In this document: positions 1-64,000 of the stretch, piece by piece
Layout of the letters: each line of letters begins with the position of its first letter
How positions within the stretch are numbered: the stretch's first letter is position 1
Assembly: GCA_037189525.1 (NCBI GenBank)
Contig: JBBCJC010000005.1
Location: 448,001 to 512,000, forward strand
DNA from: Gemmatimonadales bacterium
Lineage (GTDB): Bacteria; Gemmatimonadota; Gemmatimonadetes; Gemmatimonadales; GWC2-71-9
Length of the DNA stretch: 64,000 nucleotides
Reading direction: 5' to 3'
Program-made: the position numbers and the translations under genes
Notes under the pieces: model-generated
Seen by the model: the letters and a program-made list of their open reading frames with translations, nothing else
Told to the model about the DNA's origin: nothing
The model's database searches: none

Positions 1-1118
1 GCCCCTGCGCCATGGGCCTCGCTACCCCGACGTCGATCATGGTCGGCACGGGACGCGGCGCCGAACTCGGCGTTCTGTTCCGGAAGGGCGAAGCGCTGCA
101 GCTTCTCCGCGAGGCCCGGGTCGTAGCGGTCGACAAGACCGGTACGCTGACCGAAGGGCGCCCGGCCCTCACCGACATGCATGTCACCGGCGGGTTCGAT
201 CGCGCCGAGGTGCTCGCGCTGGTGGCGGCCGTGGAATCGAAATCGGAGCATCCGGTGGGCCGGGCCATCGTCGCGGCCGCCACTGCCGAGGGTATCACCA
301 TTCCCGAGGTGAGCGGGTTCGACTCCTTGACCGGCTATGGCGTACGGGCCGAGGTGAGCGGCCGCCGGGTGGACATCGGAGCCGACCGATACATGCACCT
401 GCTCGGCGTGGAGATCGCGGAATTCGCTTCGGCAGCTGAGCAACTCGCCGGCGACGGAAAATCACCGCTCTATGCAGCCGTCGACAACCAGCTGGTTGCG
501 ATCATGGCCGTGGCCGATCCGATCAAGGCCACCACCCCCGAGGCGCTTGCCGCGCTGCACGGCCTCGGCCTCAAAGTGGCAATGGTAACCGGCGACAACG
601 CCCGGACCGCCGAAGCGATCGCGCGCCGGCTGGGCATCGACGTGGTCGTGGCCGAGGTGCTTCCGGAAGGCAAGATCACGGCGGTCGAGAGGCTGCAGAC
701 CGCCCATGGCAAGGTGGCCTTCGTGGGTGACGGGATCAACGATGCGCCGGCGCTGGCGGCGGCCGACGTCGGCGTTGCCGTCGGCACCGGCACGGACGTC
801 GCGATCGAGGCGGCAGACGTCGTGCTGATGTCGGGAAGCCTGAACGGCGTTGCCACGGCAATCGCGCTCTCGCACGCCACCATCGGCAACATCCGGCAGA
901 ATTTGTTCTGGGCGTTCGCCTACAATACCGCCCTGATTCCGGTAGCGGCCGGTCTGCTCTACCCCGTCTGGGGCATACTGCTCTCCCCTATGTTCGCCGC
1001 CGGGGCCATGGCCATGTCCAGCGTGTTCGTACTCGGCAATGCGCTCAGGCTGCGCCGATTCACCCCCCCGGGAGCGGCCTCAAATCCCGGGGCCGTTCGG
1101 ACAGGAGCGTCACGATGA
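1..1118 (+). CDS. copA: Cu(I)-translocating P1B-type ATPase, 5' truncated by the window edge
   Basis: (C)PCAMGLATP at the window start, DKTGT phosphorylation motif, [18 protein letters not shown] and MAMSS TM motifs; adjacent to cueR. Confidence 0.93.
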
Positions 1119-1564
1119 ATATCGGAGAGGCCGCAAGCGCGTCCGGCGTCTCGGCCAAGATGATCCGGTACTACGAGCAGATCGGCCTGATCCCACCGGC
1201 CAGCCGCACCGACTCGGGGTACCGCGAGTACACCGACGCCGACGTCCACATGCTTCGTTTCGTGCGCCGCGCTCGCGACCTGGGGTTCCCGGTGGCGGAG
1301 ATCGACGAACTGCTGAACCTCTGGCGCGATCGGTCGAGGCGGAGCGCGGACGTCAAGAAGATCGCCACGGCCCACATCGACTCACTGCGCGATAAGATCG
1401 ACGGGCTGAATCAGATGGTGGCCACGCTCCAGGACCTGGCCCGTCGCTGCTCCGGCGACGGGCGTCCCGATTGCCCGATCCTCGCAGACTTGGAAGAAGC
1501 AACGGAGCCGGCGACGACCGGCTCTCCGCGACGTCAACAGCGGGGATTGAAGACGAAATACTGA
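1115..1564 (+). CDS. cueR: Cu(I)-responsive MerR-family regulator
   Basis: MNIGEAA..IRYYE MerR HTH; C-terminal [10 protein letters not shown] metal loop; ATGA overlap with copA. Confidence 0.93.
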
Positions 1565-1730
1565 TCGTATCCGGCGGGAAAACCTTCGCGACAGTCGGGA
1601 ACCCCATATATATTCGGGCTCGGCAGTGCCATCCCAAACCCGCAGCAGAATCTGCTAAGGGCCTGGGTTGGTTCGGCTTCGGTGAGGGAGCTCGCCGACC
1701 GAAGATAAGCCGTTGAAACAGAACAACTTC

Positions 1731-1801
1731 TGGCCCTTCGTCCAATGGCAGGACATCAGACTTTGACTCTGAGAATGGTGGTTCGAATCCACCAGGGCCA
1801 A
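1731..1801 (+). tRNA. tRNA-Gln (anticodon TTG); CCA not encoded
   Basis: Acceptor stem TGGCCCT/AGGGCCA, anticodon arm TCAGA-CTTTGAC-TCTGA, T-arm GGTGG-TTCGAAT-CCACC; typical position before prs. Confidence 0.96.
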
Positions 1802-1888
1802 CTGTAGAACGTCTTCGATCGTCGCCAGCCCTGACCCCGCATCGGGCCGCCGCCCGGGCTCCGAAGCCACCGGGACCGCTCCGTTTGC

Positions 1889-1918
1889 TTGCCGCCAAAC
1901 CCAAATCAACGCTATATT
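1889..1918 (+). promoter_or_regulatory. Putative sigma70 promoter of prs (short-leader or leaderless)
   Basis: TTGCCG-N18-TATATT, then ATG 8 nt after the -10 box. Confidence 0.5.
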
Positions 1919-1926
1919 TAGGGGCT

Positions 1927-2886
1927 ATGGCCCTTCCGAATCAGTCCCAGGTTCTGAGCCCGATGCTTCTGCTATCGGGCACGGCGAATCGACCCCTTTC
2001 GGAAGAAGTCGCAAAGGAGCTCGACCAGGCGCTCTGCAAGGCAACGATCCGGCGATTCGCCGACGGAGAGATCTTCGTCAAGATCGACGAGAACGTTCGT
2101 GGCCGGGATGTCTACATCATCCAGCCCACCAATCCGCCGGGCGACAACCTGCTCGAGCTCCTGCTCTTGATGGATGCAGCGCGCCGAGCCAGCGCCGCGC
2201 GGATCACGGCCGTCATCCCCTACTTCGGGTATGCCCGCCAGGACCGCAAGGATCAGCCGCGCGTCGCGATCAGCGCCAAGCTGATGGCCAACATGGTGTC
2301 GGCGGCCGGAGCCGATCGGGTCCTCTCGATCGACTTCCATCAGCACCAGATGCAGGGGTTCTTCGATCTGCCGGTCGATCACCTCTATGCGGCGCCGGTG
2401 TTCGTCAACCACTATCGCCAGAAGAGCCTTCGGGATCTGGTGGTGGTGGCGTCGGATGCGGGCGGCGCCAAGATGGCGCGGAGCTTTGCGAAGAAGCTCA
2501 ACGCCAGCTTTGCGATCATCGACAAGCGGCGGACTGCGGCCAATGTGGCCGAGGTCGTCAACGTCGTCGGCGACGTCGCGGGCAAAGACTGCCTGCTGCC
2601 CGATGACATGATCGATACCGGCGGCACCATGACCGAAGCGGTCATGGCGCTCAAGCGCCTGGGCGCTCAGGACATCTATGTCTGCGCCACCCATGCCCTG
2701 CTGAGCGGACCCGCCGTCGAGCGGCTCTCGCAGGCGCCGGTGACGGAAGTTGCGGTAACCAATTCGATCGCGCTGCCCGACTCGAAGCGCTTCGATAAGC
2801 TCAAAGTTCTGTCGATCGCGAGCCTTCTGGCCAAGGCGATCGGGTACACCCACAGCGATCAGTCGGTAAGTTCGCTGTTCGATTGA
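1927..2886 (+). CDS. prs: Ribose-phosphate pyrophosphokinase
   Basis: FADGEI, PYFGYARQDRK, DKRR and DDMIDTGGT motifs; start taken at ATG 1927. Confidence 0.96.
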   Translation: MALPNQSQVLSPMLLLSGTANRPLSEEVAKELDQALCKATIRRFADGEIFVKIDENVRGRDVYIIQPTNPPGDNLLELLLLMDAARRASAARITAVIPYFGYARQDRKDQPRVAISAKLMANMVSAAGADRVLSIDFHQHQMQGFFDLPVDHLYAAPVFVNHYRQKSLRDLVVVASDAGGAKMARSFAKKLNASFAIIDKRRTAANVAEVVNVVGDVAGKDCLLPDDMIDTGGTMTEAVMALKRLGAQDIYVCATHALLSGPAVERLSQAPVTEVAVTNSIALPDSKRFDKLKVLSIASLLAKAIGYTHSDQSVSSLFD

Positions 2887-2907
2887 TTCGGTAGAGGAAA
2901 CGGTATC

Positions 2908-3561
2908 ATGTCCAAGACGGCAGTTCTCAGCGCATCGGTTCGGAACCAGAACGGAAAGGGCGCCGCCCGGGCGCTTCGGCGTGACGGCAAGGTTCCCGCG
3001 GTTGTCTACGGCCGGGGCCGGGCCCCGGAATCCCTGGCGATCGAGGCGGTGGCGCTCGAGCGACTGCTGGCCAAGGTTCGGGCCACCACGCTGCTCGATG
3101 TCTCGGTCGATGATCGCCAGCCGGTCAAAGCGCTGATTCGCGAAGTACAGCGCAATCCCCTTCGGCCGGTCGACATCCTCCATGTCGACCTGTACGAAGT
3201 CCACGCCGACGAGGAAATCGCGGTCGACGTGCCGATCAAGTTCGTCGGGACGGCCGAGGGCGTGAAGAACTCGGGCGGCGTCTTTGAGGCCGTGCTGCAC
3301 CAGCTGCAGATCAAGGTCCTCCCCGGCGACATCCCGGACCACATCGATGTCGATGTGAGCGCGCTTGGCCTGGGCCAGTCGATTCACGTCAGTGATCTCA
3401 CGCTCGCGAAAGGGTCGTTCCTGACCGACGCCGGCGTGACCCTCTGCACCGTGGTGGCTCCGAAGACCGAAGCCGCGGCCGAGGGAGCGGAGGGCGGCGC
3501 CGAGCCGGAGTTGATCCGGAAGCCGAAGCCCGCCGAGGACGAGGCCAACGCAAAGGGCTGA
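2908..3561 (+). CDS. rplY: 50S ribosomal protein L25 / Ctc
   Basis: GKGAARALRRDGKVPAVVYG, HVDLY, C-terminal acidic tail; sits between prs and pth. Confidence 0.95.
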   Translation: MSKTAVLSASVRNQNGKGAARALRRDGKVPAVVYGRGRAPESLAIEAVALERLLAKVRATTLLDVSVDDRQPVKALIREVQRNPLRPVDILHVDLYEVHADEEIAVDVPIKFVGTAEGVKNSGGVFEAVLHQLQIKVLPGDIPDHIDVDVSALGLGQSIHVSDLTLAKGSFLTDAGVTLCTVVAPKTEAAAEGAEGGAEPELIRKPKPAEDEANAKG

Positions 3562-3565
3562 CCCC

Positions 3566-4153
3566 CTGCGTACCATCGTCGGGCTGGGCAATCCCGGCGC
3601 GGAGTACGACGGCACCCGGCACAACGCCGGGTTCATCCTGGTAGATCATCTCGCGGCGCGCTGGGGGTTTCCCTCCTTTCGCCGCGACGGCCCGGCCCGC
3701 AGCACGCGGGGTACGATCGGCGGGGTCGCGGTCCAGTTGCTCAAGCCGCAGACCTACATGAACCGGAGTGGCGCCGCGCTGGCTGAGCTCAAGGGCAGTC
3801 CGGAGTTCGATCTCGCCCGCGACCTGCTGGTCGTGGTCGATGAAACCGCCCTGCCGATTGGACGGTTTCGGCTGCGCGCCAAGGGGTCGGCGGGCGGACA
3901 CAACGGTCTCAAGAGCGTCGAAGGGTCGCTGCGCAGCCAGGAGTATGCCCGGCTCCGCATCGGAGTCGGCCCCGTACCGCCCGACTATGATGATCTGGCG
4001 GACTTCGTCCTCGACGGGTTTACCCGGGAGGAGGCCGAGATCCTTCGGGGCCTGCTCGACCCGATGGCCGATGCCGTGGAATGCTGGGTGACCGAGGGAA
4101 TCGAACTGGCGATGACGCGGCATAACCGAAACGCCGGCGGCGCCGAACAGTAG
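3566..4153 (+). CDS. pth: Peptidyl-tRNA hydrolase (probable CTG start)
   Basis: Frame extends upstream of the listed ORF to (L)RTIVGLGNPG..TRHNAGF; also KPQTYMNRSG, GGHNGLKS, RLRIGVG. Confidence 0.94.
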   Translation: MRTIVGLGNPGAEYDGTRHNAGFILVDHLAARWGFPSFRRDGPARSTRGTIGGVAVQLLKPQTYMNRSGAALAELKGSPEFDLARDLLVVVDETALPIGRFRLRAKGSAGGHNGLKSVEGSLRSQEYARLRIGVGPVPPDYDDLADFVLDGFTREEAEILRGLLDPMADAVECWVTEGIELAMTRHNRNAGGAEQ

Positions 4154-4220
4154 CCGCAGCACCTAACCCTGTACCGGGCGCCGACCAGCCGCGGTCGACG
4201 CGCGTAACGAGAGTCTCTGC

Positions 4221-6275
<2,055 letters not shown>

Positions 6276-6299
6276 TTGTCCTGATCCGCAGGTAGCGTC

Positions 6300-7397
6300 A
6301 TGCTCCGACTCGGTATCGTGGGACTTCCCAACGTCGGGAAGTCCACGCTCTTCAACGCGCTGACTTCCGCCAAGGCTCTGGTCGCGAACTACCCGTTCGC
6401 GACCATCGAGCCCAACACCGGTGTGGTCGAAGTTCCCGACGCCCGGCTCCAGGCCATCGGCGCATTCGTCAATCCTCAGCGGATCCTGCCGGCCACGGTG
6501 GAGTTCGTCGACATCGCCGGCCTGGTCAAAGGGGCCAGCCAGGGTGAAGGGCTGGGCAACCAGTTCCTCGCCAACATCCGCGAAGTCGACGCCGTGGTTC
6601 AGGTGGTGCGCTGCTTCGAAGACGATGATATCCAGCACGTGATGGGTTCGGTCGACCCCGCGCGCGATCGCGACATCATCAACATCGAACTCGGCCTGGC
6701 CGATCTCGCGGCGGTCGAGAAACGACTCGACAAAACGGTCCGTCTGGCCAAGTCGGGCGACCCGCAGGCCAAGCTCGAGGCCCGTCTGCTGGAACAGCTC
6801 AAGGCGGTCCTCTCCGAAGGCAAGCCGGCCCGGGCGGTCGTCCCCACGGCCGAGGAGCTGCCAACCTACCGGCAGTTCAATCTGCTGACGTCCAAGCCGG
6901 TGCTCTATGCCGCCAACGTCGGCGAAACCGAGCTCGACAGCGGCAACGCTCATACGCAGGCGCTGACCGAGGCGATCAAGGCCTCGGGAGAAGACGCCGA
7001 ACTGATCCTCTTCTCGGCCAAGGTCGAGGCCGAGTTGGCCGAGCTGCCGCTGGAAGACCGCAAGGACTTCCTGGACGCGCTGGGCCTCGCCGAGTCCGGC
7101 CTCGACCGGCTCGCTCGAGCCGCTTATCGCCTGCTCGGCCTGCGGAGCTACTTCACCGCCGGCGAGAAAGAAGTGCGCGCCTGGACCATCCGCGTGGGCG
7201 ACAAGGCCCCGCAAGCCGCCGCGGTGATCCATACCGACTTCGAGAAGGGCTTCATCCGGGCGGAGACCGTTGCGTATGACGACTTCGTGCGGGTGAGCGG
7301 ATGGAAGGCGGCCCGGGAACAGGGGCTGGTCCGCTCGGAGGGCAAGGAATACGTCGTGCAGGACGGCGACGTGATCCTCTTCCGCTTCAACGTCTAG
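6300..7397 (+). CDS. ychF: Redox-regulated ATPase YchF
   Basis: [33 protein letters not shown]-terminal TGS domain ([11 protein letters not shown]). Confidence 0.97.
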
Positions 7398-7464
7398 ACG
7401 TCCCTTACACACGACCGGCGGGCGTGCTCCAGCGCCTGCCGGAACTCACGGAAGAGAGACCGTC

Positions 7465-8274
7465 ATGCGCCCATGCCTGATCGGGCTTCCCTACGACGCC
7501 AGTTCGTCCTTCCTCCGTGGCCCCGCCGAGGCGCCGCCCCTGATCCGCGCCGCGCTCAACAGCCCAGCGGGCAACCCGTGGACCGAAACGAACCATGACC
7601 TGAGCGGCCCCACCGGACTCGCGGATGCCGGCGACCTCGTCTTGCCTCCCGACGAGCGGGCGCGCGCGCTGATCGAGGCTGGGGTGCGTTCGGTGCTGGA
7701 CGCGGGCAATCGGCCGATCGCGTTAGGCGGCGACCACGCCGTCACCTATCCCGTCGTTCGTGCGGTGGCCGCACATCATCCGGGTCTGACCATCGTGCAC
7801 ATCGATGCCCACGCCGACCTCTACGAGGATTTCGAGGGCGACCGGTACTCGCACGCCTGTCCGTTCGCCCGGATCATGGAAGCCGGTCTGGCGAGCCGCC
7901 TGATTCAGATCGGGATCCGGACCCAGACCGCGCACCTGCGGGAACAGGCCGAGCGGTTCGGTGTCGAGATGATCACGATGGACCGGTGGGTCGAGGGCGT
8001 CCGGCCCCGCACCGAGGGACCGGTGTACTGGTCGATCGACCTCGACGGCATCGACCCCGGGGCAGCTCCCGGCGTCTCGCATCGGGAACCGGGCGGCCTT
8101 TCCGTGCGCGACGTGATCACCCTGATCCACCAGCTCGGCGGCGATGTAGTGGGCGGCGACGTGGTCGAGTACAACCCGCGCCAGGATCTGGGCGGTGTTA
8201 CCGCAGTCGTTGCCGCCAAACTCGTGAAGGAGTTGGCCGGCCGGATCATGACCGACATATCGGCCCAACCCTAG
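7465..8274 (+). CDS. Agmatinase/arginase (ureohydrolase) family protein
   Basis: GGDHAV, DAHAD, SIDLDGIDP, PGG and VEYNP motifs. Confidence 0.88.
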   Translation: MRPCLIGLPYDASSSFLRGPAEAPPLIRAALNSPAGNPWTETNHDLSGPTGLADAGDLVLPPDERARALIEAGVRSVLDAGNRPIALGGDHAVTYPVVRAVAAHHPGLTIVHIDAHADLYEDFEGDRYSHACPFARIMEAGLASRLIQIGIRTQTAHLREQAERFGVEMITMDRWVEGVRPRTEGPVYWSIDLDGIDPGAAPGVSHREPGGLSVRDVITLIHQLGGDVVGGDVVEYNPRQDLGGVTAVVAAKLVKELAGRIMTDISAQP

Positions 8275-8570
8275 CCCGGCGGGGCAATCGAGCGGACACG
8301 CTCGAATCTGACGCCGAAGGCGTCCGCCCAACCCGGGCGATGCCAGACATATAAGGCGGCGATGCGGAACCGCGCCGCGGTTCGCAGGCGTTGTCGTTCG
8401 CTGCCCTCGCGGCTGGAGGGTAGCTACTGGCGATACAGACCGCCCTCCTCAGAAACTCCTCAATTTCGTGAGACCGGACCGGTGGCCGGCACCTGACCCG
8501 TCCATCGATACGACATCACCAGGAAACCAAAGCTCAGAAAACGGGACTGTCAAAACGCCAAAGATTAACT

Positions 8571-8610
8571 ATAATTGGTTATTAATGGGTATTATTGGTG
8601 ATAATTGGGT
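8571..8610. repeat. Four tandem 10-bp AT-rich direct repeats upstream of the Fic gene
   Basis: ATAATTGGTT / ATTAATGGGT / ATTATTGGTG / ATAATTGGGT. Confidence 0.75.
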
Positions 8611-8620
8611 GGAATATGGT

Positions 8621-9655
8621 ATGATCGCATCGGAAGCTTCCCAGATTGGTCCTGAACTCCTCCGGCTCATCTCGGAAGTGGAGGAATTCAAGGGCGCATG
8701 GCGTGCGCTGGGGCGCCTGGACCCCGAACGACTCTCGACCCTCAAGCGCCTGGCGATGATCGAGAGCATTGGGGCGTCGACCCGGATCGAGGGTGGCAAG
8801 CGCTCGGACCGCGAGGTCGACGCCCTGCTCTCCAGTCACCAGATGACATCGTTTGCCTCCCGCGACGCCCGGGAAGTGGCGGGGTATGCCGCCGTGATGG
8901 AGGTCGTGTTCTCATCCTGGAACGCGATGCCCCTGACCGAGAATCTCATCAAGCAACTGCACCGCGACCTGCTGCGACACAGCGACCAGGATCGGGGCCG
9001 GTACCGGATCATGCCGAACGGTATCGCGGCCTTCGACAAGGATGGACAGCGGCTGGATGTGCCCTTCGAAACCGCGTCACCGCTCGATATTCCCCAGCGC
9101 ATGACGGAGCTGGCCGCATGGCTGGCGAACCAGCAGACGGACGGACAGCTGCATCCGCTCCTCCGCATCGGTCTCTGGGTGGCGATGTTTCTGGCGATCC
9201 ATCCCTTTCAGGATGGCAACGGCCGTTTGAGCCGAGTGCTGACCACGCTGCTGCTGCTCCAGGCAGGCTACGCCTACGTGCCGTACAGCTCATTGGACAG
9301 CGTGATCGAACAGCAGAAAGAGGCCTACGATCGGGCCGTGCGGCGTACCCAACGCGCCGTGTGGAGCGGCACGCCGGACTGGCAGCCGTGGCTGCACTTC
9401 TTTCTCCAGGCATTGGCCGAGCAAACGCGCCGGCTCGGGCGGAAGATCGAGCAGGAACAGGTACTCGCAACGCTCCCGACGATGTCGCTCCGCATCATGG
9501 ATGTCGCGCAGGCGCGCGGACGGGTCACGATGGGTGAGATCATCACACTCACCGGTGGAAAGCGCGATACGATCAAGTCACATCTGCGCGCTCTGGTCGA
9601 GCATGGCCGACTTCACCGCTATGGCCGCGGGCGGGGAGTTTGGTACCAACTGTAG
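8621..9655 (+). CDS. Fic family protein with N-terminal inhibitory helix and C-terminal winged HTH
   Basis: HPFQDGNGRLSR Fic motif; STRIEG alpha-inh motif; C-terminal HLRALVEHGRL..GRGRGVWY. Confidence 0.9.
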   Translation: MIASEASQIGPELLRLISEVEEFKGAWRALGRLDPERLSTLKRLAMIESIGASTRIEGGKRSDREVDALLSSHQMTSFASRDAREVAGYAAVMEVVFSSWNAMPLTENLIKQLHRDLLRHSDQDRGRYRIMPNGIAAFDKDGQRLDVPFETASPLDIPQRMTELAAWLANQQTDGQLHPLLRIGLWVAMFLAIHPFQDGNGRLSRVLTTLLLLQAGYAYVPYSSLDSVIEQQKEAYDRAVRRTQRAVWSGTPDWQPWLHFFLQALAEQTRRLGRKIEQEQVLATLPTMSLRIMDVAQARGRVTMGEIITLTGGKRDTIKSHLRALVEHGRLHRYGRGRGVWYQL

Positions 9656-9772
9656 TTTCCTCCGCAGTTCCCTCCCCAACCACGTCCGCCTTATCGGATC
9701 TCGACGGTCGGTAGCTACGATAGCCGGGCCCCAACCTTCCCTGCCGTGACCTGCATCACCGGGCGTAACAAC

Positions 9773-11230
9773 CTATTCCCGACGCCACCGGGACCGCGCG
9801 ACCACCCGCCCGCTCCCCGGCGATGCTCCGACACGACCCGACTCGGCCACGACCTCTCCCCGCCGGATCGTCACCACCGGACGGCCTGTTACCTCCCAAC
9901 CCTCGTACACCGAATAGTCTGCGCGCGAATGATCGTCCGCTGCGCGCACGGTCCAGCGCGCCTCGGGATCCCAGATCGCCAGGTCCGCATCGGCCCCCTC
10001 GCGAATGGCGCCCTTCCGCGGATACAGCCCGAAGATCCGGGCCGGATTGGTCGACGTCGTAGCGACGAATCGCTCGAGCGAAAGCCCGCGCTTGCGGACC
10101 CCCTCCGAGAAATAGATCGGCAGCATGAATTGCAGGTCGCTCATGCCCGGCCGCAGCTTGCCGATCGAGAGCGACGGATCGAGCTTCTGCGCCCGCGTCC
10201 AGGGCGCGTGATCAGTCGCCAGGACGTCGATCGTTCCATCGGCGAGCCCGGCCCAGAGCGCCTCGGAATCTTCCTTGGCGCGAAGCGGAGGCTGTCCAAC
10301 GAACAGCGGACCATCAGGCCCTGCAAGTTTTTCAGCGGTGTAGTGGAGATAGAGCGGCCGCGTTTCGACATAGAGCGGCAGCCCCCGCCGGCGCGCCGCG
10401 TGACAGACGGCAAGCGCCCGCGCCGAGGAGAGGTGCACGACGTAGATGGGCGCGCCGGTGCTCTCACAGAGCGCCACCGCCAGCTCCGTTGCCGCCACCT
10501 CCGCAACTTCCGGCCGGCTCTCGGCGTAGTGCGCCAGCGACGTTTGCCCAGCCGCAGTGAGTCTGCGCACCGCCGCAGCCAACAGCGCGGGATCTTCGCA
10601 GTGCGCCATGCACACCACACCAGCCTGCCTGGCCGCCTCCAGCATCGTGATCACGCCGCCCAGCTGGGCATGGAAATCCGGCATCGGCATGAAGAGCTTG
10701 GAGCTGGGATGCCCCGCCGCCGCCATCCCGTCCAGCGCCGCGTTGAACTCGGCGGTAGGTGGCCAGGCGACGCCATGGAGAAACAGATCTGCGATAACCT
10801 GCGCGCCCGCCTGCTTCGTCATGCGGGCAATCGCATCCAGCACCGTTTCGCCCGAGCGCGCAAAGGCGAACGTGCCCACGCTGGTAATTCCGCCTGCGAG
10901 CGCGGCCCGAGAACCGCTCTCCAGATCGTCCGCAAACGATCCGTCGATATGGGTGTGCGGATCGACGCCGCCCGGCATGACGAGCTTGCCGCGCGCATCG
11001 ATCACCCGCGTGGCAGCGGTCGAACGCAGCCCGGAACCGATTTCGACGATGCGGGCGCCCGCGATCCGGATGTCGGCTTCGCGGACACCATCAGTGTTGA
11101 CCACCCGACTACCGCGAATCAGGAGTTCCCGCGTCTGGGCCCGGAGCAGACCAGGACGCCCGGCGGCAATGGTCAGCGAGGTTGCCACGGCGACACGAAC
11201 GGCGTCCCGGCGGCTGGGCAGGTCAGACAT
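9773..11230 (-). CDS. Dihydropyrimidinase/hydantoinase-like cyclic amidohydrolase with Tat-like signal
   Basis: DPHTH, SKLFM, AHCED, VVHLS and ATDHAP metal ligands; N-terminal SRRDAV plus hydrophobic stretch and LRA-Q. Confidence 0.85.
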   Translation of the reverse strand: MSDLPSRRDAVRVAVATSLTIAAGRPGLLRAQTRELLIRGSRVVNTDGVREADIRIAGARIVEIGSGLRSTAATRVIDARGKLVMPGGVDPHTHIDGSFADDLESGSRAALAGGITSVGTFAFARSGETVLDAIARMTKQAGAQVIADLFLHGVAWPPTAEFNAALDGMAAAGHPSSKLFMPMPDFHAQLGGVITMLEAARQAGVVCMAHCEDPALLAAAVRRLTAAGQTSLAHYAESRPEVAEVAATELAVALCESTGAPIYVVHLSSARALAVCHAARRRGLPLYVETRPLYLHYTAEKLAGPDGPLFVGQPPLRAKEDSEALWAGLADGTIDVLATDHAPWTRAQKLDPSLSIGKLRPGMSDLQFMLPIYFSEGVRKRGLSLERFVATTSTNPARIFGLYPRKGAIREGADADLAIWDPEARWTVRAADDHSRADYSVYEGWEVTGRPVVTIRRGEVVAESGRVGASPGSGRVVARSRWRRE

Positions 11231-11298
11231 AGTGGTTCACCGTGATACGGGAGATGGTCCGAAACATATCCCACCAGCGAGACCGGCTGAATCCCAGT

Positions 11299-12591
11299 CT
11301 ACCAGCCACTCCATGCGGCCGCCGCCGCGGTGTCAACACGACCAGCCGCGACGTCAGCAAGCGCCTCGCCTATCAGCGAGACACCGCGCTCGGCCTCAGC
11401 CTCACTCAGCACCAATGGCGGAGTCAGTTCGAGGACTTTGTTCTCTCCTCCCACGTAGTAAAAGAGCAGGCCGAGTTCCCAGGCACGGTAGCACACCATG
11501 CGGGCATGGTCCGCCGATGAGCAGGTCGATGAACTGCCCAGTTCGATACCCAGTACCAGGCCGCGCCCCCGCACCTCGCGAACCAGCGGACTTCTCGCGG
11601 TAACCTCTTGCAGGCCGCGGCGCAGCAGCGCTCCGACCCGCTCTATCCGGCGGATACTCTCATCGGACCGGATCGTCGTCACAACGGCCAGCGCCGCAGA
11701 GGCGGTGACCGGGTTCCCCTGGGTCGTCAGCATCGCCCCTGAAGGCAGTGCCTCCATCAGCGCAGCTGGCGCGATGACGGCCGAGATCGGCAGGCCACCA
11801 CCCAGACCTTTGCCGAGCACGATCAAGTCGGGCCGAACGCCGTCCCATTGGTGCGCATACAACTTGCCCGTCCGGCCGAGCCCGACCTTTACCTCGTCGG
11901 CAACGAGCAATGTCCCATGCCGGCGACAGCGCTCCGCCACGCCGGCCAGAAATCCGTCGGGCGGAACGATCAAACCGCCATCCGAGAGGATCGGCTCGAA
12001 GAACAGGGCGGCGACGGAATCTCCGGCCAATGCACGATCCAGCTCCTTCAGCACCGCCCCCGCAGCGGACGCATCGCGCGGATAGTCGAGTTGCACAAGG
12101 TCCGCATGGCTCCCTGCCCCGCTCAACGCCGCATGGCCGGAGATCGCCATGCCGCCGCCGAAGCCACCATGATACGACCCCTTGAAGCTGATGACGCCCT
12201 TGCGAGACCCCGAGGTGACCAGACGGAGCGCCATGTCGGCCGCATCGGTGCCCGAGTGCCCGAACCAGACCCGACGATCGATACCGTCAGTCCGGGTGTC
12301 GAGCAGCGCTTCCGCCAACTCGACTGCCGGCGGGCTGACGAGCGAGAGGGAGCCGACCCCGGCCATGGTCCGAACGCCGCGCTCGACCGCATCGACGACG
12401 GCGGGATGCGCATAACCGAGTGATGCGGCGCCCCATCCCGCGGAGAAATCGAGGACGCGCCGGACACCGGGTTCGATCAGCCAGGAGCCCTCGCCGCCGA
12501 GCGCAACCATCGGATGGAAGCTCAGCTTACCGGGAAGCCCGAGCGCGGCGCGATCCCGCGCCAGCCAGCTTTCGCGGGTACCGTCAGACAT
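11299..12591 (-). CDS. Class-III PLP aminotransferase (GABA/ornithine AT-like)
   Basis: LDFSAGWG, SYHG, FEPILSDGG, DEVKVGLGRTG, LGKGLGGG (PLP Lys). Confidence 0.9.
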   Translation of the reverse strand: MSDGTRESWLARDRAALGLPGKLSFHPMVALGGEGSWLIEPGVRRVLDFSAGWGAASLGYAHPAVVDAVERGVRTMAGVGSLSLVSPPAVELAEALLDTRTDGIDRRVWFGHSGTDAADMALRLVTSGSRKGVISFKGSYHGGFGGGMAISGHAALSGAGSHADLVQLDYPRDASAAGAVLKELDRALAGDSVAALFFEPILSDGGLIVPPDGFLAGVAERCRRHGTLLVADEVKVGLGRTGKLYAHQWDGVRPDLIVLGKGLGGGLPISAVIAPAALMEALPSGAMLTTQGNPVTASAALAVVTTIRSDESIRRIERVGALLRRGLQEVTARSPLVREVRGRGLVLGIELGSSSTCSSADHARMVCYRAWELGLLFYYVGGENKVLELTPPLVLSEAEAERGVSLIGEALADVAAGRVDTAAAAAWSGW

Positions 12592-13936
12592 CGAGCCGAG
12601 TCCGAATCCCACGAGCCGCGTTGACCGCGAGCACGATCGCACCAAGCACCACCCATGCCAGGCCAAGCAGCTTGGCCTGCACATCGAGGCCCCACCAGAC
12701 GTATCCGATCACGATGGCGCCCAGCAGCGGACAGATCAGGTGGACCAGATAGTTTCGGCTGCCATTCCGGATCACATAGTGGGTGACCACGCTGGCGTGC
12801 AGACAGAGAAATCCGGTCAGGGCGCCGAAGTTGACGATGTAGGTGATCCCGCTCGGATCACTCTGATAGACCAGACCGATGACCAGCGAAATGATCGCGA
12901 CGGCCAGCAGCGCAACGTACGGGGTCCGGAACTTGGGATGCACCTGAGCCAGCGGAGCCGGCAGCAGGCGATCGCGCGCCATGCTGAACAGGATGCGCGA
13001 CACCGCGCTCTGCGAAGCTTGCGCCGCCGTTATCCCCCACGAGAAGGCCGTCATCCCGGCGCATAGGGTATAGAGAAACTTGCCGCCGGCGATGGCCGCG
13101 ACGTTGTAGAAGCCGTTGTCCGGATCGGCCGCGAGCGCCTGCCAATCGGGCTGCAGATTGCCGGCAACGAACGTTTGGATCATGAAAAAACCGGCGACCA
13201 GAAAGAGCACCATGATCGTGGCCCGGCCCGCGCTGCGGCCGCCCCCGTGCGCCTCCTCGGAAAGCGTCGAAATCGCATCGAACCCCAGGAAGCTGAGCAC
13301 CGCGATACTCGCCGCCGTCATCAGCGCGCGGAAATCGAGATTACCCGGATCGAGAATCGGTTTGCTGGTCCACCCTTCGCCCGCAGCACCGGTGCTGACT
13401 GCGTAGATCCCGAAGCCGAGAAAGAGCGCCAGGGTTACGAACTGGACTGCGAGCACGATCCGGTTGAACCGCGCGCTGACTACGACGCCCCGATAGTTGA
13501 TCGCCGTGTTGGCCAGCGCAAAGAGGACCAGCCAGCCCCAGAGCGGAACCACCGGAATCATCCCGGCAAGCGCGATCGACGCGAAGACGTAACACAGACT
13601 CGGAATCAGCAGGTAGTCTATCAGGATCATCCATCCGGCCAGAAACCCGAATCGGCTGCCGAACGCGCGCGAAGCGTATCCATAGACCGACCCCGCCGTC
13701 GGGACCGCCTTGGCCATCTCGCTGTACGCCAACGCGGTGAAGAAGATCCCCACGGTACAGATCAGGTAGGTGAGCACCGGCATGCCGCGGGACTCGGTTG
13801 CCACGTAGCCGTAAATCCCCATCGGGGCAATCGGCATGATGAATACGAGCCCGTACACCACCAGATCCCAGGTCGACAATCCCCGGTGCAGTTCCTCCTG
13901 GTAGCCCAACTCCTGCAGGGTCTTATCGTCCGCCAT
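12584..13936 (-). CDS. APC-family amino acid/polyamine permease (PuuP-like)
   Basis: About 12 TM helices; AGSVYGY, SFLGFDAISTLSEE, SRILFSMARD. Confidence 0.9.
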   Translation of the reverse strand: MADDKTLQELGYQEELHRGLSTWDLVVYGLVFIMPIAPMGIYGYVATESRGMPVLTYLICTVGIFFTALAYSEMAKAVPTAGSVYGYASRAFGSRFGFLAGWMILIDYLLIPSLCYVFASIALAGMIPVVPLWGWLVLFALANTAINYRGVVVSARFNRIVLAVQFVTLALFLGFGIYAVSTGAAGEGWTSKPILDPGNLDFRALMTAASIAVLSFLGFDAISTLSEEAHGGGRSAGRATIMVLFLVAGFFMIQTFVAGNLQPDWQALAADPDNGFYNVAAIAGGKFLYTLCAGMTAFSWGITAAQASQSAVSRILFSMARDRLLPAPLAQVHPKFRTPYVALLAVAIISLVIGLVYQSDPSGITYIVNFGALTGFLCLHASVVTHYVIRNGSRNYLVHLICPLLGAIVIGYVWWGLDVQAKLLGLAWVVLGAIVLAVNAARGIRTRLDV

Positions 13937-14714
13937 CGACGGTGGCCTCCGTGGCGTATTGGGTGGTTGCGCGCAGGGCGCCGGCGAGCCGGTCGGCCCA
14001 GAGACCGATGTCGGCGGCACTGCCCAGCAAATCGTGACGAACTTCGAACAGCACAGCGGCAAGGCCCCGGGCATCACCGTGTACCGGCACGGTATAGTCG
14101 CCGTCGGGATGAATCGAATACGGCTCATTGGCGCCGATGATCAGGCCCGGCGCTTCCAGTGCGGCCACCAGCGCGTGTCCGAAGCCGGCGGCCCCACCGA
14201 ACAGCACCCCGGCATGCCAAGGGCGCCGTACCCCGCGGAACACCGGAGTAAAGCTGTGGACTCCGACGACGACCGTCGCCGATCCGGCGGCCTGACGCCG
14301 GTCGAGATGATGCGCGACCGCGTCGTGGTAGGGGGTGAAGTAGCGCGCCGCGCGATACACTCGTTCCTGAGGGTCGAGGCTCACATTGCCTGGAATGGCC
14401 GTGTCCTCACTGCTGGTCGGGATGCTATCTGGCGCAGCGAGCGGCCGATTCGGATCGATCAGCAACCGCGAGTAGCCATGCAGGAAGAGCGGCGCGTCCA
14501 GCCGAGCGGCCAGTTCCCGCGCCAACGAAGCAGCGCCGAGATCCCAGGCGATATGCCGGGAGAGATCAGGCTCGGCGAGGCCCAGGCCGCCGTACCGCGC
14601 CGGCATGAATCGCGACGCGTGCTCGCACAGCAACACCACGTGGGAGCTACCCTGCTCGTTGACGACTTCGACGACCGGGGGCTCCGACCGATCATCCTCC
14701 ACAAACGCCGTCAC
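13923..14714 (-). CDS. N-formylglutamate amidohydrolase family protein
   Basis: LCEHAS, HIAWDLGA, SRLLIDPNR, HSFTP, NEPY and EVRHDL motifs. Confidence 0.88.
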   Translation of the reverse strand: MTAFVEDDRSEPPVVEVVNEQGSSHVVLLCEHASRFMPARYGGLGLAEPDLSRHIAWDLGAASLARELAARLDAPLFLHGYSRLLIDPNRPLAAPDSIPTSSEDTAIPGNVSLDPQERVYRAARYFTPYHDAVAHHLDRRQAAGSATVVVGVHSFTPVFRGVRRPWHAGVLFGGAAGFGHALVAALEAPGLIIGANEPYSIHPDGDYTVPVHGDARGLAAVLFEVRHDLLGSAADIGLWADRLAGALRATTQYATEATVDGGR

Positions 14715-16049
14715 TCAATACACCGATGCGTACTTGGCGGCGAGATCCGCCGGCGATAGTCCCGCCACGAGTTCGCGCTCCTTGGCACGCATCGCGCGAT
14801 ACCCGGCGAGCATCTCTTCGCTGAACCACCCCGACACAACGGCATCCGCCTCCAACGCCGCCAACGCCTCGGTCTGGGACGACGGCAGACGCCGAACACC
14901 CAATGCTTCGCGCTCTCCGTCGCTCAGAAATCCGGGATCGATGTCGACCAGCGGAGGTGCCGGGAGATTCGCCTCGAGCCCTTCGATTCCCGCGCGAATG
15001 ATGGCGCCAAGCGCCAGGTGCGGACACGCGGACGCGTCGAGCGCGCGATACTCATAGTGGAGTTGCCGAGCCGGATCGCCGCCCCCGAGCGTCGTGGTGG
15101 GACAGATCCGGAGCGTGGCCTCCCGGTTCCGATCGCCGAAGCAGGTCCAGGCTGCGCTCCAGTGGTGCGGTACCAGGCGCGCATACGAAATCACGCTCGG
15201 CGCGGTCAGGGCGCACAACGCAGGCAGATGCCGAATGATCCCTGCCGCGAAGCGACCGGCCACCTCCGAGATCCGTCCGGGACGCTCGGCATCGAATCCA
15301 ACCGGCTGCCCCGCCAGGTCGGTCAGACTGACATGGACATGGACACCGTTGCCCACACCTTCGGCCGCCGTCCGCGGAGAGAAACTTGCGCGGCTGCCGA
15401 GCAGGCGGGCAATCTCCCGGGTGACCTCGCGGATCACCACGGCGCGATCGGCGGCGGCAAGCGCGGCGGCGGGGCGACAGGTCACCTCGAACTGCCGCCG
15501 CCCGTACTCGGGAAAGAACATCTCCGGCTCCGTCCCTGCGTCATCCAGGGCACGGACCAGTACGGGACCGAGCGGATCGGCCACCCGCTGGCCCTGGAGC
15601 GAAAAGGCGGGCGCCACCGGCCCCTCACCCAGCAACTGGAACTCGTGCTCGAAGGCCGCGACGACCTGGAAGCCGAGCGCCTCCAGATCACGGATGGCGC
15701 GACGGAGAAAGGTGCGCGGACAACAATCCCACGGCGCCCCGTCGGTACCGACGATATCACACTGATAGGCGTGCAGCGCCGAAGCGCCTGGCAGTTCCGC
15801 AACCGAGAAGCCGGCATCCGGATCGGGGAGGAGACGCAAGTCGCCGCTCGATCCCCACGGATTGTCCGGGCCGATCGGATCGAACGCGGTAATCGCGGCG
15901 TTGGCGGGTACCCAGCCGCAGCCCTTGCCCAGCCAGCGATCGAGATCGGCATAGGGCACCGCCCTGCCCCGTGTAATACCGGCCCAATCCGTCGTCACGA
16001 AGCTGACCAGTTCCGAGCCCGAGATCTCGATATCCTGCGCGTTGGCCAT
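14715..16049 (-). CDS. Glutamine synthetase-like gamma-glutamyl ligase (PauA7-like)
   Basis: AFEHEF, EYGRRQFE, GNGVHVHVS, NREATLR and EYRALD motifs. Confidence 0.88.
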   Translation of the reverse strand: MANAQDIEISGSELVSFVTTDWAGITRGRAVPYADLDRWLGKGCGWVPANAAITAFDPIGPDNPWGSSGDLRLLPDPDAGFSVAELPGASALHAYQCDIVGTDGAPWDCCPRTFLRRAIRDLEALGFQVVAAFEHEFQLLGEGPVAPAFSLQGQRVADPLGPVLVRALDDAGTEPEMFFPEYGRRQFEVTCRPAAALAAADRAVVIREVTREIARLLGSRASFSPRTAAEGVGNGVHVHVSLTDLAGQPVGFDAERPGRISEVAGRFAAGIIRHLPALCALTAPSVISYARLVPHHWSAAWTCFGDRNREATLRICPTTTLGGGDPARQLHYEYRALDASACPHLALGAIIRAGIEGLEANLPAPPLVDIDPGFLSDGEREALGVRRLPSSQTEALAALEADAVVSGWFSEEMLAGYRAMRAKERELVAGLSPADLAAKYASVY

Positions 16050-16087
16050 GCGAGTTCCGTCTCCCGAAATATGAGTGTGCGGTAATG

Positions 16088-16753
16088 TCACCGGCCAAGC
16101 CGGGCGAGCCGATCGACGACGGTATCCGTATCGGCGATCCAGCAGTAGCCGCGCAGTGCCCGCAACGCCGCTTCGTGACGTTCCTCCGATGCGGCAACGC
16201 AGGCATCGTGGACCAGCGTGACCAGATAGCCGCGATCCGCCGCATCGCGCACCGCCATGTCGACGCACTGATCCGTGACCATACCTGCCACGATCAGGAA
16301 CCGGGTTTCCAGATTAGTCAGGACGTAGTCGATCGCCGTCGAGTTGAATACGCCGGACGAAGTCTTGGGCAGCACGATCTCGTTGGTGACCGGCTCGAGT
16401 TCCGGAATCACTCGCCCCAGCGGCGAGCCTTTCGGCACATGGATCGGCGAGAGCTTGTGATCGAGGGAGCGATCCCGTCCGTCTTCGGTCAGGCTCTCGA
16501 TGATGGTATGGACCACCTGGATTTGCGCAGCTCGCGCCGCCGCAAGCAAGCGGCGCTGTCGAGGCACCACCCACTCACGCAGTTCGTGATAGAGGTAATC
16601 GTCTGGCGAGGCGTCGGGATAGGCCGGATCGAGCCCCGGCTCCACCCAGATCCGCTGCATGTCGACCAGCAGCAGCGTGACATGGTTCGGCGCGTACGGC
16701 ATGTCTCGCGCAATGGTCCGACCGCCCTGCGTGATTTCAACGCGTGTGCCCAT
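16088..16753 (-). CDS. Isochorismatase-family cysteine hydrolase
   Basis: D-K-C triad in LLVDMQ, LPKTSSG and TDQCV. Confidence 0.88.
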   Translation of the reverse strand: MGTRVEITQGGRTIARDMPYAPNHVTLLLVDMQRIWVEPGLDPAYPDASPDDYLYHELREWVVPRQRRLLAAARAAQIQVVHTIIESLTEDGRDRSLDHKLSPIHVPKGSPLGRVIPELEPVTNEIVLPKTSSGVFNSTAIDYVLTNLETRFLIVAGMVTDQCVDMAVRDAADRGYLVTLVHDACVAASEERHEAALRALRGYCWIADTDTVVDRLARLGR

Positions 16754-16756
16754 CGG

Positions 16757-17638
16757 TCAGTTCGCTTTCTCGATCGATCCTTGATTGATCATCTCGGCGC
16801 GGAGAGCCTCGAGCCGCCCCAGCCGGGTCCGCGCTTTGTCGCCCAGCCGGGCGGTCACGGCGGCGACGAACGCTTCGACCTGGGCCAGCGCGGGCACCAG
16901 GGAATCGAACGGCGAGATCGTCTCGACCGGCGCCGCAATGACGGCGTCCGCAAGGCGCGCAATCGGCGATCCCGAGCCGTCGGTAAAGAGCAGCAACTGC
17001 GCACCGGACGCCACCGCTTGCTCGGCAAACCCGATCACGTCGGGCTGATAGCGGCGGTAGTCGAACACGATGATGACATCCCGAGGGGTCATGTCGATCA
17101 GACTGTCGACCAGCACCGCCCCGCTGCCGTCGAGCCAGGCGCAATCGCGACGCAAGAGCCGCAAATGTTCCCAGAGGTACCCGGCCAGGAACCGGCTGAA
17201 CCGGCCGCCGAGGCAGTGGATCCGCTGACGCCGGTCGGCGACGAGCTCAACGGCGCGGTCCCATTCCGGTTCGGCCATCAGATCGCGGGCGCCAGCAAGG
17301 CCATGCGCCGCCGAGGCCAGGAATGCCCCATACAGGTCGTCCTGGGCAAGGGCTTTCCGGCGTGAGGCCAGCAGCGTCAGCGGCGAACTCATCCGCTCGC
17401 TGACCTCGGCCAGCACCGCCTGCTGGAATTGGGCGAACTGCCCGAAGCCGAGCTTCTGCACCAGGCGCATGACGGTGGGGTCGCTGACGCCCGCGCGCTC
17501 CGCCAGAGCGGCCACCGTACCGAGCCCCGACGCGGGATAGTCGGCCAGCAGCGTCCGCACCACCTTCCGCTCCGACCGGGTGTAGTCGTGGGTCGGCTCG
17601 CGCAGGAGTTGTCGAATGGTCTGACGGGAGCGGGCCAC
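16757..17638 (-). CDS. MurR/RpiR-family transcriptional regulator (QapR-like)
   Basis: AERAGVSDPTVMRLVQKLGF HTH plus SIS domain (FDYRRY). Confidence 0.88.
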   Translation of the reverse strand: MARSRQTIRQLLREPTHDYTRSERKVVRTLLADYPASGLGTVAALAERAGVSDPTVMRLVQKLGFGQFAQFQQAVLAEVSERMSSPLTLLASRRKALAQDDLYGAFLASAAHGLAGARDLMAEPEWDRAVELVADRRQRIHCLGGRFSRFLAGYLWEHLRLLRRDCAWLDGSGAVLVDSLIDMTPRDVIIVFDYRRYQPDVIGFAEQAVASGAQLLLFTDGSGSPIARLADAVIAAPVETISPFDSLVPALAQVEAFVAAVTARLGDKARTRLGRLEALRAEMINQGSIEKAN

Positions 17639-17806
17639 CGGCGGCTACCTCGACGAATGTCGGAATCTCAACAATATCGCACTCCTCGTAAAAAATGTAG
17701 CTCTATCGACAGCGGTGTCCTCTGTTGCCAGACCGTCCGCCGTCAGGTAAGCTTGGCATTCACCCTACAATTCGACTTGCATCGCCCGTCCCCCGAGGAG
17801 GATCGC

Positions 17807-19849
17807 ATGCACTTCACCCCGACGCTCAGGCTCGGCCTCGTGCTGGGACTGACCACTGCCGGCGCCGGCGTGCTCTCGGCACAGGCTCCACGCACCGACC
17901 GCCTGCAGCTGGCCGACTACCTCGATTTCGAACAGGTCCAGGCGCCCCAGCTGTCGCCTGACGGTCGCCAGGTCATCTATGGCCGGCGCTGGGTCGACAA
18001 GCTGAACGATCGCTGGGAAACGTCGATTTACCTGATGAACAGCGACGGATCGCGCCCCCGCGCGCTGGTCACCGGCGGTTCGCCGCGGTGGTCTCCCGAC
18101 GGCTCCCGGATTGCCTACGTGGCGCGGGGCGAGCCGAGTGGCAGCCAGATCTGGGTGCGCTGGATGGACGCCGAGGGCGCGAGTACGCAGATCACCCGCC
18201 TGGCCGAAGCACCGGCCGACCTGGCCTGGTCGCCCGACGGAAAGTGGATCGCGTTCCGCATGCTGGTGCCCGAAACCGAAGGCTGGAAAATCGAGGGCCA
18301 GGTCGGCGCCCTCAAGCCGCGCGGCGCGACCTGGACGCAGGCGCCGCGGGTGGTCGAGCAGGTCACCTATCGCCGCGACGGGCAAGGGTTCATCCGCTCG
18401 GGGACCCAGCAGCTCTTCGTCGTCCCGGCTGACGGCGGCACGCCCCGCCAGGTGAGCAACGGCGACTGGAGTGTCGGCGCTCCGGCGTGGCTCCCCGATG
18501 GGCGCACCATCACCTTCTCCTCCGGTCCCCGGACGGAAGACGCCGAGTATTCCTGGCGCGAGTCGGACGTGTTTTCGATCGACGTCGAAACCGGCGCCAT
18601 CAAACAGCTGACCACGCGAAAGGGTCCGGACAACGGCCCGGTTCCCTCCCCCGACGGGAAACAGATTGCCTACACCGGCTATGACTGGTCGACCGATACC
18701 TGGATCGATTCGAAGCTCTACGTCATGAATGCCGATGGCAGCGGGTCTCGAATCCTGGCGGACATCGACCGGAGCCCCGGCAGCCTGACCTGGGCCCATG
18801 ACGGAAGCGGGGTCTATTTCACCGCGCAGAGCGAAGGCAGCCAGAACCTGTGGTTTGCTCCGCTGCGAGGTCAGGCACGCCAGGTCACCAAAGGCGTCCA
18901 GATGCTCGCCGTATCCGACATCGCGCGCGACGGCACGGTGCTTGGTACGCTGAGTTCGTTTCACGAGCCCGGTGATGTCGTGACGTTCAACCTGCGCGCC
19001 CCCGATGCCTTCAAAAAGCTCACCGATGTCAATGCCGACATCCTGACCGGCAAGCGCCTCGGACAGGTCGAGGAGATCTGGTATACCTCGGTCGATGACT
19101 TGAAGGTACAGGGCTGGATCGTCAAGCCGCCGGATTTCGACCCGTCACGCAAGTATCCGATGATGCTGGTGATCCACGGCGGACCGCACTCGATGTATAA
19201 CGTCGCCTTCAACTTCGGGTGGCAGGAACATGCGGCCAACGGTTACGTGGTGCTCTACACCAATCCGCGGGGCAGCACGGGATACGGCAGCGCCTTCGGC
19301 AATGCCATCAAGAACGCGTATCCTGGCAAGGACTATGACGACCTGATGCGCGGCGTCGACGTCACCATCGCCAAGGGCTACATCGACGAGCAGAACATGT
19401 TCGTCTACGGTTGCAGCGGCGGCGGCGTGCTGACCTCGTGGATCGTCGGCAAGACCGATCGCTTCGCCGCGGCCTCGGCCAACTGCCCTGTCACCAACTG
19501 GCTCAGCTTCGTCGGCACGACGGATGGCGCCACCTGGTATCGGAACTTCGAGAAGTTCCCCTGGGAAGATCCCAGCGAGCATCTCCGCCGTTCGCCGCTC
19601 ATGTATGTCGGTAACGTCAAGACGCCGACCATGCTGATGACCGGCGTCAATGACCTCCGGACGCCGATGCCGCAGACGGAGGAGTTTTACCAGGCATTGC
19701 GTATGCTCAAGGTGCCGACGGCGATGGTCCGGTTCAACGACGAATGGCACGGCACCAGTTCCAAACCGTCCAATTTCCTGCGGACCCAGCTCTACCTGCG
19801 GGACTGGTTCAAGAAGTACGCTCGAGGCGAGCAGCGAACCACGCAGTGA
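17807..19849 (+). CDS. Secreted S9 family peptidase (acylaminoacyl-peptidase-like)
   Basis: GAGGAG SD, signal peptide, WSPDG propeller repeats, HGGP, GCSGG nucleophile, D and EWHG. Confidence 0.92.
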   Translation: MHFTPTLRLGLVLGLTTAGAGVLSAQAPRTDRLQLADYLDFEQVQAPQLSPDGRQVIYGRRWVDKLNDRWETSIYLMNSDGSRPRALVTGGSPRWSPDGSRIAYVARGEPSGSQIWVRWMDAEGASTQITRLAEAPADLAWSPDGKWIAFRMLVPETEGWKIEGQVGALKPRGATWTQAPRVVEQVTYRRDGQGFIRSGTQQLFVVPADGGTPRQVSNGDWSVGAPAWLPDGRTITFSSGPRTEDAEYSWRESDVFSIDVETGAIKQLTTRKGPDNGPVPSPDGKQIAYTGYDWSTDTWIDSKLYVMNADGSGSRILADIDRSPGSLTWAHDGSGVYFTAQSEGSQNLWFAPLRGQARQVTKGVQMLAVSDIARDGTVLGTLSSFHEPGDVVTFNLRAPDAFKKLTDVNADILTGKRLGQVEEIWYTSVDDLKVQGWIVKPPDFDPSRKYPMMLVIHGGPHSMYNVAFNFGWQEHAANGYVVLYTNPRGSTGYGSAFGNAIKNAYPGKDYDDLMRGVDVTIAKGYIDEQNMFVYGCSGGGVLTSWIVGKTDRFAAASANCPVTNWLSFVGTTDGATWYRNFEKFPWEDPSEHLRRSPLMYVGNVKTPTMLMTGVNDLRTPMPQTEEFYQALRMLKVPTAMVRFNDEWHGTSSKPSNFLRTQLYLRDWFKKYARGEQRTTQ

Positions 19850-19978
19850 CCCACCAGGTTGCCGATCCGGCGACCGGCCGAGACATGGCCGGCGCCGGAT
19901 CGGCGCCCGTTGCGCACGAGCCGATAGCGGCCGACCCGGTGACCGGTTACAATCCGCCGTCCTCAATGGAGCAGCGGC

Positions 19979-20296
19979 ATGTCAGCACCCGGCGTCATCG
20001 TCGTCATCGAGTATCACGCCCTTCCCGGCCAGGCCGAAGCCGCGCGGTCGGCCCTGCAGGACCTGATCGAAATCGTGGTGCGCGAAGAGCCGAACTGTTT
20101 CGGGATCCGACTCCATCAGCATCACGATGACCCCGCCCGCATTCTGCTCTGGGAGGCGTGGACCGATCAGGCGGCATTCACCGGGCCGCACATGGAAACG
20201 CCGCATCTCACGGCCTTCCGCGAGCGGGCCCCCGAGTTGTTCGTCGGACCACCCTCGCTGTCGTTCTGGATTCAACGATCGGATGTCGTCCGGTGA
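19979..20296 (+). CDS. Antibiotic biosynthesis monooxygenase (ABM) domain protein
   Basis: 105 aa; EPNC, WEAWTD and HMETPH pattern. Confidence 0.75.
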   Translation: MSAPGVIVVIEYHALPGQAEAARSALQDLIEIVVREEPNCFGIRLHQHHDDPARILLWEAWTDQAAFTGPHMETPHLTAFRERAPELFVGPPSLSFWIQRSDVVR

Positions 20297-20775
20297 CCAG
20301 CCGATCGGGCCGCGCGAGTGGCCTGTGCCTCGCCGGCGTTGCGCTGCTGATCTCGATGGGCTGCAATCGGGAACCGACCCATGCGATCGACCTGATCGGT
20401 GAGCGCGAAGGCATCCGCATCTGTCGCGACTCGTTTGCGCAGGGGCGGTTCGAGTGCCGCTACACCCGCACCCATCACCGCCTCTGGATGATGCATGACC
20501 CCAATTCGGGGCTCGAGACGTTTCTCCGCTACGAAGATCTCACCGGCTCCACTGCCGAACCAGCCTACGACTCGGCGCGCGCGCGGATCGAAGCGGACCT
20601 TGGGCCGGGCACTACCTGCGCAGACAACCACCTGTCCTGGCTGATCGGCACCGACGTGCTGCATCTGATCCTGCGGTCGCCTGATCCGGCCCCGGCCGAC
20701 AGCTCGGCGCGGCTCTGGACCGTCGCGACGTTCGGCGGGCGCAACTCCGGGGGCACCTGCCAACCGGCCGGCTGA
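20293..20775 (+). CDS. Hypothetical lipoprotein
   Basis: GTGA overlap with the upstream gene; hydrophobic signal ending ISMGC. Confidence 0.55.
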   Translation: MTSRSGRASGLCLAGVALLISMGCNREPTHAIDLIGEREGIRICRDSFAQGRFECRYTRTHHRLWMMHDPNSGLETFLRYEDLTGSTAEPAYDSARARIEADLGPGTTCADNHLSWLIGTDVLHLILRSPDPAPADSSARLWTVATFGGRNSGGTCQPAG

Positions 20776-20786
20776 GGACGGACGCC

Positions 20787-21410
20787 ATGGAAACGCATCG
20801 AGCGCGGTGGCAACGCGACTGGGCGGAAGCTGGTCTCACGCCGCCGAGTGAGGTGACTCCGCTCCTGGACCGTTACCGGGAATCCCATCGCGCCTACCAC
20901 ACCCTTCAGCATCTGGACGAGTGTTTTGCCTGGCTCGACCAGGTCCGAAGTCATGCCGCTCTTCCCCATCTGGTATCGCTGGCGCTCTGGTATCATGATG
21001 CGATCTATGATCCGCACGCCAGCGACAACGAGGCCGCCAGTGCGGACCTGGCGGCGACCGCGCTGCGTACCGCCGGTGCACATCCCACTATGGTCGATAG
21101 CGTTTCGGCCCTGATTCTGGCCACGCGCCACAACGCGCTTCCTGCGCCGGGAGACGCGACCTTGCTGGTCGACATCGACCTCGCGATCCTGGGCGCACCG
21201 CCGGACCGCTTCCGGGAGTACGAGGATCAGATTCGAGAGGAGTATCGCTGGGTACCCGGCCTGATCTTCCGCCGGCGCCGCGCCGACATCCTGCGCGGAT
21301 TCCTCGACCGTCCCGTTCTGTATCACACGCCGCTTTTGCATCAGGAACTCGAGGCGCGGGCCCGCGACAACCTTGCCGCGGCGCTGTCGAAGCTCGGCCG
21401 GCGCGATTAA
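20787..21410 (+). CDS. HD-superfamily metal-dependent phosphohydrolase (COG4339-like)
   Basis: RAYHTLQH, WYHDAIYDP, NEAASA, ATRH, DIDLAILG. Confidence 0.82.
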   Translation: METHRARWQRDWAEAGLTPPSEVTPLLDRYRESHRAYHTLQHLDECFAWLDQVRSHAALPHLVSLALWYHDAIYDPHASDNEAASADLAATALRTAGAHPTMVDSVSALILATRHNALPAPGDATLLVDIDLAILGAPPDRFREYEDQIREEYRWVPGLIFRRRRADILRGFLDRPVLYHTPLLHQELEARARDNLAAALSKLGRRD

Positions 21411-21420
21411 ATTTTCTGCA

Positions 21421-21470
21421 GCTCGGACGACCGGGCGAGGTCACCGTGATACTCCGGGGGACGACCCCCG
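21421..21470 (+). ncRNA. Guanidine-II (mini-ykkC) riboswitch
   Basis: Two ACGA-capped hairpins, GCTCGG-ACGA-CCGGGC and CGGGGG-ACGA-CCCCCG, directly before the SD of an SMR/Gdx gene. Confidence 0.92.
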
Positions 21471-21488
21471 AAGACGAGGGAGCGTGTG

Positions 21489-21806
21489 ATGGCGTGGGTC
21501 GTTCTGGTCGTTGCCGGCCTGTTCGAAGTCGGGTGGGCAATCGGCCTCAAGTACACCGATGGATTCAGCCGAGTTGGGCCGAGCATCCTCACCGTGTTGT
21601 CGATCGTGGCCAGCATGGGACTCCTGGCAGTCAGCCTGAAAACGCTCCCGGTCGGTATCGCCTATCCGATCTGGACGGGTATCGGCACCGTGGGGGCGGC
21701 GGCGCTGGGGGTGATCCTGTTCAAGGAAGTGCTTTCGGCTACGCAGGTCCTCTTTCTGTTGATGATCGTCGTCGGTATCCTGGGCCTCAAATTTTCGGTC
21801 AAGTGA
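21489..21806 (+). CDS. gdx: Guanidinium exporter, SMR family (SugE/Gdx)
   Basis: MAWVVLVVAGLFEVGWAIGLKYTDGF, WTGIG; guanidine riboswitch upstream. Confidence 0.92.
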   Translation: MAWVVLVVAGLFEVGWAIGLKYTDGFSRVGPSILTVLSIVASMGLLAVSLKTLPVGIAYPIWTGIGTVGAAALGVILFKEVLSATQVLFLLMIVVGILGLKFSVK

Positions 21807-21816
21807 GGAGGTCCGG

Positions 21817-22245
21817 ATGCGGTTTTCCCTGATCATCATCCCGCTCGTCATGGGCGCCTTTGCACTGGTCAACGCCCGTAAGCTGGGCAAGAATCCGGAG
21901 ATCCGGCGGGACCATGTGCAGATGCTCTATGCCATGGGCGCCCTACTGCTGTTGCTGCCGGTGGCCCTCGAGCTCGGGATCTGGGGCCTGGCCGTCATCC
22001 TGGTCATCGCGGGCATCATCTACCTCTGGCTGGCGCAGCAAGCTGCGCACCTGCCGGGCGCCAATCCGCGCGGCGACGTTCTGATGGCCTGCATCCTGTT
22101 CGTTGCCGGAGGGCTCTGCGGCTGGACGGCGCTGACGGGCCGTCCGGTCCCGCCCTGGGTCATCCTGCTGCTCCTGCTGGTCGGCGCGGTGGGGCGGCCG
22201 CTCCTCAAACGCCTGGGCCGACCGCCCGCCCAGGGCGGCGCCTGA
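21817..22245 (+). CDS. Hypothetical membrane protein
   Basis: Strong GAGGAGG SD; about 5 hydrophobic segments. Confidence 0.65.
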   Translation: MRFSLIIIPLVMGAFALVNARKLGKNPEIRRDHVQMLYAMGALLLLLPVALELGIWGLAVILVIAGIIYLWLAQQAAHLPGANPRGDVLMACILFVAGGLCGWTALTGRPVPPWVILLLLLVGAVGRPLLKRLGRPPAQGGA

Positions 22246-22357
22246 CCGTTCGCCCCGGCGCCATCGAAGTCTCCAGGTAACTCCCGGTCCGGACAGCGCG
22301 CAGTAGATTTCGGGATTCCCCTTTGAACCCGTGAGGGCATCCGCCCGGGAGGCTCCG

Positions 22358-22843
22358 ATGAGATACGCTCGTCCTGCCATCGTCGTCTGGTCGCTGCTGG
22401 CCATCGTCGGGTGCGGTCGCAAACCCGCTGCCGACCAGGAAACGCCGCCGGCTTCAGCGCCGGCCGACACTGCGGCGGCTGCGCATGCGGGCCACGGCGC
22501 CGGGCACACGATCGTCGATCGTGACTGGCACCTGACCTCGGTCGGCACCCTGGTCAATCCTCGCGGTGCCGGCGACCAGCCCGTCACACTCCGATTCGAC
22601 ACGGCCGCCAACCGCGCCGCCGGCTTCGCAGGCTGCAACCGCTACTCGGCCAACTATGCTCTGGTCGGCGACAGCCTGCGCTTCCTGGCCCCGATCTCGA
22701 CCAAGATGGCCTGCGATCGCGGCATGGATGTCGAAGACGCCTATCTCAAGGTGCTCGAGCAGGTCCTGTCCTACACAGCAACCGACTCGACCCTGACGCT
22801 GACCGGCGCCTCCGGGTCGCTGGCCCAGTTCCGCGCTCCTTGA
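22358..22843 (+). CDS. META (HslJ) domain lipoprotein
   Basis: IVGC lipobox; GFAGCNRY and STKMAC motifs. Confidence 0.85.
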   Translation: MRYARPAIVVWSLLAIVGCGRKPAADQETPPASAPADTAAAAHAGHGAGHTIVDRDWHLTSVGTLVNPRGAGDQPVTLRFDTAANRAAGFAGCNRYSANYALVGDSLRFLAPISTKMACDRGMDVEDAYLKVLEQVLSYTATDSTLTLTGASGSLAQFRAP

Positions 22844-22884
22844 GGGAGACGGCTCCTCGGATGCACCGGTAACCGGTTAGGCGG

Positions 22885-23616
22885 ATGGCGCTCCGGGAAG
22901 AACTGGAACGGAGCGGCGCCTGGCTCTTCCGATATCGGAGCTGGGTTCCGCCCCTCGTGCTCGTGCTGCTCATCTTTGCGGGGTCCGGCGGCAAAGATCC
23001 CGCAGGACTTTCACCGATCGGGACGGTCATCGGCCTGTGCGTAGCTGGCCTCGGACTCCTCCTCCGCGCCTGGGTCATCGGCCATGCCCCCTCGGGAACC
23101 TCGGGCAAAAACCGGGCGCTGCAGGTCGCGGACTCCCTCAGTACCACGGGCCCCTATTCCCTGGTTCGCCATCCCCTTTACCTGGCCAATTACCTGCTCT
23201 GGATCGGCCCGGCTCTGGCTCTGGGCATCTGGTGGCCCCCGGTTCTCGTTTCGCTCCTCTTCGCGTTATACTACGAGCGCATCATGTTCGTCGAGGAGGA
23301 ATTCCTCCGACGGACGTTCGGGCCCCGGTATCTCACGTGGGCCGCCCAAACTCCTGCATTCGTTCCACGTTTCTCCTGCTGGCAGCCCGCAGCCCTGCGA
23401 TTTTCGCTGCGGACGGTGCTTCGGCAAGAGTACTACGCATGGTTCTCGACGGTGGCACTCTTCGTGCTCCTCGAGGTGGGAATCCGGTTCGTCGACACCG
23501 GCCGATTGGCGCTTCCCCGTCCCTGGATCGGGTTGCTGCTGGTCACTGCGGTCGTCGCTAGTGTGTTGCGCACACTTCAACGGTACACCAAGGTGCTCCA
23601 TGTCGAAGGCCGCTAG
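22885..23616 (+). CDS. ICMT/PEMT-family membrane methyltransferase, LmtA (lipid A phosphate methyltransferase)-like
   Basis: GPYSLVRHPLY, YYERIMFVEE; the N-terminus WLFRYRSW and GTSG resemble LmtA as recalled. Confidence 0.75.
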   Translation: MALREELERSGAWLFRYRSWVPPLVLVLLIFAGSGGKDPAGLSPIGTVIGLCVAGLGLLLRAWVIGHAPSGTSGKNRALQVADSLSTTGPYSLVRHPLYLANYLLWIGPALALGIWWPPVLVSLLFALYYERIMFVEEEFLRRTFGPRYLTWAAQTPAFVPRFSCWQPAALRFSLRTVLRQEYYAWFSTVALFVLLEVGIRFVDTGRLALPRPWIGLLLVTAVVASVLRTLQRYTKVLHVEGR

Positions 23617-24346
23617 GCTCGCCATTGGTTTCTCCCTGGTCGGATCGCTCTTCCCCGCTTTATCCTCAGCGCAACAGACTCAATCCTTCGCCGTTCCCGA
23701 CCTGCCAACTCTGGAATTCAGCCGGGTTCCGATTCTCGACCGGGACGAGGGGCTCAAGGTCGCCGGCCTGGTCCTGCTGGCCGCCACATTGGACGGGACG
23801 GTGCAGCGCCAGTCGCAGGCGATGCGCGGCTCCGGCAGCAATCGGGTGGCCGAATGGGGCAATGCCGCCGGCCACCTGCGTTACATGGGGCCGGTCCTCG
23901 CGGCAGGCTGGGCGGTGGGCCAGATCGGCGGCCGCTCCCAGCTTTCCCGCGCAACCGCACAGGCCACCAGTTCGGGCCTGATTGCCGGTGGCATCGTCAC
24001 CGTCCTCAAACGGGGATTCGGGCGGCTCCGTCCGCGAGACGGTTCCTCGGAGCATTTCGCCCCGTTCAGCGACCATAGCGCGTTCCCCTCAGGCCACACC
24101 ACCCTTGCCGTCGCCATTGCCACCAGCCTGGCACACTCGACCGAGAACAAGACCGTCGACGCCATGCTCTATGGCACCGCGGCGCTGACGGGATTCGCGC
24201 GTATCAACGACAACAAGCACTGGTTTTCCGACGTCGTGGCGGGCGCCGCCCTGGGCTACCTGGTGGGCCGGCAAGTCAACGCAGGCCTCAAGGACACTCG
24301 GCCGCTGATCGGGCCCGGCCTGGCGGGGTTGTCGATCTCCTTCTGA
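23600..24346 (+). CDS. PAP2-family phosphatase
   Basis: KRGFGRLRP, PSGH and ARINDNKHWFSD motifs; signal peptide. Confidence 0.85.
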   Translation: MSKAARLAIGFSLVGSLFPALSSAQQTQSFAVPDLPTLEFSRVPILDRDEGLKVAGLVLLAATLDGTVQRQSQAMRGSGSNRVAEWGNAAGHLRYMGPVLAAGWAVGQIGGRSQLSRATAQATSSGLIAGGIVTVLKRGFGRLRPRDGSSEHFAPFSDHSAFPSGHTTLAVAIATSLAHSTENKTVDAMLYGTAALTGFARINDNKHWFSDVVAGAALGYLVGRQVNAGLKDTRPLIGPGLAGLSISF

Positions 24347-24454
24347 ACGGTTCTCTCCTGGAAAGCGCACCATCGAGTTTGACGTAACCCGGTCCGCCCA
24401 TCCGTAGTTAGATTCATGGCAGTTCCAACCGCAATCTCATTCTCGAGAGAGACC

Positions 24455-25579
24455 ATGACGTCACGTCGCACCTTCGTCCGTTCCCTGGCCGCCACCAGCG
24501 GTGCGCTGTCTTTCGGCCTGCCGAAGGGCCTCTGGGAACGAGCCGAAGCGCTTCCGCGCCAAGGCAAGCCGCTCAACATTCTGATTCTGGGAGGGACCGG
24601 ACAGACGGGGCCATTCCAGATTCACTACGCCGTGGCCCGCGGGCACAAGGTGACGGTGTTCAACCGTGGCCGGCGTCAGGCGGAGCTGCCCGCCGGCGTC
24701 GAGCACCTGGTCGGCGACCGGAACGACAACCTCGAAGCGTTGAAGGGCAGCAAGACGTGGGATGTCATCATCGACAACCCGACCACGTTTCCCCGCTGGG
24801 TCCGCAGCGCCGGCGAGGTCCTCAAGGGGCGGACCGGCCAGTACGTTTTCATCTCGACCATTTCGGTTTTCGACAAGTGGGACCAGCCGAACATGGACGA
24901 GAATGCGCCGCTCGCGACCATGCCCGATCCCACGGTCGAAAACATGCAGTATTACGGCGCGATGAAAGCGCTCTCCGAACAGGAATCGGAGAAGTACTAC
25001 CCCGGCAAAGTCACCGTGATCCGGCCCGGACTCATCTCCGGACCGCGGGATGAGACCGACCGATTCAGCTACTGGCCGATCCGGGTTGCCCGCGGCGGAG
25101 AGGTTCTGACCGCGCCGCTCGATCACTTCGCCCAGATCATCGACGGCCGCGACCTCGCCGAATGGACCATTCGGATGTGCGAGGCGCGAACCTATGGCAT
25201 CTATAACGCCACCGGACTGTCCATGACCCACGGCGAGATGCTGAACGGGATCCGATCTGCACTCGCGAGCGAAATCCAGGGGACGGTCACACTGACCTCG
25301 CCCGACCTCGCGTTCCTCAGGGAACAGAAGGTTCGGCCCTGGTCCGAATTGCCGGTCTGGATGCCCAATGAAGGTGACACCAAGTACTGGAACAAATGCA
25401 TCGTCTCGAAAGCGATCGCAGCCGGTCTGACTTTCCGGCCGTTTGCCACCACGGTGCAGGATACGCTTGCTTGGCACAAGACGCGCCCCGCTGAGAGCCA
25501 GGCCAAGCTCCGCTCCGGCTTGGCACCGGAGCGCGAGGCGGAACTCCTCAAGGCGTGGCACGCCCGGAAACCATCCTGA
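24455..25579 (+). CDS. Tat-signal NAD(P)-dependent epimerase/dehydratase (extended SDR)
   Basis: SRRTFV Tat motif; ILGGTG Rossmann fold, YGAMK (YxxxK). Confidence 0.85.
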   Translation: MTSRRTFVRSLAATSGALSFGLPKGLWERAEALPRQGKPLNILILGGTGQTGPFQIHYAVARGHKVTVFNRGRRQAELPAGVEHLVGDRNDNLEALKGSKTWDVIIDNPTTFPRWVRSAGEVLKGRTGQYVFISTISVFDKWDQPNMDENAPLATMPDPTVENMQYYGAMKALSEQESEKYYPGKVTVIRPGLISGPRDETDRFSYWPIRVARGGEVLTAPLDHFAQIIDGRDLAEWTIRMCEARTYGIYNATGLSMTHGEMLNGIRSALASEIQGTVTLTSPDLAFLREQKVRPWSELPVWMPNEGDTKYWNKCIVSKAIAAGLTFRPFATTVQDTLAWHKTRPAESQAKLRSGLAPEREAELLKAWHARKPS

Positions 25580-26931
25580 GTACGACCGCCCCGACCGGGC
25601 CGAGTGCTCCGGTCACCCGCTTGCTGCAGCGTGTCGTCGAGGTGCGCCCGGATGAAGTCCGGGCGCTCCTGCTTTCCTGCGGGTACTTCTTCTGCATTCT
25701 CTCGGCCTGGTTCATCATGCGGCCGATTCGCGAGCAGACCGGTGTGGCCGGCGGGATCAACAACCTGCCCTGGCTCTACACCGGCACCCTGATCGCAACG
25801 CTGGTGGTGCATCCGCCCTTTGCCGCGCTGGTTGCGCGGCTGCCGCGCCGGACCTTCGTCACCATCGCCAACCGGTTTTTTCTCACCAACATCCTGATTT
25901 TTTTCGGGCTCTTCCAGACGCTGCCGGAGTCGCAGCTGGTCTGGCTGGGCCGGGCCTTCTTCGTCTGGACCAGCGTCTTCAGCCTCTTCGTGACGTCGGT
26001 CTTCTGGTCGTTCATGGTCGACGTCTTCCGGACCGACCAGGCCAAGCGGCTCTTCGGTTTCATCGGGTTCGGCGGAACGTTAGGCAGCGTGACCGGCGCG
26101 GCCGTGACCGCCACGCTCGCGCCCCGGATCGGACCGGTCTATCTCTTCCTCGCCTCCGCTGTGCTGCTCGAGCTGGCGGTGCAATGCGCCCGCCGCCTGG
26201 GTACGGCGTCGGCCTCTCTGGGAAAATCCGCGAACGCTGCCGCGGGCGAGGCGCTGATCGGCGGGCAGGCGTTGGCCGGCATCAAGCATGTCCTGCGGTC
26301 GCCCTACCTGCTCAATATCTGCCTGTACATGCTGTTGTTTACGATCGGGTCGACCGTCCTGTATTTCCAGCAAGCCCAGATTGCGGTGCAGTCCTTTACC
26401 GACCGGGCGGGACAGACGGCGTTTTTTGCGCGGATCGACCTCGCCGTCAATATCCTGACCCTGCTCACGCAGGCGTTCCTGACAGGCCGTCTGATCAAGA
26501 CGCTGGGCGTGTCGATCACGCTGGCCTTGCTCCCGGCGCTGACCCTGATCGGCTTCCTGGCGCTGGGGACTTTCCCGGTTCTCGTGGTATTCGTGGTGTT
26601 TCAGGTGCTCAGGCGGGCGGGCGAGTATGCCGTCGCGCGACCGACGCGCGAGGTGCTCTACACCGTGCTCGATCGGGAGGACAAATACAAGGCCAAGCAC
26701 TTCATCGACACGTTCGTCTATCGCGGGGGCGACCAGGTCGGGGCGTGGAGCATGCGCGGGCTGACGGCGCTCGGGCTCGGATTTGCCGGCGCGTCCTACC
26801 TGGCCGCTCCCTTTGCCGCCATCTGGTTAGGCATTGCGCTCTGGCTGGGCCGCCGCCATGCCGTGCTGGCGCAGCTCAGCGAGGCGGGTCGAGTTCCAGC
26901 AGCGCCAGGCGGCTCGACGCAATCCCTCTGA
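25576..26931 (+). CDS. MFS transporter of the NTT/TLC nucleotide-exchanger-like group (start uncertain: CTG 25576 or GTG 25555)
   Basis: About 12 TM helices; RPIRE, FWSFMVD, AKRLFG, RPTRE, KYKAKHFIDTFVYRGGD. Confidence 0.8.
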   Translation: MSTTAPTGPSAPVTRLLQRVVEVRPDEVRALLLSCGYFFCILSAWFIMRPIREQTGVAGGINNLPWLYTGTLIATLVVHPPFAALVARLPRRTFVTIANRFFLTNILIFFGLFQTLPESQLVWLGRAFFVWTSVFSLFVTSVFWSFMVDVFRTDQAKRLFGFIGFGGTLGSVTGAAVTATLAPRIGPVYLFLASAVLLELAVQCARRLGTASASLGKSANAAAGEALIGGQALAGIKHVLRSPYLLNICLYMLLFTIGSTVLYFQQAQIAVQSFTDRAGQTAFFARIDLAVNILTLLTQAFLTGRLIKTLGVSITLALLPALTLIGFLALGTFPVLVVFVVFQVLRRAGEYAVARPTREVLYTVLDREDKYKAKHFIDTFVYRGGDQVGAWSMRGLTALGLGFAGASYLAAPFAAIWLGIALWLGRRHAVLAQLSEAGRVPAAPGGSTQSL

Positions 26932-27748
26932 GGCCGTCCGTTCGGTCGGCAAAATAGGAATCCTGCTCGGCCGGTCCGACGGTTTCCAAAACCCGGAAGC
27001 CGGTCGCCTCGACGGCGGCCACGAATGCGGCTTCCGTCGGCTGCGCACGATGCGCCCCAAAGCGTCCCTGCGCAAACGACTCCAGCGCCCGATCTTTGGT
27101 CCGCGGCCCGGAGTCTCCAGCAACGACATAGTCGACCGCGACCCGACTGCCGGGGGCCGCGACCTCCGCCAGACCATGCAGGACATCGACCAACCGATGC
27201 CCGTCGAGGCAGCGCGAGAAGCCCATCCAGGAAAAGAACGCGGGCCGGTGAAAGCGAAAGGTCGAGCGGCGGAGCGCCTCATGCAGCGGCTCGCGCGCGT
27301 CGTCCATCGCAATCCATTCGAGGTTATCGGGCTCGAGCCCCAGACTGCTGACCCGATCACGCTTGGCGCGCTGAGCGGCCGCGCGATCGACCTCGAAGAC
27401 CCTGAGCTGATTGGCCAGATCGGTGCGCCTGAGCGCAAACGAATCGAGCCCCGCCCCGACCAGGACGTACTGCCGCCCTCCGGCCTCGACGAAATGCTCG
27501 AGCCAGTCTTCGACGATTCGAGCCTGATACAGCAGATGGCCCCGAAACGGCCGGTACTTTCCGTAGAGTTGCTCGAACACGAAGTGTCGGAGAAACCCGT
27601 AACGGCAGATGGCGCGCCACCCCGGGCTCGCAAGCCGGAGCGCAAACGGATCAGCGAAAATGAGCGGCCGTTCGTCCCGGTAATGCGCTGCACGGAACGC
27701 TGCCGCCAGGTCGGCGACCCGATCAGGCAAAGCAGTCAGCATCGGCAA
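26876..27748 (-). CDS. SAM-dependent methyltransferase (LCM/YktD family)
   Basis: AAFRA, DPFA, QYVLVGAGLDS and FEVD motifs. Confidence 0.78.
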   Translation of the reverse strand: MPMLTALPDRVADLAAAFRAAHYRDERPLIFADPFALRLASPGWRAICRYGFLRHFVFEQLYGKYRPFRGHLLYQARIVEDWLEHFVEAGGRQYVLVGAGLDSFALRRTDLANQLRVFEVDRAAAQRAKRDRVSSLGLEPDNLEWIAMDDAREPLHEALRRSTFRFHRPAFFSWMGFSRCLDGHRLVDVLHGLAEVAAPGSRVAVDYVVAGDSGPRTKDRALESFAQGRFGAHRAQPTEAAFVAAVEATGFRVLETVGPAEQDSYFADRTDGLRGIASSRLALLELDPPR

Positions 27749-27827
27749 TTCGATTTGTTGAGGCTTGGTCCTACGATGGCCAGCGGTACAATACCGTCTA
27801 CCGGCGATTTTGGCGAGGGGTCCGACA

Positions 27828-27857
27828 GCCCTGGCGCCTCATCACAGGCGCCAGGGC
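27828..27857 (-). terminator. Hairpin downstream of the peroxiredoxin gene
   Basis: GCCCTGGCGCCT-N6-AGGCGCCAGGGC perfect 12-bp stem; weak U-tract. Confidence 0.55.
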
Positions 27858-27867
27858 CGAAAGTCGG

Positions 27868-28503
27868 TCAGCGATTCGGCTGAGGCGTAACTCGGAGGTA
27901 GGGCTTCTTGGTAACCCACCCCTTGGGGAACTTGGTTTTGGCGTCGTCGTCGGAGACGGCCGGGACGATGATGACGTCCTGCCCGTCCGTCCAGTCAGCC
28001 GGCGTCGAGACCTGGTAGGTGGCCGTCAGCTGAAGCGAGTCGATGACCCGCAGGATCTCCTCGAAGTTCCGTCCGGTGCTGGCCGGATAGGTCAGCGTCA
28101 GCTTGATCTTGTTGTCGGGCCCGATCACGAAGACCGACCGGACCGTCATCGTATCGGAGGCATTGGGGTGGATCATGCCGTAGAGGCCCGCAACGGCGCG
28201 ATCCGGATCACCGATCATGGGGAAGTTGACGGTGTTGCCGGTGACTTCGGCAATGTCACCCTCCCATTGAACGTGCGACGTGACCGGGTCGACGCTCAGG
28301 CCGATGACCTTGGTATTGCGCCGGTCGAACTCGGGCTTGAGCTTGGCAACCGCACCCAGTTCGGTGGTACAGACCGGCGTGAAGTCCTTCGGATGAGAAA
28401 AGAGCACCGCCCAGCTGGTGCCTTTCCACTCATGAAACCGGAGGGAACCCGCGGTCGTATCCGCCGTGAAATCCGGGGCGATGTCGCCGAGCTGCAGTGC
28501 CAT
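27868..28503 (-). CDS. 1-Cys peroxiredoxin (Prx6)
   Basis: FSHPKDFTPVCTTE, YPASTGRNF, C-terminal PYLR. Confidence 0.93.
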   Translation of the reverse strand: MALQLGDIAPDFTADTTAGSLRFHEWKGTSWAVLFSHPKDFTPVCTTELGAVAKLKPEFDRRNTKVIGLSVDPVTSHVQWEGDIAEVTGNTVNFPMIGDPDRAVAGLYGMIHPNASDTMTVRSVFVIGPDNKIKLTLTYPASTGRNFEEILRVIDSLQLTATYQVSTPADWTDGQDVIIVPAVSDDDAKTKFPKGWVTKKPYLRVTPQPNR

Positions 28504-28577
28504 GTCGAGCCATCCTTTACAAGGGGTTGAGGAACCCTCGCAAACTAGTCGGCAGCCCCGATCCGGCAAGATCCGGT

Positions 28578-31500
28578 TCAGGCACCTCGGCGGTTCACGG
28601 CACGACGCGCCACCCATCGCTCGACCACGACATACAGGGTCGGTAACACCACCAGGGTGAGGGCGGTCGCCGTAACCAATCCGCCGATCACGACGGTCGC
28701 CAGCGGACGCTGGAGTTCCGCGCCCGGTGAGGTCGACAGCGCCATCGGTACGAAGCCGAACCCGGCCACCAGCGCCGTCATCAGCACCGGCCGAAGTCGG
28801 GTCGATGCGCCCTCGAGCACCGCGTCTTCGAGTGTCGAGCCGGCCGCACGGAGTTCGTTGATATAGCTCACCATCACGACACCATTGAGGACCGCAATAC
28901 CGAAGAGCGCAATGAAGCCGATCGCGGCCGAGATACTGAGGTTGAGCCCGCTGATCCAAAGGGCCGCGACCCCGCCAACCAGAGCGAACGGCACGTTGGT
29001 CATGATCAGCGCCGCGTGACGCCCAGTGCCGAACGCCCAGAAGAGCAGCAGAAAAATTCCCAGGATGGCCAGCGGTACCAGAATCCCCAGCCGCTTCATG
29101 GCGCTCCGCTGGTGCTGATACTGGCCGCCCCACTCGAAGCGATACCCTTCAGGCAACGGCACCGCCTTGGCCAGCGCCGCCGAGGCATCTTCGACGAAGC
29201 TGCCGACATCCCGACCCCGAATGTTGGCGCCGACGACAACCATGCGCTCAGCCCCTTCGTGCGCAAACGCTTCGGGCGCCTCGACGACCCGGAGTCGCGC
29301 CACCGCGGCAAGCGGAACGCGCCCTCCGGCCTGAGTCGGCACCGGCAGCTCCGCAAACCCTTCGGGACTCAGAGTCGACGCGCCGGGCATCCGTATCGCC
29401 ACTCCGATCCGGCGAGGACCATCGACCACCGTCGTCGCCACCGAGGCGCCGAGCGCCAGCTCGACCTCGCGTCCGACATCGGCAGCTCCGATGCCGTACC
29501 TGGCCAGCGCGTCGCGATCCAGATCGAGCTGCATCTGATGCACCCGCGCCGCCGCCGTTGCCTTGACCTCGGCCGCGCCGCGAACATCGCGCAGCACCGA
29601 TTCCACCCGGCCCGCGAGCGTAGCCAGCCGATCGGGATCGGCACCGATGACTTTGACTCCGACATCGGTAGTAATGCCGCTCTCGGCTTCATCGAGACGC
29701 ATCTGAATCGGCTGGGTGAACGCGTAGTTGATCCCGGGCACTTCGCGAAGCGCGCTGTCCATGGCCGCCAGCAGCGCATCCTTCCCGCCGCGACGCCAGG
29801 TCTTGCGCGGCTCCAGGATAATGTAGGTATCGGACTCGTAGGTGCCCATCGCCTCGGTGGCCAGATCCGGCCGGCCGAGCTTGGACACGACGGTGCGTAC
29901 CTCCGGCAATCCCTGGAGGGACCGCTCGATGGCCAGCGAGTACTCGACCCCATCACCCAGCGCCGTCGACGGCAGCCGGCGCGCCTGGACCAGCACGCTG
30001 CCCTCATCGAGCCGAGGCATGAACTCCCGGCCGAGTTGCCCGATCCCGATGATCGCCAGAACGATCAACGCCCCTGCCCCGGCAAAGACCGACGTCTGGC
30101 GCACCAGCGTCCCTTCGAGCAACCGACGGTACCGCGCCTTGAGGCGTTCGAACCCGGCCGAGTGGGGCTCGTGGGCGTGAGCCAGCCAGGTGCGCGCAGC
30201 TGCCGGCACCACGGTGAGGGCCAGCACCAGCGACCCGAGCACCGCCACCACCACGGTGAACGCCATGGGCACGAACATTTTTCGCTCGGTACCCTGGAGG
30301 GCAAAGAGCGGGAGATACACTGCAATGATGATGATGATCCCGAAGAGGACCGGCCGGCCGACCTCTCGCGCCGCGCGATGCAGTCGATCGGTCGTATCTT
30401 CGGCGGACTCCGGTCCGGTCGCCGAGCGGCGCAACATGTTCTCGATCATCACGACGGATCCGTCGACCAGCAGGCCGAAGTCGAGCGCGCCCAGGCTCAT
30501 CAGATTGGCGGAGAATCCGAACCACTTCATCGCGACGAAGGCCCAGAGCATCGACAGCGGAATCACCGCGGCGACGATCAGGCTCGCGGTCACGTTGCGA
30601 AGGAAGACCCAGAGCAGCACCACCACCAGCATGCCACCCATGACCAGATTTTTTCCGATCGTGGCGGTCGTCTGTTCCACCAGCTCGGTCTGATCGTAGA
30701 AGGCCACCAGTTCGACACCCGGCGGCAGCGTCGTGGTGATCTCGTCCACGCGGGCTTTGATGCGGGCAATGACACGCTGGGCGTTCTCGCCCTTCCGCAT
30801 GATCACCATGCCCGAGACCACTTCGCCCTTGCCGTCCCAGGTAATGGCGCCCTGCCGAGGTAGCGACCCGGTGGTCACCTGCGCGATGTCGCGAATCAGG
30901 ATCGGGACGCCACCTCGCGTGGCCACGGGCACCCGCTCGATATCGGCCGGCCCGGTAAGTCGTCCACGGCCATATACGATGAAACGCTCACCCCGCTCCT
31001 CGGTGTGCGCGCCGCCGAAGTTGGTATTGTTGGCCGCAAGCGCCGCTTCGACCTGGGACAACGACAGTCCAGCCAGGGCAAGACGGCGCGGATCAACCAC
31101 GACATGATACTGCTCGGTCTCACCGCCCCAGCTGTTGACTTCCGCCACGCCCGGCACCGTCCGCAGCATCGGCGCCAAGGTATAGTCCTGGAGCGTCTTG
31201 AGCTGGCCGAGTCCCCACTCCTTCGTCCGGCTGGTGAGCACGTACTGGTACACTTCGCCCATGGCGGTCGAGACGGGACCCAGCACGGGTGTTACCCCGG
31301 CAGGCAGGTCCGCGGCGACATCACCGAGCCGCTGCGCAACCAGTTGCCGCGCAAAGTAGCCGTCAACCCGATCTTCGAAGATGACCTGGGTGATCGCCAG
31401 CCCGAACTTGGTGGTCGAACGTACCGCCGTGGCGCCCGGCAGGCCGAGCAGAGCCCGTTCGATCGGAAAGGTGACCAGCTGCTCGACTTCCTGCGGCGCA

Positions 31501-31667
31501 ATGCCAGGTGCGTCCGCAATGACGCTGACGGCATTGGCCGTGATATCGGGAAAGGGCTCGAACGGAATGGTCCGAAAGGCCCAGAGGCCCAAACCGATGA
31601 GGAGCGTCGTACCGCCGGCAATGAACCAGCGACGATCGAGCGAGAACCGCAGCAGTCGGCTCAGCAC
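28578..31667 (-). CDS. Heavy-metal efflux RND permease (CzcA/CusA family)
   Basis: 1029 aa; LGALDFGLLVDG, GIAVLNG, RLRPVLMT, QRPLATVVIGG. Confidence 0.93.
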   Translation of the reverse strand: MLSRLLRFSLDRRWFIAGGTTLLIGLGLWAFRTIPFEPFPDITANAVSVIADAPGIAPQEVEQLVTFPIERALLGLPGATAVRSTTKFGLAITQVIFEDRVDGYFARQLVAQRLGDVAADLPAGVTPVLGPVSTAMGEVYQYVLTSRTKEWGLGQLKTLQDYTLAPMLRTVPGVAEVNSWGGETEQYHVVVDPRRLALAGLSLSQVEAALAANNTNFGGAHTEERGERFIVYGRGRLTGPADIERVPVATRGGVPILIRDIAQVTTGSLPRQGAITWDGKGEVVSGMVIMRKGENAQRVIARIKARVDEITTTLPPGVELVAFYDQTELVEQTTATIGKNLVMGGMLVVVLLWVFLRNVTASLIVAAVIPLSMLWAFVAMKWFGFSANLMSLGALDFGLLVDGSVVMIENMLRRSATGPESAEDTTDRLHRAAREVGRPVLFGIIIIIAVYLPLFALQGTERKMFVPMAFTVVVAVLGSLVLALTVVPAAARTWLAHAHEPHSAGFERLKARYRRLLEGTLVRQTSVFAGAGALIVLAIIGIGQLGREFMPRLDEGSVLVQARRLPSTALGDGVEYSLAIERSLQGLPEVRTVVSKLGRPDLATEAMGTYESDTYIILEPRKTWRRGGKDALLAAMDSALREVPGINYAFTQPIQMRLDEAESGITTDVGVKVIGADPDRLATLAGRVESVLRDVRGAAEVKATAAARVHQMQLDLDRDALARYGIGAADVGREVELALGASVATTVVDGPRRIGVAIRMPGASTLSPEGFAELPVPTQAGGRVPLAAVARLRVVEAPEAFAHEGAERMVVVGANIRGRDVGSFVEDASAALAKAVPLPEGYRFEWGGQYQHQRSAMKRLGILVPLAILGIFLLLFWAFGTGRHAALIMTNVPFALVGGVAALWISGLNLSISAAIGFIALFGIAVLNGVVMVSYINELRAAGSTLEDAVLEGASTRLRPVLMTALVAGFGFVPMALSTSPGAELQRPLATVVIGGLVTATALTLVVLPTLYVVVERWVARRAVNRRGA

Positions 31668-31670
31668 GGC

Positions 31671-32795
31671 CTACTCGTCGTCCCAGACGTTTTCGAGGGC
31701 GGACTTGAGCATGAATGCCCCGACCGTGACGACCGGTACACCGGCCGGCAATCCCGCAACCGCCATCTGTCCGTTGCCCAGCGCAACGGCCTGAACCACG
31801 CGCTGCCGGAACCGATTGTTGCCGTCGGCAATGAAGACGACGTCGCCTTCGGCGGAGCGCTGGACAGCTTCGGCCGGAAGCACCACCCGCTCGACCGGAT
31901 CGGCCGCGGGAAGAAGGATCGAGGCAAACATTCCCGGTTTGAGGCCCGCGGGAATTGCCAGCAGTTCGACCCGCACATCAACGGCCCGGCGGAGCGAATC
32001 GACGATCCCCGAGACCCGCACCACGCGCCCAGGTATCAGGCTGTCGGGCATGGCGTCGATCCGGACGGCCACCGAGTCGCGCGGCTGGAGACGAAGCGCC
32101 GCATTTTCCGGAACGAATCCGGTAACCCACAGTTGCCGGACATCCCCCAAAGACGCGAGCGGCGACCCAATCAACACCGCATCGCCCGGACGCACTTTGA
32201 CCTCGAACACGGTCCCGGCGCGGGGCGCCCGCACCATGACCTCCCCGGTGGGCGACGGCGAGAGATGGCGCATGATCTCTTCGCTGCGCACCTGCTCGGC
32301 CTGCGCCGCCTCGAACTGAGCCCGGCGCCGTTCGACTTCCTCCCTCGAGACCGCCTCCGCCTCCAGCAGTTTACGGGAGCGCTCGTACGCCGCCTGCGCC
32401 ACGGTCAGCTCGGCCTGCGCAGTGACCACATCGCGGTGCGCCACGGCCATTTCGTGCGAGTGAATGTGGAATAGCGGGGTTCCGGCCTCGACCCGGTCAC
32501 CGGGCAGCACCAGCACCTCCTCGATGCGGCCTTCGACGATCGAACCCACATGCGAGGTGCGCGTATCGGGCGTCATCACCGTACCAGGCACCGCCAGCGG
32601 AATCGTCACCCGGCGCATCACGGTCGTGTCGATCTCGATCCGCGCCGCTTCGAACTGCGCCGCCGTCAGCTCCACCACGCCACGCGGAAGCGCAGCAGGC
32701 GCTTCGTCCGCCGCTTTGCCGGCACACGCCACCGAACCGACGACCAGCGCGGCAAGCGGCAGGCGCACCATCATCATCCGACTCATCGTCATCAC
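31671..32795 (-). CDS. RND periplasmic adaptor (CzcB/CusB-like)
   Basis: VAC lipobox; lipoyl halves, alpha-hairpin, LKPGMF. Confidence 0.88.
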   Translation of the reverse strand: MMTMSRMMMVRLPLAALVVGSVACAGKAADEAPAALPRGVVELTAAQFEAARIEIDTTVMRRVTIPLAVPGTVMTPDTRTSHVGSIVEGRIEEVLVLPGDRVEAGTPLFHIHSHEMAVAHRDVVTAQAELTVAQAAYERSRKLLEAEAVSREEVERRRAQFEAAQAEQVRSEEIMRHLSPSPTGEVMVRAPRAGTVFEVKVRPGDAVLIGSPLASLGDVRQLWVTGFVPENAALRLQPRDSVAVRIDAMPDSLIPGRVVRVSGIVDSLRRAVDVRVELLAIPAGLKPGMFASILLPAADPVERVVLPAEAVQRSAEGDVVFIADGNNRFRQRVVQAVALGNGQMAVAGLPAGVPVVTVGAFMLKSALENVWDDE

Positions 32796-34018
32796 TCCGA
32801 AGGATCGTCGCAGAGCACGGCAGCCTCGACCGGTGCTCCTCGTGCCCGAGCCAGCGCCGCGCGAGCCATCCGCCGCTCGGCACGCCAGCTCTCGTAGTCA
32901 TCCAGTGCCGAGAGCCTGGCTCGGCGCGCATCCAGTAGCTCGGCGAGGGTGGCCTCGCCGGCGTCGTATCGAGCCTCCGCCGCGGCAACGGCCCGCGACA
33001 GATCGCGCCGCCACTCGGCGTCGAACCGGCTTCGCGATGCGTCCAGGACCGCAACTGCTTGCTCCGCATGGTAGCGTTCCGCCGCCAACCGGGTCACCAC
33101 GGCCTGGTGTTCCGCTTCCCGCGCGTCGGCTTCGGCGCGCGCCGCCGCGGCGGCCGCCCGCCCCCGAGACAACACCGGGAGATCGAACGACAGCCCGACG
33201 ATCACACCCGAGTACCCCCCGGTACGACGAAAACCGACCTGCGGCGTCAGGTCCGGAACGCCCAGCCCGCGCTGCCGATCGGCCTCGGCGCGCGCGGACG
33301 CCACCTGCGCAGCAGCGACCGCCTCCCGGGCGTGTGGTTGTTCCGAGCCGGCTCCCGGTTCGCACGCCCCGGCCGCCACCGTGAACGGAGTACCGGGCGC
33401 CAGCCCGAGCAGGCGCGCCAGCGTCGCCTCCGATCCGACCAACGCTGCTTCGAGTCGGGCCGCCCGCGCCGCCGCCGTCGCCGCCTCCAGTCGGGCTCGC
33501 GCGGCATCGCCCCCGGCCGTGCGCCCCTCCTCGGCACGACGCACCATCGCGGTGGCAAACCGGTCCAGGGCTGCCCCTTCCGACCGAGCGGCTTCGAGCG
33601 CGGATCGATCACGTTCCACCAGCGCGATGCTTTCGACCACCGCGTAGGCCGCTTCCTGCTCGGCAAGCGTCAGCCCCGCGGACGCACCCGCCGCCTGCGC
33701 CCGCGCGACTCGGATGGCCGCGCCGTGATCGCCTCCCAGGGGTATCCAACTCGACAGGGTGATCTGACCCTCGACGCCCGCCAGTCCATCCCGGCCAGTG
33801 ACTTCGCGCTGTGCGCCCAGATTCTCGGCCACAGCGTTCACGCTCGGATTGCGCCATGCCCGCGCTGCCGCAACACCATAGCGCGCCGCCTGGGCTCGGG
33901 ATGAGGCAGCCGCCACGCTTGGCGCATGCCGGCGCGCCAACTCGAGCGCATCGGCCGCCTGCAAGCGGACCGTATCCACGGGACTGGCGGCAATCGCCAA
34001 GGCAAACATGAGCAACAC
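32792..34018 (-). CDS. TolC-family outer-membrane efflux protein (CzcC-like)
   Basis: GGAGG SD before the GTG start; helical repeats, LSFDLPV, YDAGEATLAELLDARR. Confidence 0.82.
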   Translation of the reverse strand: MLLMFALAIAASPVDTVRLQAADALELARRHAPSVAAASSRAQAARYGVAAARAWRNPSVNAVAENLGAQREVTGRDGLAGVEGQITLSSWIPLGGDHGAAIRVARAQAAGASAGLTLAEQEAAYAVVESIALVERDRSALEAARSEGAALDRFATAMVRRAEEGRTAGGDAARARLEAATAAARAARLEAALVGSEATLARLLGLAPGTPFTVAAGACEPGAGSEQPHAREAVAAAQVASARAEADRQRGLGVPDLTPQVGFRRTGGYSGVIVGLSFDLPVLSRGRAAAAAARAEADAREAEHQAVVTRLAAERYHAEQAVAVLDASRSRFDAEWRRDLSRAVAAAEARYDAGEATLAELLDARRARLSALDDYESWRAERRMARAALARARGAPVEAAVLCDDPSE

Positions 34019-34062
34019 CGAACGGCCTCCGAAATGCGGCGCGGGAAGGGTAACGCTCCAAC

Positions 34063-34078
34063 ATGAACTCCCGATGAA
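34063..34078. promoter_or_regulatory. Putative OmpR/PhoB-type direct-repeat operator
   Basis: ATGAA-N6-ATGAA (11-bp period) between the divergent efflux operon and the regulator. Confidence 0.5.
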
Positions 34079-34134
34079 TCCGGGCAGCACCGGGTGCCGT
34101 CATTAGGTTTCCGGGATTCCCTGCCCGGAACGCC

Positions 34135-34815
34135 ATGCGCCTGCTCGTCGTCGAAGACGAACCTCAGTTGCTCGATTCCCTGCTCCGCGGACTCCGGTCG
34201 GCCGGGCACGCCGTCGACGGCGCCTCGACGATTGGACTGGCCGCGGACAAGCTGGGCCGAGACCCCTATGACGGGGTGGTGCTGGACCTCAACCTGCCCG
34301 ACGGATCGGGGCTCGATCTGGCGCGGCGTCTTCGCGACGGGGGCGCTCAACTCGTCATCCTCGCGCTCACCGCGTACGACAGCATTGCCGACCGGGTCGC
34401 CGGTCTCGACGCCGGCGCCGACGACTACCTGGTCAAGCCGTTTGCGCTCGACGAATTGCTGGCACGCCTCCGCGCGCTGGAGCGCCGGCAGGCCAGCATC
34501 CGGCCCAGCACCTTCGTGGTCGACGACCTGATCATCGACCCCGCCGCACGGACCGCCACGCGCGGCGGCCAGCCGATCGAACTGACGACCACCGAATTTT
34601 CCCTGCTCGAGTTTCTGGCCAAGAACGCCGGCCAGGTGGTGGGACGCGCCACGATCAGCGCGCATGTCTGGGACGAGAACTACGACCCGCTTTCCAACAT
34701 CATCGACGTCTACATCGCGCGGCTTCGGCGCAAGCTCGATACCGGCGGCGCTCCACTGCTCCACACCATTCGCGGCGCCGGCTACGTACTGCGCACCGAG
34801 CAGGACGATGCCTAG
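34135..34815 (+). CDS. OmpR-family response regulator (CzcR/CusR-like)
   Basis: VVEDE, LDLNLP, GADDYLVKPF, HTIRGAGY. Confidence 0.93.
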   Translation: MRLLVVEDEPQLLDSLLRGLRSAGHAVDGASTIGLAADKLGRDPYDGVVLDLNLPDGSGLDLARRLRDGGAQLVILALTAYDSIADRVAGLDAGADDYLVKPFALDELLARLRALERRQASIRPSTFVVDDLIIDPAARTATRGGQPIELTTTEFSLLEFLAKNAGQVVGRATISAHVWDENYDPLSNIIDVYIARLRRKLDTGGAPLLHTIRGAGYVLRTEQDDA

Positions 34816-36253
34816 GTATCCGCTCGGCGGGCTCCGGGTCCGTCTGACCGTTGCGGTCGGCGCGAGTTTCAGCCTGCTCCTGGCCGTGTCGGCGCTCTTG
34901 CTGTACGCCACGCTCGAGCAGCATTGGCGGGAAGAAGTCGACCTCAATCTCAAGCATTCGAGCGAGGGCGCCTACGCGCTCTTTCTTGCCGATACCGAAG
35001 ACAACGTGACGCCGCGGGCTACCCTGATTCACGTCGCGACCGAACTGGTCTACGGCGATCGCTCGATCGTCGGGCTCGATCCCGAAGGGCAGATCATCGC
35101 CCACAGCCGCTCGATCGAAGATACGCCCGAATTTTTCGACACCGACCTGGCTGTGGTCGACACGATTCCGGTAACCCTGATGACCGTCGAAGGTCCCTCG
35201 AGAGCCGTGGCGGTGCGCCTGCCTGAAGGCTTCCGGCTGATCCTGGGTGTTTCGCTGGGGCCGGTCGAGGAACGTCTCTGGCATCTCCGGGTGACGCTGA
35301 TCGTCGGTTTTCTGCTCAGCATGCTGGCGGGAACGGCAGTGGCCTTTCTGGTCTCGGGTCGCGCGCTGACACCGGTCACCGATGTCGCGCGCACCGCCGA
35401 CCGGGTCAGTGATGCGCTCGCACGCGGCATCGTACCCGATATCGCGCTTCCGACTCCGGCAGCTCCGGACGAGGTGGGGCGTCTCCAGGAGGCGTTTGCT
35501 GCGCTGGTGCGGCGCTTAGACATCGCTTTGGGCCGGGAACGAGAAGTCGCGGCCAACCAGCGCCGCTTCTTTGCCGATGCCGCCCACGAGCTCCGTACTC
35601 CGATCACCATCCTGCGCAACGAGATCGAGACGGCGCGGCAAACGGTCGACCCGGCCGCCCCGGAACGCGTCATGCTGGATCGCCTCCAGACCGAGGCCGA
35701 GCACCTGACCAACCTGGTCAGCGATCTTCTGCTGCTGGCCCGTGGCGAGACCGCCGGCGACCTGCGCGCCGCATCGGTCCTCTATCTGGATGACATCGTG
35801 AGTCGGGTGATCCTGCGCGCTGGGCGCCATCCCGCAGCGGCCGGACGGCATCTCACGACCGGTCGCTTCGATACCAGCGCCGTCCGCGGCGACCCGTCCC
35901 TGCTCGAGCGCGCCGTGATGGCGCTGGTGGAGAATGCCCTGATTCATGCCCCGGGCAGCGACATCGAGATTACCGTCGGCGCCGAGGATGGTGCCGACCC
36001 GCGCCGATGGGTTGCGGTGACCGATGACGGCCCGACCATTCCGCCCGAAGCACGGGACAAGATCTTCGAGCGGTTCTTCCGGGTGCGTCATGACATCCCG
36101 GGAAGCGGCCTGGGCCTCGCCATCGTCCGCTGGATCGCCGAACTCCACGGCGGGACGCTGCGCCTCGACCAGCGCCAGGGCGGACGTGGCAAAGCCTTCG
36201 TCCTCGAACTCCCCGGCGCGCCGCAACCGAGGCCTGCGACGGAATCAGCCTAA
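34808..36253 (+). CDS. Sensor histidine kinase (HAMP-HisKA-HATPase)
   Basis: Two TM helices, AAHELRTP H-box, VENA, FERFFR, GSGLGL. Confidence 0.92.
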   Translation: MPRYPLGGLRVRLTVAVGASFSLLLAVSALLLYATLEQHWREEVDLNLKHSSEGAYALFLADTEDNVTPRATLIHVATELVYGDRSIVGLDPEGQIIAHSRSIEDTPEFFDTDLAVVDTIPVTLMTVEGPSRAVAVRLPEGFRLILGVSLGPVEERLWHLRVTLIVGFLLSMLAGTAVAFLVSGRALTPVTDVARTADRVSDALARGIVPDIALPTPAAPDEVGRLQEAFAALVRRLDIALGREREVAANQRRFFADAAHELRTPITILRNEIETARQTVDPAAPERVMLDRLQTEAEHLTNLVSDLLLLARGETAGDLRAASVLYLDDIVSRVILRAGRHPAAAGRHLTTGRFDTSAVRGDPSLLERAVMALVENALIHAPGSDIEITVGAEDGADPRRWVAVTDDGPTIPPEARDKIFERFFRVRHDIPGSGLGLAIVRWIAELHGGTLRLDQRQGGRGKAFVLELPGAPQPRPATESA

Positions 36254-36988
36254 CGACAGTACGTGGTCGAGGGCCTGATGCAGCTGGTCGAAATCCTCGA
36301 GCACGAAGAGCACGTCCGGCAACCGATCGACCGGCACCGGCGTCTCGAGAACCGCCGCCGGATCGAACGGCCGCCGGGTGCAAGCCGCGCCTAACGCATG
36401 CCGGCTCAGGGCTGCCGACGGAATCAGTTCGCTGCCGTACACCTTGGTGCTGGCCCCTTCCCGAATCAGGCCAAACTCCGCCGTGAACCAGAACAGCCGC
36501 GCAAGCCCCTGCTGCACCTGGGGCGTCCGAGCCGCCACCGCCGCCGCGCCATATCGTTCGAGGAACCGCGCATAACGATCCTCCACCAGCAACGGAGCAT
36601 GCCCGAGCAGGTCGGCGTAGATATCGGGCGAAGAGGGGTGCTCCACCCCCGCCGAGGGGCGGATGCCCACCGCGCTCGGCAGGCGGCGACGGCTCAGGCT
36701 CCTGGCCAGATGCGCCTCGGGAAGAAACGGGTTACTTGGCACGATCGCCCAGCCGGTGCGCGGCACCAGACGGCGATTCAGATGGCGAAAGTTCGGGATC
36801 CGAGCGGGGCCGAGATCGAGAATATCGATGCCTCGCAGGACCGGAATGGCGGCGTCGGTCAACAGCGTCGCAAAACGTCGGCAGTACAGGGCCGTCCACA
36901 CCGAATGGTCCTTGACCCCGTACGCCGAAGGACGCTGGCGTAAGGGCTGCTGGCGGTGGCCGACCGAGACTGCGCTCTGGGACGACAT
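36245..36988 (-). CDS. Phenylalanine-4-hydroxylase-like protein with degenerate active site
   Basis: DHSVW, IPNF..LN, TGW, PDIYADLLGHAPLL, LFWFTAEFGL; AAGGAG SD. Confidence 0.8.
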   Translation of the reverse strand: MSSQSAVSVGHRQQPLRQRPSAYGVKDHSVWTALYCRRFATLLTDAAIPVLRGIDILDLGPARIPNFRHLNRRLVPRTGWAIVPSNPFLPEAHLARSLSRRRLPSAVGIRPSAGVEHPSSPDIYADLLGHAPLLVEDRYARFLERYGAAAVAARTPQVQQGLARLFWFTAEFGLIREGASTKVYGSELIPSAALSRHALGAACTRRPFDPAAVLETPVPVDRLPDVLFVLEDFDQLHQALDHVLSLG

Positions 36989-37008
36989 CGTAACGCTCCT
37001 TTTGAGTC

Positions 37009-37043
37009 AAACAAAAAGCGACCCACAGTGTTTGCGGGTCGCT
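37009..37043 (-). terminator. Intrinsic terminator (attenuator 3:4 hairpin) upstream of the phhA-like gene
   Basis: AGCGACCCGCA-AACAC-TGTGGGTCGCT followed by TTTTGTTT on the minus strand. Confidence 0.82.
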
Positions 37044-37071
37044 GCCAAGTCATGCTGGATCGTTGATTGAT

Positions 37072-37152
37072 CTATGAACGATGCACTCGGCCGCGGCCCC
37101 GAAAGCACTCGAAGCAGCACATAATCCGGCCGACCGTGCAAATCCGATTCAT
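37072..37152 (-). CDS. Putative attenuator leader peptide MNRICTVGRIMCCFECFRGRGRVHRS
   Basis: ATG 9 nt after the TATTAT -10 box (TTGCGC-N16); overlaps alternative stems preceding the terminator. Confidence 0.62.
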   Translation of the reverse strand: MNRICTVGRIMCCFECFRGRGRVHRS

Positions 37153-37244
37153 AGTGTCGGAATAATAACGAGGCGCGTTCGCCGCGCAAGGCTTGGCGTG
37201 TACCAGGCCTGCAACGCCCGCAAAAGTCGGTTCGAGGGGGCGAG

Positions 37245-38180
37245 TCATCTCTCGCCCAGACGCTCGACCCGGGCGACCATGATCCCGTCCTGCGCCTTGA
37301 TCGAACGGATCCGATTGGCGAGCGGCACCTCGGAGATCTCGACCACCCGCCCCACCAGTGGCGCGTGGAGCAGATGGAGCTTGCCGTTCTGCCAGAGGGC
37401 AAACCCGGTATGCGCCACGTCGAGCCCGCCGAGCGTCGAGGTGGCCGCGATGATATCGCCGTCCTGAATACCGCGGCTCGCCGCCGTGATCCGGGTTTCC
37501 GGAAGGAACCAGCGCGGGTTGGCGGCGGTCAGGGTCTGCTCGATCGTCCTGACGGCCGAGAGGTTGGCGGTATCCGCCAGCTGACGATACGCCGAGACGT
37601 GGCGCGTCATGAACGAGATGGGCTCGTCGTCGGCGACTCCGCCCAGCTTGCGGCTCAGCTGGCGGACCGTGCCCCGGCGTTCGTTGTCCGCCAGCCACTC
37701 GGAGAAGTAGTGCAGCCGGCTGGTATAGCCGTCGAGAACACCCCCGCGGTATCGGATCGCCTCGAGGTACTGTTCGTACCGCCGGCGCGCTGCCACCGGG
37801 TCCTCGAGCGCAGCAACCCCATCGTTCCGGATGAACCGGACCAGCGCCAGCACGTTCTCGATGAAGGTGACGCAATCCAGTTCGCGGAGGTTGACCACCA
37901 CGCGTTCGGGCCCCGGCACTTCGAGCGTACCCGGTATGTAGGTCGCCCCCACGAAGGTCTCGCCCAGGCGCGCGATGGCTTGGCCGAGTGGCAGGGTATC
38001 CAGACGCCGGGCGGCACCCCAGCGCACCTTGGTTTCGAGGATCTTCCAATCGGCGGCCGTCCACGCCGTGCCGGGAATGGAATCCGGACGGCTCTGCGCC
38101 ATGAGCGGAGCGGCCGTCAGCATCAGGCCCGCGAGCACGCGAGTCGTTCCGCGCCACCGGGGGTTCGTGATGGTCCTCAT
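37245..38180 (-). CDS. DUF1460 / AmiA-like NlpC/P60 N-acetylmuramoyl-L-alanine amidase
   Basis: LDCVTFIE, RYRGG, SRLHYFSEW, GDII, LDVAHTG; signal peptide. Confidence 0.85.
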   Translation of the reverse strand: MRTITNPRWRGTTRVLAGLMLTAAPLMAQSRPDSIPGTAWTAADWKILETKVRWGAARRLDTLPLGQAIARLGETFVGATYIPGTLEVPGPERVVVNLRELDCVTFIENVLALVRFIRNDGVAALEDPVAARRRYEQYLEAIRYRGGVLDGYTSRLHYFSEWLADNERRGTVRQLSRKLGGVADDEPISFMTRHVSAYRQLADTANLSAVRTIEQTLTAANPRWFLPETRITAASRGIQDGDIIAATSTLGGLDVAHTGFALWQNGKLHLLHAPLVGRVVEISEVPLANRIRSIKAQDGIMVARVERLGER

Positions 38181-38300
38181 GCGGTGAAAGGTAACGGTAA
38201 CGCCTCCGTCCATGCCCCGCGACTGGTCCGGATCGAGAAACGATACCCCATATAGTGAAGACGTCCGGCGCGGAGGTTTGTTAAGGCTGGCAGCTACCCG

Positions 38301-38338
38301 AACGAAAGCCGGCACTCCGATCAGACGGGGTGCCGGCT
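38301..38338 (-). terminator. Intrinsic terminator after the TPR gene
   Basis: AGCCGGCACCCCG/CGGAGTGCCGGCT stem followed by TTCGTT on the minus strand. Confidence 0.55.
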
Positions 38339-38364
38339 CGCCGCTGCGGACCTACCGACAACCG

Positions 38365-39306
38365 CTACGGGACTCTAACGTCAGCAGTATCCCGCACCAT
38401 CGGTACCATATCGACCGCCGGCTGCACGGTCTCGACCGAGTCGGTCTTGCTCATGCTGTCCCGCCACATCCCGACCTCCAGCCGGAAGAGCTCGGCCAGA
38501 AAGGTCAGATCCGCGCCGTCGGGCTCGGTGCTGTCGCCGACCAGCGCCGTTACACGCGCCAGGTTCGCAACCGCATTGGCATACCCGCTATCGGCCCGAA
38601 CCGCCGCTTCGTACGCCCGCTTGGCCGAGACGGGGTGCCCCGCCCGCTCGAGCGCGACGCCCAGGTTGTTCTGGAAGACAGGCGACGTCGATCGCAACTG
38701 AACCGCCCGCGCCAACGGTCCGAGGGCCAAACTCGGCTCTCCCTGCTCGAGAAAGAACGAGCCGTAGTTGTTGAGCGTCCAGACGTCGTTGTCATCCATT
38801 ACCAGCGCGCGGCGGTAGGTCTCGCTCGCCTGCTCCGCAAGACCTTGCTTGGCCTGCGCCCGCGCCAACAGCCGGAGTGCCTCGGTCGACGACGAGTCGA
38901 TGGTCAATGCGTAGGTGGCGCGCTCCGCCGCCTCTCCAGGACGGCCCCAATCGAGCAGGGCACGGGCGACGCCGATGTAGTGGCTCGCGACGCCGGGTTC
39001 GAGCGCAATGGCTCGGTCGAAAGCCTTGACCGCATCGCGGTAGCGACCACGCCGGGACGCCTCGAGCCCCAGGGTGCGCGCGTCGGCGGCGGTCACGACG
39101 GTCGCGATCGACGGAACTACAACGGTCCGAGGTTCGACCCGCGGAGGCAATCCGCCGGCCGGCAGCGCAACGGCAACCGGTTCCTCGGGCGGCAGCTGCG
39201 TAATCACGACCGGCTTGGATCCGGGCACGTCGCAGGCGCCCAGCACCGGCAGCAGCAACCAGGTCATCATCGAAGGGCGACGAAACGGCAGGATAAAGCG
39301 GGTCAT
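38365..39306 (-). CDS. TPR-repeat lipoprotein
   Basis: AAGGAGG SD; LGAC lipobox; TPR repeats (NNYG, NNLG). Confidence 0.82.
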   Translation of the reverse strand: MTRFILPFRRPSMMTWLLLPVLGACDVPGSKPVVITQLPPEEPVAVALPAGGLPPRVEPRTVVVPSIATVVTAADARTLGLEASRRGRYRDAVKAFDRAIALEPGVASHYIGVARALLDWGRPGEAAERATYALTIDSSSTEALRLLARAQAKQGLAEQASETYRRALVMDDNDVWTLNNYGSFFLEQGEPSLALGPLARAVQLRSTSPVFQNNLGVALERAGHPVSAKRAYEAAVRADSGYANAVANLARVTALVGDSTEPDGADLTFLAELFRLEVGMWRDSMSKTDSVETVQPAVDMVPMVRDTADVRVP

Positions 39307-39368
39307 ACATCCTCCTTGAGAGTGGAACCCGCGGGCGGCAATCGACCGCGAGGTCGCAACTCTCAAAG

Positions 39369-39519
39369 GCAAACCCGCGGCCGGACGATCAGCGTTCCGG
39401 CTCGCGCGGCCAAGTCATTGCGACACAACAGGTTGAGCGGACCGGCGGTACTCCCTGAACAATCCGGTTGTGTCCACGCGGACACGGAGCGCGGGAAGCG
39501 GGCGTGTCCCGGCGGACAC
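39369..39519 (-). promoter_or_regulatory. sigma54 promoter module: -24/-12 element, IHF-like site and two enhancer palindromes
   Basis: CGG-CCGCGGGTTT-GC (39383-39369); IHF-like site 39411-39435; GTGTCC-N4-GGACAC at 39470 and 39504. Confidence 0.72.
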
Positions 39520-39530
39520 GTGGAGGAATC

Positions 39531-40880
39531 TCAGGTGGGTGAGGTAATGCCCAGACGACGCATGATCTTGAGCAGGCTGGCATGATCGGCCAGACCGAGG
39601 GCATCGGCCGTCCTGGTGATCTGCCAGTCGTGCCGTTCCAGCGCGCTCAGCACGATATCCCGCTCGGCGTCGACCTTTTGCTCCTGGTAGCTGCGGTTAG
39701 CCGCACCGTCCGGAGTCGGGCCGCTCAGCACCGGCGGCAGGTGCTCGAGGCGAATCATCTCACCCGATGCCGCCACCACGATCCGTTCGACCATGTTGCG
39801 CAACTCGCGCACGTTGTTACGGCGCCAGTCGTATCGGACCAGCCGATCCCGCACTTCGCCCGAGAGGCGTTTTGGCAGCAGGCCGAAACGCTGGCAGACA
39901 TCCTCGATGAACTGCTCGGCAAGCGGGATGACATCTTCCTTGCGGTCCCGGAGCGGCGGAACCTGCAGGGTATGCACGTTGAGGCGATAGAGCAGATCCT
40001 CGCGGAAGGTGCCGTTCCGGGTGGCGGCATCGAGATCCCGATGGGTGGCCGCAACGACTCGGATGTCGACCGCAACGGTGCGCGACGCACCCAGCGGCAT
40101 CACCTCGCGCTGCTCGAGGACGCGGAGCAGCTTGGCCTGCCCGGCCAGCGGAAGCTCGCCGACCTCATCGAGGAAGAGCGTGCCACCCGCCGCCATTTGA
40201 AAGGCGCCGCGCCGAGCGGCCACCGCACCGGTAAAGGCGCCCTTCTCGTGCCCGAACAGTTCGCTCTCCACCAAGTGCTCCGGCAGCGCCGCGCAGTTGA
40301 TCGGCACGAACGGTCCGAGCGCCCGCGGGCTCAACCGATGGATCTCACGCGCCACCAGTTCCTTACCGGTCCCGCTCTCTCCCAGGATCAGCACCGTGCT
40401 CGGCACCGGCGCGGTGCGGCCGATGGCATCGCGCAAGGTCTGCATCGCCGCGCTCCGGCCACGGAGCGACGACTCGCCGAGTTGCGCCTGCAGGGCAACA
40501 ACCTCGCGGCGCAGCCGGGCCCGTTCGATGGCGCTTGCCACCTCCTGCACCACGCGCTCCATCGGCTCCGCCTTGTCGATGAAACCGGCCGCGCCGAGCC
40601 GGACCGCCTGGATGCAGCGATCGAAATCACCGGTGCCGGTATACACGATGACCGGCGTTTCAATGCCGCGATGCGCCAGTTCGCGCAACACTTCGAAGCC
40701 ATCGATTCCGGGCATTTCGAGGTCGAGTATGACACAATCGATCTCGCTCTGCTCGAGCGCGGCAAGCGCCGCCGGGCCGTTGGTCGCGGTCTCGACCTGA
40801 TGCCCGGCCAGGCGCTGCAAGTCATACGCATACGACTCGGCCAGCGCCGGAACATCATCGACGATCAGCAGGCGACTCAT
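39531..40880 (-). CDS. sigma54-dependent response regulator (NtrC/NtrX family)
   Basis: Receiver domain, GESGTGKE, GAFTGA, FLDEVGE, Fis-type HTH. Confidence 0.93.
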   Translation of the reverse strand: MSRLLIVDDVPALAESYAYDLQRLAGHQVETATNGPAALAALEQSEIDCVILDLEMPGIDGFEVLRELAHRGIETPVIVYTGTGDFDRCIQAVRLGAAGFIDKAEPMERVVQEVASAIERARLRREVVALQAQLGESSLRGRSAAMQTLRDAIGRTAPVPSTVLILGESGTGKELVAREIHRLSPRALGPFVPINCAALPEHLVESELFGHEKGAFTGAVAARRGAFQMAAGGTLFLDEVGELPLAGQAKLLRVLEQREVMPLGASRTVAVDIRVVAATHRDLDAATRNGTFREDLLYRLNVHTLQVPPLRDRKEDVIPLAEQFIEDVCQRFGLLPKRLSGEVRDRLVRYDWRRNNVRELRNMVERIVVAASGEMIRLEHLPPVLSGPTPDGAANRSYQEQKVDAERDIVLSALERHDWQITRTADALGLADHASLLKIMRRLGITSPT

Positions 40881-42508
40881 GCCGTTGGTAACTCCACCCG
40901 AAATGTGGTCCCCTTCCCGACGGTCGTCTCCACGGCAAGCGATCCGCCCAGGTCGCTCACCAGGCGACGAACGACCGACAGGCCGAGCCCGGTGCCGTGC
41001 GGCTTGGTGGTAAAGAAGTCATCGAAAGCGCGCTTGAGTTCCTCCGGCGTCATCCCCGCTCCTGAATCGACGATTTCGATCGCGACCTCTCCCGGCGAGC
41101 CCGGACGGACCCGGAGTACGACCTGCCCGGCTGGCGCCGCTGCATCGACGGCGTTGCCCACCAGATTCTCGAGGATGCGCCGCACCGATATCGGATCGGC
41201 CCGCAGCATCGGCTCCGGAGTCATCGACTCGGTCCGAATCACCACACCATCCCGTGCCGCTCCCTGAGCCAACTCCGCGATCAGGCGGTTCAACTCCACC
41301 CCGGCCGGCCCCGATGCAGGCGATAGCTTGGCATAGTTGCGCGCCAGGTCCTCCAGGTAAACGACACTCGACTCCATCGTGCCGCGACGCGCGCGGTAGA
41401 CATCGGCCAGTTGCTCCGGATTCTGATCGACCGTCTGCCCGAAATGACGAATCGCGTGGCGAATGGGTGCCAGGCCGTTCTTAATGTCGTGGGTCACCTG
41501 CCGCGCCAGGTCGCCGACGGCGGCACGGCGCTCCGATTCGCGCAGACGGGCGGCGCCTGCCCGAAGACGAGAAGTCATTGCCCCGAGGAGACGGCTCAAT
41601 CCGCCAATCTCGTCGTCCCGATCGGTGTCGAAGGTAACGTCCAACCGATCCAGATCGACGCGCTCGGTCTTCTCCGCCAGCTCCGTAATCGGGCGCGCCA
41701 GCGCATTCGCCACGATCACGGCAATGCCAACTGCAATCAACAACGCCAGGCCCAGGACGATGACAAACCAGCGATCAACCCGCCGGGTCAGCTCACGAGC
41801 CGGAGCCGGATCTCGTACGATGGCTACCACCCCCGACTCCACTCGCTCCGTGCTCTCATCGATCATCAGCACCGGGATCCGCGCGGCAACCAGATCCGGC
41901 AGCTGCGCATTGTCAACCAGTGCGGCGCGCACTTCGGGATCCGTTCCGATCCCGGCAATGGCCATCGAATCGAATGCTGTTCCGCCGACCAGGAAGTACC
42001 GGTGTCCGAGTATCGCAAACGAGTCGACGACCGCCAGGACACTGCGTTCGCCCTCCGCCGTCCGCACCCGGGCCAGCGAAAGACTGTCCCTTCGATTTCT
42101 GAGCGCCTGCGGCACGAACGGCGCCGCTCGACCGTAATCGTTCCGAAACTGCCCCGAACTCAGCACTCGTCCCGCGCTATCGTGAAGGGTCAGGGATGCG
42201 AGACCCGCCAGCCGCATTGCGTTCCCGGCCCAGTCGAGCAACCAACCCGATTCGGCGCCTCCAAGCCGGGCCAGGCGGAACCGGTTGTCGGCCGCAAGGT
42301 CGCTGCCCAGCTGCTGGACCCGCGACCGGACACGATCGCGCTCCGCACGCAATTCCGATTCGATCGTCGACGCCAGCGCGCCGACCCGCCTGCTTCCCTC
42401 TTCCTCCAGCCGGGTCTGCATTTCCGCGCGGACCCGCCAACCGAACAGGGCCAGAGGCAACACCGCAACGGCGGCAAACGCGAGGATGAGGCGAGTCCGG
42501 AAGGTCAC
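40877..42508 (-). CDS. Sensor histidine kinase (NtrY-like)
   Basis: TM-periplasmic-TM-HAMP layout; THDIKNGL H-box, TTKPHGTGLGL. Confidence 0.9.
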   Translation of the reverse strand: MTFRTRLILAFAAVAVLPLALFGWRVRAEMQTRLEEEGSRRVGALASTIESELRAERDRVRSRVQQLGSDLAADNRFRLARLGGAESGWLLDWAGNAMRLAGLASLTLHDSAGRVLSSGQFRNDYGRAAPFVPQALRNRRDSLSLARVRTAEGERSVLAVVDSFAILGHRYFLVGGTAFDSMAIAGIGTDPEVRAALVDNAQLPDLVAARIPVLMIDESTERVESGVVAIVRDPAPARELTRRVDRWFVIVLGLALLIAVGIAVIVANALARPITELAEKTERVDLDRLDVTFDTDRDDEIGGLSRLLGAMTSRLRAGAARLRESERRAAVGDLARQVTHDIKNGLAPIRHAIRHFGQTVDQNPEQLADVYRARRGTMESSVVYLEDLARNYAKLSPASGPAGVELNRLIAELAQGAARDGVVIRTESMTPEPMLRADPISVRRILENLVGNAVDAAAPAGQVVLRVRPGSPGEVAIEIVDSGAGMTPEELKRAFDDFFTTKPHGTGLGLSVVRRLVSDLGGSLAVETTVGKGTTFRVELPTA

Positions 42509-43530
42509 GGCAGCGCCACCGACTCGAATCCGATCAACTCCCCCGGCAGCCATCGCAACGGTGGAACCCCGCGCCGGACGATCACCGCTCCGCTGACGGC
42601 CACCAGCGGCGCTACACGGGCGCCTAACGGTGCCAGGCAGCCCACCGTCGCCGCCGAGTAGCCCGGCACGACGACGACGGCCACTTCCCCGCGCGCGATG
42701 ACTCGCCGCAGCTCGGCGACCGATGCCACCGGCTCAGCGCGCACCCGCGGTCCCATCGCCGCCACCCATCGGGGGCGCGCGACGCCACCCGAAAGCGAGG
42801 CGACCCGTTCGGCCAGCTGCCTGGCGACCTCGTCGTCCGCCGGATAGGCAACGACCGACCGCCGTTGCCCACCGCCGTCGGCGCGGGTGAGCGGACAGCC
42901 GGCATCAACGCGATCCTCCGACAGCGGTGCGGCAGCCTCACGGACCGCGTGTGCGGCCAGGTCGGATCGATCGGTTGCAGAGGGATCGTCGACGCGGTCA
43001 CCATCGATCGTGACGAGATAGTAGGCGCGCCGAGGGCCGGTCGGCAGCAACATGAACTCGGGATGCTGCGCGGCGTACTGGATGGTCCGCGCATCGATCG
43101 CGAAGACCAGATCGGCCCCGCGATCGAGTTGGTCACGAAGATCACCGTTGGAACGGGCACGGCGCACCTCGATCGACGACGGACCCCGCGAGCCGCTGCT
43201 TCGGACCAACCGGGTATCCGTCTCGCCCTCCCGAGGGACGACAGCGTACGGCGCTTCCCGCTCAGCCAGCCGGTGCGGAACACCACGGCAATCGACTTCG
43301 TCGGCGCCGGGAGCCAGCAGGCGGGAAATGAAACGATCGCCCGCGCTGCTGTCACCATCGGCCAGCGGAGGCTCGGCCAGAACGACCCGGATCGTGTCGA
43401 GCAACGCGCGTCCTGGATCGGCCAGGAAGACGCACGGATCACCGAGCGGCGCGGGCGGTCCGCTCGAACGGGCACTGCACGCCGCCATCCACGCGAGCAC
43501 CCCCGCTGCCACCGCCCGGCGGAAGATCAG
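42505..43530 (-). CDS. Hypothetical lipoprotein, possibly a degenerate solute-binding domain (probable CTG start)
   Basis: CTGA overlap with the M28 stop and GGGGAG SD give MIFRRAVAAGVLAWMAAC lipobox; GTGA overlap with the kinase. Confidence 0.6.
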   Translation of the reverse strand: MIFRRAVAAGVLAWMAACSARSSGPPAPLGDPCVFLADPGRALLDTIRVVLAEPPLADGDSSAGDRFISRLLAPGADEVDCRGVPHRLAEREAPYAVVPREGETDTRLVRSSGSRGPSSIEVRRARSNGDLRDQLDRGADLVFAIDARTIQYAAQHPEFMLLPTGPRRAYYLVTIDGDRVDDPSATDRSDLAAHAVREAAAPLSEDRVDAGCPLTRADGGGQRRSVVAYPADDEVARQLAERVASLSGGVARPRWVAAMGPRVRAEPVASVAELRRVIARGEVAVVVVPGYSAATVGCLAPLGARVAPLVAVSGAVIVRRGVPPLRWLPGELIGFESVALP

Positions 43531-45086
43531 CGCGGCGCTCCCCCGGAACTCCGCCGCGCCTGGCCGCAGGCGGGCCACTGCTGCGGCCGACCGTCGGGGC
43601 CTGCGGGCAGCACGCGACGATCGCGGGGCACTCGTTCCGGATCTTCAGACGCCAGGTACGCAAGCATCGCCGCCAGGGTGGCGTTGTTGCGCAGATCGTC
43701 GAACACGATCTTGTCGTAGGTATCCCGATTGGTGTGCCAGGTGTACTGCCGGTAGTCGGGATAATTCGACTGGAGCCGGAAGGCGGGCGCGCCGGCGCAC
43801 AGGAACGACATGTGATCGCTGCCGCCCCGCTCGGGTTCACCCGGCAGGTCGAGATCGATCAGGCTCTCGATTTCCGGCGGAATTCGGCTCAGCCAGCGGC
43901 CGAAATGCCCGCCCGCGCTGGTCAGCCCCATCATCCGGATGTACTCGATCCGCCAGGTTCCGTTGTCCTGATTGAACGAGGTCTGCAACCCGTCGACTAC
44001 CTTGGGATTGTCTTCGGCAAAGGCGCGGGAGCCGATCAGCCCCTGCTCCTCCCCGCCCCAGTGCCCGACCAGGATGGTTCGCTTGGGCGTCGGATAGGCC
44101 AGCTTGAGGAGACGCATGGCCTCCATCATCATCACGGTCCCCGTCCCGTTGTCGGTCGCACCCGAAGCGCCGTCCCACGAATCGAGGTGCGCCGAGAGCA
44201 GGACGTATTCGTCGGGCTTCTCGCTGCCCTTGATCTCGCCGATCACATTGAACATCGGCTGCTCACCGAGCGCCTCCGACCGGGCATCGAGCCGCATCCG
44301 GGGGCCCTGATTGTTCTGGGCCAGACGGAAGAGCAAGCCATAGTCTTCGCAACTCAGATCCAGCGCGGGAATCTGCCGGGTCGGCGCATTGAACACCTTG
44401 TTCACGCCCCAGCCGGCAGACCAGAGCGTCGTCAGAATCCCCGCGGCCCCGGCCCGTTCGATGGCTGCCCCGGCTCCACGCCCCAGACGCCGCATCCGAT
44501 CGTTCCAGGCCCGCCGCTGCTCGTCCCGCGCGGCCTTCATTCTCGCCACCGTTTCCGGTCGCGCCAGGCGTTCCCAGTTCTCGTCGGGGCGGCAGGTCAA
44601 CTCCGCCGGCGACCACAACACGAACTTCCCGCGCACGCTGGGCAACCAGGCCGCAAAGGCGGTCGAGTCGCGTACGTCCGGGAGCAGGACGACTTCGCCT
44701 TCGACCGGTCGCGACGTCCCCGCGCTCCAAGCCAGCATCGTGGCCTCGAGGGTCCGCTGCCGCGGGGCAATCAGGTCGGCATGGGTGTGGCCCCGCCGCC
44801 ATCCCTCCCAGGTGCCGTACTGTTCCTTGCGGGCCGTGATCCCCCATTGCCGATAGACCGACGCCACCCAGTCGGCCGACCCCGCGTAGGCCGGCGACCC
44901 CGACAGCCGAGGGCCGATCGAATCGAGCAGCACCTGGGCAAGCCGTTCCACCTGGGAGCGTTCGGTCATCCCCTCCGCCCAGATCCGGCGGATCACCGCA
45001 TCGTCGGTCGGAAAGGTCTGGGCCACGGCGCCAGGCGCCACAGCCAACGTGAGAGCGAGCAGCACGGGAGTGCGAACGATCGTCAT
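43527..45086 (-). CDS. Secreted M28 family metallopeptidase (carboxypeptidase Q-like)
   Basis: Signal peptide; AHLDSW, GATDNG, GEEQGL, SDH and WHT motifs. Confidence 0.9.
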   Translation of the reverse strand: MTIVRTPVLLALTLAVAPGAVAQTFPTDDAVIRRIWAEGMTERSQVERLAQVLLDSIGPRLSGSPAYAGSADWVASVYRQWGITARKEQYGTWEGWRRGHTHADLIAPRQRTLEATMLAWSAGTSRPVEGEVVLLPDVRDSTAFAAWLPSVRGKFVLWSPAELTCRPDENWERLARPETVARMKAARDEQRRAWNDRMRRLGRGAGAAIERAGAAGILTTLWSAGWGVNKVFNAPTRQIPALDLSCEDYGLLFRLAQNNQGPRMRLDARSEALGEQPMFNVIGEIKGSEKPDEYVLLSAHLDSWDGASGATDNGTGTVMMMEAMRLLKLAYPTPKRTILVGHWGGEEQGLIGSRAFAEDNPKVVDGLQTSFNQDNGTWRIEYIRMMGLTSAGGHFGRWLSRIPPEIESLIDLDLPGEPERGGSDHMSFLCAGAPAFRLQSNYPDYRQYTWHTNRDTYDKIVFDDLRNNATLAAMLAYLASEDPERVPRDRRVLPAGPDGRPQQWPACGQARRSSGGAPR

Positions 45087-45286
45087 GACACCTGCCTTGC
45101 GTTGGGATCCGCCATCCAGCCGGGTCCATTCCGGACCGCCTGCAATCCGTTAAGCATAGTCACGCCGCGGCCGCTTCTGGACTGCAATCCCGGCCGCCGG
45201 GCACCGTCGGCTCCCTTGCAATCGCGCCACGACGGCAGGAGACTTCCAGAGATCGATCGAATGCCACCTGTCTCCGGAGAGGTCCA

Positions 45287-45841
45287 TTGGGGCTTGCGCT
45301 GCTTGCCACGCTGGTCGTCGTGGGCGTGTATGTGGTGGTCGGCTACAACGGGCTGACCCGGCTCCGCCTGCTCGCGGATAACGCCTGGTCGGATATCGAC
45401 GTCCAGCTCAAACGGCGGCACGACCTGATCCCGAGCCTGGTAGCCACGGTGCAGGGACACGCCGGTTACGAGAAGAGCACCCTCGAAGCTGTCATCACCG
45501 CGCGGAACCGGGCCATGGCCGCGTCAGGCCCCGCCGCGATGGCCCCAGCCGAGGCCGATATCGCGGGCGCAGTGAAGCACATCCTGGCGCTGGCCGAGGC
45601 GTATCCGGATCTCAAGGCCGGGGAGAGCTTCCTGTCGCTGCAGCGGAACCTGACGGAGATCGAGGAGCAGGTTCAGCAGGCGCGCCGCTACTACAATGCC
45701 GTCGTCCGCGACCTCAATACCAGCATCGCTCAGTTCCCCAGCAACCTCATCGCCGGCGCCTTCCGCATTTCGCCTCGCGAATTCTTCGGTCTCGACACGC
45801 CGGCGGAAAGCGCGGCTCCGCGGATCGAGCTTGACCCATGA
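45287..45841 (+). CDS. lemA: LemA family protein
   Basis: N-terminal TM, NAWSDIDVQLKRRHDLIP, EAYPDLKA, ARRYYN. Confidence 0.92.
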   Translation: MGLALLATLVVVGVYVVVGYNGLTRLRLLADNAWSDIDVQLKRRHDLIPSLVATVQGHAGYEKSTLEAVITARNRAMAASGPAAMAPAEADIAGAVKHILALAEAYPDLKAGESFLSLQRNLTEIEEQVQQARRYYNAVVRDLNTSIAQFPSNLIAGAFRISPREFFGLDTPAESAAPRIELDP

Positions 45842-47568
45842 GAGTTTGCCTCGTAGTCGCCCTGGCCATCGTACTTGGCGGTCCGACGACAGCCTGGGGG
45901 TCCCCCGCTGCGCAGCCGGCGCGCTCGCTCGTCCTGGCGCGCTTCGACGCCGCCATCACGGTCCGGCCGACCGGGGAACTCGAGGTGACGGAGACGATCG
46001 CGGCCCGGTTCACCGGAGTATGGAACGGCATCTACCGTTCGATCCCGGTCGAGTATCGAACCTCGACCGGCTTCAACTGGCGAGTCCGGCTCGAGCTGCA
46101 GTCGATCACCAACGACGACGGCGAGCCTCTCTCCTACGAGACGAGCCGGGAGCGGCACTACCGGAAGTTCAAGATCTGGGTGCCGAACGCCGAGGATGCG
46201 GTCCGCACCGTGGTGATCAAATACGTGGTCCACGGCGGACTTCGGTTTTTCGAGGAGCACGACGAGCTCTACTGGAACATCACGGGCGACGAGTGGGACG
46301 TCCCGATCGAAGCCGCCTCGGCGCGAATCACCCTTCCCGATGCGGCGCGGGGCATTCGCGCCACCGCCTTCAACGGCGCCTACGGTTCGACCGCGCGAGA
46401 CGCGCTGGTGGAGATTCGGGCCAACCAGGTCCGGATCACGATGCCCACCGCGCTGGCATTCCGGGAGGGGTTAACGGCCGTGGTGGGATGGGACAAGGGC
46501 GCGGTGCCCGAGCCCACCCGGACCGACCGTGCCCTCGGCTTTCTGGCGACCAACTGGCCGCTGCTGATTCCGGTGCCGGTCTTCATCGCCATGCTGCTCA
46601 CCTGGCGCGCGCGGGGCCGCGACCCTGCCCGGCTGCCGGTGTCGGTCCAGTACACCGCCCCCGAAGGGCTCTCACCCGCCGAAGCCGGTACCCTAATCGA
46701 CAACCGCGTCGACATGCGCGACATCACCGCGACGGTCGTCGACCTGGCGGTCAACGGGCACCTCAAGATCGAGGAGCGGAAAGAGCCCAAGGTCTTCGGC
46801 CTGTTCGAACGCGACGACTTCGTCTTTCATCGCCTCCGCACCGAGGGCGACCGTCCCGCGCTCCGCCCGCACGAGTCCCGCGTACTGGCGGGGATCTTTT
46901 CGGGCAACGATACCTCAGTCGCGCTTTCGGAGCTGCAGAACAAATTTTATTCGCACCTGCCGGCCATCCGCCAATCGATCTTTACCGAACTGGTGCGCAA
47001 GAAGTACTACCAGCGCCGTCCCGACTCGGTGCAGGCGCTCTGGGTCGGTCTCGGCATTGCCGCCGGCGCGCTGATTGCCATCGGCGGCGCCATGATCTCG
47101 GCGGTGTTCGACCTGACCCCGGTTCCGTTCCTGATTGCCGGCGCCATCTCGGCCGTCATCATGGTGGGATTCGGTATCGTGATGCCGGCGCGCACGGTGG
47201 CCGGCGCGCGCGCGCTCGAACGGGTGCTCGGCTTCGAAGAGTTTCTGGAGCGGGTGGAGAGCGATCGCCTGGATCGGGTCGGCAGGACGCCCGAACTGTT
47301 CGAGCGATGCCTGCCGTATGCGATGGCGTTTGGGGTCGAGAAACAGTGGGCCAACGCGTTTCACGACATCTACCGAGAGCCGCCGAACTGGTACACCGGC
47401 CGCTCGATGACCACGTTCAATGCTGCCACCTTCTCGAGCCGGCTCAGCGCCATGTCGAGCCAGGCGTCGTCGACCATGAGTTCGTCGCCGCGGAGTTCGA
47501 GCGGCTCCGGCTTCAGCGGCGGATCATCCGGCGGCGGCGGAGGTGGCGGCGGCGGGGGCGGGTTCTAG
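45838..47568 (+). CDS. DUF2207 membrane protein
   Basis: GIYRSIP, ELYWNITG, LPYAMAFG, C-terminal poly-Ser/Gly tail; follows lemA. Confidence 0.88.
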   Translation: MRVCLVVALAIVLGGPTTAWGSPAAQPARSLVLARFDAAITVRPTGELEVTETIAARFTGVWNGIYRSIPVEYRTSTGFNWRVRLELQSITNDDGEPLSYETSRERHYRKFKIWVPNAEDAVRTVVIKYVVHGGLRFFEEHDELYWNITGDEWDVPIEAASARITLPDAARGIRATAFNGAYGSTARDALVEIRANQVRITMPTALAFREGLTAVVGWDKGAVPEPTRTDRALGFLATNWPLLIPVPVFIAMLLTWRARGRDPARLPVSVQYTAPEGLSPAEAGTLIDNRVDMRDITATVVDLAVNGHLKIEERKEPKVFGLFERDDFVFHRLRTEGDRPALRPHESRVLAGIFSGNDTSVALSELQNKFYSHLPAIRQSIFTELVRKKYYQRRPDSVQALWVGLGIAAGALIAIGGAMISAVFDLTPVPFLIAGAISAVIMVGFGIVMPARTVAGARALERVLGFEEFLERVESDRLDRVGRTPELFERCLPYAMAFGVEKQWANAFHDIYREPPNWYTGRSMTTFNAATFSSRLSAMSSQASSTMSSSPRSSSGSGFSGGSSGGGGGGGGGGGF

Positions 47569-47574
47569 CGCGGC

Positions 47575-48975
47575 CTAACGCCCCCGCGAGGGTGGACGCT
47601 TCGAACTGTGATTCCGGGGTCCTTTACGCCGGCCCTGACCGGCCGGAGACCCTGACCGCGTGCCACTGTCCGGACGCGAGGGCTCCCGGCGAGACGATGG
47701 GGGTCGCCGCTCGCCCTGCTGCTCCCGCTGCCGCTGTGCGGCTTCACGCCGCGCCGCATTGGCCTTGGCCCGAACCCGGTCTTCGGCCTTCCGGGCGCGA
47801 ATTTCGGCAATCCGCTGCGCCAGGGGAACTTCGAGCGGCGCATCGGCGCGCGAGGTCAGGTCGAAATCGGGCAGCGTGATCCGCGGCAAGCGCTTCCCGA
47901 TGGCATGTTCGATCCGCCGCAGATCGCCCTCTTCCTCCGGTGACACGAAGGTGAAGGCTTCACCGGTCGCCTCGGCGCGCGCCGTGCGTCCGACCCGGTG
48001 GATGTAATCTTCCGCCACCTCCGGCACGTCGAAATTGACGACATGCCCCAGCGCTTCGACGTCGATGCCCCGAGCCGCGATATCCGTGGCCACCAGCACC
48101 CGATGGGTCCCGTCCTTGAAGCCCGCCAGCGCCGCCGTCCGCTGCGCCTGCGACCGATTGCCGTGAATCCGCTCGGCGGCAATCTTCTCACGCACGAGGA
48201 ACTTGGTCAGCCGATCGGCGCGGTGCTTGGTGCGCGTAAAGACCAGGGCCTCGCGCATCTCACCGCGCTCGAGCAGCGTGGCCAGCAACGCGGCCTTTCG
48301 GTCCTGAGGCACCGGATACACCGCCTGGGTGATCCCGACCGCCGGAGCCGACTGCCGCTCGACGTTGATGGTGGCCGGCGCATTCAGGATCTCACGCGCC
48401 AGCGTGGCGATCTCCTTGGGCATCGTGGCGCTGAACAACATCGTCTGCCGCTTGGTGGGGAGATGGCGCAGCACCCGGCGGATGTCCGGCAGGAACCCCA
48501 TGTCGAGCATCCGATCGGCCTCGTCCAGCACCAGAAACTCGATCCGATCGAGCTTGGCATACGGCGCTTTGAGATGATCGAGCAGGCGGCCCGGTGTCGC
48601 GACGATCACGTCGACCCCGACGCGGAAGGCATGCTCCTGCGGGCCCATCCCCACGCCGCCGAATACCGCGGCGGCCGTGAGCGGCGTATGGACGGCCATG
48701 TCGTTCAGGTTCTCGAGGATCTGGGCCGCCAGTTCCCGGGTCGGCGTCAGCACGAGGGCGCGCGTCGTGCCCCGCGGACGACTCAGCAGGCGATGCAGGA
48801 TCGGCAGAATGAAGGCGGCCGTCTTGCCGCTGCCCGTCATGGCGCACGCCAGCAGGTCCCGCCCTTCCAGCGCGAGAGGAATGGCGTCGGTCTGGATCGG
48901 CGTCGGGCGCGTATATCCCAACTCCTTGAGACCGGTGAGCAGACTGCGATCGAGCTTGAGACCTGAAAACGGCAC
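47575..48975 (-). CDS. DEAD-box RNA helicase (RhlE-like)
   Basis: Q motif, TGSGKT, PTRELA, DEAD, SAT, HRVGRT; basic C-terminal tail. Confidence 0.95.
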   Translation of the reverse strand: MPFSGLKLDRSLLTGLKELGYTRPTPIQTDAIPLALEGRDLLACAMTGSGKTAAFILPILHRLLSRPRGTTRALVLTPTRELAAQILENLNDMAVHTPLTAAAVFGGVGMGPQEHAFRVGVDVIVATPGRLLDHLKAPYAKLDRIEFLVLDEADRMLDMGFLPDIRRVLRHLPTKRQTMLFSATMPKEIATLAREILNAPATINVERQSAPAVGITQAVYPVPQDRKAALLATLLERGEMREALVFTRTKHRADRLTKFLVREKIAAERIHGNRSQAQRTAALAGFKDGTHRVLVATDIAARGIDVEALGHVVNFDVPEVAEDYIHRVGRTARAEATGEAFTFVSPEEEGDLRRIEHAIGKRLPRITLPDFDLTSRADAPLEVPLAQRIAEIRARKAEDRVRAKANAARREAAQRQREQQGERRPPSSRREPSRPDSGTRSGSPAGQGRRKGPRNHSSKRPPSRGR

Positions 48976-49140
48976 GACAACTCCAGGATACGGTACGGAA
49001 TCAACCTGCATCGACGCCGCCCAATCTAAGCGGGCCTGGCCGCTCCCGGGCTATTTCGAGGCCCCGATCCAAAGTCCGTCAGCTGGACGGCACCCGGTGA
49101 GACTACCTTTCCGATCTATCATTTTTTCCGAGTTAGTTAG

Positions 49141-50415
49141 ATGCGAATCGACCTGAGCACGTCGGCCGTTCTGGCCCTCCTGGTGTCAGCCCTGTCCGGC
49201 TGCGGCAAGGCGCCCGAGGGCCGGACCACGGCCTCCACCAGCGACAGCGCCGGCATCCGAATCGTCAACAACGGCCAGGGCAGCTGGCAGGACGGTGAGG
49301 CCTGGACGATCGATGCCACTCCGCTCGTGAGCATTGCCGGGACGCCCGACGCCGAACTGACCCAGATCGTCGGCGCCGTATTGCGCCACGACGGGAGCCT
49401 TGCGGCCGCGTCCGCTCTAGCCAACGCGATCCGCTTCTTCGACGCGTCGGGACAACCGATCGGCACGCTGGGACGCCCGGGGAGCGGCCCCGGTGAGTTT
49501 CAGGCCTTGTCCGGCGTCTGGACTGCCGCCGGCGATTCGCTCGTCGCGGCGGACGTCATGACCCAGCGGCTCACGGTCATCACCCCAGACGGGAAAGCGG
49601 GACGCGCCTACGCCCTGGGCGGCCAATCGAGCCTGGCCCCCGGCGAGGGCGGCCGGATGGCATTTGCCGTACCGATGGGCGCCCTGACCGACGGGTCCGT
49701 CATCGGCCAGCGGCTCAACTTCACGATCGGCGAACAGCGCGAATCGGTCAGCCGGGATACCGTGACCTTCATCCGCTACGCACCTGACGGCACCGCGGCC
49801 GACACGATTGCCTCGGTACCCGGAACCGAAACGACCCAGGTCACCGTCACCTTCGGAACCCAGACCATCCCCATCCCGACGCCCGTTCCGCTCGGCAAGC
49901 AGACCGTCGCCGGGATCCGCGGTAACCACGTGTTTCTGGCGCAGAACAATGCCTGGGAGATCGAACGGTACCGACCGGATGGCACGCTCGACCTGCTGAG
50001 CCGCGCCCCGGTCCAGGCCATTCGGCTCACGGCCAACGACGTCTCCGTCCACCGCGCCGAATGGCGGGAGATGCTCGAGGCGGTACCACAGATGCGAGCG
50101 GCGCCGGCCCAATTCAAGACGCAATACCTGACCCAGCTCGATCAGATCCGCTATCCGGAAGCGATGCTGTGGATCCAGGGCCTCTTCCCCGCGCCGGACG
50201 GTGGCGTCTGGGTCGAAGAGGCGGTCCGGCCCGGGATCAAGCAGCGGCAGTTTGCCGTGCTCGGGGTCGATGGGGTGCTCCTGGGCCGGCTGTCGGCACC
50301 AGCCGGATTTCGATTGATCCAGGTCGAGAGCGACCGGGTGGTGGGAGTCTGGACCGACGACGATGGCCTGGAGCATGTCCGGGTCCATCGGATCCTCAAG
50401 CCTGGAGCTAGCTGA
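49141..50415 (+). CDS. 6-bladed beta-propeller lipoprotein
   Basis: LSGC lipobox, DSAGIRIV, GSGPGEF motif. Confidence 0.72.
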   Translation: MRIDLSTSAVLALLVSALSGCGKAPEGRTTASTSDSAGIRIVNNGQGSWQDGEAWTIDATPLVSIAGTPDAELTQIVGAVLRHDGSLAAASALANAIRFFDASGQPIGTLGRPGSGPGEFQALSGVWTAAGDSLVAADVMTQRLTVITPDGKAGRAYALGGQSSLAPGEGGRMAFAVPMGALTDGSVIGQRLNFTIGEQRESVSRDTVTFIRYAPDGTAADTIASVPGTETTQVTVTFGTQTIPIPTPVPLGKQTVAGIRGNHVFLAQNNAWEIERYRPDGTLDLLSRAPVQAIRLTANDVSVHRAEWREMLEAVPQMRAAPAQFKTQYLTQLDQIRYPEAMLWIQGLFPAPDGGVWVEEAVRPGIKQRQFAVLGVDGVLLGRLSAPAGFRLIQVESDRVVGVWTDDDGLEHVRVHRILKPGAS

Positions 50416-50815
50416 GCACAAACAGTTTGAGCAGGCCGTAGCCACCCGCGGCCGCAGCCAGCGCACCAAGGGCCCCCAGGGTGAGCCTGACCGTCTGCGA
50501 CCGATCAGCCCACCACGCCGACAGCCGTTCGCCGACATCGCGGACCCTGAGCTCGGCCCGGTCGAGGAAGGTCGCCAGAGGCCGGATATCGCTGGCGATC
50601 AGGCCGAGCCCGAGAGCGACGATGAGCCAACCGGGACCCGGCGCCGGGATCAGGAAGGCGCCGGCCGTGGTAATCGCCAGCCCGCCCGCCATCCGCGCCA
50701 CCCGCGCCGCGAACGACGGCCCGCCCTTCCGGGTGCGCCGATAACGCTCGCGAAACCGCCGGCCTGGCTGCGCATCGCGCAGAAGTTGCCACTCTCGCTT
50801 GATCGATTCCAGCAT
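50408..50815 (-). CDS. PGPGW-domain membrane protein
   Basis: IPAPGPGWLIVALGL. Confidence 0.78.
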   Translation of the reverse strand: MLESIKREWQLLRDAQPGRRFRERYRRTRKGGPSFAARVARMAGGLAITTAGAFLIPAPGPGWLIVALGLGLIASDIRPLATFLDRAELRVRDVGERLSAWWADRSQTVRLTLGALGALAAAAGGYGLLKLFVLS

Positions 50816-50997
50816 TCTCCCTACCGCATGATGACTTCAATACATGACGTCCTGTCGTCCCAATCTAGCGACAGTGACCCATCCCAGGGACACAACTGGC
50901 TGAGAAGCCGTCTCGACGGTAAGAATCTAATTCCTTATAAAACAACAAGTTAGGCAAATCGGAAGTGCTGGCCCGATTCTTTCTATACGGGAGGGAA

Positions 50998-51237
50998 ATG
51001 AGTCGACTTGCCAAGAAATCGGATCTCGAATATGCCCACCAATCAGCTCACCAGCCAACTCCTGCCCACGGTGTTCATCGCGACGACCTCACTCCCGTGG
51101 CCGGGCCAGATGCCGCCGGCAACTCAGATCCAGGCCTTACCGCAGCCGCTGGATCGCACCAGCAATCGAACGTTCCTGGCCGTCCGCTGAACTCGATCAG
51201 CGGACGACCCGGTACGGCTCGATACACTCTGCAGTAA
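50998..51237 (+). CDS. Small hypothetical protein (alternative ORF 51032-51190)
   Basis: GGAGGG before ATG; low-complexity 79 aa; upstream regulatory motifs. Confidence 0.35.
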   Translation: MSRLAKKSDLEYAHQSAHQPTPAHGVHRDDLTPVAGPDAAGNSDPGLTAAAGSHQQSNVPGRPLNSISGRPGTARYTLQ

Positions 51238-51243
51238 AGACGA

Positions 51244-52338
51244 TTAGCGGGACGGTCGCTCGACCGAACCCGGAGGAGCGGCTCGCAAGTACTGCGCGGG
51301 CCACGGCACATCGAGGCCGAGTTCGGCTGCCGCGCGAAGCGGCCAGTAGGGATCACGTAACAGTTGCCGCGCCAGCAGTACCAGATCGGCTTGCCCCGTC
51401 CGGATGACATGATCGGCCTGCGCCGGCGCCGTCAGCAGCCCCACAGCCCCGGTACGGACGTTGGCTTCGCGACGGATCCGCTCGGAGAGACCGGTCTGAT
51501 AGCCGGGCCCGATCGGAATCCGGACCCCGCTGACATTCCCGCCCGACGAACAGTCGATCAGATCCACCCCCTGTTCGACCAGGATCCGCGACAGCCGAAC
51601 CGAATCGTCCAGCGTCCAGCCTCCCTCGACCCATTCCGTCGCCGAGATCCGTACGAAGAGCGGTAAGTGCTCGGGCCAGTGGCGGCGGACTTCCATCACC
51701 ACGTCGCCCAGCAATCGAATCCGGTTTTCGAAGCTCCCGCCGTACTCGTCGGTCCGCTGATTGCTGACGGGCGAGAGAAACTCGTGCAGCAGGTACCCGT
51801 GGGCCGCGTGAATCTCGACGACTTCGAACCCCGCTTGGCGCGCACGGCGAGCGGCCGCGCCGAACCCGAGCACCACGTTCCGGAGGCCGGCCAGATCGAG
51901 AGCTTCCGGCCTCGGATAGGTATCGCTGAACGCAACGGCACTCGGCCCCACCACCTGCCAGCCGTCGCGATCGGGCGGCACCGTTCCCTGCACCGGATGC
52001 CAGGGGCGATAGGTACTGGCCTTCCGGCCGGCATGCGCCAGCTGCACACCCGGCACCGCGCCCTGCTGCTTGATGAAGGCCGTAACCCGGGCGAGAAAGG
52101 GCACGTGTTCGTCGTCCCAGATTCCCAGGTCTTCCGGACTGATACGCCCCTCGGGCAACACGGCCGCCGCCTCGGTCAGCACCAGCCCCGCGCCGCCCAC
52201 GGCTCGGCTGCCGAGATGCACCAGATGCCAGTCGTTGGCAAATCCGTTCTCACTCGAATATTGACACATCGGAGACACCACGATGCGATTGGGCAGGGTC
52301 ACCCCGCGAATCGCGAGCGGTTCGAACAGGCTCGTCAT
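51244..52338 (-). CDS. NADH:flavin oxidoreductase (YqjM/NamA-like Old Yellow Enzyme)
   Basis: SPMCQYS, QLAHAGRK, HAAHGYLLHEFLSP, LLRDPYW. Confidence 0.92.
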   Translation of the reverse strand: MTSLFEPLAIRGVTLPNRIVVSPMCQYSSENGFANDWHLVHLGSRAVGGAGLVLTEAAAVLPEGRISPEDLGIWDDEHVPFLARVTAFIKQQGAVPGVQLAHAGRKASTYRPWHPVQGTVPPDRDGWQVVGPSAVAFSDTYPRPEALDLAGLRNVVLGFGAAARRARQAGFEVVEIHAAHGYLLHEFLSPVSNQRTDEYGGSFENRIRLLGDVVMEVRRHWPEHLPLFVRISATEWVEGGWTLDDSVRLSRILVEQGVDLIDCSSGGNVSGVRIPIGPGYQTGLSERIRREANVRTGAVGLLTAPAQADHVIRTGQADLVLLARQLLRDPYWPLRAAAELGLDVPWPAQYLRAAPPGSVERPSR

Positions 52339-52416
52339 GGTATTGCAGTTGGTTGGGACGACGTTAGGCACATCGGGGCGGCCTGCCGCGCTGCGACGCC
52401 GGCTCCACCCCGATGG

Positions 52417-53466
52417 TCAGGCACCACCCCCGACGGGGGTCGAACTCAATCGACCGATGACCTGGTCGGCAAAGCGTTCCATCTCTTCTGCCTGCGGGCT
52501 GAATTGTAATAGCAGAAGGTCGACCCCGGCGGCCTCGAATGCCGCAATCCGATCGGCGACCTGTGCCGGCGTACCGACCAGGCCTGCCCGCAATCCCCGA
52601 TTGGACACCGAGTACTCCTCGAGGGACACCTGGCGCTCGAGCCGGGTATTGGCCACCCAGTCGCGATAGTTCCCGTAGCCAGGCGATCCCGGCGCCACGT
52701 TGGTAATCCGTTCCAACTCGCGCGCCGCCTCCTGCTCGGAATCCCGGACGATGACGAAGGCCGCCATCCCGAACGAAAGGGGCGGGAGACCCGTCGCGTC
52801 CCTGAGCGCCGAAAGCTCATCGATCCGCGCCGAGATAACGTCGAGGGGATCGCCGTGCATGACGTAGGCATCGCACTGCCGGCTGATCAATTGCTTCGCC
52901 GCCGGCGACTCGCCGCCCGCGTAGATCGGCGGCCGCGGACGGCGCACCGGTTTGGGTTCGAGAATGGTCTGGTCGACCTGATAGTAGGCCCCATCGAAGG
53001 AGAACTCCGGCTCCCGCCACACGCCGTCGACGACCGAAAGCCACTCGGCGGTGCGCGCGTACCGGTCGTCGTGCTGATCGAAGCGCACGCCGTATCGCCT
53101 CGCTTCGTCGGCCCACCAGGAGGAGACGACGTTGAGGGCCAGCCGGCCGCCCGCAATCCGATCGATCGCTGCCGCCTGCTTGGCAAGGATCGCCGGCTGA
53201 TGAAAGGTCGGCCGCACCGCGACCATCAGTTCGAGGCGCCGGGTCACCGCGGCCAGCGCCGCGGCCGTCGACCACGCATCCAGCGACGGCGCGGTGATCC
53301 CCTTGATGTCATTGAGGAACAACTCGGCGATCAGAGTCAGGTCGTAGCCGATCTCTTCACTTCGGCGCGCCAGGCGGCTGACGTATTCCCACGACGGATC
53401 CATCCCCTCATCCGGAACGTTGCGCAACCACCCGCCGAACACCGGAAGCCAGTACCCGAAGCGCAT
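52417..53466 (-). CDS. LLM-class flavin-dependent monooxygenase (SsuD/SfnG-like)
   Basis: FGYWLP, MVAVRP, GGRLALNVVS, IYAGGES, LVGTPAQVA. Confidence 0.85.
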   Translation of the reverse strand: MRFGYWLPVFGGWLRNVPDEGMDPSWEYVSRLARRSEEIGYDLTLIAELFLNDIKGITAPSLDAWSTAAALAAVTRRLELMVAVRPTFHQPAILAKQAAAIDRIAGGRLALNVVSSWWADEARRYGVRFDQHDDRYARTAEWLSVVDGVWREPEFSFDGAYYQVDQTILEPKPVRRPRPPIYAGGESPAAKQLISRQCDAYVMHGDPLDVISARIDELSALRDATGLPPLSFGMAAFVIVRDSEQEAARELERITNVAPGSPGYGNYRDWVANTRLERQVSLEEYSVSNRGLRAGLVGTPAQVADRIAAFEAAGVDLLLLQFSPQAEEMERFADQVIGRLSSTPVGGGA

Positions 53467-53468
53467 CG

Positions 53469-54455
53469 TCAGGTGCTCGCCGGGGTCACCAACCCGGCCC
53501 GGACTTCGATGTAGTCCACGAAGCGGGCAAACGGATCGAACCCGATCACATTCGGCGCATCCGCCACGAAGTTCGACAGCGCATTGATGTCGTAGAAGTA
53601 GTGCCGGCCGTCGCGCTCATCGATCAGATACTCGATCCCGCCGATGTCGAGCCGAACGTGACGGGCAATCTGCTCGACCTGGGCCACGATCTCCGCCGGC
53701 GGATCGGCCCGTTCGACCCGCATCCCGGTCTTGGGCGCGTCTGCTGCGCAGAAGGTGCGATCCAGCGTCCGCCCTTCGGTCGTCTGGCAGATGTCGGCCG
53801 GACAGAGATTGAACGACTCGCCGGTCGGATACACGTTGATGGCGTAGAGGAACTTGCCGTCGAGCACTTCGACTCGAGTGATCCGGCTGCCCGACAACGG
53901 CGCCAGTTCCTGGACCAATGCCGTTTGATCCAAGCCGAGATCAATCCGCCCGGCCGCCGCCGCCTCGACCAACTGGTCTTCGGTATCGAAACGGACGATT
54001 CCGGCGCCGCTGCCGCCGATATTGGCTTTGACGACGACCGGATACCGGAGTTGTCGAGCCGCCGACGCGGCGCGCGACGCATGATTGATCACCAAGGCGC
54101 GCGGCACCGGCAGACCCAACTCCGCCAGGACCTCGACCTGGAAGGCCTTCGAGATCTCGAGCGCATAGACCGCCGAGCCGTTGACGATCGGCGTGCCGGT
54201 GCGTTCGACGTGGCGAAGCCAGTTGAGGGTATGGAACGTGGTCTGGCCATGGCCACGCAGATAGGCGGAGGGACTGTTGCGATTGACGACCAGGGAGTAG
54301 CGGCGCGTCAGATCAGCCGGATCGTACTCGTGGGCTGCCGCATCGAGCGCCACCCATGGAATCCCCCGCCGATCGAGTTCCGCAAAGAGTGGCTTGAACC
54401 AGTCCGGATGCTCATGGTATACGGCAACGGGAAGCGTCCCCGATGGAACCGACAT
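53469..54455 (-). CDS. RimK-like ATP-grasp ligase
   Basis: YPVVVKANIGGSGAG, LVQE, GGIEY, YDINALSNF; Cys cluster CPADIC..FC. Confidence 0.82.
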   Translation of the reverse strand: MSVPSGTLPVAVYHEHPDWFKPLFAELDRRGIPWVALDAAAHEYDPADLTRRYSLVVNRNSPSAYLRGHGQTTFHTLNWLRHVERTGTPIVNGSAVYALEISKAFQVEVLAELGLPVPRALVINHASRAASAARQLRYPVVVKANIGGSGAGIVRFDTEDQLVEAAAAGRIDLGLDQTALVQELAPLSGSRITRVEVLDGKFLYAINVYPTGESFNLCPADICQTTEGRTLDRTFCAADAPKTGMRVERADPPAEIVAQVEQIARHVRLDIGGIEYLIDERDGRHYFYDINALSNFVADAPNVIGFDPFARFVDYIEVRAGLVTPAST

Positions 54456-54513
54456 AAACCTGCCTCGATTGTTGGATTTGAGAACGACAGACTACGACGA
54501 CGTCAGGGACGCC

Positions 54514-54612
54514 TTAGCGACAACAACAACAGCCCTGGTGGCCCGACCCGACGAGGCGGGAGGCGCACCCAGGGAGTACAGCGGGGGTGATGGAGCGGCG
54601 TACAACCAGCAT
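54514..54612 (-). CDS. Leaderless polycysteine leader peptide MLVVRRSITPAVLPGCASRLVGSGHQGCCCCR
   Basis: TGT x4 just before TAA; ATG lies 6 nt after a TAGAGT -10 box; stop is 58 nt upstream of the ATP-grasp start. Confidence 0.78.
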   Translation of the reverse strand: MLVVRRSITPAVLPGCASRLVGSGHQGCCCCR

Positions 54613-54618
54613 TCACGG

Positions 54619-54647
54619 ACTCTAAGCGACCGCCCGACCGGGGTCAA
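54619..54647 (-). promoter_or_regulatory. sigma70 promoter for the leaderless poly-Cys ORF
   Basis: TTGACC-N17-TAGAGT. Confidence 0.72.
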
Positions 54648-54719
54648 CCGACGGTCGCTCCGTCCAAGGACCGGATCTGCCACCAGATCGCGGTCCCTAT
54701 TTCACTGGAAACGAACGGC

Positions 54720-55319
54720 TCAGCCGCGCCAGGTCACTTTGTCATCGAGCGGGCGCCGAACGACATCCGGAGGAACACTGCCCGGATGGCCAAGGATAAA
54801 AAAGCCGAGTGGTCTGGAGGGCGCGGGCACTCCGACGAACTCCGCAACATGCGGCAGCACAGCCTGCGCACCCGTCGACCACTGCCCGGCCAGGCCGAGC
54901 GCCGTCGCGGCCAGGTGGAGATTCTGGACCGCGCCGCCAAAGGCGAGGAGCTCTTCCCATTCCGGCATCGCGAACGACCCGTCGGGCTTGAGGCCCGGCT
55001 TGAGCGTGAGCGCGATCCAGACCGGCACTTTCCACACCTTGTCTCGGCTGGTCTCGAAGGCCTCCTGCGTGAAATTCCCCCGCGCTTCGGCCTGGATCCG
55101 GTAGGCTTCGCCAAAGGCTTCACCCAGCGCCCGCCGTCCCTCACCGGTGAAGACGGTGAAGTGCCAGGGCTCGGTCTTGCCGTGGCTGGGCGCCCACCGG
55201 GCGGCCTCGAGCACCTGCTCGATCAACGAGGGGTCGACCGGGTCGGGCTTGAGAAAGGGCATCTTGTGGCTGCGACGGGCTCGCATCAGAGCAAGCAGGT
55301 CGGCTGCGTCGATTGCCAT
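54720..55319 (-). CDS. Nitroreductase family protein (YdjA-like)
   Basis: RARRS, AARWAPSHGKTEPW, QNLHLAATALG, WSTG. Confidence 0.88.
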   Translation of the reverse strand: MAIDAADLLALMRARRSHKMPFLKPDPVDPSLIEQVLEAARWAPSHGKTEPWHFTVFTGEGRRALGEAFGEAYRIQAEARGNFTQEAFETSRDKVWKVPVWIALTLKPGLKPDGSFAMPEWEELLAFGGAVQNLHLAATALGLAGQWSTGAQAVLPHVAEFVGVPAPSRPLGFFILGHPGSVPPDVVRRPLDDKVTWRG

Positions 55320-55557
55320 ATCGCTCTACGAATTGATGTTGAAAACCTGGTTTCGTCCGCACGCAGGCGAACATACGAAACGCAAACCTAACGGCCACGC
55401 GATGCGGGACCAATCAGATGGATTCCCGTGACCGCATCTGTCCTGATCCCGTCACGGCGGCCCCTCCGAAAGTCAATTCGCTCAAGTACGTCAATCCATT
55501 GCATTTCAATGGTTTAAGAACGCAGACATCAGGTAATTTCGAACCTCGGGCGGCCAA

Positions 55558-55651
55558 TGGTGACGTAGAGTCCCGGTTGATTCGAAGACCGGGGCGCATC
55601 TACGTTCAGTCGAGAAGGCGTTCTCTGATTCACCAGCGCGAGGGACCACCA
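55558..55651 (+). ncRNA. Candidate multibranch cis-regulatory RNA upstream of the CNNM/CorC gene
   Basis: Nested stems TGGTGA/TCACCA, CGTAGA/TCTACG, CCCGGT/ACCGGG and GAGAA/TTCTC next to the SD. Confidence 0.45.
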
Positions 55652-55655
55652 GTCG

Positions 55656-56939
55656 ATGGACATAGCCCTATTAGTCGGCCTGATTCTGCTCAACGGTGTC
55701 TTCGCGATGTCCGAGATTGCCCTGGTCACCGCCCGAAAAGCCCGGCTCGCCAAACTCGCCGGCGCCGGTGACAGCGCCGCCGAAGTCGCCCTGCGGCTGG
55801 GCGAAGACCCGACCCGGTTCCTGTCGACCGTCCAGATCGGCATCACCTCGATCGGCATCCTGAACGGTATCCTCGGCGAGGCCGTCTTCGCCGAGCCCTT
55901 TGCGGTCTGGCTGGTGTCGCTGGGCATGAGCGAGGGCGCCGCATCGATCGTATCGACCGGACTCGTCGTGCTCGTGATCACCTATGTCTCCATCGTCGTG
56001 GGCGAACTGGTGCCGAAGCGGCTGGGCCAGATCAGCCCGGAGAGTGTGGCCCGGCTGGTCGCGCGCCCGATGCAGCTCCTGGCCCAACTGACGCGCCCCT
56101 TCGTCCGCCTGCTCTCGTTCTCGACCAATACCCTGCTCCGGCTACTGGGCGTCCGGAGCAACCAGGGTCCGTCGATCACCGAAGAAGAACTCCACGCCTT
56201 CCTGGCCGAAGGCTCCGAAGCTGGGGTCATCGAGCGACAGGAACACGAGATGGTCCGGAACCTGTTTCGTCTCGACGACCGAAAGCTCGGCTCGCTGATG
56301 GTGCCACGCGCCGACATCGTCTACCTCGACACCAAGGTTCCGATCGCGGAGAATCTGGCGCGCGTCGCCGAGTCGGTGCATTCCCGCTTTCCGGTCTGCG
56401 ACGGCGACCTCGATAATCTGACCGGCCTGGTCACCGCCAAGCAGATCCTGGCGCAGACGCTCAAGGGCGAAACCCCGGACCTGCTGGCCAACCTGCAGAC
56501 GCCCGCGTTCGTTCCCGAGACCCTGACCGGGCTCGAGTTGCTCGAGAGCTTTCGGACCAACCACATCTCGGCCGCGTTCGTCCTGGATGAGTACGGAGGG
56601 GTGAAAGGGCTAGTGACGTTACAGGACCTGTTAGAAGCCGTGACCGGCGATCTCTCCGCCCCCGGCGGCGGCGATGCCTGGGCGGTCCAGCGGGAGGACG
56701 GGTCCTGGCTCCTGGATGGGACCATCCCGATCCCCGAGCTCAAAGACCGGCTGCAGATCGCGCAACTTCCCGAAGAGGATGCCGGGCGCTACCACACGGT
56801 CAGCGGCATGATGATGCTGCTATTGGGACGGGTCGGCGTGACGGGAGATCGAGTGCAGTGGGAAAACTGGACGTTCGAGATCGTGGATATGGACGAGAAG
56901 CGGATCGATAAGGTGCTCGCCAGCCGGATCGAGAGCTGA
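55656..56939 (+). CDS. Hemolysin-family CNNM(DUF21)-CBS-CorC transporter (MpfA/PaeA-like)
   Basis: FAMSEIAL, QIGIT, GELVPK, HSRFPV, DEYGG, VDMDEKRIDKV. Confidence 0.92.
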   Translation: MDIALLVGLILLNGVFAMSEIALVTARKARLAKLAGAGDSAAEVALRLGEDPTRFLSTVQIGITSIGILNGILGEAVFAEPFAVWLVSLGMSEGAASIVSTGLVVLVITYVSIVVGELVPKRLGQISPESVARLVARPMQLLAQLTRPFVRLLSFSTNTLLRLLGVRSNQGPSITEEELHAFLAEGSEAGVIERQEHEMVRNLFRLDDRKLGSLMVPRADIVYLDTKVPIAENLARVAESVHSRFPVCDGDLDNLTGLVTAKQILAQTLKGETPDLLANLQTPAFVPETLTGLELLESFRTNHISAAFVLDEYGGVKGLVTLQDLLEAVTGDLSAPGGGDAWAVQREDGSWLLDGTIPIPELKDRLQIAQLPEEDAGRYHTVSGMMMLLLGRVGVTGDRVQWENWTFEIVDMDEKRIDKVLASRIES

Positions 56940-56946
56940 ACGCCAC

Positions 56947-56978
56947 GGCTCCCGGAGCAGAGCACCGCCCCGGGAGCC
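56947..56978. terminator. Hairpin between convergent genes
   Basis: GGCTCCCGG...CCGGGAGCC inverted repeat next to an A5 run. Confidence 0.5.
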
Positions 56979-56987
56979 CCAAAAAGA

Positions 56988-57239
56988 TCAGTCGCCTTTG
57001 GTCTTGAGGACCGCGTCGTTGTCCCGCAAAAAGGCGCGAATCTCATCCGCCATATCGAGCAGACGGCTCCACTGCTCCTTATAGAGGGTCACGGGGAAAC
57101 GACCCAGGCCGTAGAGCGACAGGCCCCCCTTCTCACTGACCTTGAGATATACCGAGCGCTTCGATTTGTCGCGCTCTTTGAGGGACGCATTTTCGGCCCG
57201 AAGCCGTTCCAATTCTGCCTTCAGATCCTCATCACTCAT
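56988..57239 (-). CDS. Conserved-looking small hypothetical protein
   Basis: GGAG SD; N-terminal coiled coil plus KVSEKGGLSLYGLGRFPVTLYKEQW. Confidence 0.75.
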   Translation of the reverse strand: MSDEDLKAELERLRAENASLKERDKSKRSVYLKVSEKGGLSLYGLGRFPVTLYKEQWSRLLDMADEIRAFLRDNDAVLKTKGD

Positions 57240-57320
57240 TGTCGGTCTCCGTCGTGGTCCTGATGCGTCGGATCGAATCCGCCCGCAAGGGTCAACCTCC
57301 GAATATACCCGCTTCGGGAC

Positions 57321-58853
57321 TCAGCGTTTGGCGGGCTGTCCGGCCTTGGGCAGCGTCTTGGCGATGAAGACCCGGATATCTTCGTTGGAGGTCGCCAGGT
57401 CTTCCTGCCGCAGATACATCATGTGGCCCGACCGATATCCCTTGAAGCTCATCCGGTCCTGGAAGCGTCCGCTCGGGTCCATGTGCCACATGGTGTACTT
57501 GGCGTCGAAGTACGGCGTGCCCCCGTCGTAGTACCCCGATTGCACCATGACATGCAGGTAGGGGTTGGCGCCGAGTGCCTGCTGGAGATTTGCGCCGGTC
57601 TGGTCGCCGACCCGGTTCCACGGATTGACCGGGCCAAAGAGCCAGTACTGCAGGTCGGTCTTCCAACCGAGCACGTCGCGAAGGTAGTGGTTGATGGCCG
57701 GGGCAAACGCATGATTCCACGAAGTCAGCGCCGGATCGAAGTCCGGAGCGACGCCCGCATCGACCCGATCGAAGCCGCGATAGCGCGAGTCGAGGCGGCC
57801 GACGGTAAACCCGCTCGTGCGCAACAACTCTTTCCAGTAGAAGGACGTCGGGACAGCAAGCGCATGCTCCCGCACGACGACTTCGGACAGGCCGCTGTAT
57901 CGGGCAAACCGCTTGATCAGCGCGTCTCGCTTGGCGGCGTCGAGCGAGCCGCCCATCACCATCCCGGGAATCAGTTCGTCAACCGTGAACCGTTCGACCT
58001 CGGGCAGCAACTGATCGAGGTCGCGCCCCTGGAGGTCCGCAGCGAGCGCCTTGTGATACCAGGCCGTGGCGGCAAAGTACGGCAGCTTGAGCGCCGCCCC
58101 GACCGGTCCGCCGCGCTCGACACCCAATACCGTGGGCGACACCAGCACGACACCGTTGAGGTACATCCAGTGCGAACCTTGCAGCCGCTGCGCCAGACCG
58201 GAGACGCGATTAGTCCCGTAGCTTTCGCCGATCAGGTACTTGGGACTGGTCCAGCGCCCCTGCCGGCTCACGAAGGCGTCGACCCAGCGCGCCAGGTACG
58301 CAATGTCCTCGTTGACGCCGAAGAACTGGTCACGCTTGGCATCGCCGACGATCCGGGAGAACCCCGTATTGACCGGGTCCACATAGACGATGTCGGCCAC
58401 GTCGAGAATCGAGTGCGGGTTGTCGACCACGCCGTAGGGCTGGACCGGATAGCCCTCGTTGTCGATCCGAAGCAGCTTGGGACCGGTGTAGGCCACATGC
58501 ATCCAGACGGACGCCGACCCTGGACCGCCGTTGAACGAAATGACCAGCGGCCGAGCCGATCGATCCGCCACGTCGCTGCGCTCGTAGTAGGTGAAGAAGA
58601 CGGCCGCCACCACGGCGCCCTTGTCGTCCCAGACCGGCTGGGTACCTATGGTCGTCCGGTACGGAACGCGCTGCCCTTTGACCGTGACGACGCCCTCACG
58701 ACGCACCGTCGAGTCGGCGGGGAACGTCACGGCTCCATCGCGCGGGGCGGCGGGACGGGACGGCGCGGTTGCCGGTGGCGCAGTGCGCTCTTGCGCAACA
58801 AGCATCGTCGACGGAAGCCCGGCCAGGGCCAGAAGCGACAGGGTACGAAGCAT
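57321..58853 (-). CDS. Secreted S10 serine carboxypeptidase
   Basis: Signal peptide; FNGGPGS, VDPVNTGFS, GESYG, GHMMY. Confidence 0.9.
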   Translation of the reverse strand: MLRTLSLLALAGLPSTMLVAQERTAPPATAPSRPAAPRDGAVTFPADSTVRREGVVTVKGQRVPYRTTIGTQPVWDDKGAVVAAVFFTYYERSDVADRSARPLVISFNGGPGSASVWMHVAYTGPKLLRIDNEGYPVQPYGVVDNPHSILDVADIVYVDPVNTGFSRIVGDAKRDQFFGVNEDIAYLARWVDAFVSRQGRWTSPKYLIGESYGTNRVSGLAQRLQGSHWMYLNGVVLVSPTVLGVERGGPVGAALKLPYFAATAWYHKALAADLQGRDLDQLLPEVERFTVDELIPGMVMGGSLDAAKRDALIKRFARYSGLSEVVVREHALAVPTSFYWKELLRTSGFTVGRLDSRYRGFDRVDAGVAPDFDPALTSWNHAFAPAINHYLRDVLGWKTDLQYWLFGPVNPWNRVGDQTGANLQQALGANPYLHVMVQSGYYDGGTPYFDAKYTMWHMDPSGRFQDRMSFKGYRSGHMMYLRQEDLATSNEDIRVFIAKTLPKAGQPAKR

Positions 58854-58930
58854 CAGAGCATCTCGGCGAAAGTGATATGGAACAGGCAATTCGGGACGCA
58901 TTCTATCGGGGCAATGGGAGAGAGGCAACA

Positions 58931-59137
58931 TCATCGTGACGGCGCGCCAGGCCCCCAATCGTCCTCGTCATCCTCGGCGTCGAATGCCCGCGCTTCCTCC
59001 TCGTCGGCCAACTCACGCTCGGCCGCTTCGAGCTCGTCCCGATCCGCAACGGGCGAACGGTCCGTTCCAGGCCGCCGACGGCTCACGACCCAGATGATCA
59101 GTGCAGCCGCCGCAAGGATACCGATCAATCCGGCCAT
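58931..59137 (-). CDS. Small single-TM protein with acidic tail
   Basis: TGATG overlap with the patatin gene, GGAGG SD, one TM helix followed by a D/E-rich tail. Confidence 0.55.
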   Translation of the reverse strand: MAGLIGILAAAALIIWVVSRRRPGTDRSPVADRDELEAAERELADEEEARAFDAEDDEDDWGPGAPSR

Positions 59138-61200
59138 CAGAACCACCTCCCGATCCGGAGATAGAGCGCATCGCGGCGCGACGTCGTGAACCCGTACCCC
59201 ACCTCGATCGGGCCGGCCGGCGTCTCGGCGCCGAGACCGATCCGCGCTCCGGACAACCAGTCTCGAGCCTGGGGACCGGATGACCAGGCTCGGCCCGTCG
59301 CCAGCTGGAGGCGGACCTCGAGCGGACGCACCACGGCCATGCCGAGATTGAGCGCGCCCATCAGTTCCCGGGTTCCTCGCCGCTCACCGTGATGGATCCC
59401 CGGAAACCCGTCGTTGCCACCGAGCGGGAACGTGAGTTGCACCGGAAGGTCCGATGACCCCAGGCCCGCTCGCACGACCGGCGCCACCCGCCACCGGCGT
59501 CGCACGACCGGCCAGGACACCGTGGCGCGCGCCCGCTGAAAAGCCTCCGTAACCAGGGCATCTCCCGTCACCTCCAAGCCCTCCTGCCCGGTGCGAGACA
59601 GGCGCGCGGACCCGCCGAGTGTCGCGTTGCCGCGCGTGGCCTCGGATCCCCACGTCATCACATCACCCCCGACCGCTGCTCGCCAGCCGGGCGCAAAGCG
59701 GACTTCCACTCCCGCCGTGACACGCGCATGGGTGGTCACCAGATGCGGCAGCTCGGTCCCATCCTCCGTAAAATCGCGGATATCGTCCGATCGAACCCGG
59801 ATCGTCATATGCGGAGCGACCGAAGACCACCCTCCCCTGGTATGCCAGAGGACCGATCCGAACAATTCCTGCTGATACTTACCAAGCGATGCCAACACGC
59901 TTCCCTCGAGCGTGGTTCCCGCCAATCGCCGATCGAACAGGCCGAGCCAGATCTTGCCGCCCCATTCGTGATCGTACGCGAGTCCGCCGCCCCCGACGGT
60001 ACGCGGTACCGGCATCGGCTCGAGCCGGAGATAGACGCTGTCGCCGTGTCCAACCGGGTTGAGCCAGGCACCCCGGAATGATTCGATCTCCGCCAGGCTC
60101 AGCAACCCGGCGCGCAGGTGATTCACGTCGAGGCGTCGGGGTGCCACCAGTGGCAGCATTCGCCGGAGCAGCGTCCCGTCGCTGGCAATTCCGCTCGTCA
60201 CGCTCCATCCGCTCAGCACCGACGGTACCGCCGCCTCCGGAGTTTGCTCGGAACGGGTCAGGCATTGAGCGCGCAGCATGGTGGTGTCCGCCGCGCGGCG
60301 GCCGTGCCTCAGAATCTCGGCGATGGTCTCGGGTGAAAAATCCAACGAGCGATAGTCCTGCACCGCCGGTCGTACATAGATATCGTTCGGACCAAGCGGA
60401 GTCTCAGCCTGATTGAAGAGAAATCCGATCAGCTGTTCCGCCAGCCCGAAGGGCGACTCGGGATCGAGATCGGTGGAGAGGCGCGCCGTCACATCCACCA
60501 CGATGACGCGATCCGCGCCGGCTTTCCGCGCTTCGGCAATCGGGATGTTCGCCGAGAGTCCGCCGTCGACGAGGACGGCGCCGTTCATCACGACCGGGGG
60601 GAAGACGAGTGGTACCGCACTGCTCGCGCGCACGGCCCGGGCCAGATCGCCGTCTCGGATCACCACGGTTTCGCGGGTGCGCAGATCGGTCGCGACGGCT
60701 CGGAAAGGAATCGGGAGCCGATCGAAGTCGCCCCGGGCAATCAGATTGCCGCGCAGCAGCGCCGCATTGAGCCGGGCATTGGGCCGGCTCTCGTCGACCA
60801 CACCCGTCTGGAACTCGAATCCGTTGCGCCCGCGTACCATGAACACGAGCGGCAAGCGATCGTCCCAGGCGTCAGGCGCGGTAACCCGGAATGGACGGAC
60901 GATATCGGCGAGCGGCAGGGTTCGCGTGAGAGAGTCGATCTGGCGGGCGGAGTACCCGCTGGCATACATGCCGCCGACGATGGCGCCGATACTCGTGCCG
61001 ACGATCAGATCGGGACGAAAACCGATCCGATCGAGCGCTTCGAGCATCCCGATATGCGCAATCCCTTTGACCCCGCCGCCACTCAACACCAGCGCGGTCC
61101 GCATCGGCCGGCAGGCTGCTTCCTGCGCGCCGAGACTCCAGGGCCAGGCCAGCGCCACCACACACACGAGCCATCGGATCAACATCAGAGGAGAACGCAC
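59137..61200 (-). CDS. Patatin-like phospholipase fused to an outer-membrane beta-barrel (PlpD/type Vd-like)
   Basis: GGGVKG, GTSIG and DGG motifs; amphipathic C-terminal strands ending YLRIGRWF. Confidence 0.82.
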   Translation of the reverse strand: MRSPLMLIRWLVCVVALAWPWSLGAQEAACRPMRTALVLSGGGVKGIAHIGMLEALDRIGFRPDLIVGTSIGAIVGGMYASGYSARQIDSLTRTLPLADIVRPFRVTAPDAWDDRLPLVFMVRGRNGFEFQTGVVDESRPNARLNAALLRGNLIARGDFDRLPIPFRAVATDLRTRETVVIRDGDLARAVRASSAVPLVFPPVVMNGAVLVDGGLSANIPIAEARKAGADRVIVVDVTARLSTDLDPESPFGLAEQLIGFLFNQAETPLGPNDIYVRPAVQDYRSLDFSPETIAEILRHGRRAADTTMLRAQCLTRSEQTPEAAVPSVLSGWSVTSGIASDGTLLRRMLPLVAPRRLDVNHLRAGLLSLAEIESFRGAWLNPVGHGDSVYLRLEPMPVPRTVGGGGLAYDHEWGGKIWLGLFDRRLAGTTLEGSVLASLGKYQQELFGSVLWHTRGGWSSVAPHMTIRVRSDDIRDFTEDGTELPHLVTTHARVTAGVEVRFAPGWRAAVGGDVMTWGSEATRGNATLGGSARLSRTGQEGLEVTGDALVTEAFQRARATVSWPVVRRRWRVAPVVRAGLGSSDLPVQLTFPLGGNDGFPGIHHGERRGTRELMGALNLGMAVVRPLEVRLQLATGRAWSSGPQARDWLSGARIGLGAETPAGPIEVGYGFTTSRRDALYLRIGRWF

Positions 61201-62615
61201 TACGATTCCAGATTGTAGACCTGACGATTGTTCTGGTAGAGAATCATCCGCGCCGCGTCCAGCGCCTCCGACTCATCCAGAATGCCTTCTCGAACGTACA
61301 CGGCCAAGGCGCCAGCCAGGTATCGTTTACCCCAGCGCGCAGCAAGCCAGTACAGCTCGGGAACGTGGTACGCATCACTGCCAAAGAGGATCTTCGACAA
61401 CGGCACCGCTTCCATGATCTGGAGGAATCGAAGCATGATTCCCTGGTGCGCAAAGGGAGTCATGATCGACGTTTCGAAGTAGACGTTGGTGTACAGGTGG
61501 CTGAGCCACGCGGCCTCGCCCACGAGCGGATACCCCGCGTGGATCGGGATGATCTTGGGCATCCGCATCACGCCGTCCTTGTCGAATCGGGCGACTTCCT
61601 CCAGGTAATATGGATGCTGGTTTCGAAGGATGACGTACGGCGCTTCACCATCGCCGGCGTGGAACTGCATCGGCATGTCCCGCGTCAGGCACTCCTCCAG
61701 CGCAAGGGTCAGGAGCCGCTCGCGCAATACTTGCCCGCGCCGGGCCCGATCTCCCCGCGCTTCGCCTCGATCGGTTCGGGTCCGCCGATACTCGGTCCAT
61801 GATTGGGCCGCCACCCCGTCATCGTATTGTGGCGTGATCAATCCGACATCAGGCAGCAAATAGGATTTCATCCCGTAGGAACGCGCCCCGTAGTTACCGG
61901 TGCCGTCGAGCGCCTCACGAACGCGCGCCACGAAGCGGTCGCGCAGGTCGGGATACGGGATGTCCTCATCCATCAGATCATCGGCGAGGGCCTCGACCCG
62001 GGCGATGTGGCGCGTACGGCTCGGTTGGATTGCGGACGCAAATCGCTGGATCCCCGCCTGGTCGAGCGAATCGGTGAAGCCGGTATCGAGCATCACGTTT
62101 TCGATTCGGGCATCGCGGAACAAGGCATTGATGTAGCCGAAGTAGTCGCGGCCCTTGGCATTCCGCGCTTCGATCACGGCAGGAAGGGTTGGTGCGCAAC
62201 CGAGGAATGCGGCCATCTCCTTCACCATGAACTTGGCGAAGATGCTCGTCTCGAACTGCCGATTGATCGAACGCAGGGTATCGGCAATTCGATATTGCGC
62301 GTCCAATCGTGCCCGGGTCGCCGCGTCTCCCTGCTGCCACTCCCGAAACGCCCCCCGAGGGAAATAGAACGGCGCCGGAAACGCGGCCAGCGAGATCCGC
62401 TCCAGAAACCGATCCGCTGTCGTCTCCGCGTCGGCGTCCGAGATCGGATGCGCGTGGCCGTCATCCACCGGCATCTGCGCAATGGCCTCCCGAAGCCGCT
62501 CGCCGACGGCATCGACCCTGCCGTCATCGGCACAGGAGGACACCATCATCGCTCCACTTCCCAGGAGCCCGCCGGCCAGCCCCGCGGCGCCGAGAAATCC
62601 TCGTCGTGTCGTCAT
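61200..62615 (-). CDS. Tat-signal amidohydrolase (FluG N-terminal domain-like)
   Basis: TRRGFL Tat motif; DGHAH, QFHAGDG, IHAGYP, FGSDA. Confidence 0.8.
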   Translation of the reverse strand: MTTRRGFLGAAGLAGGLLGSGAMMVSSCADDGRVDAVGERLREAIAQMPVDDGHAHPISDADAETTADRFLERISLAAFPAPFYFPRGAFREWQQGDAATRARLDAQYRIADTLRSINRQFETSIFAKFMVKEMAAFLGCAPTLPAVIEARNAKGRDYFGYINALFRDARIENVMLDTGFTDSLDQAGIQRFASAIQPSRTRHIARVEALADDLMDEDIPYPDLRDRFVARVREALDGTGNYGARSYGMKSYLLPDVGLITPQYDDGVAAQSWTEYRRTRTDRGEARGDRARRGQVLRERLLTLALEECLTRDMPMQFHAGDGEAPYVILRNQHPYYLEEVARFDKDGVMRMPKIIPIHAGYPLVGEAAWLSHLYTNVYFETSIMTPFAHQGIMLRFLQIMEAVPLSKILFGSDAYHVPELYWLAARWGKRYLAGALAVYVREGILDESEALDAARMILYQNNRQVYNLES

Positions 62616-63355
62616 ATCCCCGCGTACCAGGAGTATCCGTACTTCACTACCATGGCTCCCGTCCCGTCTTCGATCTGGTCGATCCGGTCGGTAACCTGAA
62701 TCGATTTGACGAACTTGAGGCTCTTGTAGCCCAGCTGGCGCTCTACCCGAAGCCGGATCGGCGCACCGTGCTTGACCGGGACGTCGCCGCCGTTCATCCC
62801 GTACGCCAGGACGGTCTGGGGATGCAGCGCGTCGAACATGTCGAGACTGTCCCACCAGCCGTCGACACAATGGAAAACCACATAGCGCGCCTCCGGCCGG
62901 ATGGCGGCCGCCTCCAGCACGTGATGCAGCGACACCCCCGTCCACTCCGCGATCGCCGACCAACCCTGCTCACAGTTGTGCTGCGTCACCTGGGTGCGCG
63001 CCGGCATACTCCGGAGCATTTCCAACGACAGCGCCAGCGGTTTGCCCACCAATCCGGTCACCGGGAGACGCCACTCCGCGAACCCGCCCGCCCGGAGACG
63101 CTGGTACTCCTCATCCTCGGGATCGACGGTATTGATGGCCGGAAAATTCGCGGAGATCATGCCGCGATCGAACTCGCGCGCAAACGGCTGCTTCCTGAGC
63201 AGAACCCGATGCGAAGCGAAGGTCAGCGCTTCGCCAATGCCCAGCAGGCTACCGTACGTCGGCGGCAGGAAACCCTGGCATCCGGTCAGCGCCGCGCTGC
63301 CGGCCACCGCGGCCATCGCCGCCAGCAACTGGCGCCGAGTCAACGGCTCTGACAT
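62612..63355 (-). CDS. Tat-exported sulfite-oxidase-family molybdoenzyme (MsrP/YedY-like)
   Basis: TRRQLL plus LTGC; HNCEQGWS Mo-ligand Cys; HGAPIRL, GYKSLK. Confidence 0.88.
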   Translation of the reverse strand: MSEPLTRRQLLAAMAAVAGSAALTGCQGFLPPTYGSLLGIGEALTFASHRVLLRKQPFAREFDRGMISANFPAINTVDPEDEEYQRLRAGGFAEWRLPVTGLVGKPLALSLEMLRSMPARTQVTQHNCEQGWSAIAEWTGVSLHHVLEAAAIRPEARYVVFHCVDGWWDSLDMFDALHPQTVLAYGMNGGDVPVKHGAPIRLRVERQLGYKSLKFVKSIQVTDRIDQIEDGTGAMVVKYGYSWYAGI

Positions 63356-64000
63356 CAGACCTCCTCGTCGGCGGATCGAACCCCGACCGTCATGGCCCGC
63401 ACCTGACGCCGAAATCCGGAAAGCGTCACCATCAGCAGATGCACTGCCAGGAACAGGACCAGACCGGCCGACGTCAGGAAATGCACCGTGCGCGCCGACT
63501 GTCGCCCGCCGAACAACGTGAACAGCTCGGGATAGGCCGCCGTCACCGCCGGCGACATGGTGAGGCCGGACAGGATCATCACCGGCGTCAGGATGAAGAT
63601 GACGAACAGATAGGCCGTCTTCTGCAGCAAAGAGTATCGCGGACCGGCGCCACCGCGTGGAATCCGTAGCGTCAGATGATTGCGGATCTCCGCCACCAGG
63701 CTCGGTTTGGCAAACTCCTCGCGGCGCGGCAGCAGATGACGGCGGAAATGGCGACCGACGAGGCCGGACACCAGGTAGATCACACCATTGATGACGAAGA
63801 CCCAGGCCGCGAGGAAATGCAGGCTGCGTCCCCACCCCGTATGCGACAGGTTGGTCTCGATCGGAAATTCGAAGAGCGCGGGCAGCCCGAAATAGCCGTC
63901 CTCGCCCCAATACAGGCGTGGATGGGCAATCAGAATGGCAATACCACTGACGACCAGCGCCACGAAGCTGACGCTGTTGAGCGTGTGGGTGATCCGCACC
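63355..64000 (-). CDS. Cytochrome b/b6-domain membrane protein, 5' truncated by the window edge
   Basis: RITH, RSLHF, YSLLQK, ARTVHF, VHL heme-ligand His pattern. Confidence 0.85.
   Translation of the reverse strand, partial: VRITHTLNSVSFVALVVSGIAILIAHPRLYWGEDGYFGLPALFEFPIETNLSHTGWGRSLHFLAAWVFVINGVIYLVSGLVGRHFRRHLLPRREEFAKPSLVAEIRNHLTLRIPRGGAGPRYSLLQKTAYLFVIFILTPVMILSGLTMSPAVTAAYPELFTLFGGRQSARTVHFLTSAGLVLFLAVHLLMVTLSGFRRQVRAMTVGVRSADEEV

What the first reader, a model, noticed from the sequence alone, without database searches (positions are those of the whole stretch)
54456..54647. Leaderless polycysteine leader peptide: probable cysteine-sensing attenuator outside Actinobacteria
Seen (minus strand): TTGACC-N17-TAGAGT-N6-ATG, so transcription should start at or next to the ATG. 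The 32-codon ORF ends GGC TGT TGT TGT TGT CGC TAA, using four TGT codons where TGC is expected in high-GC DNA, and it stops 58 nt before the ATP-grasp gene. The spacer CAACAATCGAGGC contains the SD. Its CAACAA can pair with the Cys codons (TTGTTG), its CGAGGC with GCCTCG in the leader ORF, and CAGGG before the Cys run with CCCTG after the stop. Established: leaderless poly-Cys sORFs act as cysteine-responsive attenuators in mycobacteria. Inference: ribosome stalling under Cys limitation frees the SD of an organosulfur-scavenging operon, in a lineage where I know of no such report.
Basis: partly seen in the sequence, partly recalled or inferred. Interest (0 to 1): 0.9.

Follow-up and report, generated by a model that had tools for sequence, protein, structure and literature searches.

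The report
Cysteine-sensing leader peptide in Gemmatimonadota
A tiny gene ending in four cysteine codons sits at the very start of a sulfur-related operon and most likely lets the ribosome switch that operon on when cysteine runs short; the same sensor recurs across this little-studied phylum, but the exact RNA switch in this copy is unproven.

Summary
A TTGACC-17-TAGAGT promoter is followed 6 nt later by a 32-codon ORF ending in four TGT codons, 58 nt before an ATP-grasp gene, an SfnG-like monooxygenase and a flavin oxidoreductase. Homologue titles place the host in Gemmatimonadota. All 10 genus members that carry the ATP-grasp gene have a Cys-rich leaderless ORF there. Of 124 operon-head homologues, 54 have a promoter-coupled short ORF (49 with at least 2 Cys; many also Met-rich); 36 other loci carry a SAM-II-like riboswitch instead. 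The genome's cysK has such a leader too. Cys sensing is well supported (about 0.85). The output differs from most relatives: 42 of 54 have an intrinsic terminator, with the antiterminator strongest when the ribosome is on Cys codons. This three-genome clade has no terminator. Rho-dependent control is the main rival. A Cys uORF attenuator was already predicted in Rhodobacterales, and this scan noted similar ATP-grasp leaders on other DNA. Verdict: new variant of a known kind; no expression data.

The parts
54642..54647 (-). -35 hexamer TTGACC
   Evidence: identical in L002 and L003, which have a different upstream gene
54619..54624 (-). -10 hexamer TAGAGT, 6 nt before the ATG (predicted leaderless start; TSS not measured)
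   Evidence: genome-wide excess of long-ORF ATGs 6-8 nt after such hexamers
54514..54612 (-). 32-codon leader ORF MLVVRRSITPAVLPGCASRLVGSGHQGCCCCR
   Evidence: 81-87% nucleotide identity among three genomes vs 48-57% at 4-fold sites of the ATP-grasp gene; the one indel inside the ORF is 3 nt
54533..54574 (-). Hairpin H1 inside the leader ORF (CCCUG...CAGGG with inner CCCG/CGGG), ending just before the Cys run
   Evidence: consensus fold; 46 of 48 cells paired, no two-sided change
54520..54531 (-). Four TGT (Cys) codons: sensor, and predicted 5' arm of a helix with CAACAAU
54499..54513 (-). Small post-stop hairpin H2 (GGCGUC-CCU-GACGUC); its 3' arm could also pair with the SD
   Evidence: 17 of 18 cells paired, one-sided changes only; duplex with the SD segment -7.7 to -10.2 kcal/mol
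54456..54474 (-). CAACAAU (54474-54468), SD GAGG (54466-54463) and spacer to the ATP-grasp start; GGCA can pair with UGUC over the start codon
   Evidence: AATCGAGGCAGGT is invariant in the three leaders
53469..54455 (-). ATP-grasp ligase of unknown substrate (RimK-like, 328 aa)
   Evidence: PF08443, PF02786; TIGR00768 60.8 bits vs cut-off 143; no close solved structure, best E 1.3e-6
52417..53466 (-). Luciferase-like monooxygenase, closest model SfnG, below cut-off
   Evidence: a 100-protein cluster led by this family follows the ATP-grasp gene among 113 wide loci, not de-duplicated
51244..52371 (-). NADH:flavin oxidoreductase (NamA-like), 45 nt downstream; possibly co-transcribed, not a conserved partner
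   Evidence: not among recurring neighbour clusters
54720..55319 (-). Upstream nitroreductase gene; ends 72 nt before the -35 with no intrinsic terminator found, so read-through is possible
   Evidence: not conserved upstream in L002 or L003

Best explanation
A leaderless, ribosome-mediated cysteine attenuator. Transcription starts at or beside the leader ATG (inferred). With plenty of Cys-tRNA the ribosome clears the four UGU codons and leaves; the Cys codons then pair with CAACAAU next to the SD and a short GGCA/UGUC stem covers the SD end and start codon, so the ATP-grasp gene is poorly translated and the operon is polar (predicted structure). When Cys-tRNA is scarce, ribosomes stall and queue on the Cys run, block that helix and allow initiation at the ATP-grasp gene (inferred by analogy; not reproduced by my folding models). 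The operon probably recovers sulfur from an organosulfur compound (inferred). I put the Cys sensor with induction on starvation at about 0.85, and this particular translation-level output at about 0.5.
For: Shown: 10 of 10 genus members with the ATP-grasp gene have a promoter-coupled Cys-rich short ORF. 54 of 124 operon-head homologues have one, 49 of 54 with at least 2 Cys, against 29 and 7 of 3746 long-ORF starts in the own genome. Cys is 13.0% of in-frame codons vs 0.6% in genome ORFs. Where an SsuE-like reductase heads the operon, the leader sits in front of it in 8 of 21 loci. cysK (TIGR01139 above cut-off) has such a leader in 7 of 8 matches. 36 of 149 loci carry a SAM-II-like motif, none together with a strict Cys leader; 4 of the 9 motif loci scanned reach the RF00521 gathering score. 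In terminator-type relatives the terminator 5' arm is more sequestered with a ribosome on Cys codons than in free RNA in 34 of 42 (1 the other way) and than with a ribosome at the stop in 31 of 42 (2 the other way). For this clade: no terminator; leader and spacer strongly conserved; Cys:CAAYAAU helix in the consensus fold with one G-C to G-U change. The layout matches Ms5788A (10.1101/834739).
Against: The whole leader folds worse than shuffles (z +2.4), whereas Ms5788A is described as an exceptionally stable duplex. The Cys:CAAYAAU helix probability in free RNA is 0.00-0.68 here, 0.89-0.94 in L002 and 0.06-0.19 in L003, depending on transcript end. Blocking the Cys run does not consistently lower the cost of opening the RBS; with a lone ribosome it rises in L003 and mostly in L002, because the freed H1 5' arm pairs with the SD. 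Only three sequences of this type exist in my set and none of 34 pairs shows a two-sided change. Cys is also 8.7% in the +1 frame of the homologous leaders, as expected from TG repeats. Kin are not independent. TSS, translation and regulation were not measured.
Confidence: 0.52

Rival explanations
1. Same Cys sensor, but the output is Rho-dependent termination. Rho loads on the C-rich 5' half of the leader ORF; a ribosome stalled on the 3'-terminal Cys run blocks Rho from reaching RNA polymerase, and fast translation lets it terminate.
For: No intrinsic terminator here. The first 60 nt have C25-27 vs G13-14 in all three leaders, against roughly balanced C and G in the sister clade. The Cys run is moved to the far 3' end, 81 nt from the start. 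The genome encodes Rho above cut-off plus a second Rho-like gene. Rho was proposed, as a weak prediction, for actinobacterial Cys leaders (PMC1262725).
Against: H1 ties up part of the C-rich tract. Some terminator-type leaders are as C-rich (L159, L160, L165). The spacer is not C-rich (C16, G15). The invariant CAAYAAT beside the SD is better explained by pairing. For Ms5788A the paper's data argued against termination in the leader.
Confidence: 0.23
2. A Cys-codon switch with another wiring or the opposite sign: a lone stalled ribosome melts H1 and the freed GCCUC segment pairs with the SD, so the operon is off in starvation; or the ribosome at the stop codon melts H2 and its 3' arm covers the SD.
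For: Lone-ribosome models raise the RBS opening cost in L003 (about 5 to 9-10 kcal/mol). GCCUCGUC gives the strongest duplex with the SD segment in the window and L003 (-13.1 kcal/mol).
Against: That duplex is broken at an SD-facing pair in L002. Queued ribosomes would cover the segment. The terminator-type and SAM-II-type orthologues both point to induction on shortage.
Confidence: 0.1
3. The peptide itself matters: a metal- or redox-binding nascent peptide, or a precursor modified by the ATP-grasp enzyme and the monooxygenase.
For: Cys-, His- and Met-rich peptides can bind metals (general knowledge). ATP-grasp peptide maturases exist; weak hits to TIGR04187 and TIGR04184.
Against: Those hits are 28 and 23 bits against cut-offs of 350 and 475. 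Peptides share little but Cys and Met, which vary in number and spacing. 36 loci have the same enzymes with a SAM-II-like motif and no such ORF. The same leader type precedes cysK (L315). TGT is favoured (133 TGT vs 71 TGC), a nucleotide-level signal.
Confidence: 0.07
4. A vestige or chance ORF in a conserved 5' region with no present sensing role.
For: The terminator of the sister clade is missing and the models show no clear switch.
Against: ORF, Cys run and stop are kept in three genomes whose 4-fold sites are only 48-57% identical.
Confidence: 0.04

Closest known systems
Mycobacterial polycysteine leaderless sORF attenuators (Ms5788A; Canestrari et al., bioRxiv 10.1101/834739; I read parts 1-2 of 6 and search passages)
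   Same: Predicted leaderless start, about 30 codons, Cys run at the 3' end, no intrinsic terminator, Cys codons complementary to the region just before the downstream SD, several such leaders in one genome.
   Different: Different phylum, no sequence likeness tested. The duplex here is weak (8 pairs) rather than exceptionally stable. The target is an uncharacterised ATP-grasp/monooxygenase pair. Close relatives use an intrinsic terminator, and many leaders mix Met with Cys.
uORFC-8-2 motif upstream of cysS in Rhodobacterales (Brewer et al. 2021, PMC8632094; passages read)
   Same: Tandem Cys codons in a uORF; predicted ribosome-mediated attenuation outside Actinobacteria. Its terminator layout resembles 42 of 54 homologous leaders and the cysK leader here.
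   Different: Predicted only, two Cys with UGC dominant, not described as leaderless in the passage read, other target gene. The window's own leader has no terminator.
Cys leader peptides of Mycobacterium, P. acnes and B. longum (Seliverstov et al. 2005, PMC1262725; passages read)
   Same: Runs of Cys codons near the stop, no terminator hairpin; Rho involvement suggested.
   Different: Actinobacteria, and cys or cbs operons.
Classical trp/his/thr leader-peptide transcription attenuators (general knowledge)
   Same: The terminator-type relatives follow the same logic.
   Different: Leaderless start and Cys/Met codons; the window's copy lacks the terminator.
SAM-II riboswitch (Rfam RF00521)
   Same: Occupies the same position in front of orthologous operons, which reports on sulfur amino acid status.
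   Different: Not present in the window (no Rfam match in 50000-57000); it senses SAM, not charged tRNA.

Membership tests
Mycobacterial-type polyCys leaderless translational attenuator | Transcript starts at the AUG/GUG of a short ORF | tested here: inconclusive
   ATG 6 nt after a -10; long-ORF ATGs at gaps 6, 7, 8 number 11, 8, 9 against a mean of 2.6 at the other 38 gaps among 894 sites. No TSS data.
Mycobacterial-type polyCys leaderless translational attenuator | Short ORF with consecutive Cys codons, conserved in relatives | tested here: met
   CCCC here, CCC and CCCC in L002 and L003; 31 of 54 homologous leaders have CC.
Mycobacterial-type polyCys leaderless translational attenuator | Cys tract pairs with the SD-proximal region | tested here: inconclusive
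   Helix in the consensus fold, 24 of 24 cells, no two-sided change; probability 0.00-0.94 by sequence and transcript end.
Mycobacterial-type polyCys leaderless translational attenuator | Very stable leader duplex whose disruption by the ribosome frees the SD | tested here: not met
   Leader folds worse than 199 of 200 shuffles; no consistent RBS opening on modelled stalling. In silico only.
Mycobacterial-type polyCys leaderless translational attenuator | No intrinsic terminator in the leader | tested here: met
   None found.
Mycobacterial-type polyCys leaderless translational attenuator | Downstream genes belong to cysteine or sulfur metabolism | tested here: inconclusive
   SfnG-like LLM below cut-off; SsuE-like reductase (label from recalled motif, no family scan) next to it in 21 loci; SAM-II replacement. 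Substrate unknown.
Mycobacterial-type polyCys leaderless translational attenuator | Expression responds to cysteine and needs translation of the Cys codons | not testable with these tools
   Needs reporters or ribosome profiling.
Classical leader-peptide transcription attenuator | Intrinsic terminator between leader ORF and first gene | tested here: not met
   Absent in L001-L003; present in 39 to 42 (looser U-tract rule) of 54 homologous leaders.
Classical leader-peptide transcription attenuator | Antiterminator favoured when the ribosome is on the sensor codons | tested here: met
   Met for relatives only (34 of 42); not applicable to the window's leader.
Graspetide RiPP precursor with ATP-grasp maturase | Enzyme in a maturase family and a conserved precursor that is always present | tested here: not met
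   TIGR04184 and TIGR04187 far below cut-off; ORF replaced by a SAM-II-like motif in 36 of 149 loci.
SAM-II riboswitch (RF00521) | Covariance-model match in the leader | tested here: not met
   No Rfam match up to E 5 in window 50000-57000.
Dimethylsulfone monooxygenase SfnG (TIGR04021) | Score above the curated cut-off | tested here: not met
   249.4 vs 382.95 bits, though it is the best model.

The most novel reading that the evidence does not exclude
Gemmatimonadota run a phylum-wide sulfur 'ribulon' of leaderless Cys/Met leader peptides, interchangeable with SAM-II riboswitches, and the window's clade has converted a terminator-type Cys attenuator into a terminator-less, mycobacterial-like switch independently of Actinobacteria. 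In the same three genomes the leader before a phenylalanine-hydroxylase homologue carries Met-Cys-Cys where sister genomes carry Tyr runs, and the enzyme has lost an iron ligand, which suggests a sensor re-coded together with a change of enzyme function.
Probability: 0.35. Interest if true: 0.75.

Novelty: new variant of a known kind. Interest (0 to 1): 0.57.

Why it matters
Cysteine attenuation has been shown by experiment, in the papers my searches returned, only in mycobacteria and only at the level of translation. This family gives natural variants of one sensor on one operon: Cys leader plus terminator, Cys leader without terminator, mixed Cys/Met leader, and SAM-II riboswitch. That makes testable how attenuator outputs evolve and whether Met codons are sensed. 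It also assigns an uncharacterised ATP-grasp/monooxygenase pair to the sulfur-starvation response, and shows that leader codons can be used to infer function in a phylum known mostly from metagenomes.

Tried and rejected
Rfam scan of window 50000-57000: no match. Sequencing runs: no RNA holder listed, which is no evidence either way; read laying was not used. Folding the full terminator-type transcripts at equilibrium showed the terminator dominant in nearly all states (at most 5 of 40 switch); I then used transcripts cut at the terminator loop, which is the relevant co-transcriptional state. Ribosome-block models of the window-type leader gave no clear switch. RiPP precursor and SfnG membership were rejected on scores. 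Reading the second upstream motif as a peptide (MVICRLLPPR) was dropped once Rfam matched it to SAM-II. The SsuE sub-scan returned 0 through a script error and was redone. Literature searches found no paper with Gemmatimonad + attenuation + leader peptide + cysteine (0) or SAM-II + Gemmatimona (0). PMC4833913 and PMC2965389 passages had nothing on Cys leaders. LdmS (PMC9486568, abstract and outline only) is a sulfur-linked ATP-grasp precedent, but no chain named LdmS was among the 10 PDB hits. No structure prediction or complex job was run.

Full report
1. Observation. On the minus strand the window has TTGACC (54647-54642), 17 nt, TAGAGT (54624-54619), 6 nt, then an ORF 54612-54514 of 32 codons ending GGC TGT TGT TGT TGT CGC TAA, 58 nt before an ATG at 54455. 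It is the only promoter-like site in the 700-nt region (shuffle mean 0.0). TGT makes up 22% of Cys codons in the genome's long ORFs and TGTx4 occurs once in the genome. Four-Cys runs in some frame occur at 21 places, so the case rests on position and conservation, not on the run alone.

2. Context. Downstream lie an ATP-grasp ligase (328 aa, weakly RimK-like), a luciferase-like monooxygenase whose best model is SfnG but below cut-off, and a NamA-like flavin oxidoreductase; upstream is a nitroreductase. The closest named homologues come from Gemmatimonadota, so I place the host there by inference. Among 113 wide loci, not de-duplicated, a cluster of 100 monooxygenase proteins follows the ligase; a reductase that I label SsuE-like from its motif precedes it in 21 unique loci.

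3. Is leaderless translation plausible here? Among 894 strict promoter-like sites, ATGs opening ORFs of at least 150 aa number 11, 8 and 9 at gaps 6-8 nt against a mean of 2.6 at the other 38 gaps; gaps 11, 27 and 30 reach 7-8, so the peak is modest. No TSS was measured.

4. Conservation. Ten of 22 genomes of the genus have the ligase and all 10 have a promoter-coupled Cys-rich short ORF before it. Over all loci fetched, 162 had the ligase; 13 were dropped as duplicates or for having under 260 nt upstream, leaving 149. Of these, 25 were called operon-internal and 124 operon-head; the filter is imperfect (L015 was kept as head although a reductase precedes it). 54 of 124 have TTG-N16-18-nAnnnT followed by ATG at 5-9 nt and an ORF of 8-60 codons. 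All 54 have a Cys, 49 have two or more, 31 have CC and 16 have CCC; one (L059) is probably not a leader. In-frame Cys is 13.0% and internal Met 8.5%, against 0.6% and 1.8% in genome ORFs; the other frames give 8.7% and 1.6% Cys. 38 of 54 have two or more internal Met; the window's leader has none. The same scan before 3746 long-ORF starts of the own genome (a set that includes spurious ORFs) found 29 short ORFs, 7 with two or more Cys. Cys-rich ORFs also lie before the ligase in 4 of 5 Acidobacteriota loci, two of them near-identical. These genomes are kin, so the counts are not independent tests. One locus (L050) comes from an unpublished genome, G193; it enters the 149 and 124 and the tree, not the 54.

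5. What is sensed. Three lines point to sulfur amino acids. (a) The genome's cysK (TIGR01139, 412 vs 351 bits) has a leaderless two-CC ORF and a terminator-like hairpin, and 7 of 8 matches among 41 genomes have such a leader. (b) When the reductase heads the operon, a Cys-rich leader is found before it in 8 of 21 loci. (c) 36 of 149 loci carry a different conserved motif, never together with a strict Cys leader; of 20 loci scanned, 9 had this motif and 4 reached the SAM-II gathering score. SAM-II switches genes off when SAM is high (general knowledge), so the operon is most likely induced by shortage. As internal controls, the genome has a Thr/Met/Lys-rich leaderless ORF before asd-lysC, and intact phenylalanine hydroxylase genes of the genus have Tyr-rich leaders.

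6. Output in relatives. 39 of 54 leaders have a hairpin of -12 kcal/mol or better before a U tract (42 with a looser rule). With the transcript cut at the terminator loop, freeing the terminator's 5' arm costs on average 5.8 kcal/mol in free RNA, 9.3 with a ribosome on Cys codons and 6.0 with it at the stop. The cost is over 1 kcal/mol higher on Cys than free in 34 of 42 and lower in 1. At full-length equilibrium the terminator wins almost everywhere, so the switch must be kinetic, as in classical attenuators.

7. Output in the window's clade. L001-L003 form one branch (SH-aLRT 100), sister to seven terminator-type leaders of the genus (99 for the joint group; quick tree of 149 rows, midpoint root). 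Terminator types surround it, so loss of the terminator in this clade is the simpler reading; I did not run a clade test. Leader ORF and spacer are 81-87% identical while 4-fold sites of the ligase are 48-57% identical. The consensus fold has H1 inside the ORF, a Cys:CAAYAAU helix reaching the first G of the SD, and a 4-pair stem over the SD end and start codon; with H2 added, 99 of 102 cells pair, none with a two-sided change. With queued ribosomes the cost falls by 2-3 kcal/mol in L002 for short transcripts, is flat in L003, and is flat or higher in the window except with the A site at the last Cys or the Arg in the longest transcript; a lone ribosome raises it in L003. These differences are near the accuracy of such models, so they neither prove nor exclude the switch. 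The first 60 nt are C-rich and Rho is present, which keeps Rho-dependent control open.

8. Mechanism, marked by basis. Shown: promoter-like site, ORF, conservation, Cys enrichment, absence of a terminator, replacement by SAM-II, the cysK parallel. Computed: antiterminator behaviour in relatives, Cys:CAAYAAU helix here. Inferred: leaderless start, stalling, release of the RBS, polarity, sulfur-scavenging function. Odds: Cys sensor with induction on shortage about 0.85 in all; of the detailed models, translation-level 0.52, Rho 0.23, other wiring or opposite sign 0.10, functional peptide 0.07, vestige 0.04.

9. Known systems. It works like Ms5788A of M. smegmatis (10.1101/834739; parts 1-2 of 6 and passages read; supplements closed), but the very stable SD-sequestering duplex was not met in silico, so I do not file it as a member. 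Terminator-less Cys leaders of Actinobacteria were predicted in PMC1262725 (passages), and a tandem-Cys uORF with a terminator in Rhodobacterales in PMC8632094 (passages), so Cys uORF attenuation outside Actinobacteria is already in print as a prediction. PMC10783764 (passages) gives the Gemmatimonadetes anti-SD as UCACCUCCU, compatible with GAGG. My ten searches found nothing on such leaders in Gemmatimonadota (0 papers; 0 papers); subscription journals and supplements were not covered. This scan's earlier notes describe Cys leaders before ATP-grasp genes on other genomes and Tyr leaders before phhA; these are unchecked AI notes, not independent evidence.

10. Verdict. A real, conserved regulatory leader; new variant of a known kind. 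Interest 0.57. The value lies in the family: one operon with four alternative sulfur switches, and a terminator-less clade whose mechanism can be settled with a handful of reporter mutants.

Noticed in passing
window 37189-37010 (-), gene 36988-36245 (-): A second leaderless leader in the same window: TTGCGC-16-TATTAT, ATG 37152, MNRICTVGRIMCCFECFRGRGRVHRS, terminator 37042-37018, before a phenylalanine-hydroxylase homologue. In this genome, G021 and G005 the leader has Met-Cys-Cys and the enzyme has YAD/FAD where 8 other homologues have FHD; most of those have Tyr-rich leaders. It is the only match in this genome at E 1e-15.
   Followed up: partly
L297 (G000:C3:809907-809993 +): Leaderless ORF with two CC pairs and a terminator-like hairpin before cysK; conserved in 7 of 8 matches. 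The L315 leader is the same sequence type as the sister-clade ATP-grasp leaders.
   Followed up: yes
L299 (G000:C1:804115-804213 +): Leaderless Thr/Met/Lys-rich ORF and terminator-like hairpin before asd and aspartate kinase: a candidate multivalent attenuator.
   Followed up: partly
L298 (G000:C5:976781-976882 +): Leaderless ORF with one CC and a terminator-like hairpin before a SusC/RagA TonB-dependent receptor; conservation not checked.
   Followed up: partly
L013, L031, L035, L052 and 32 further loci, upstream of the ATP-grasp gene: SAM-II-like motif followed by a terminator-like hairpin in Gemmatimonadota; 4 reach the RF00521 gathering score. The following hairpin suggests transcriptional control.
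   Followed up: partly
L073, L086, L093, L099, L106, L121, L124-L126, L159-L165 leaders: Alternating Met-Cys tracts suggest sensing of both sulfur amino acids; they could also reflect UG-repeat pairing needs.
   Followed up: partly
window 54513-54456 vs L004-L009 leaders: The window's GACGTCGTCG and ATCGAGG resemble GATGTCGTCGGG and ATCGAGG in the sister clade's leader ORF, hinting that this leader arose by rearrangement of the terminator type. Seen by eye only.
   Followed up: no
G000:C2:93727-94839 (+): A second Rho-like gene (451 bits, below cut-off) besides the canonical rho.
   Followed up: no
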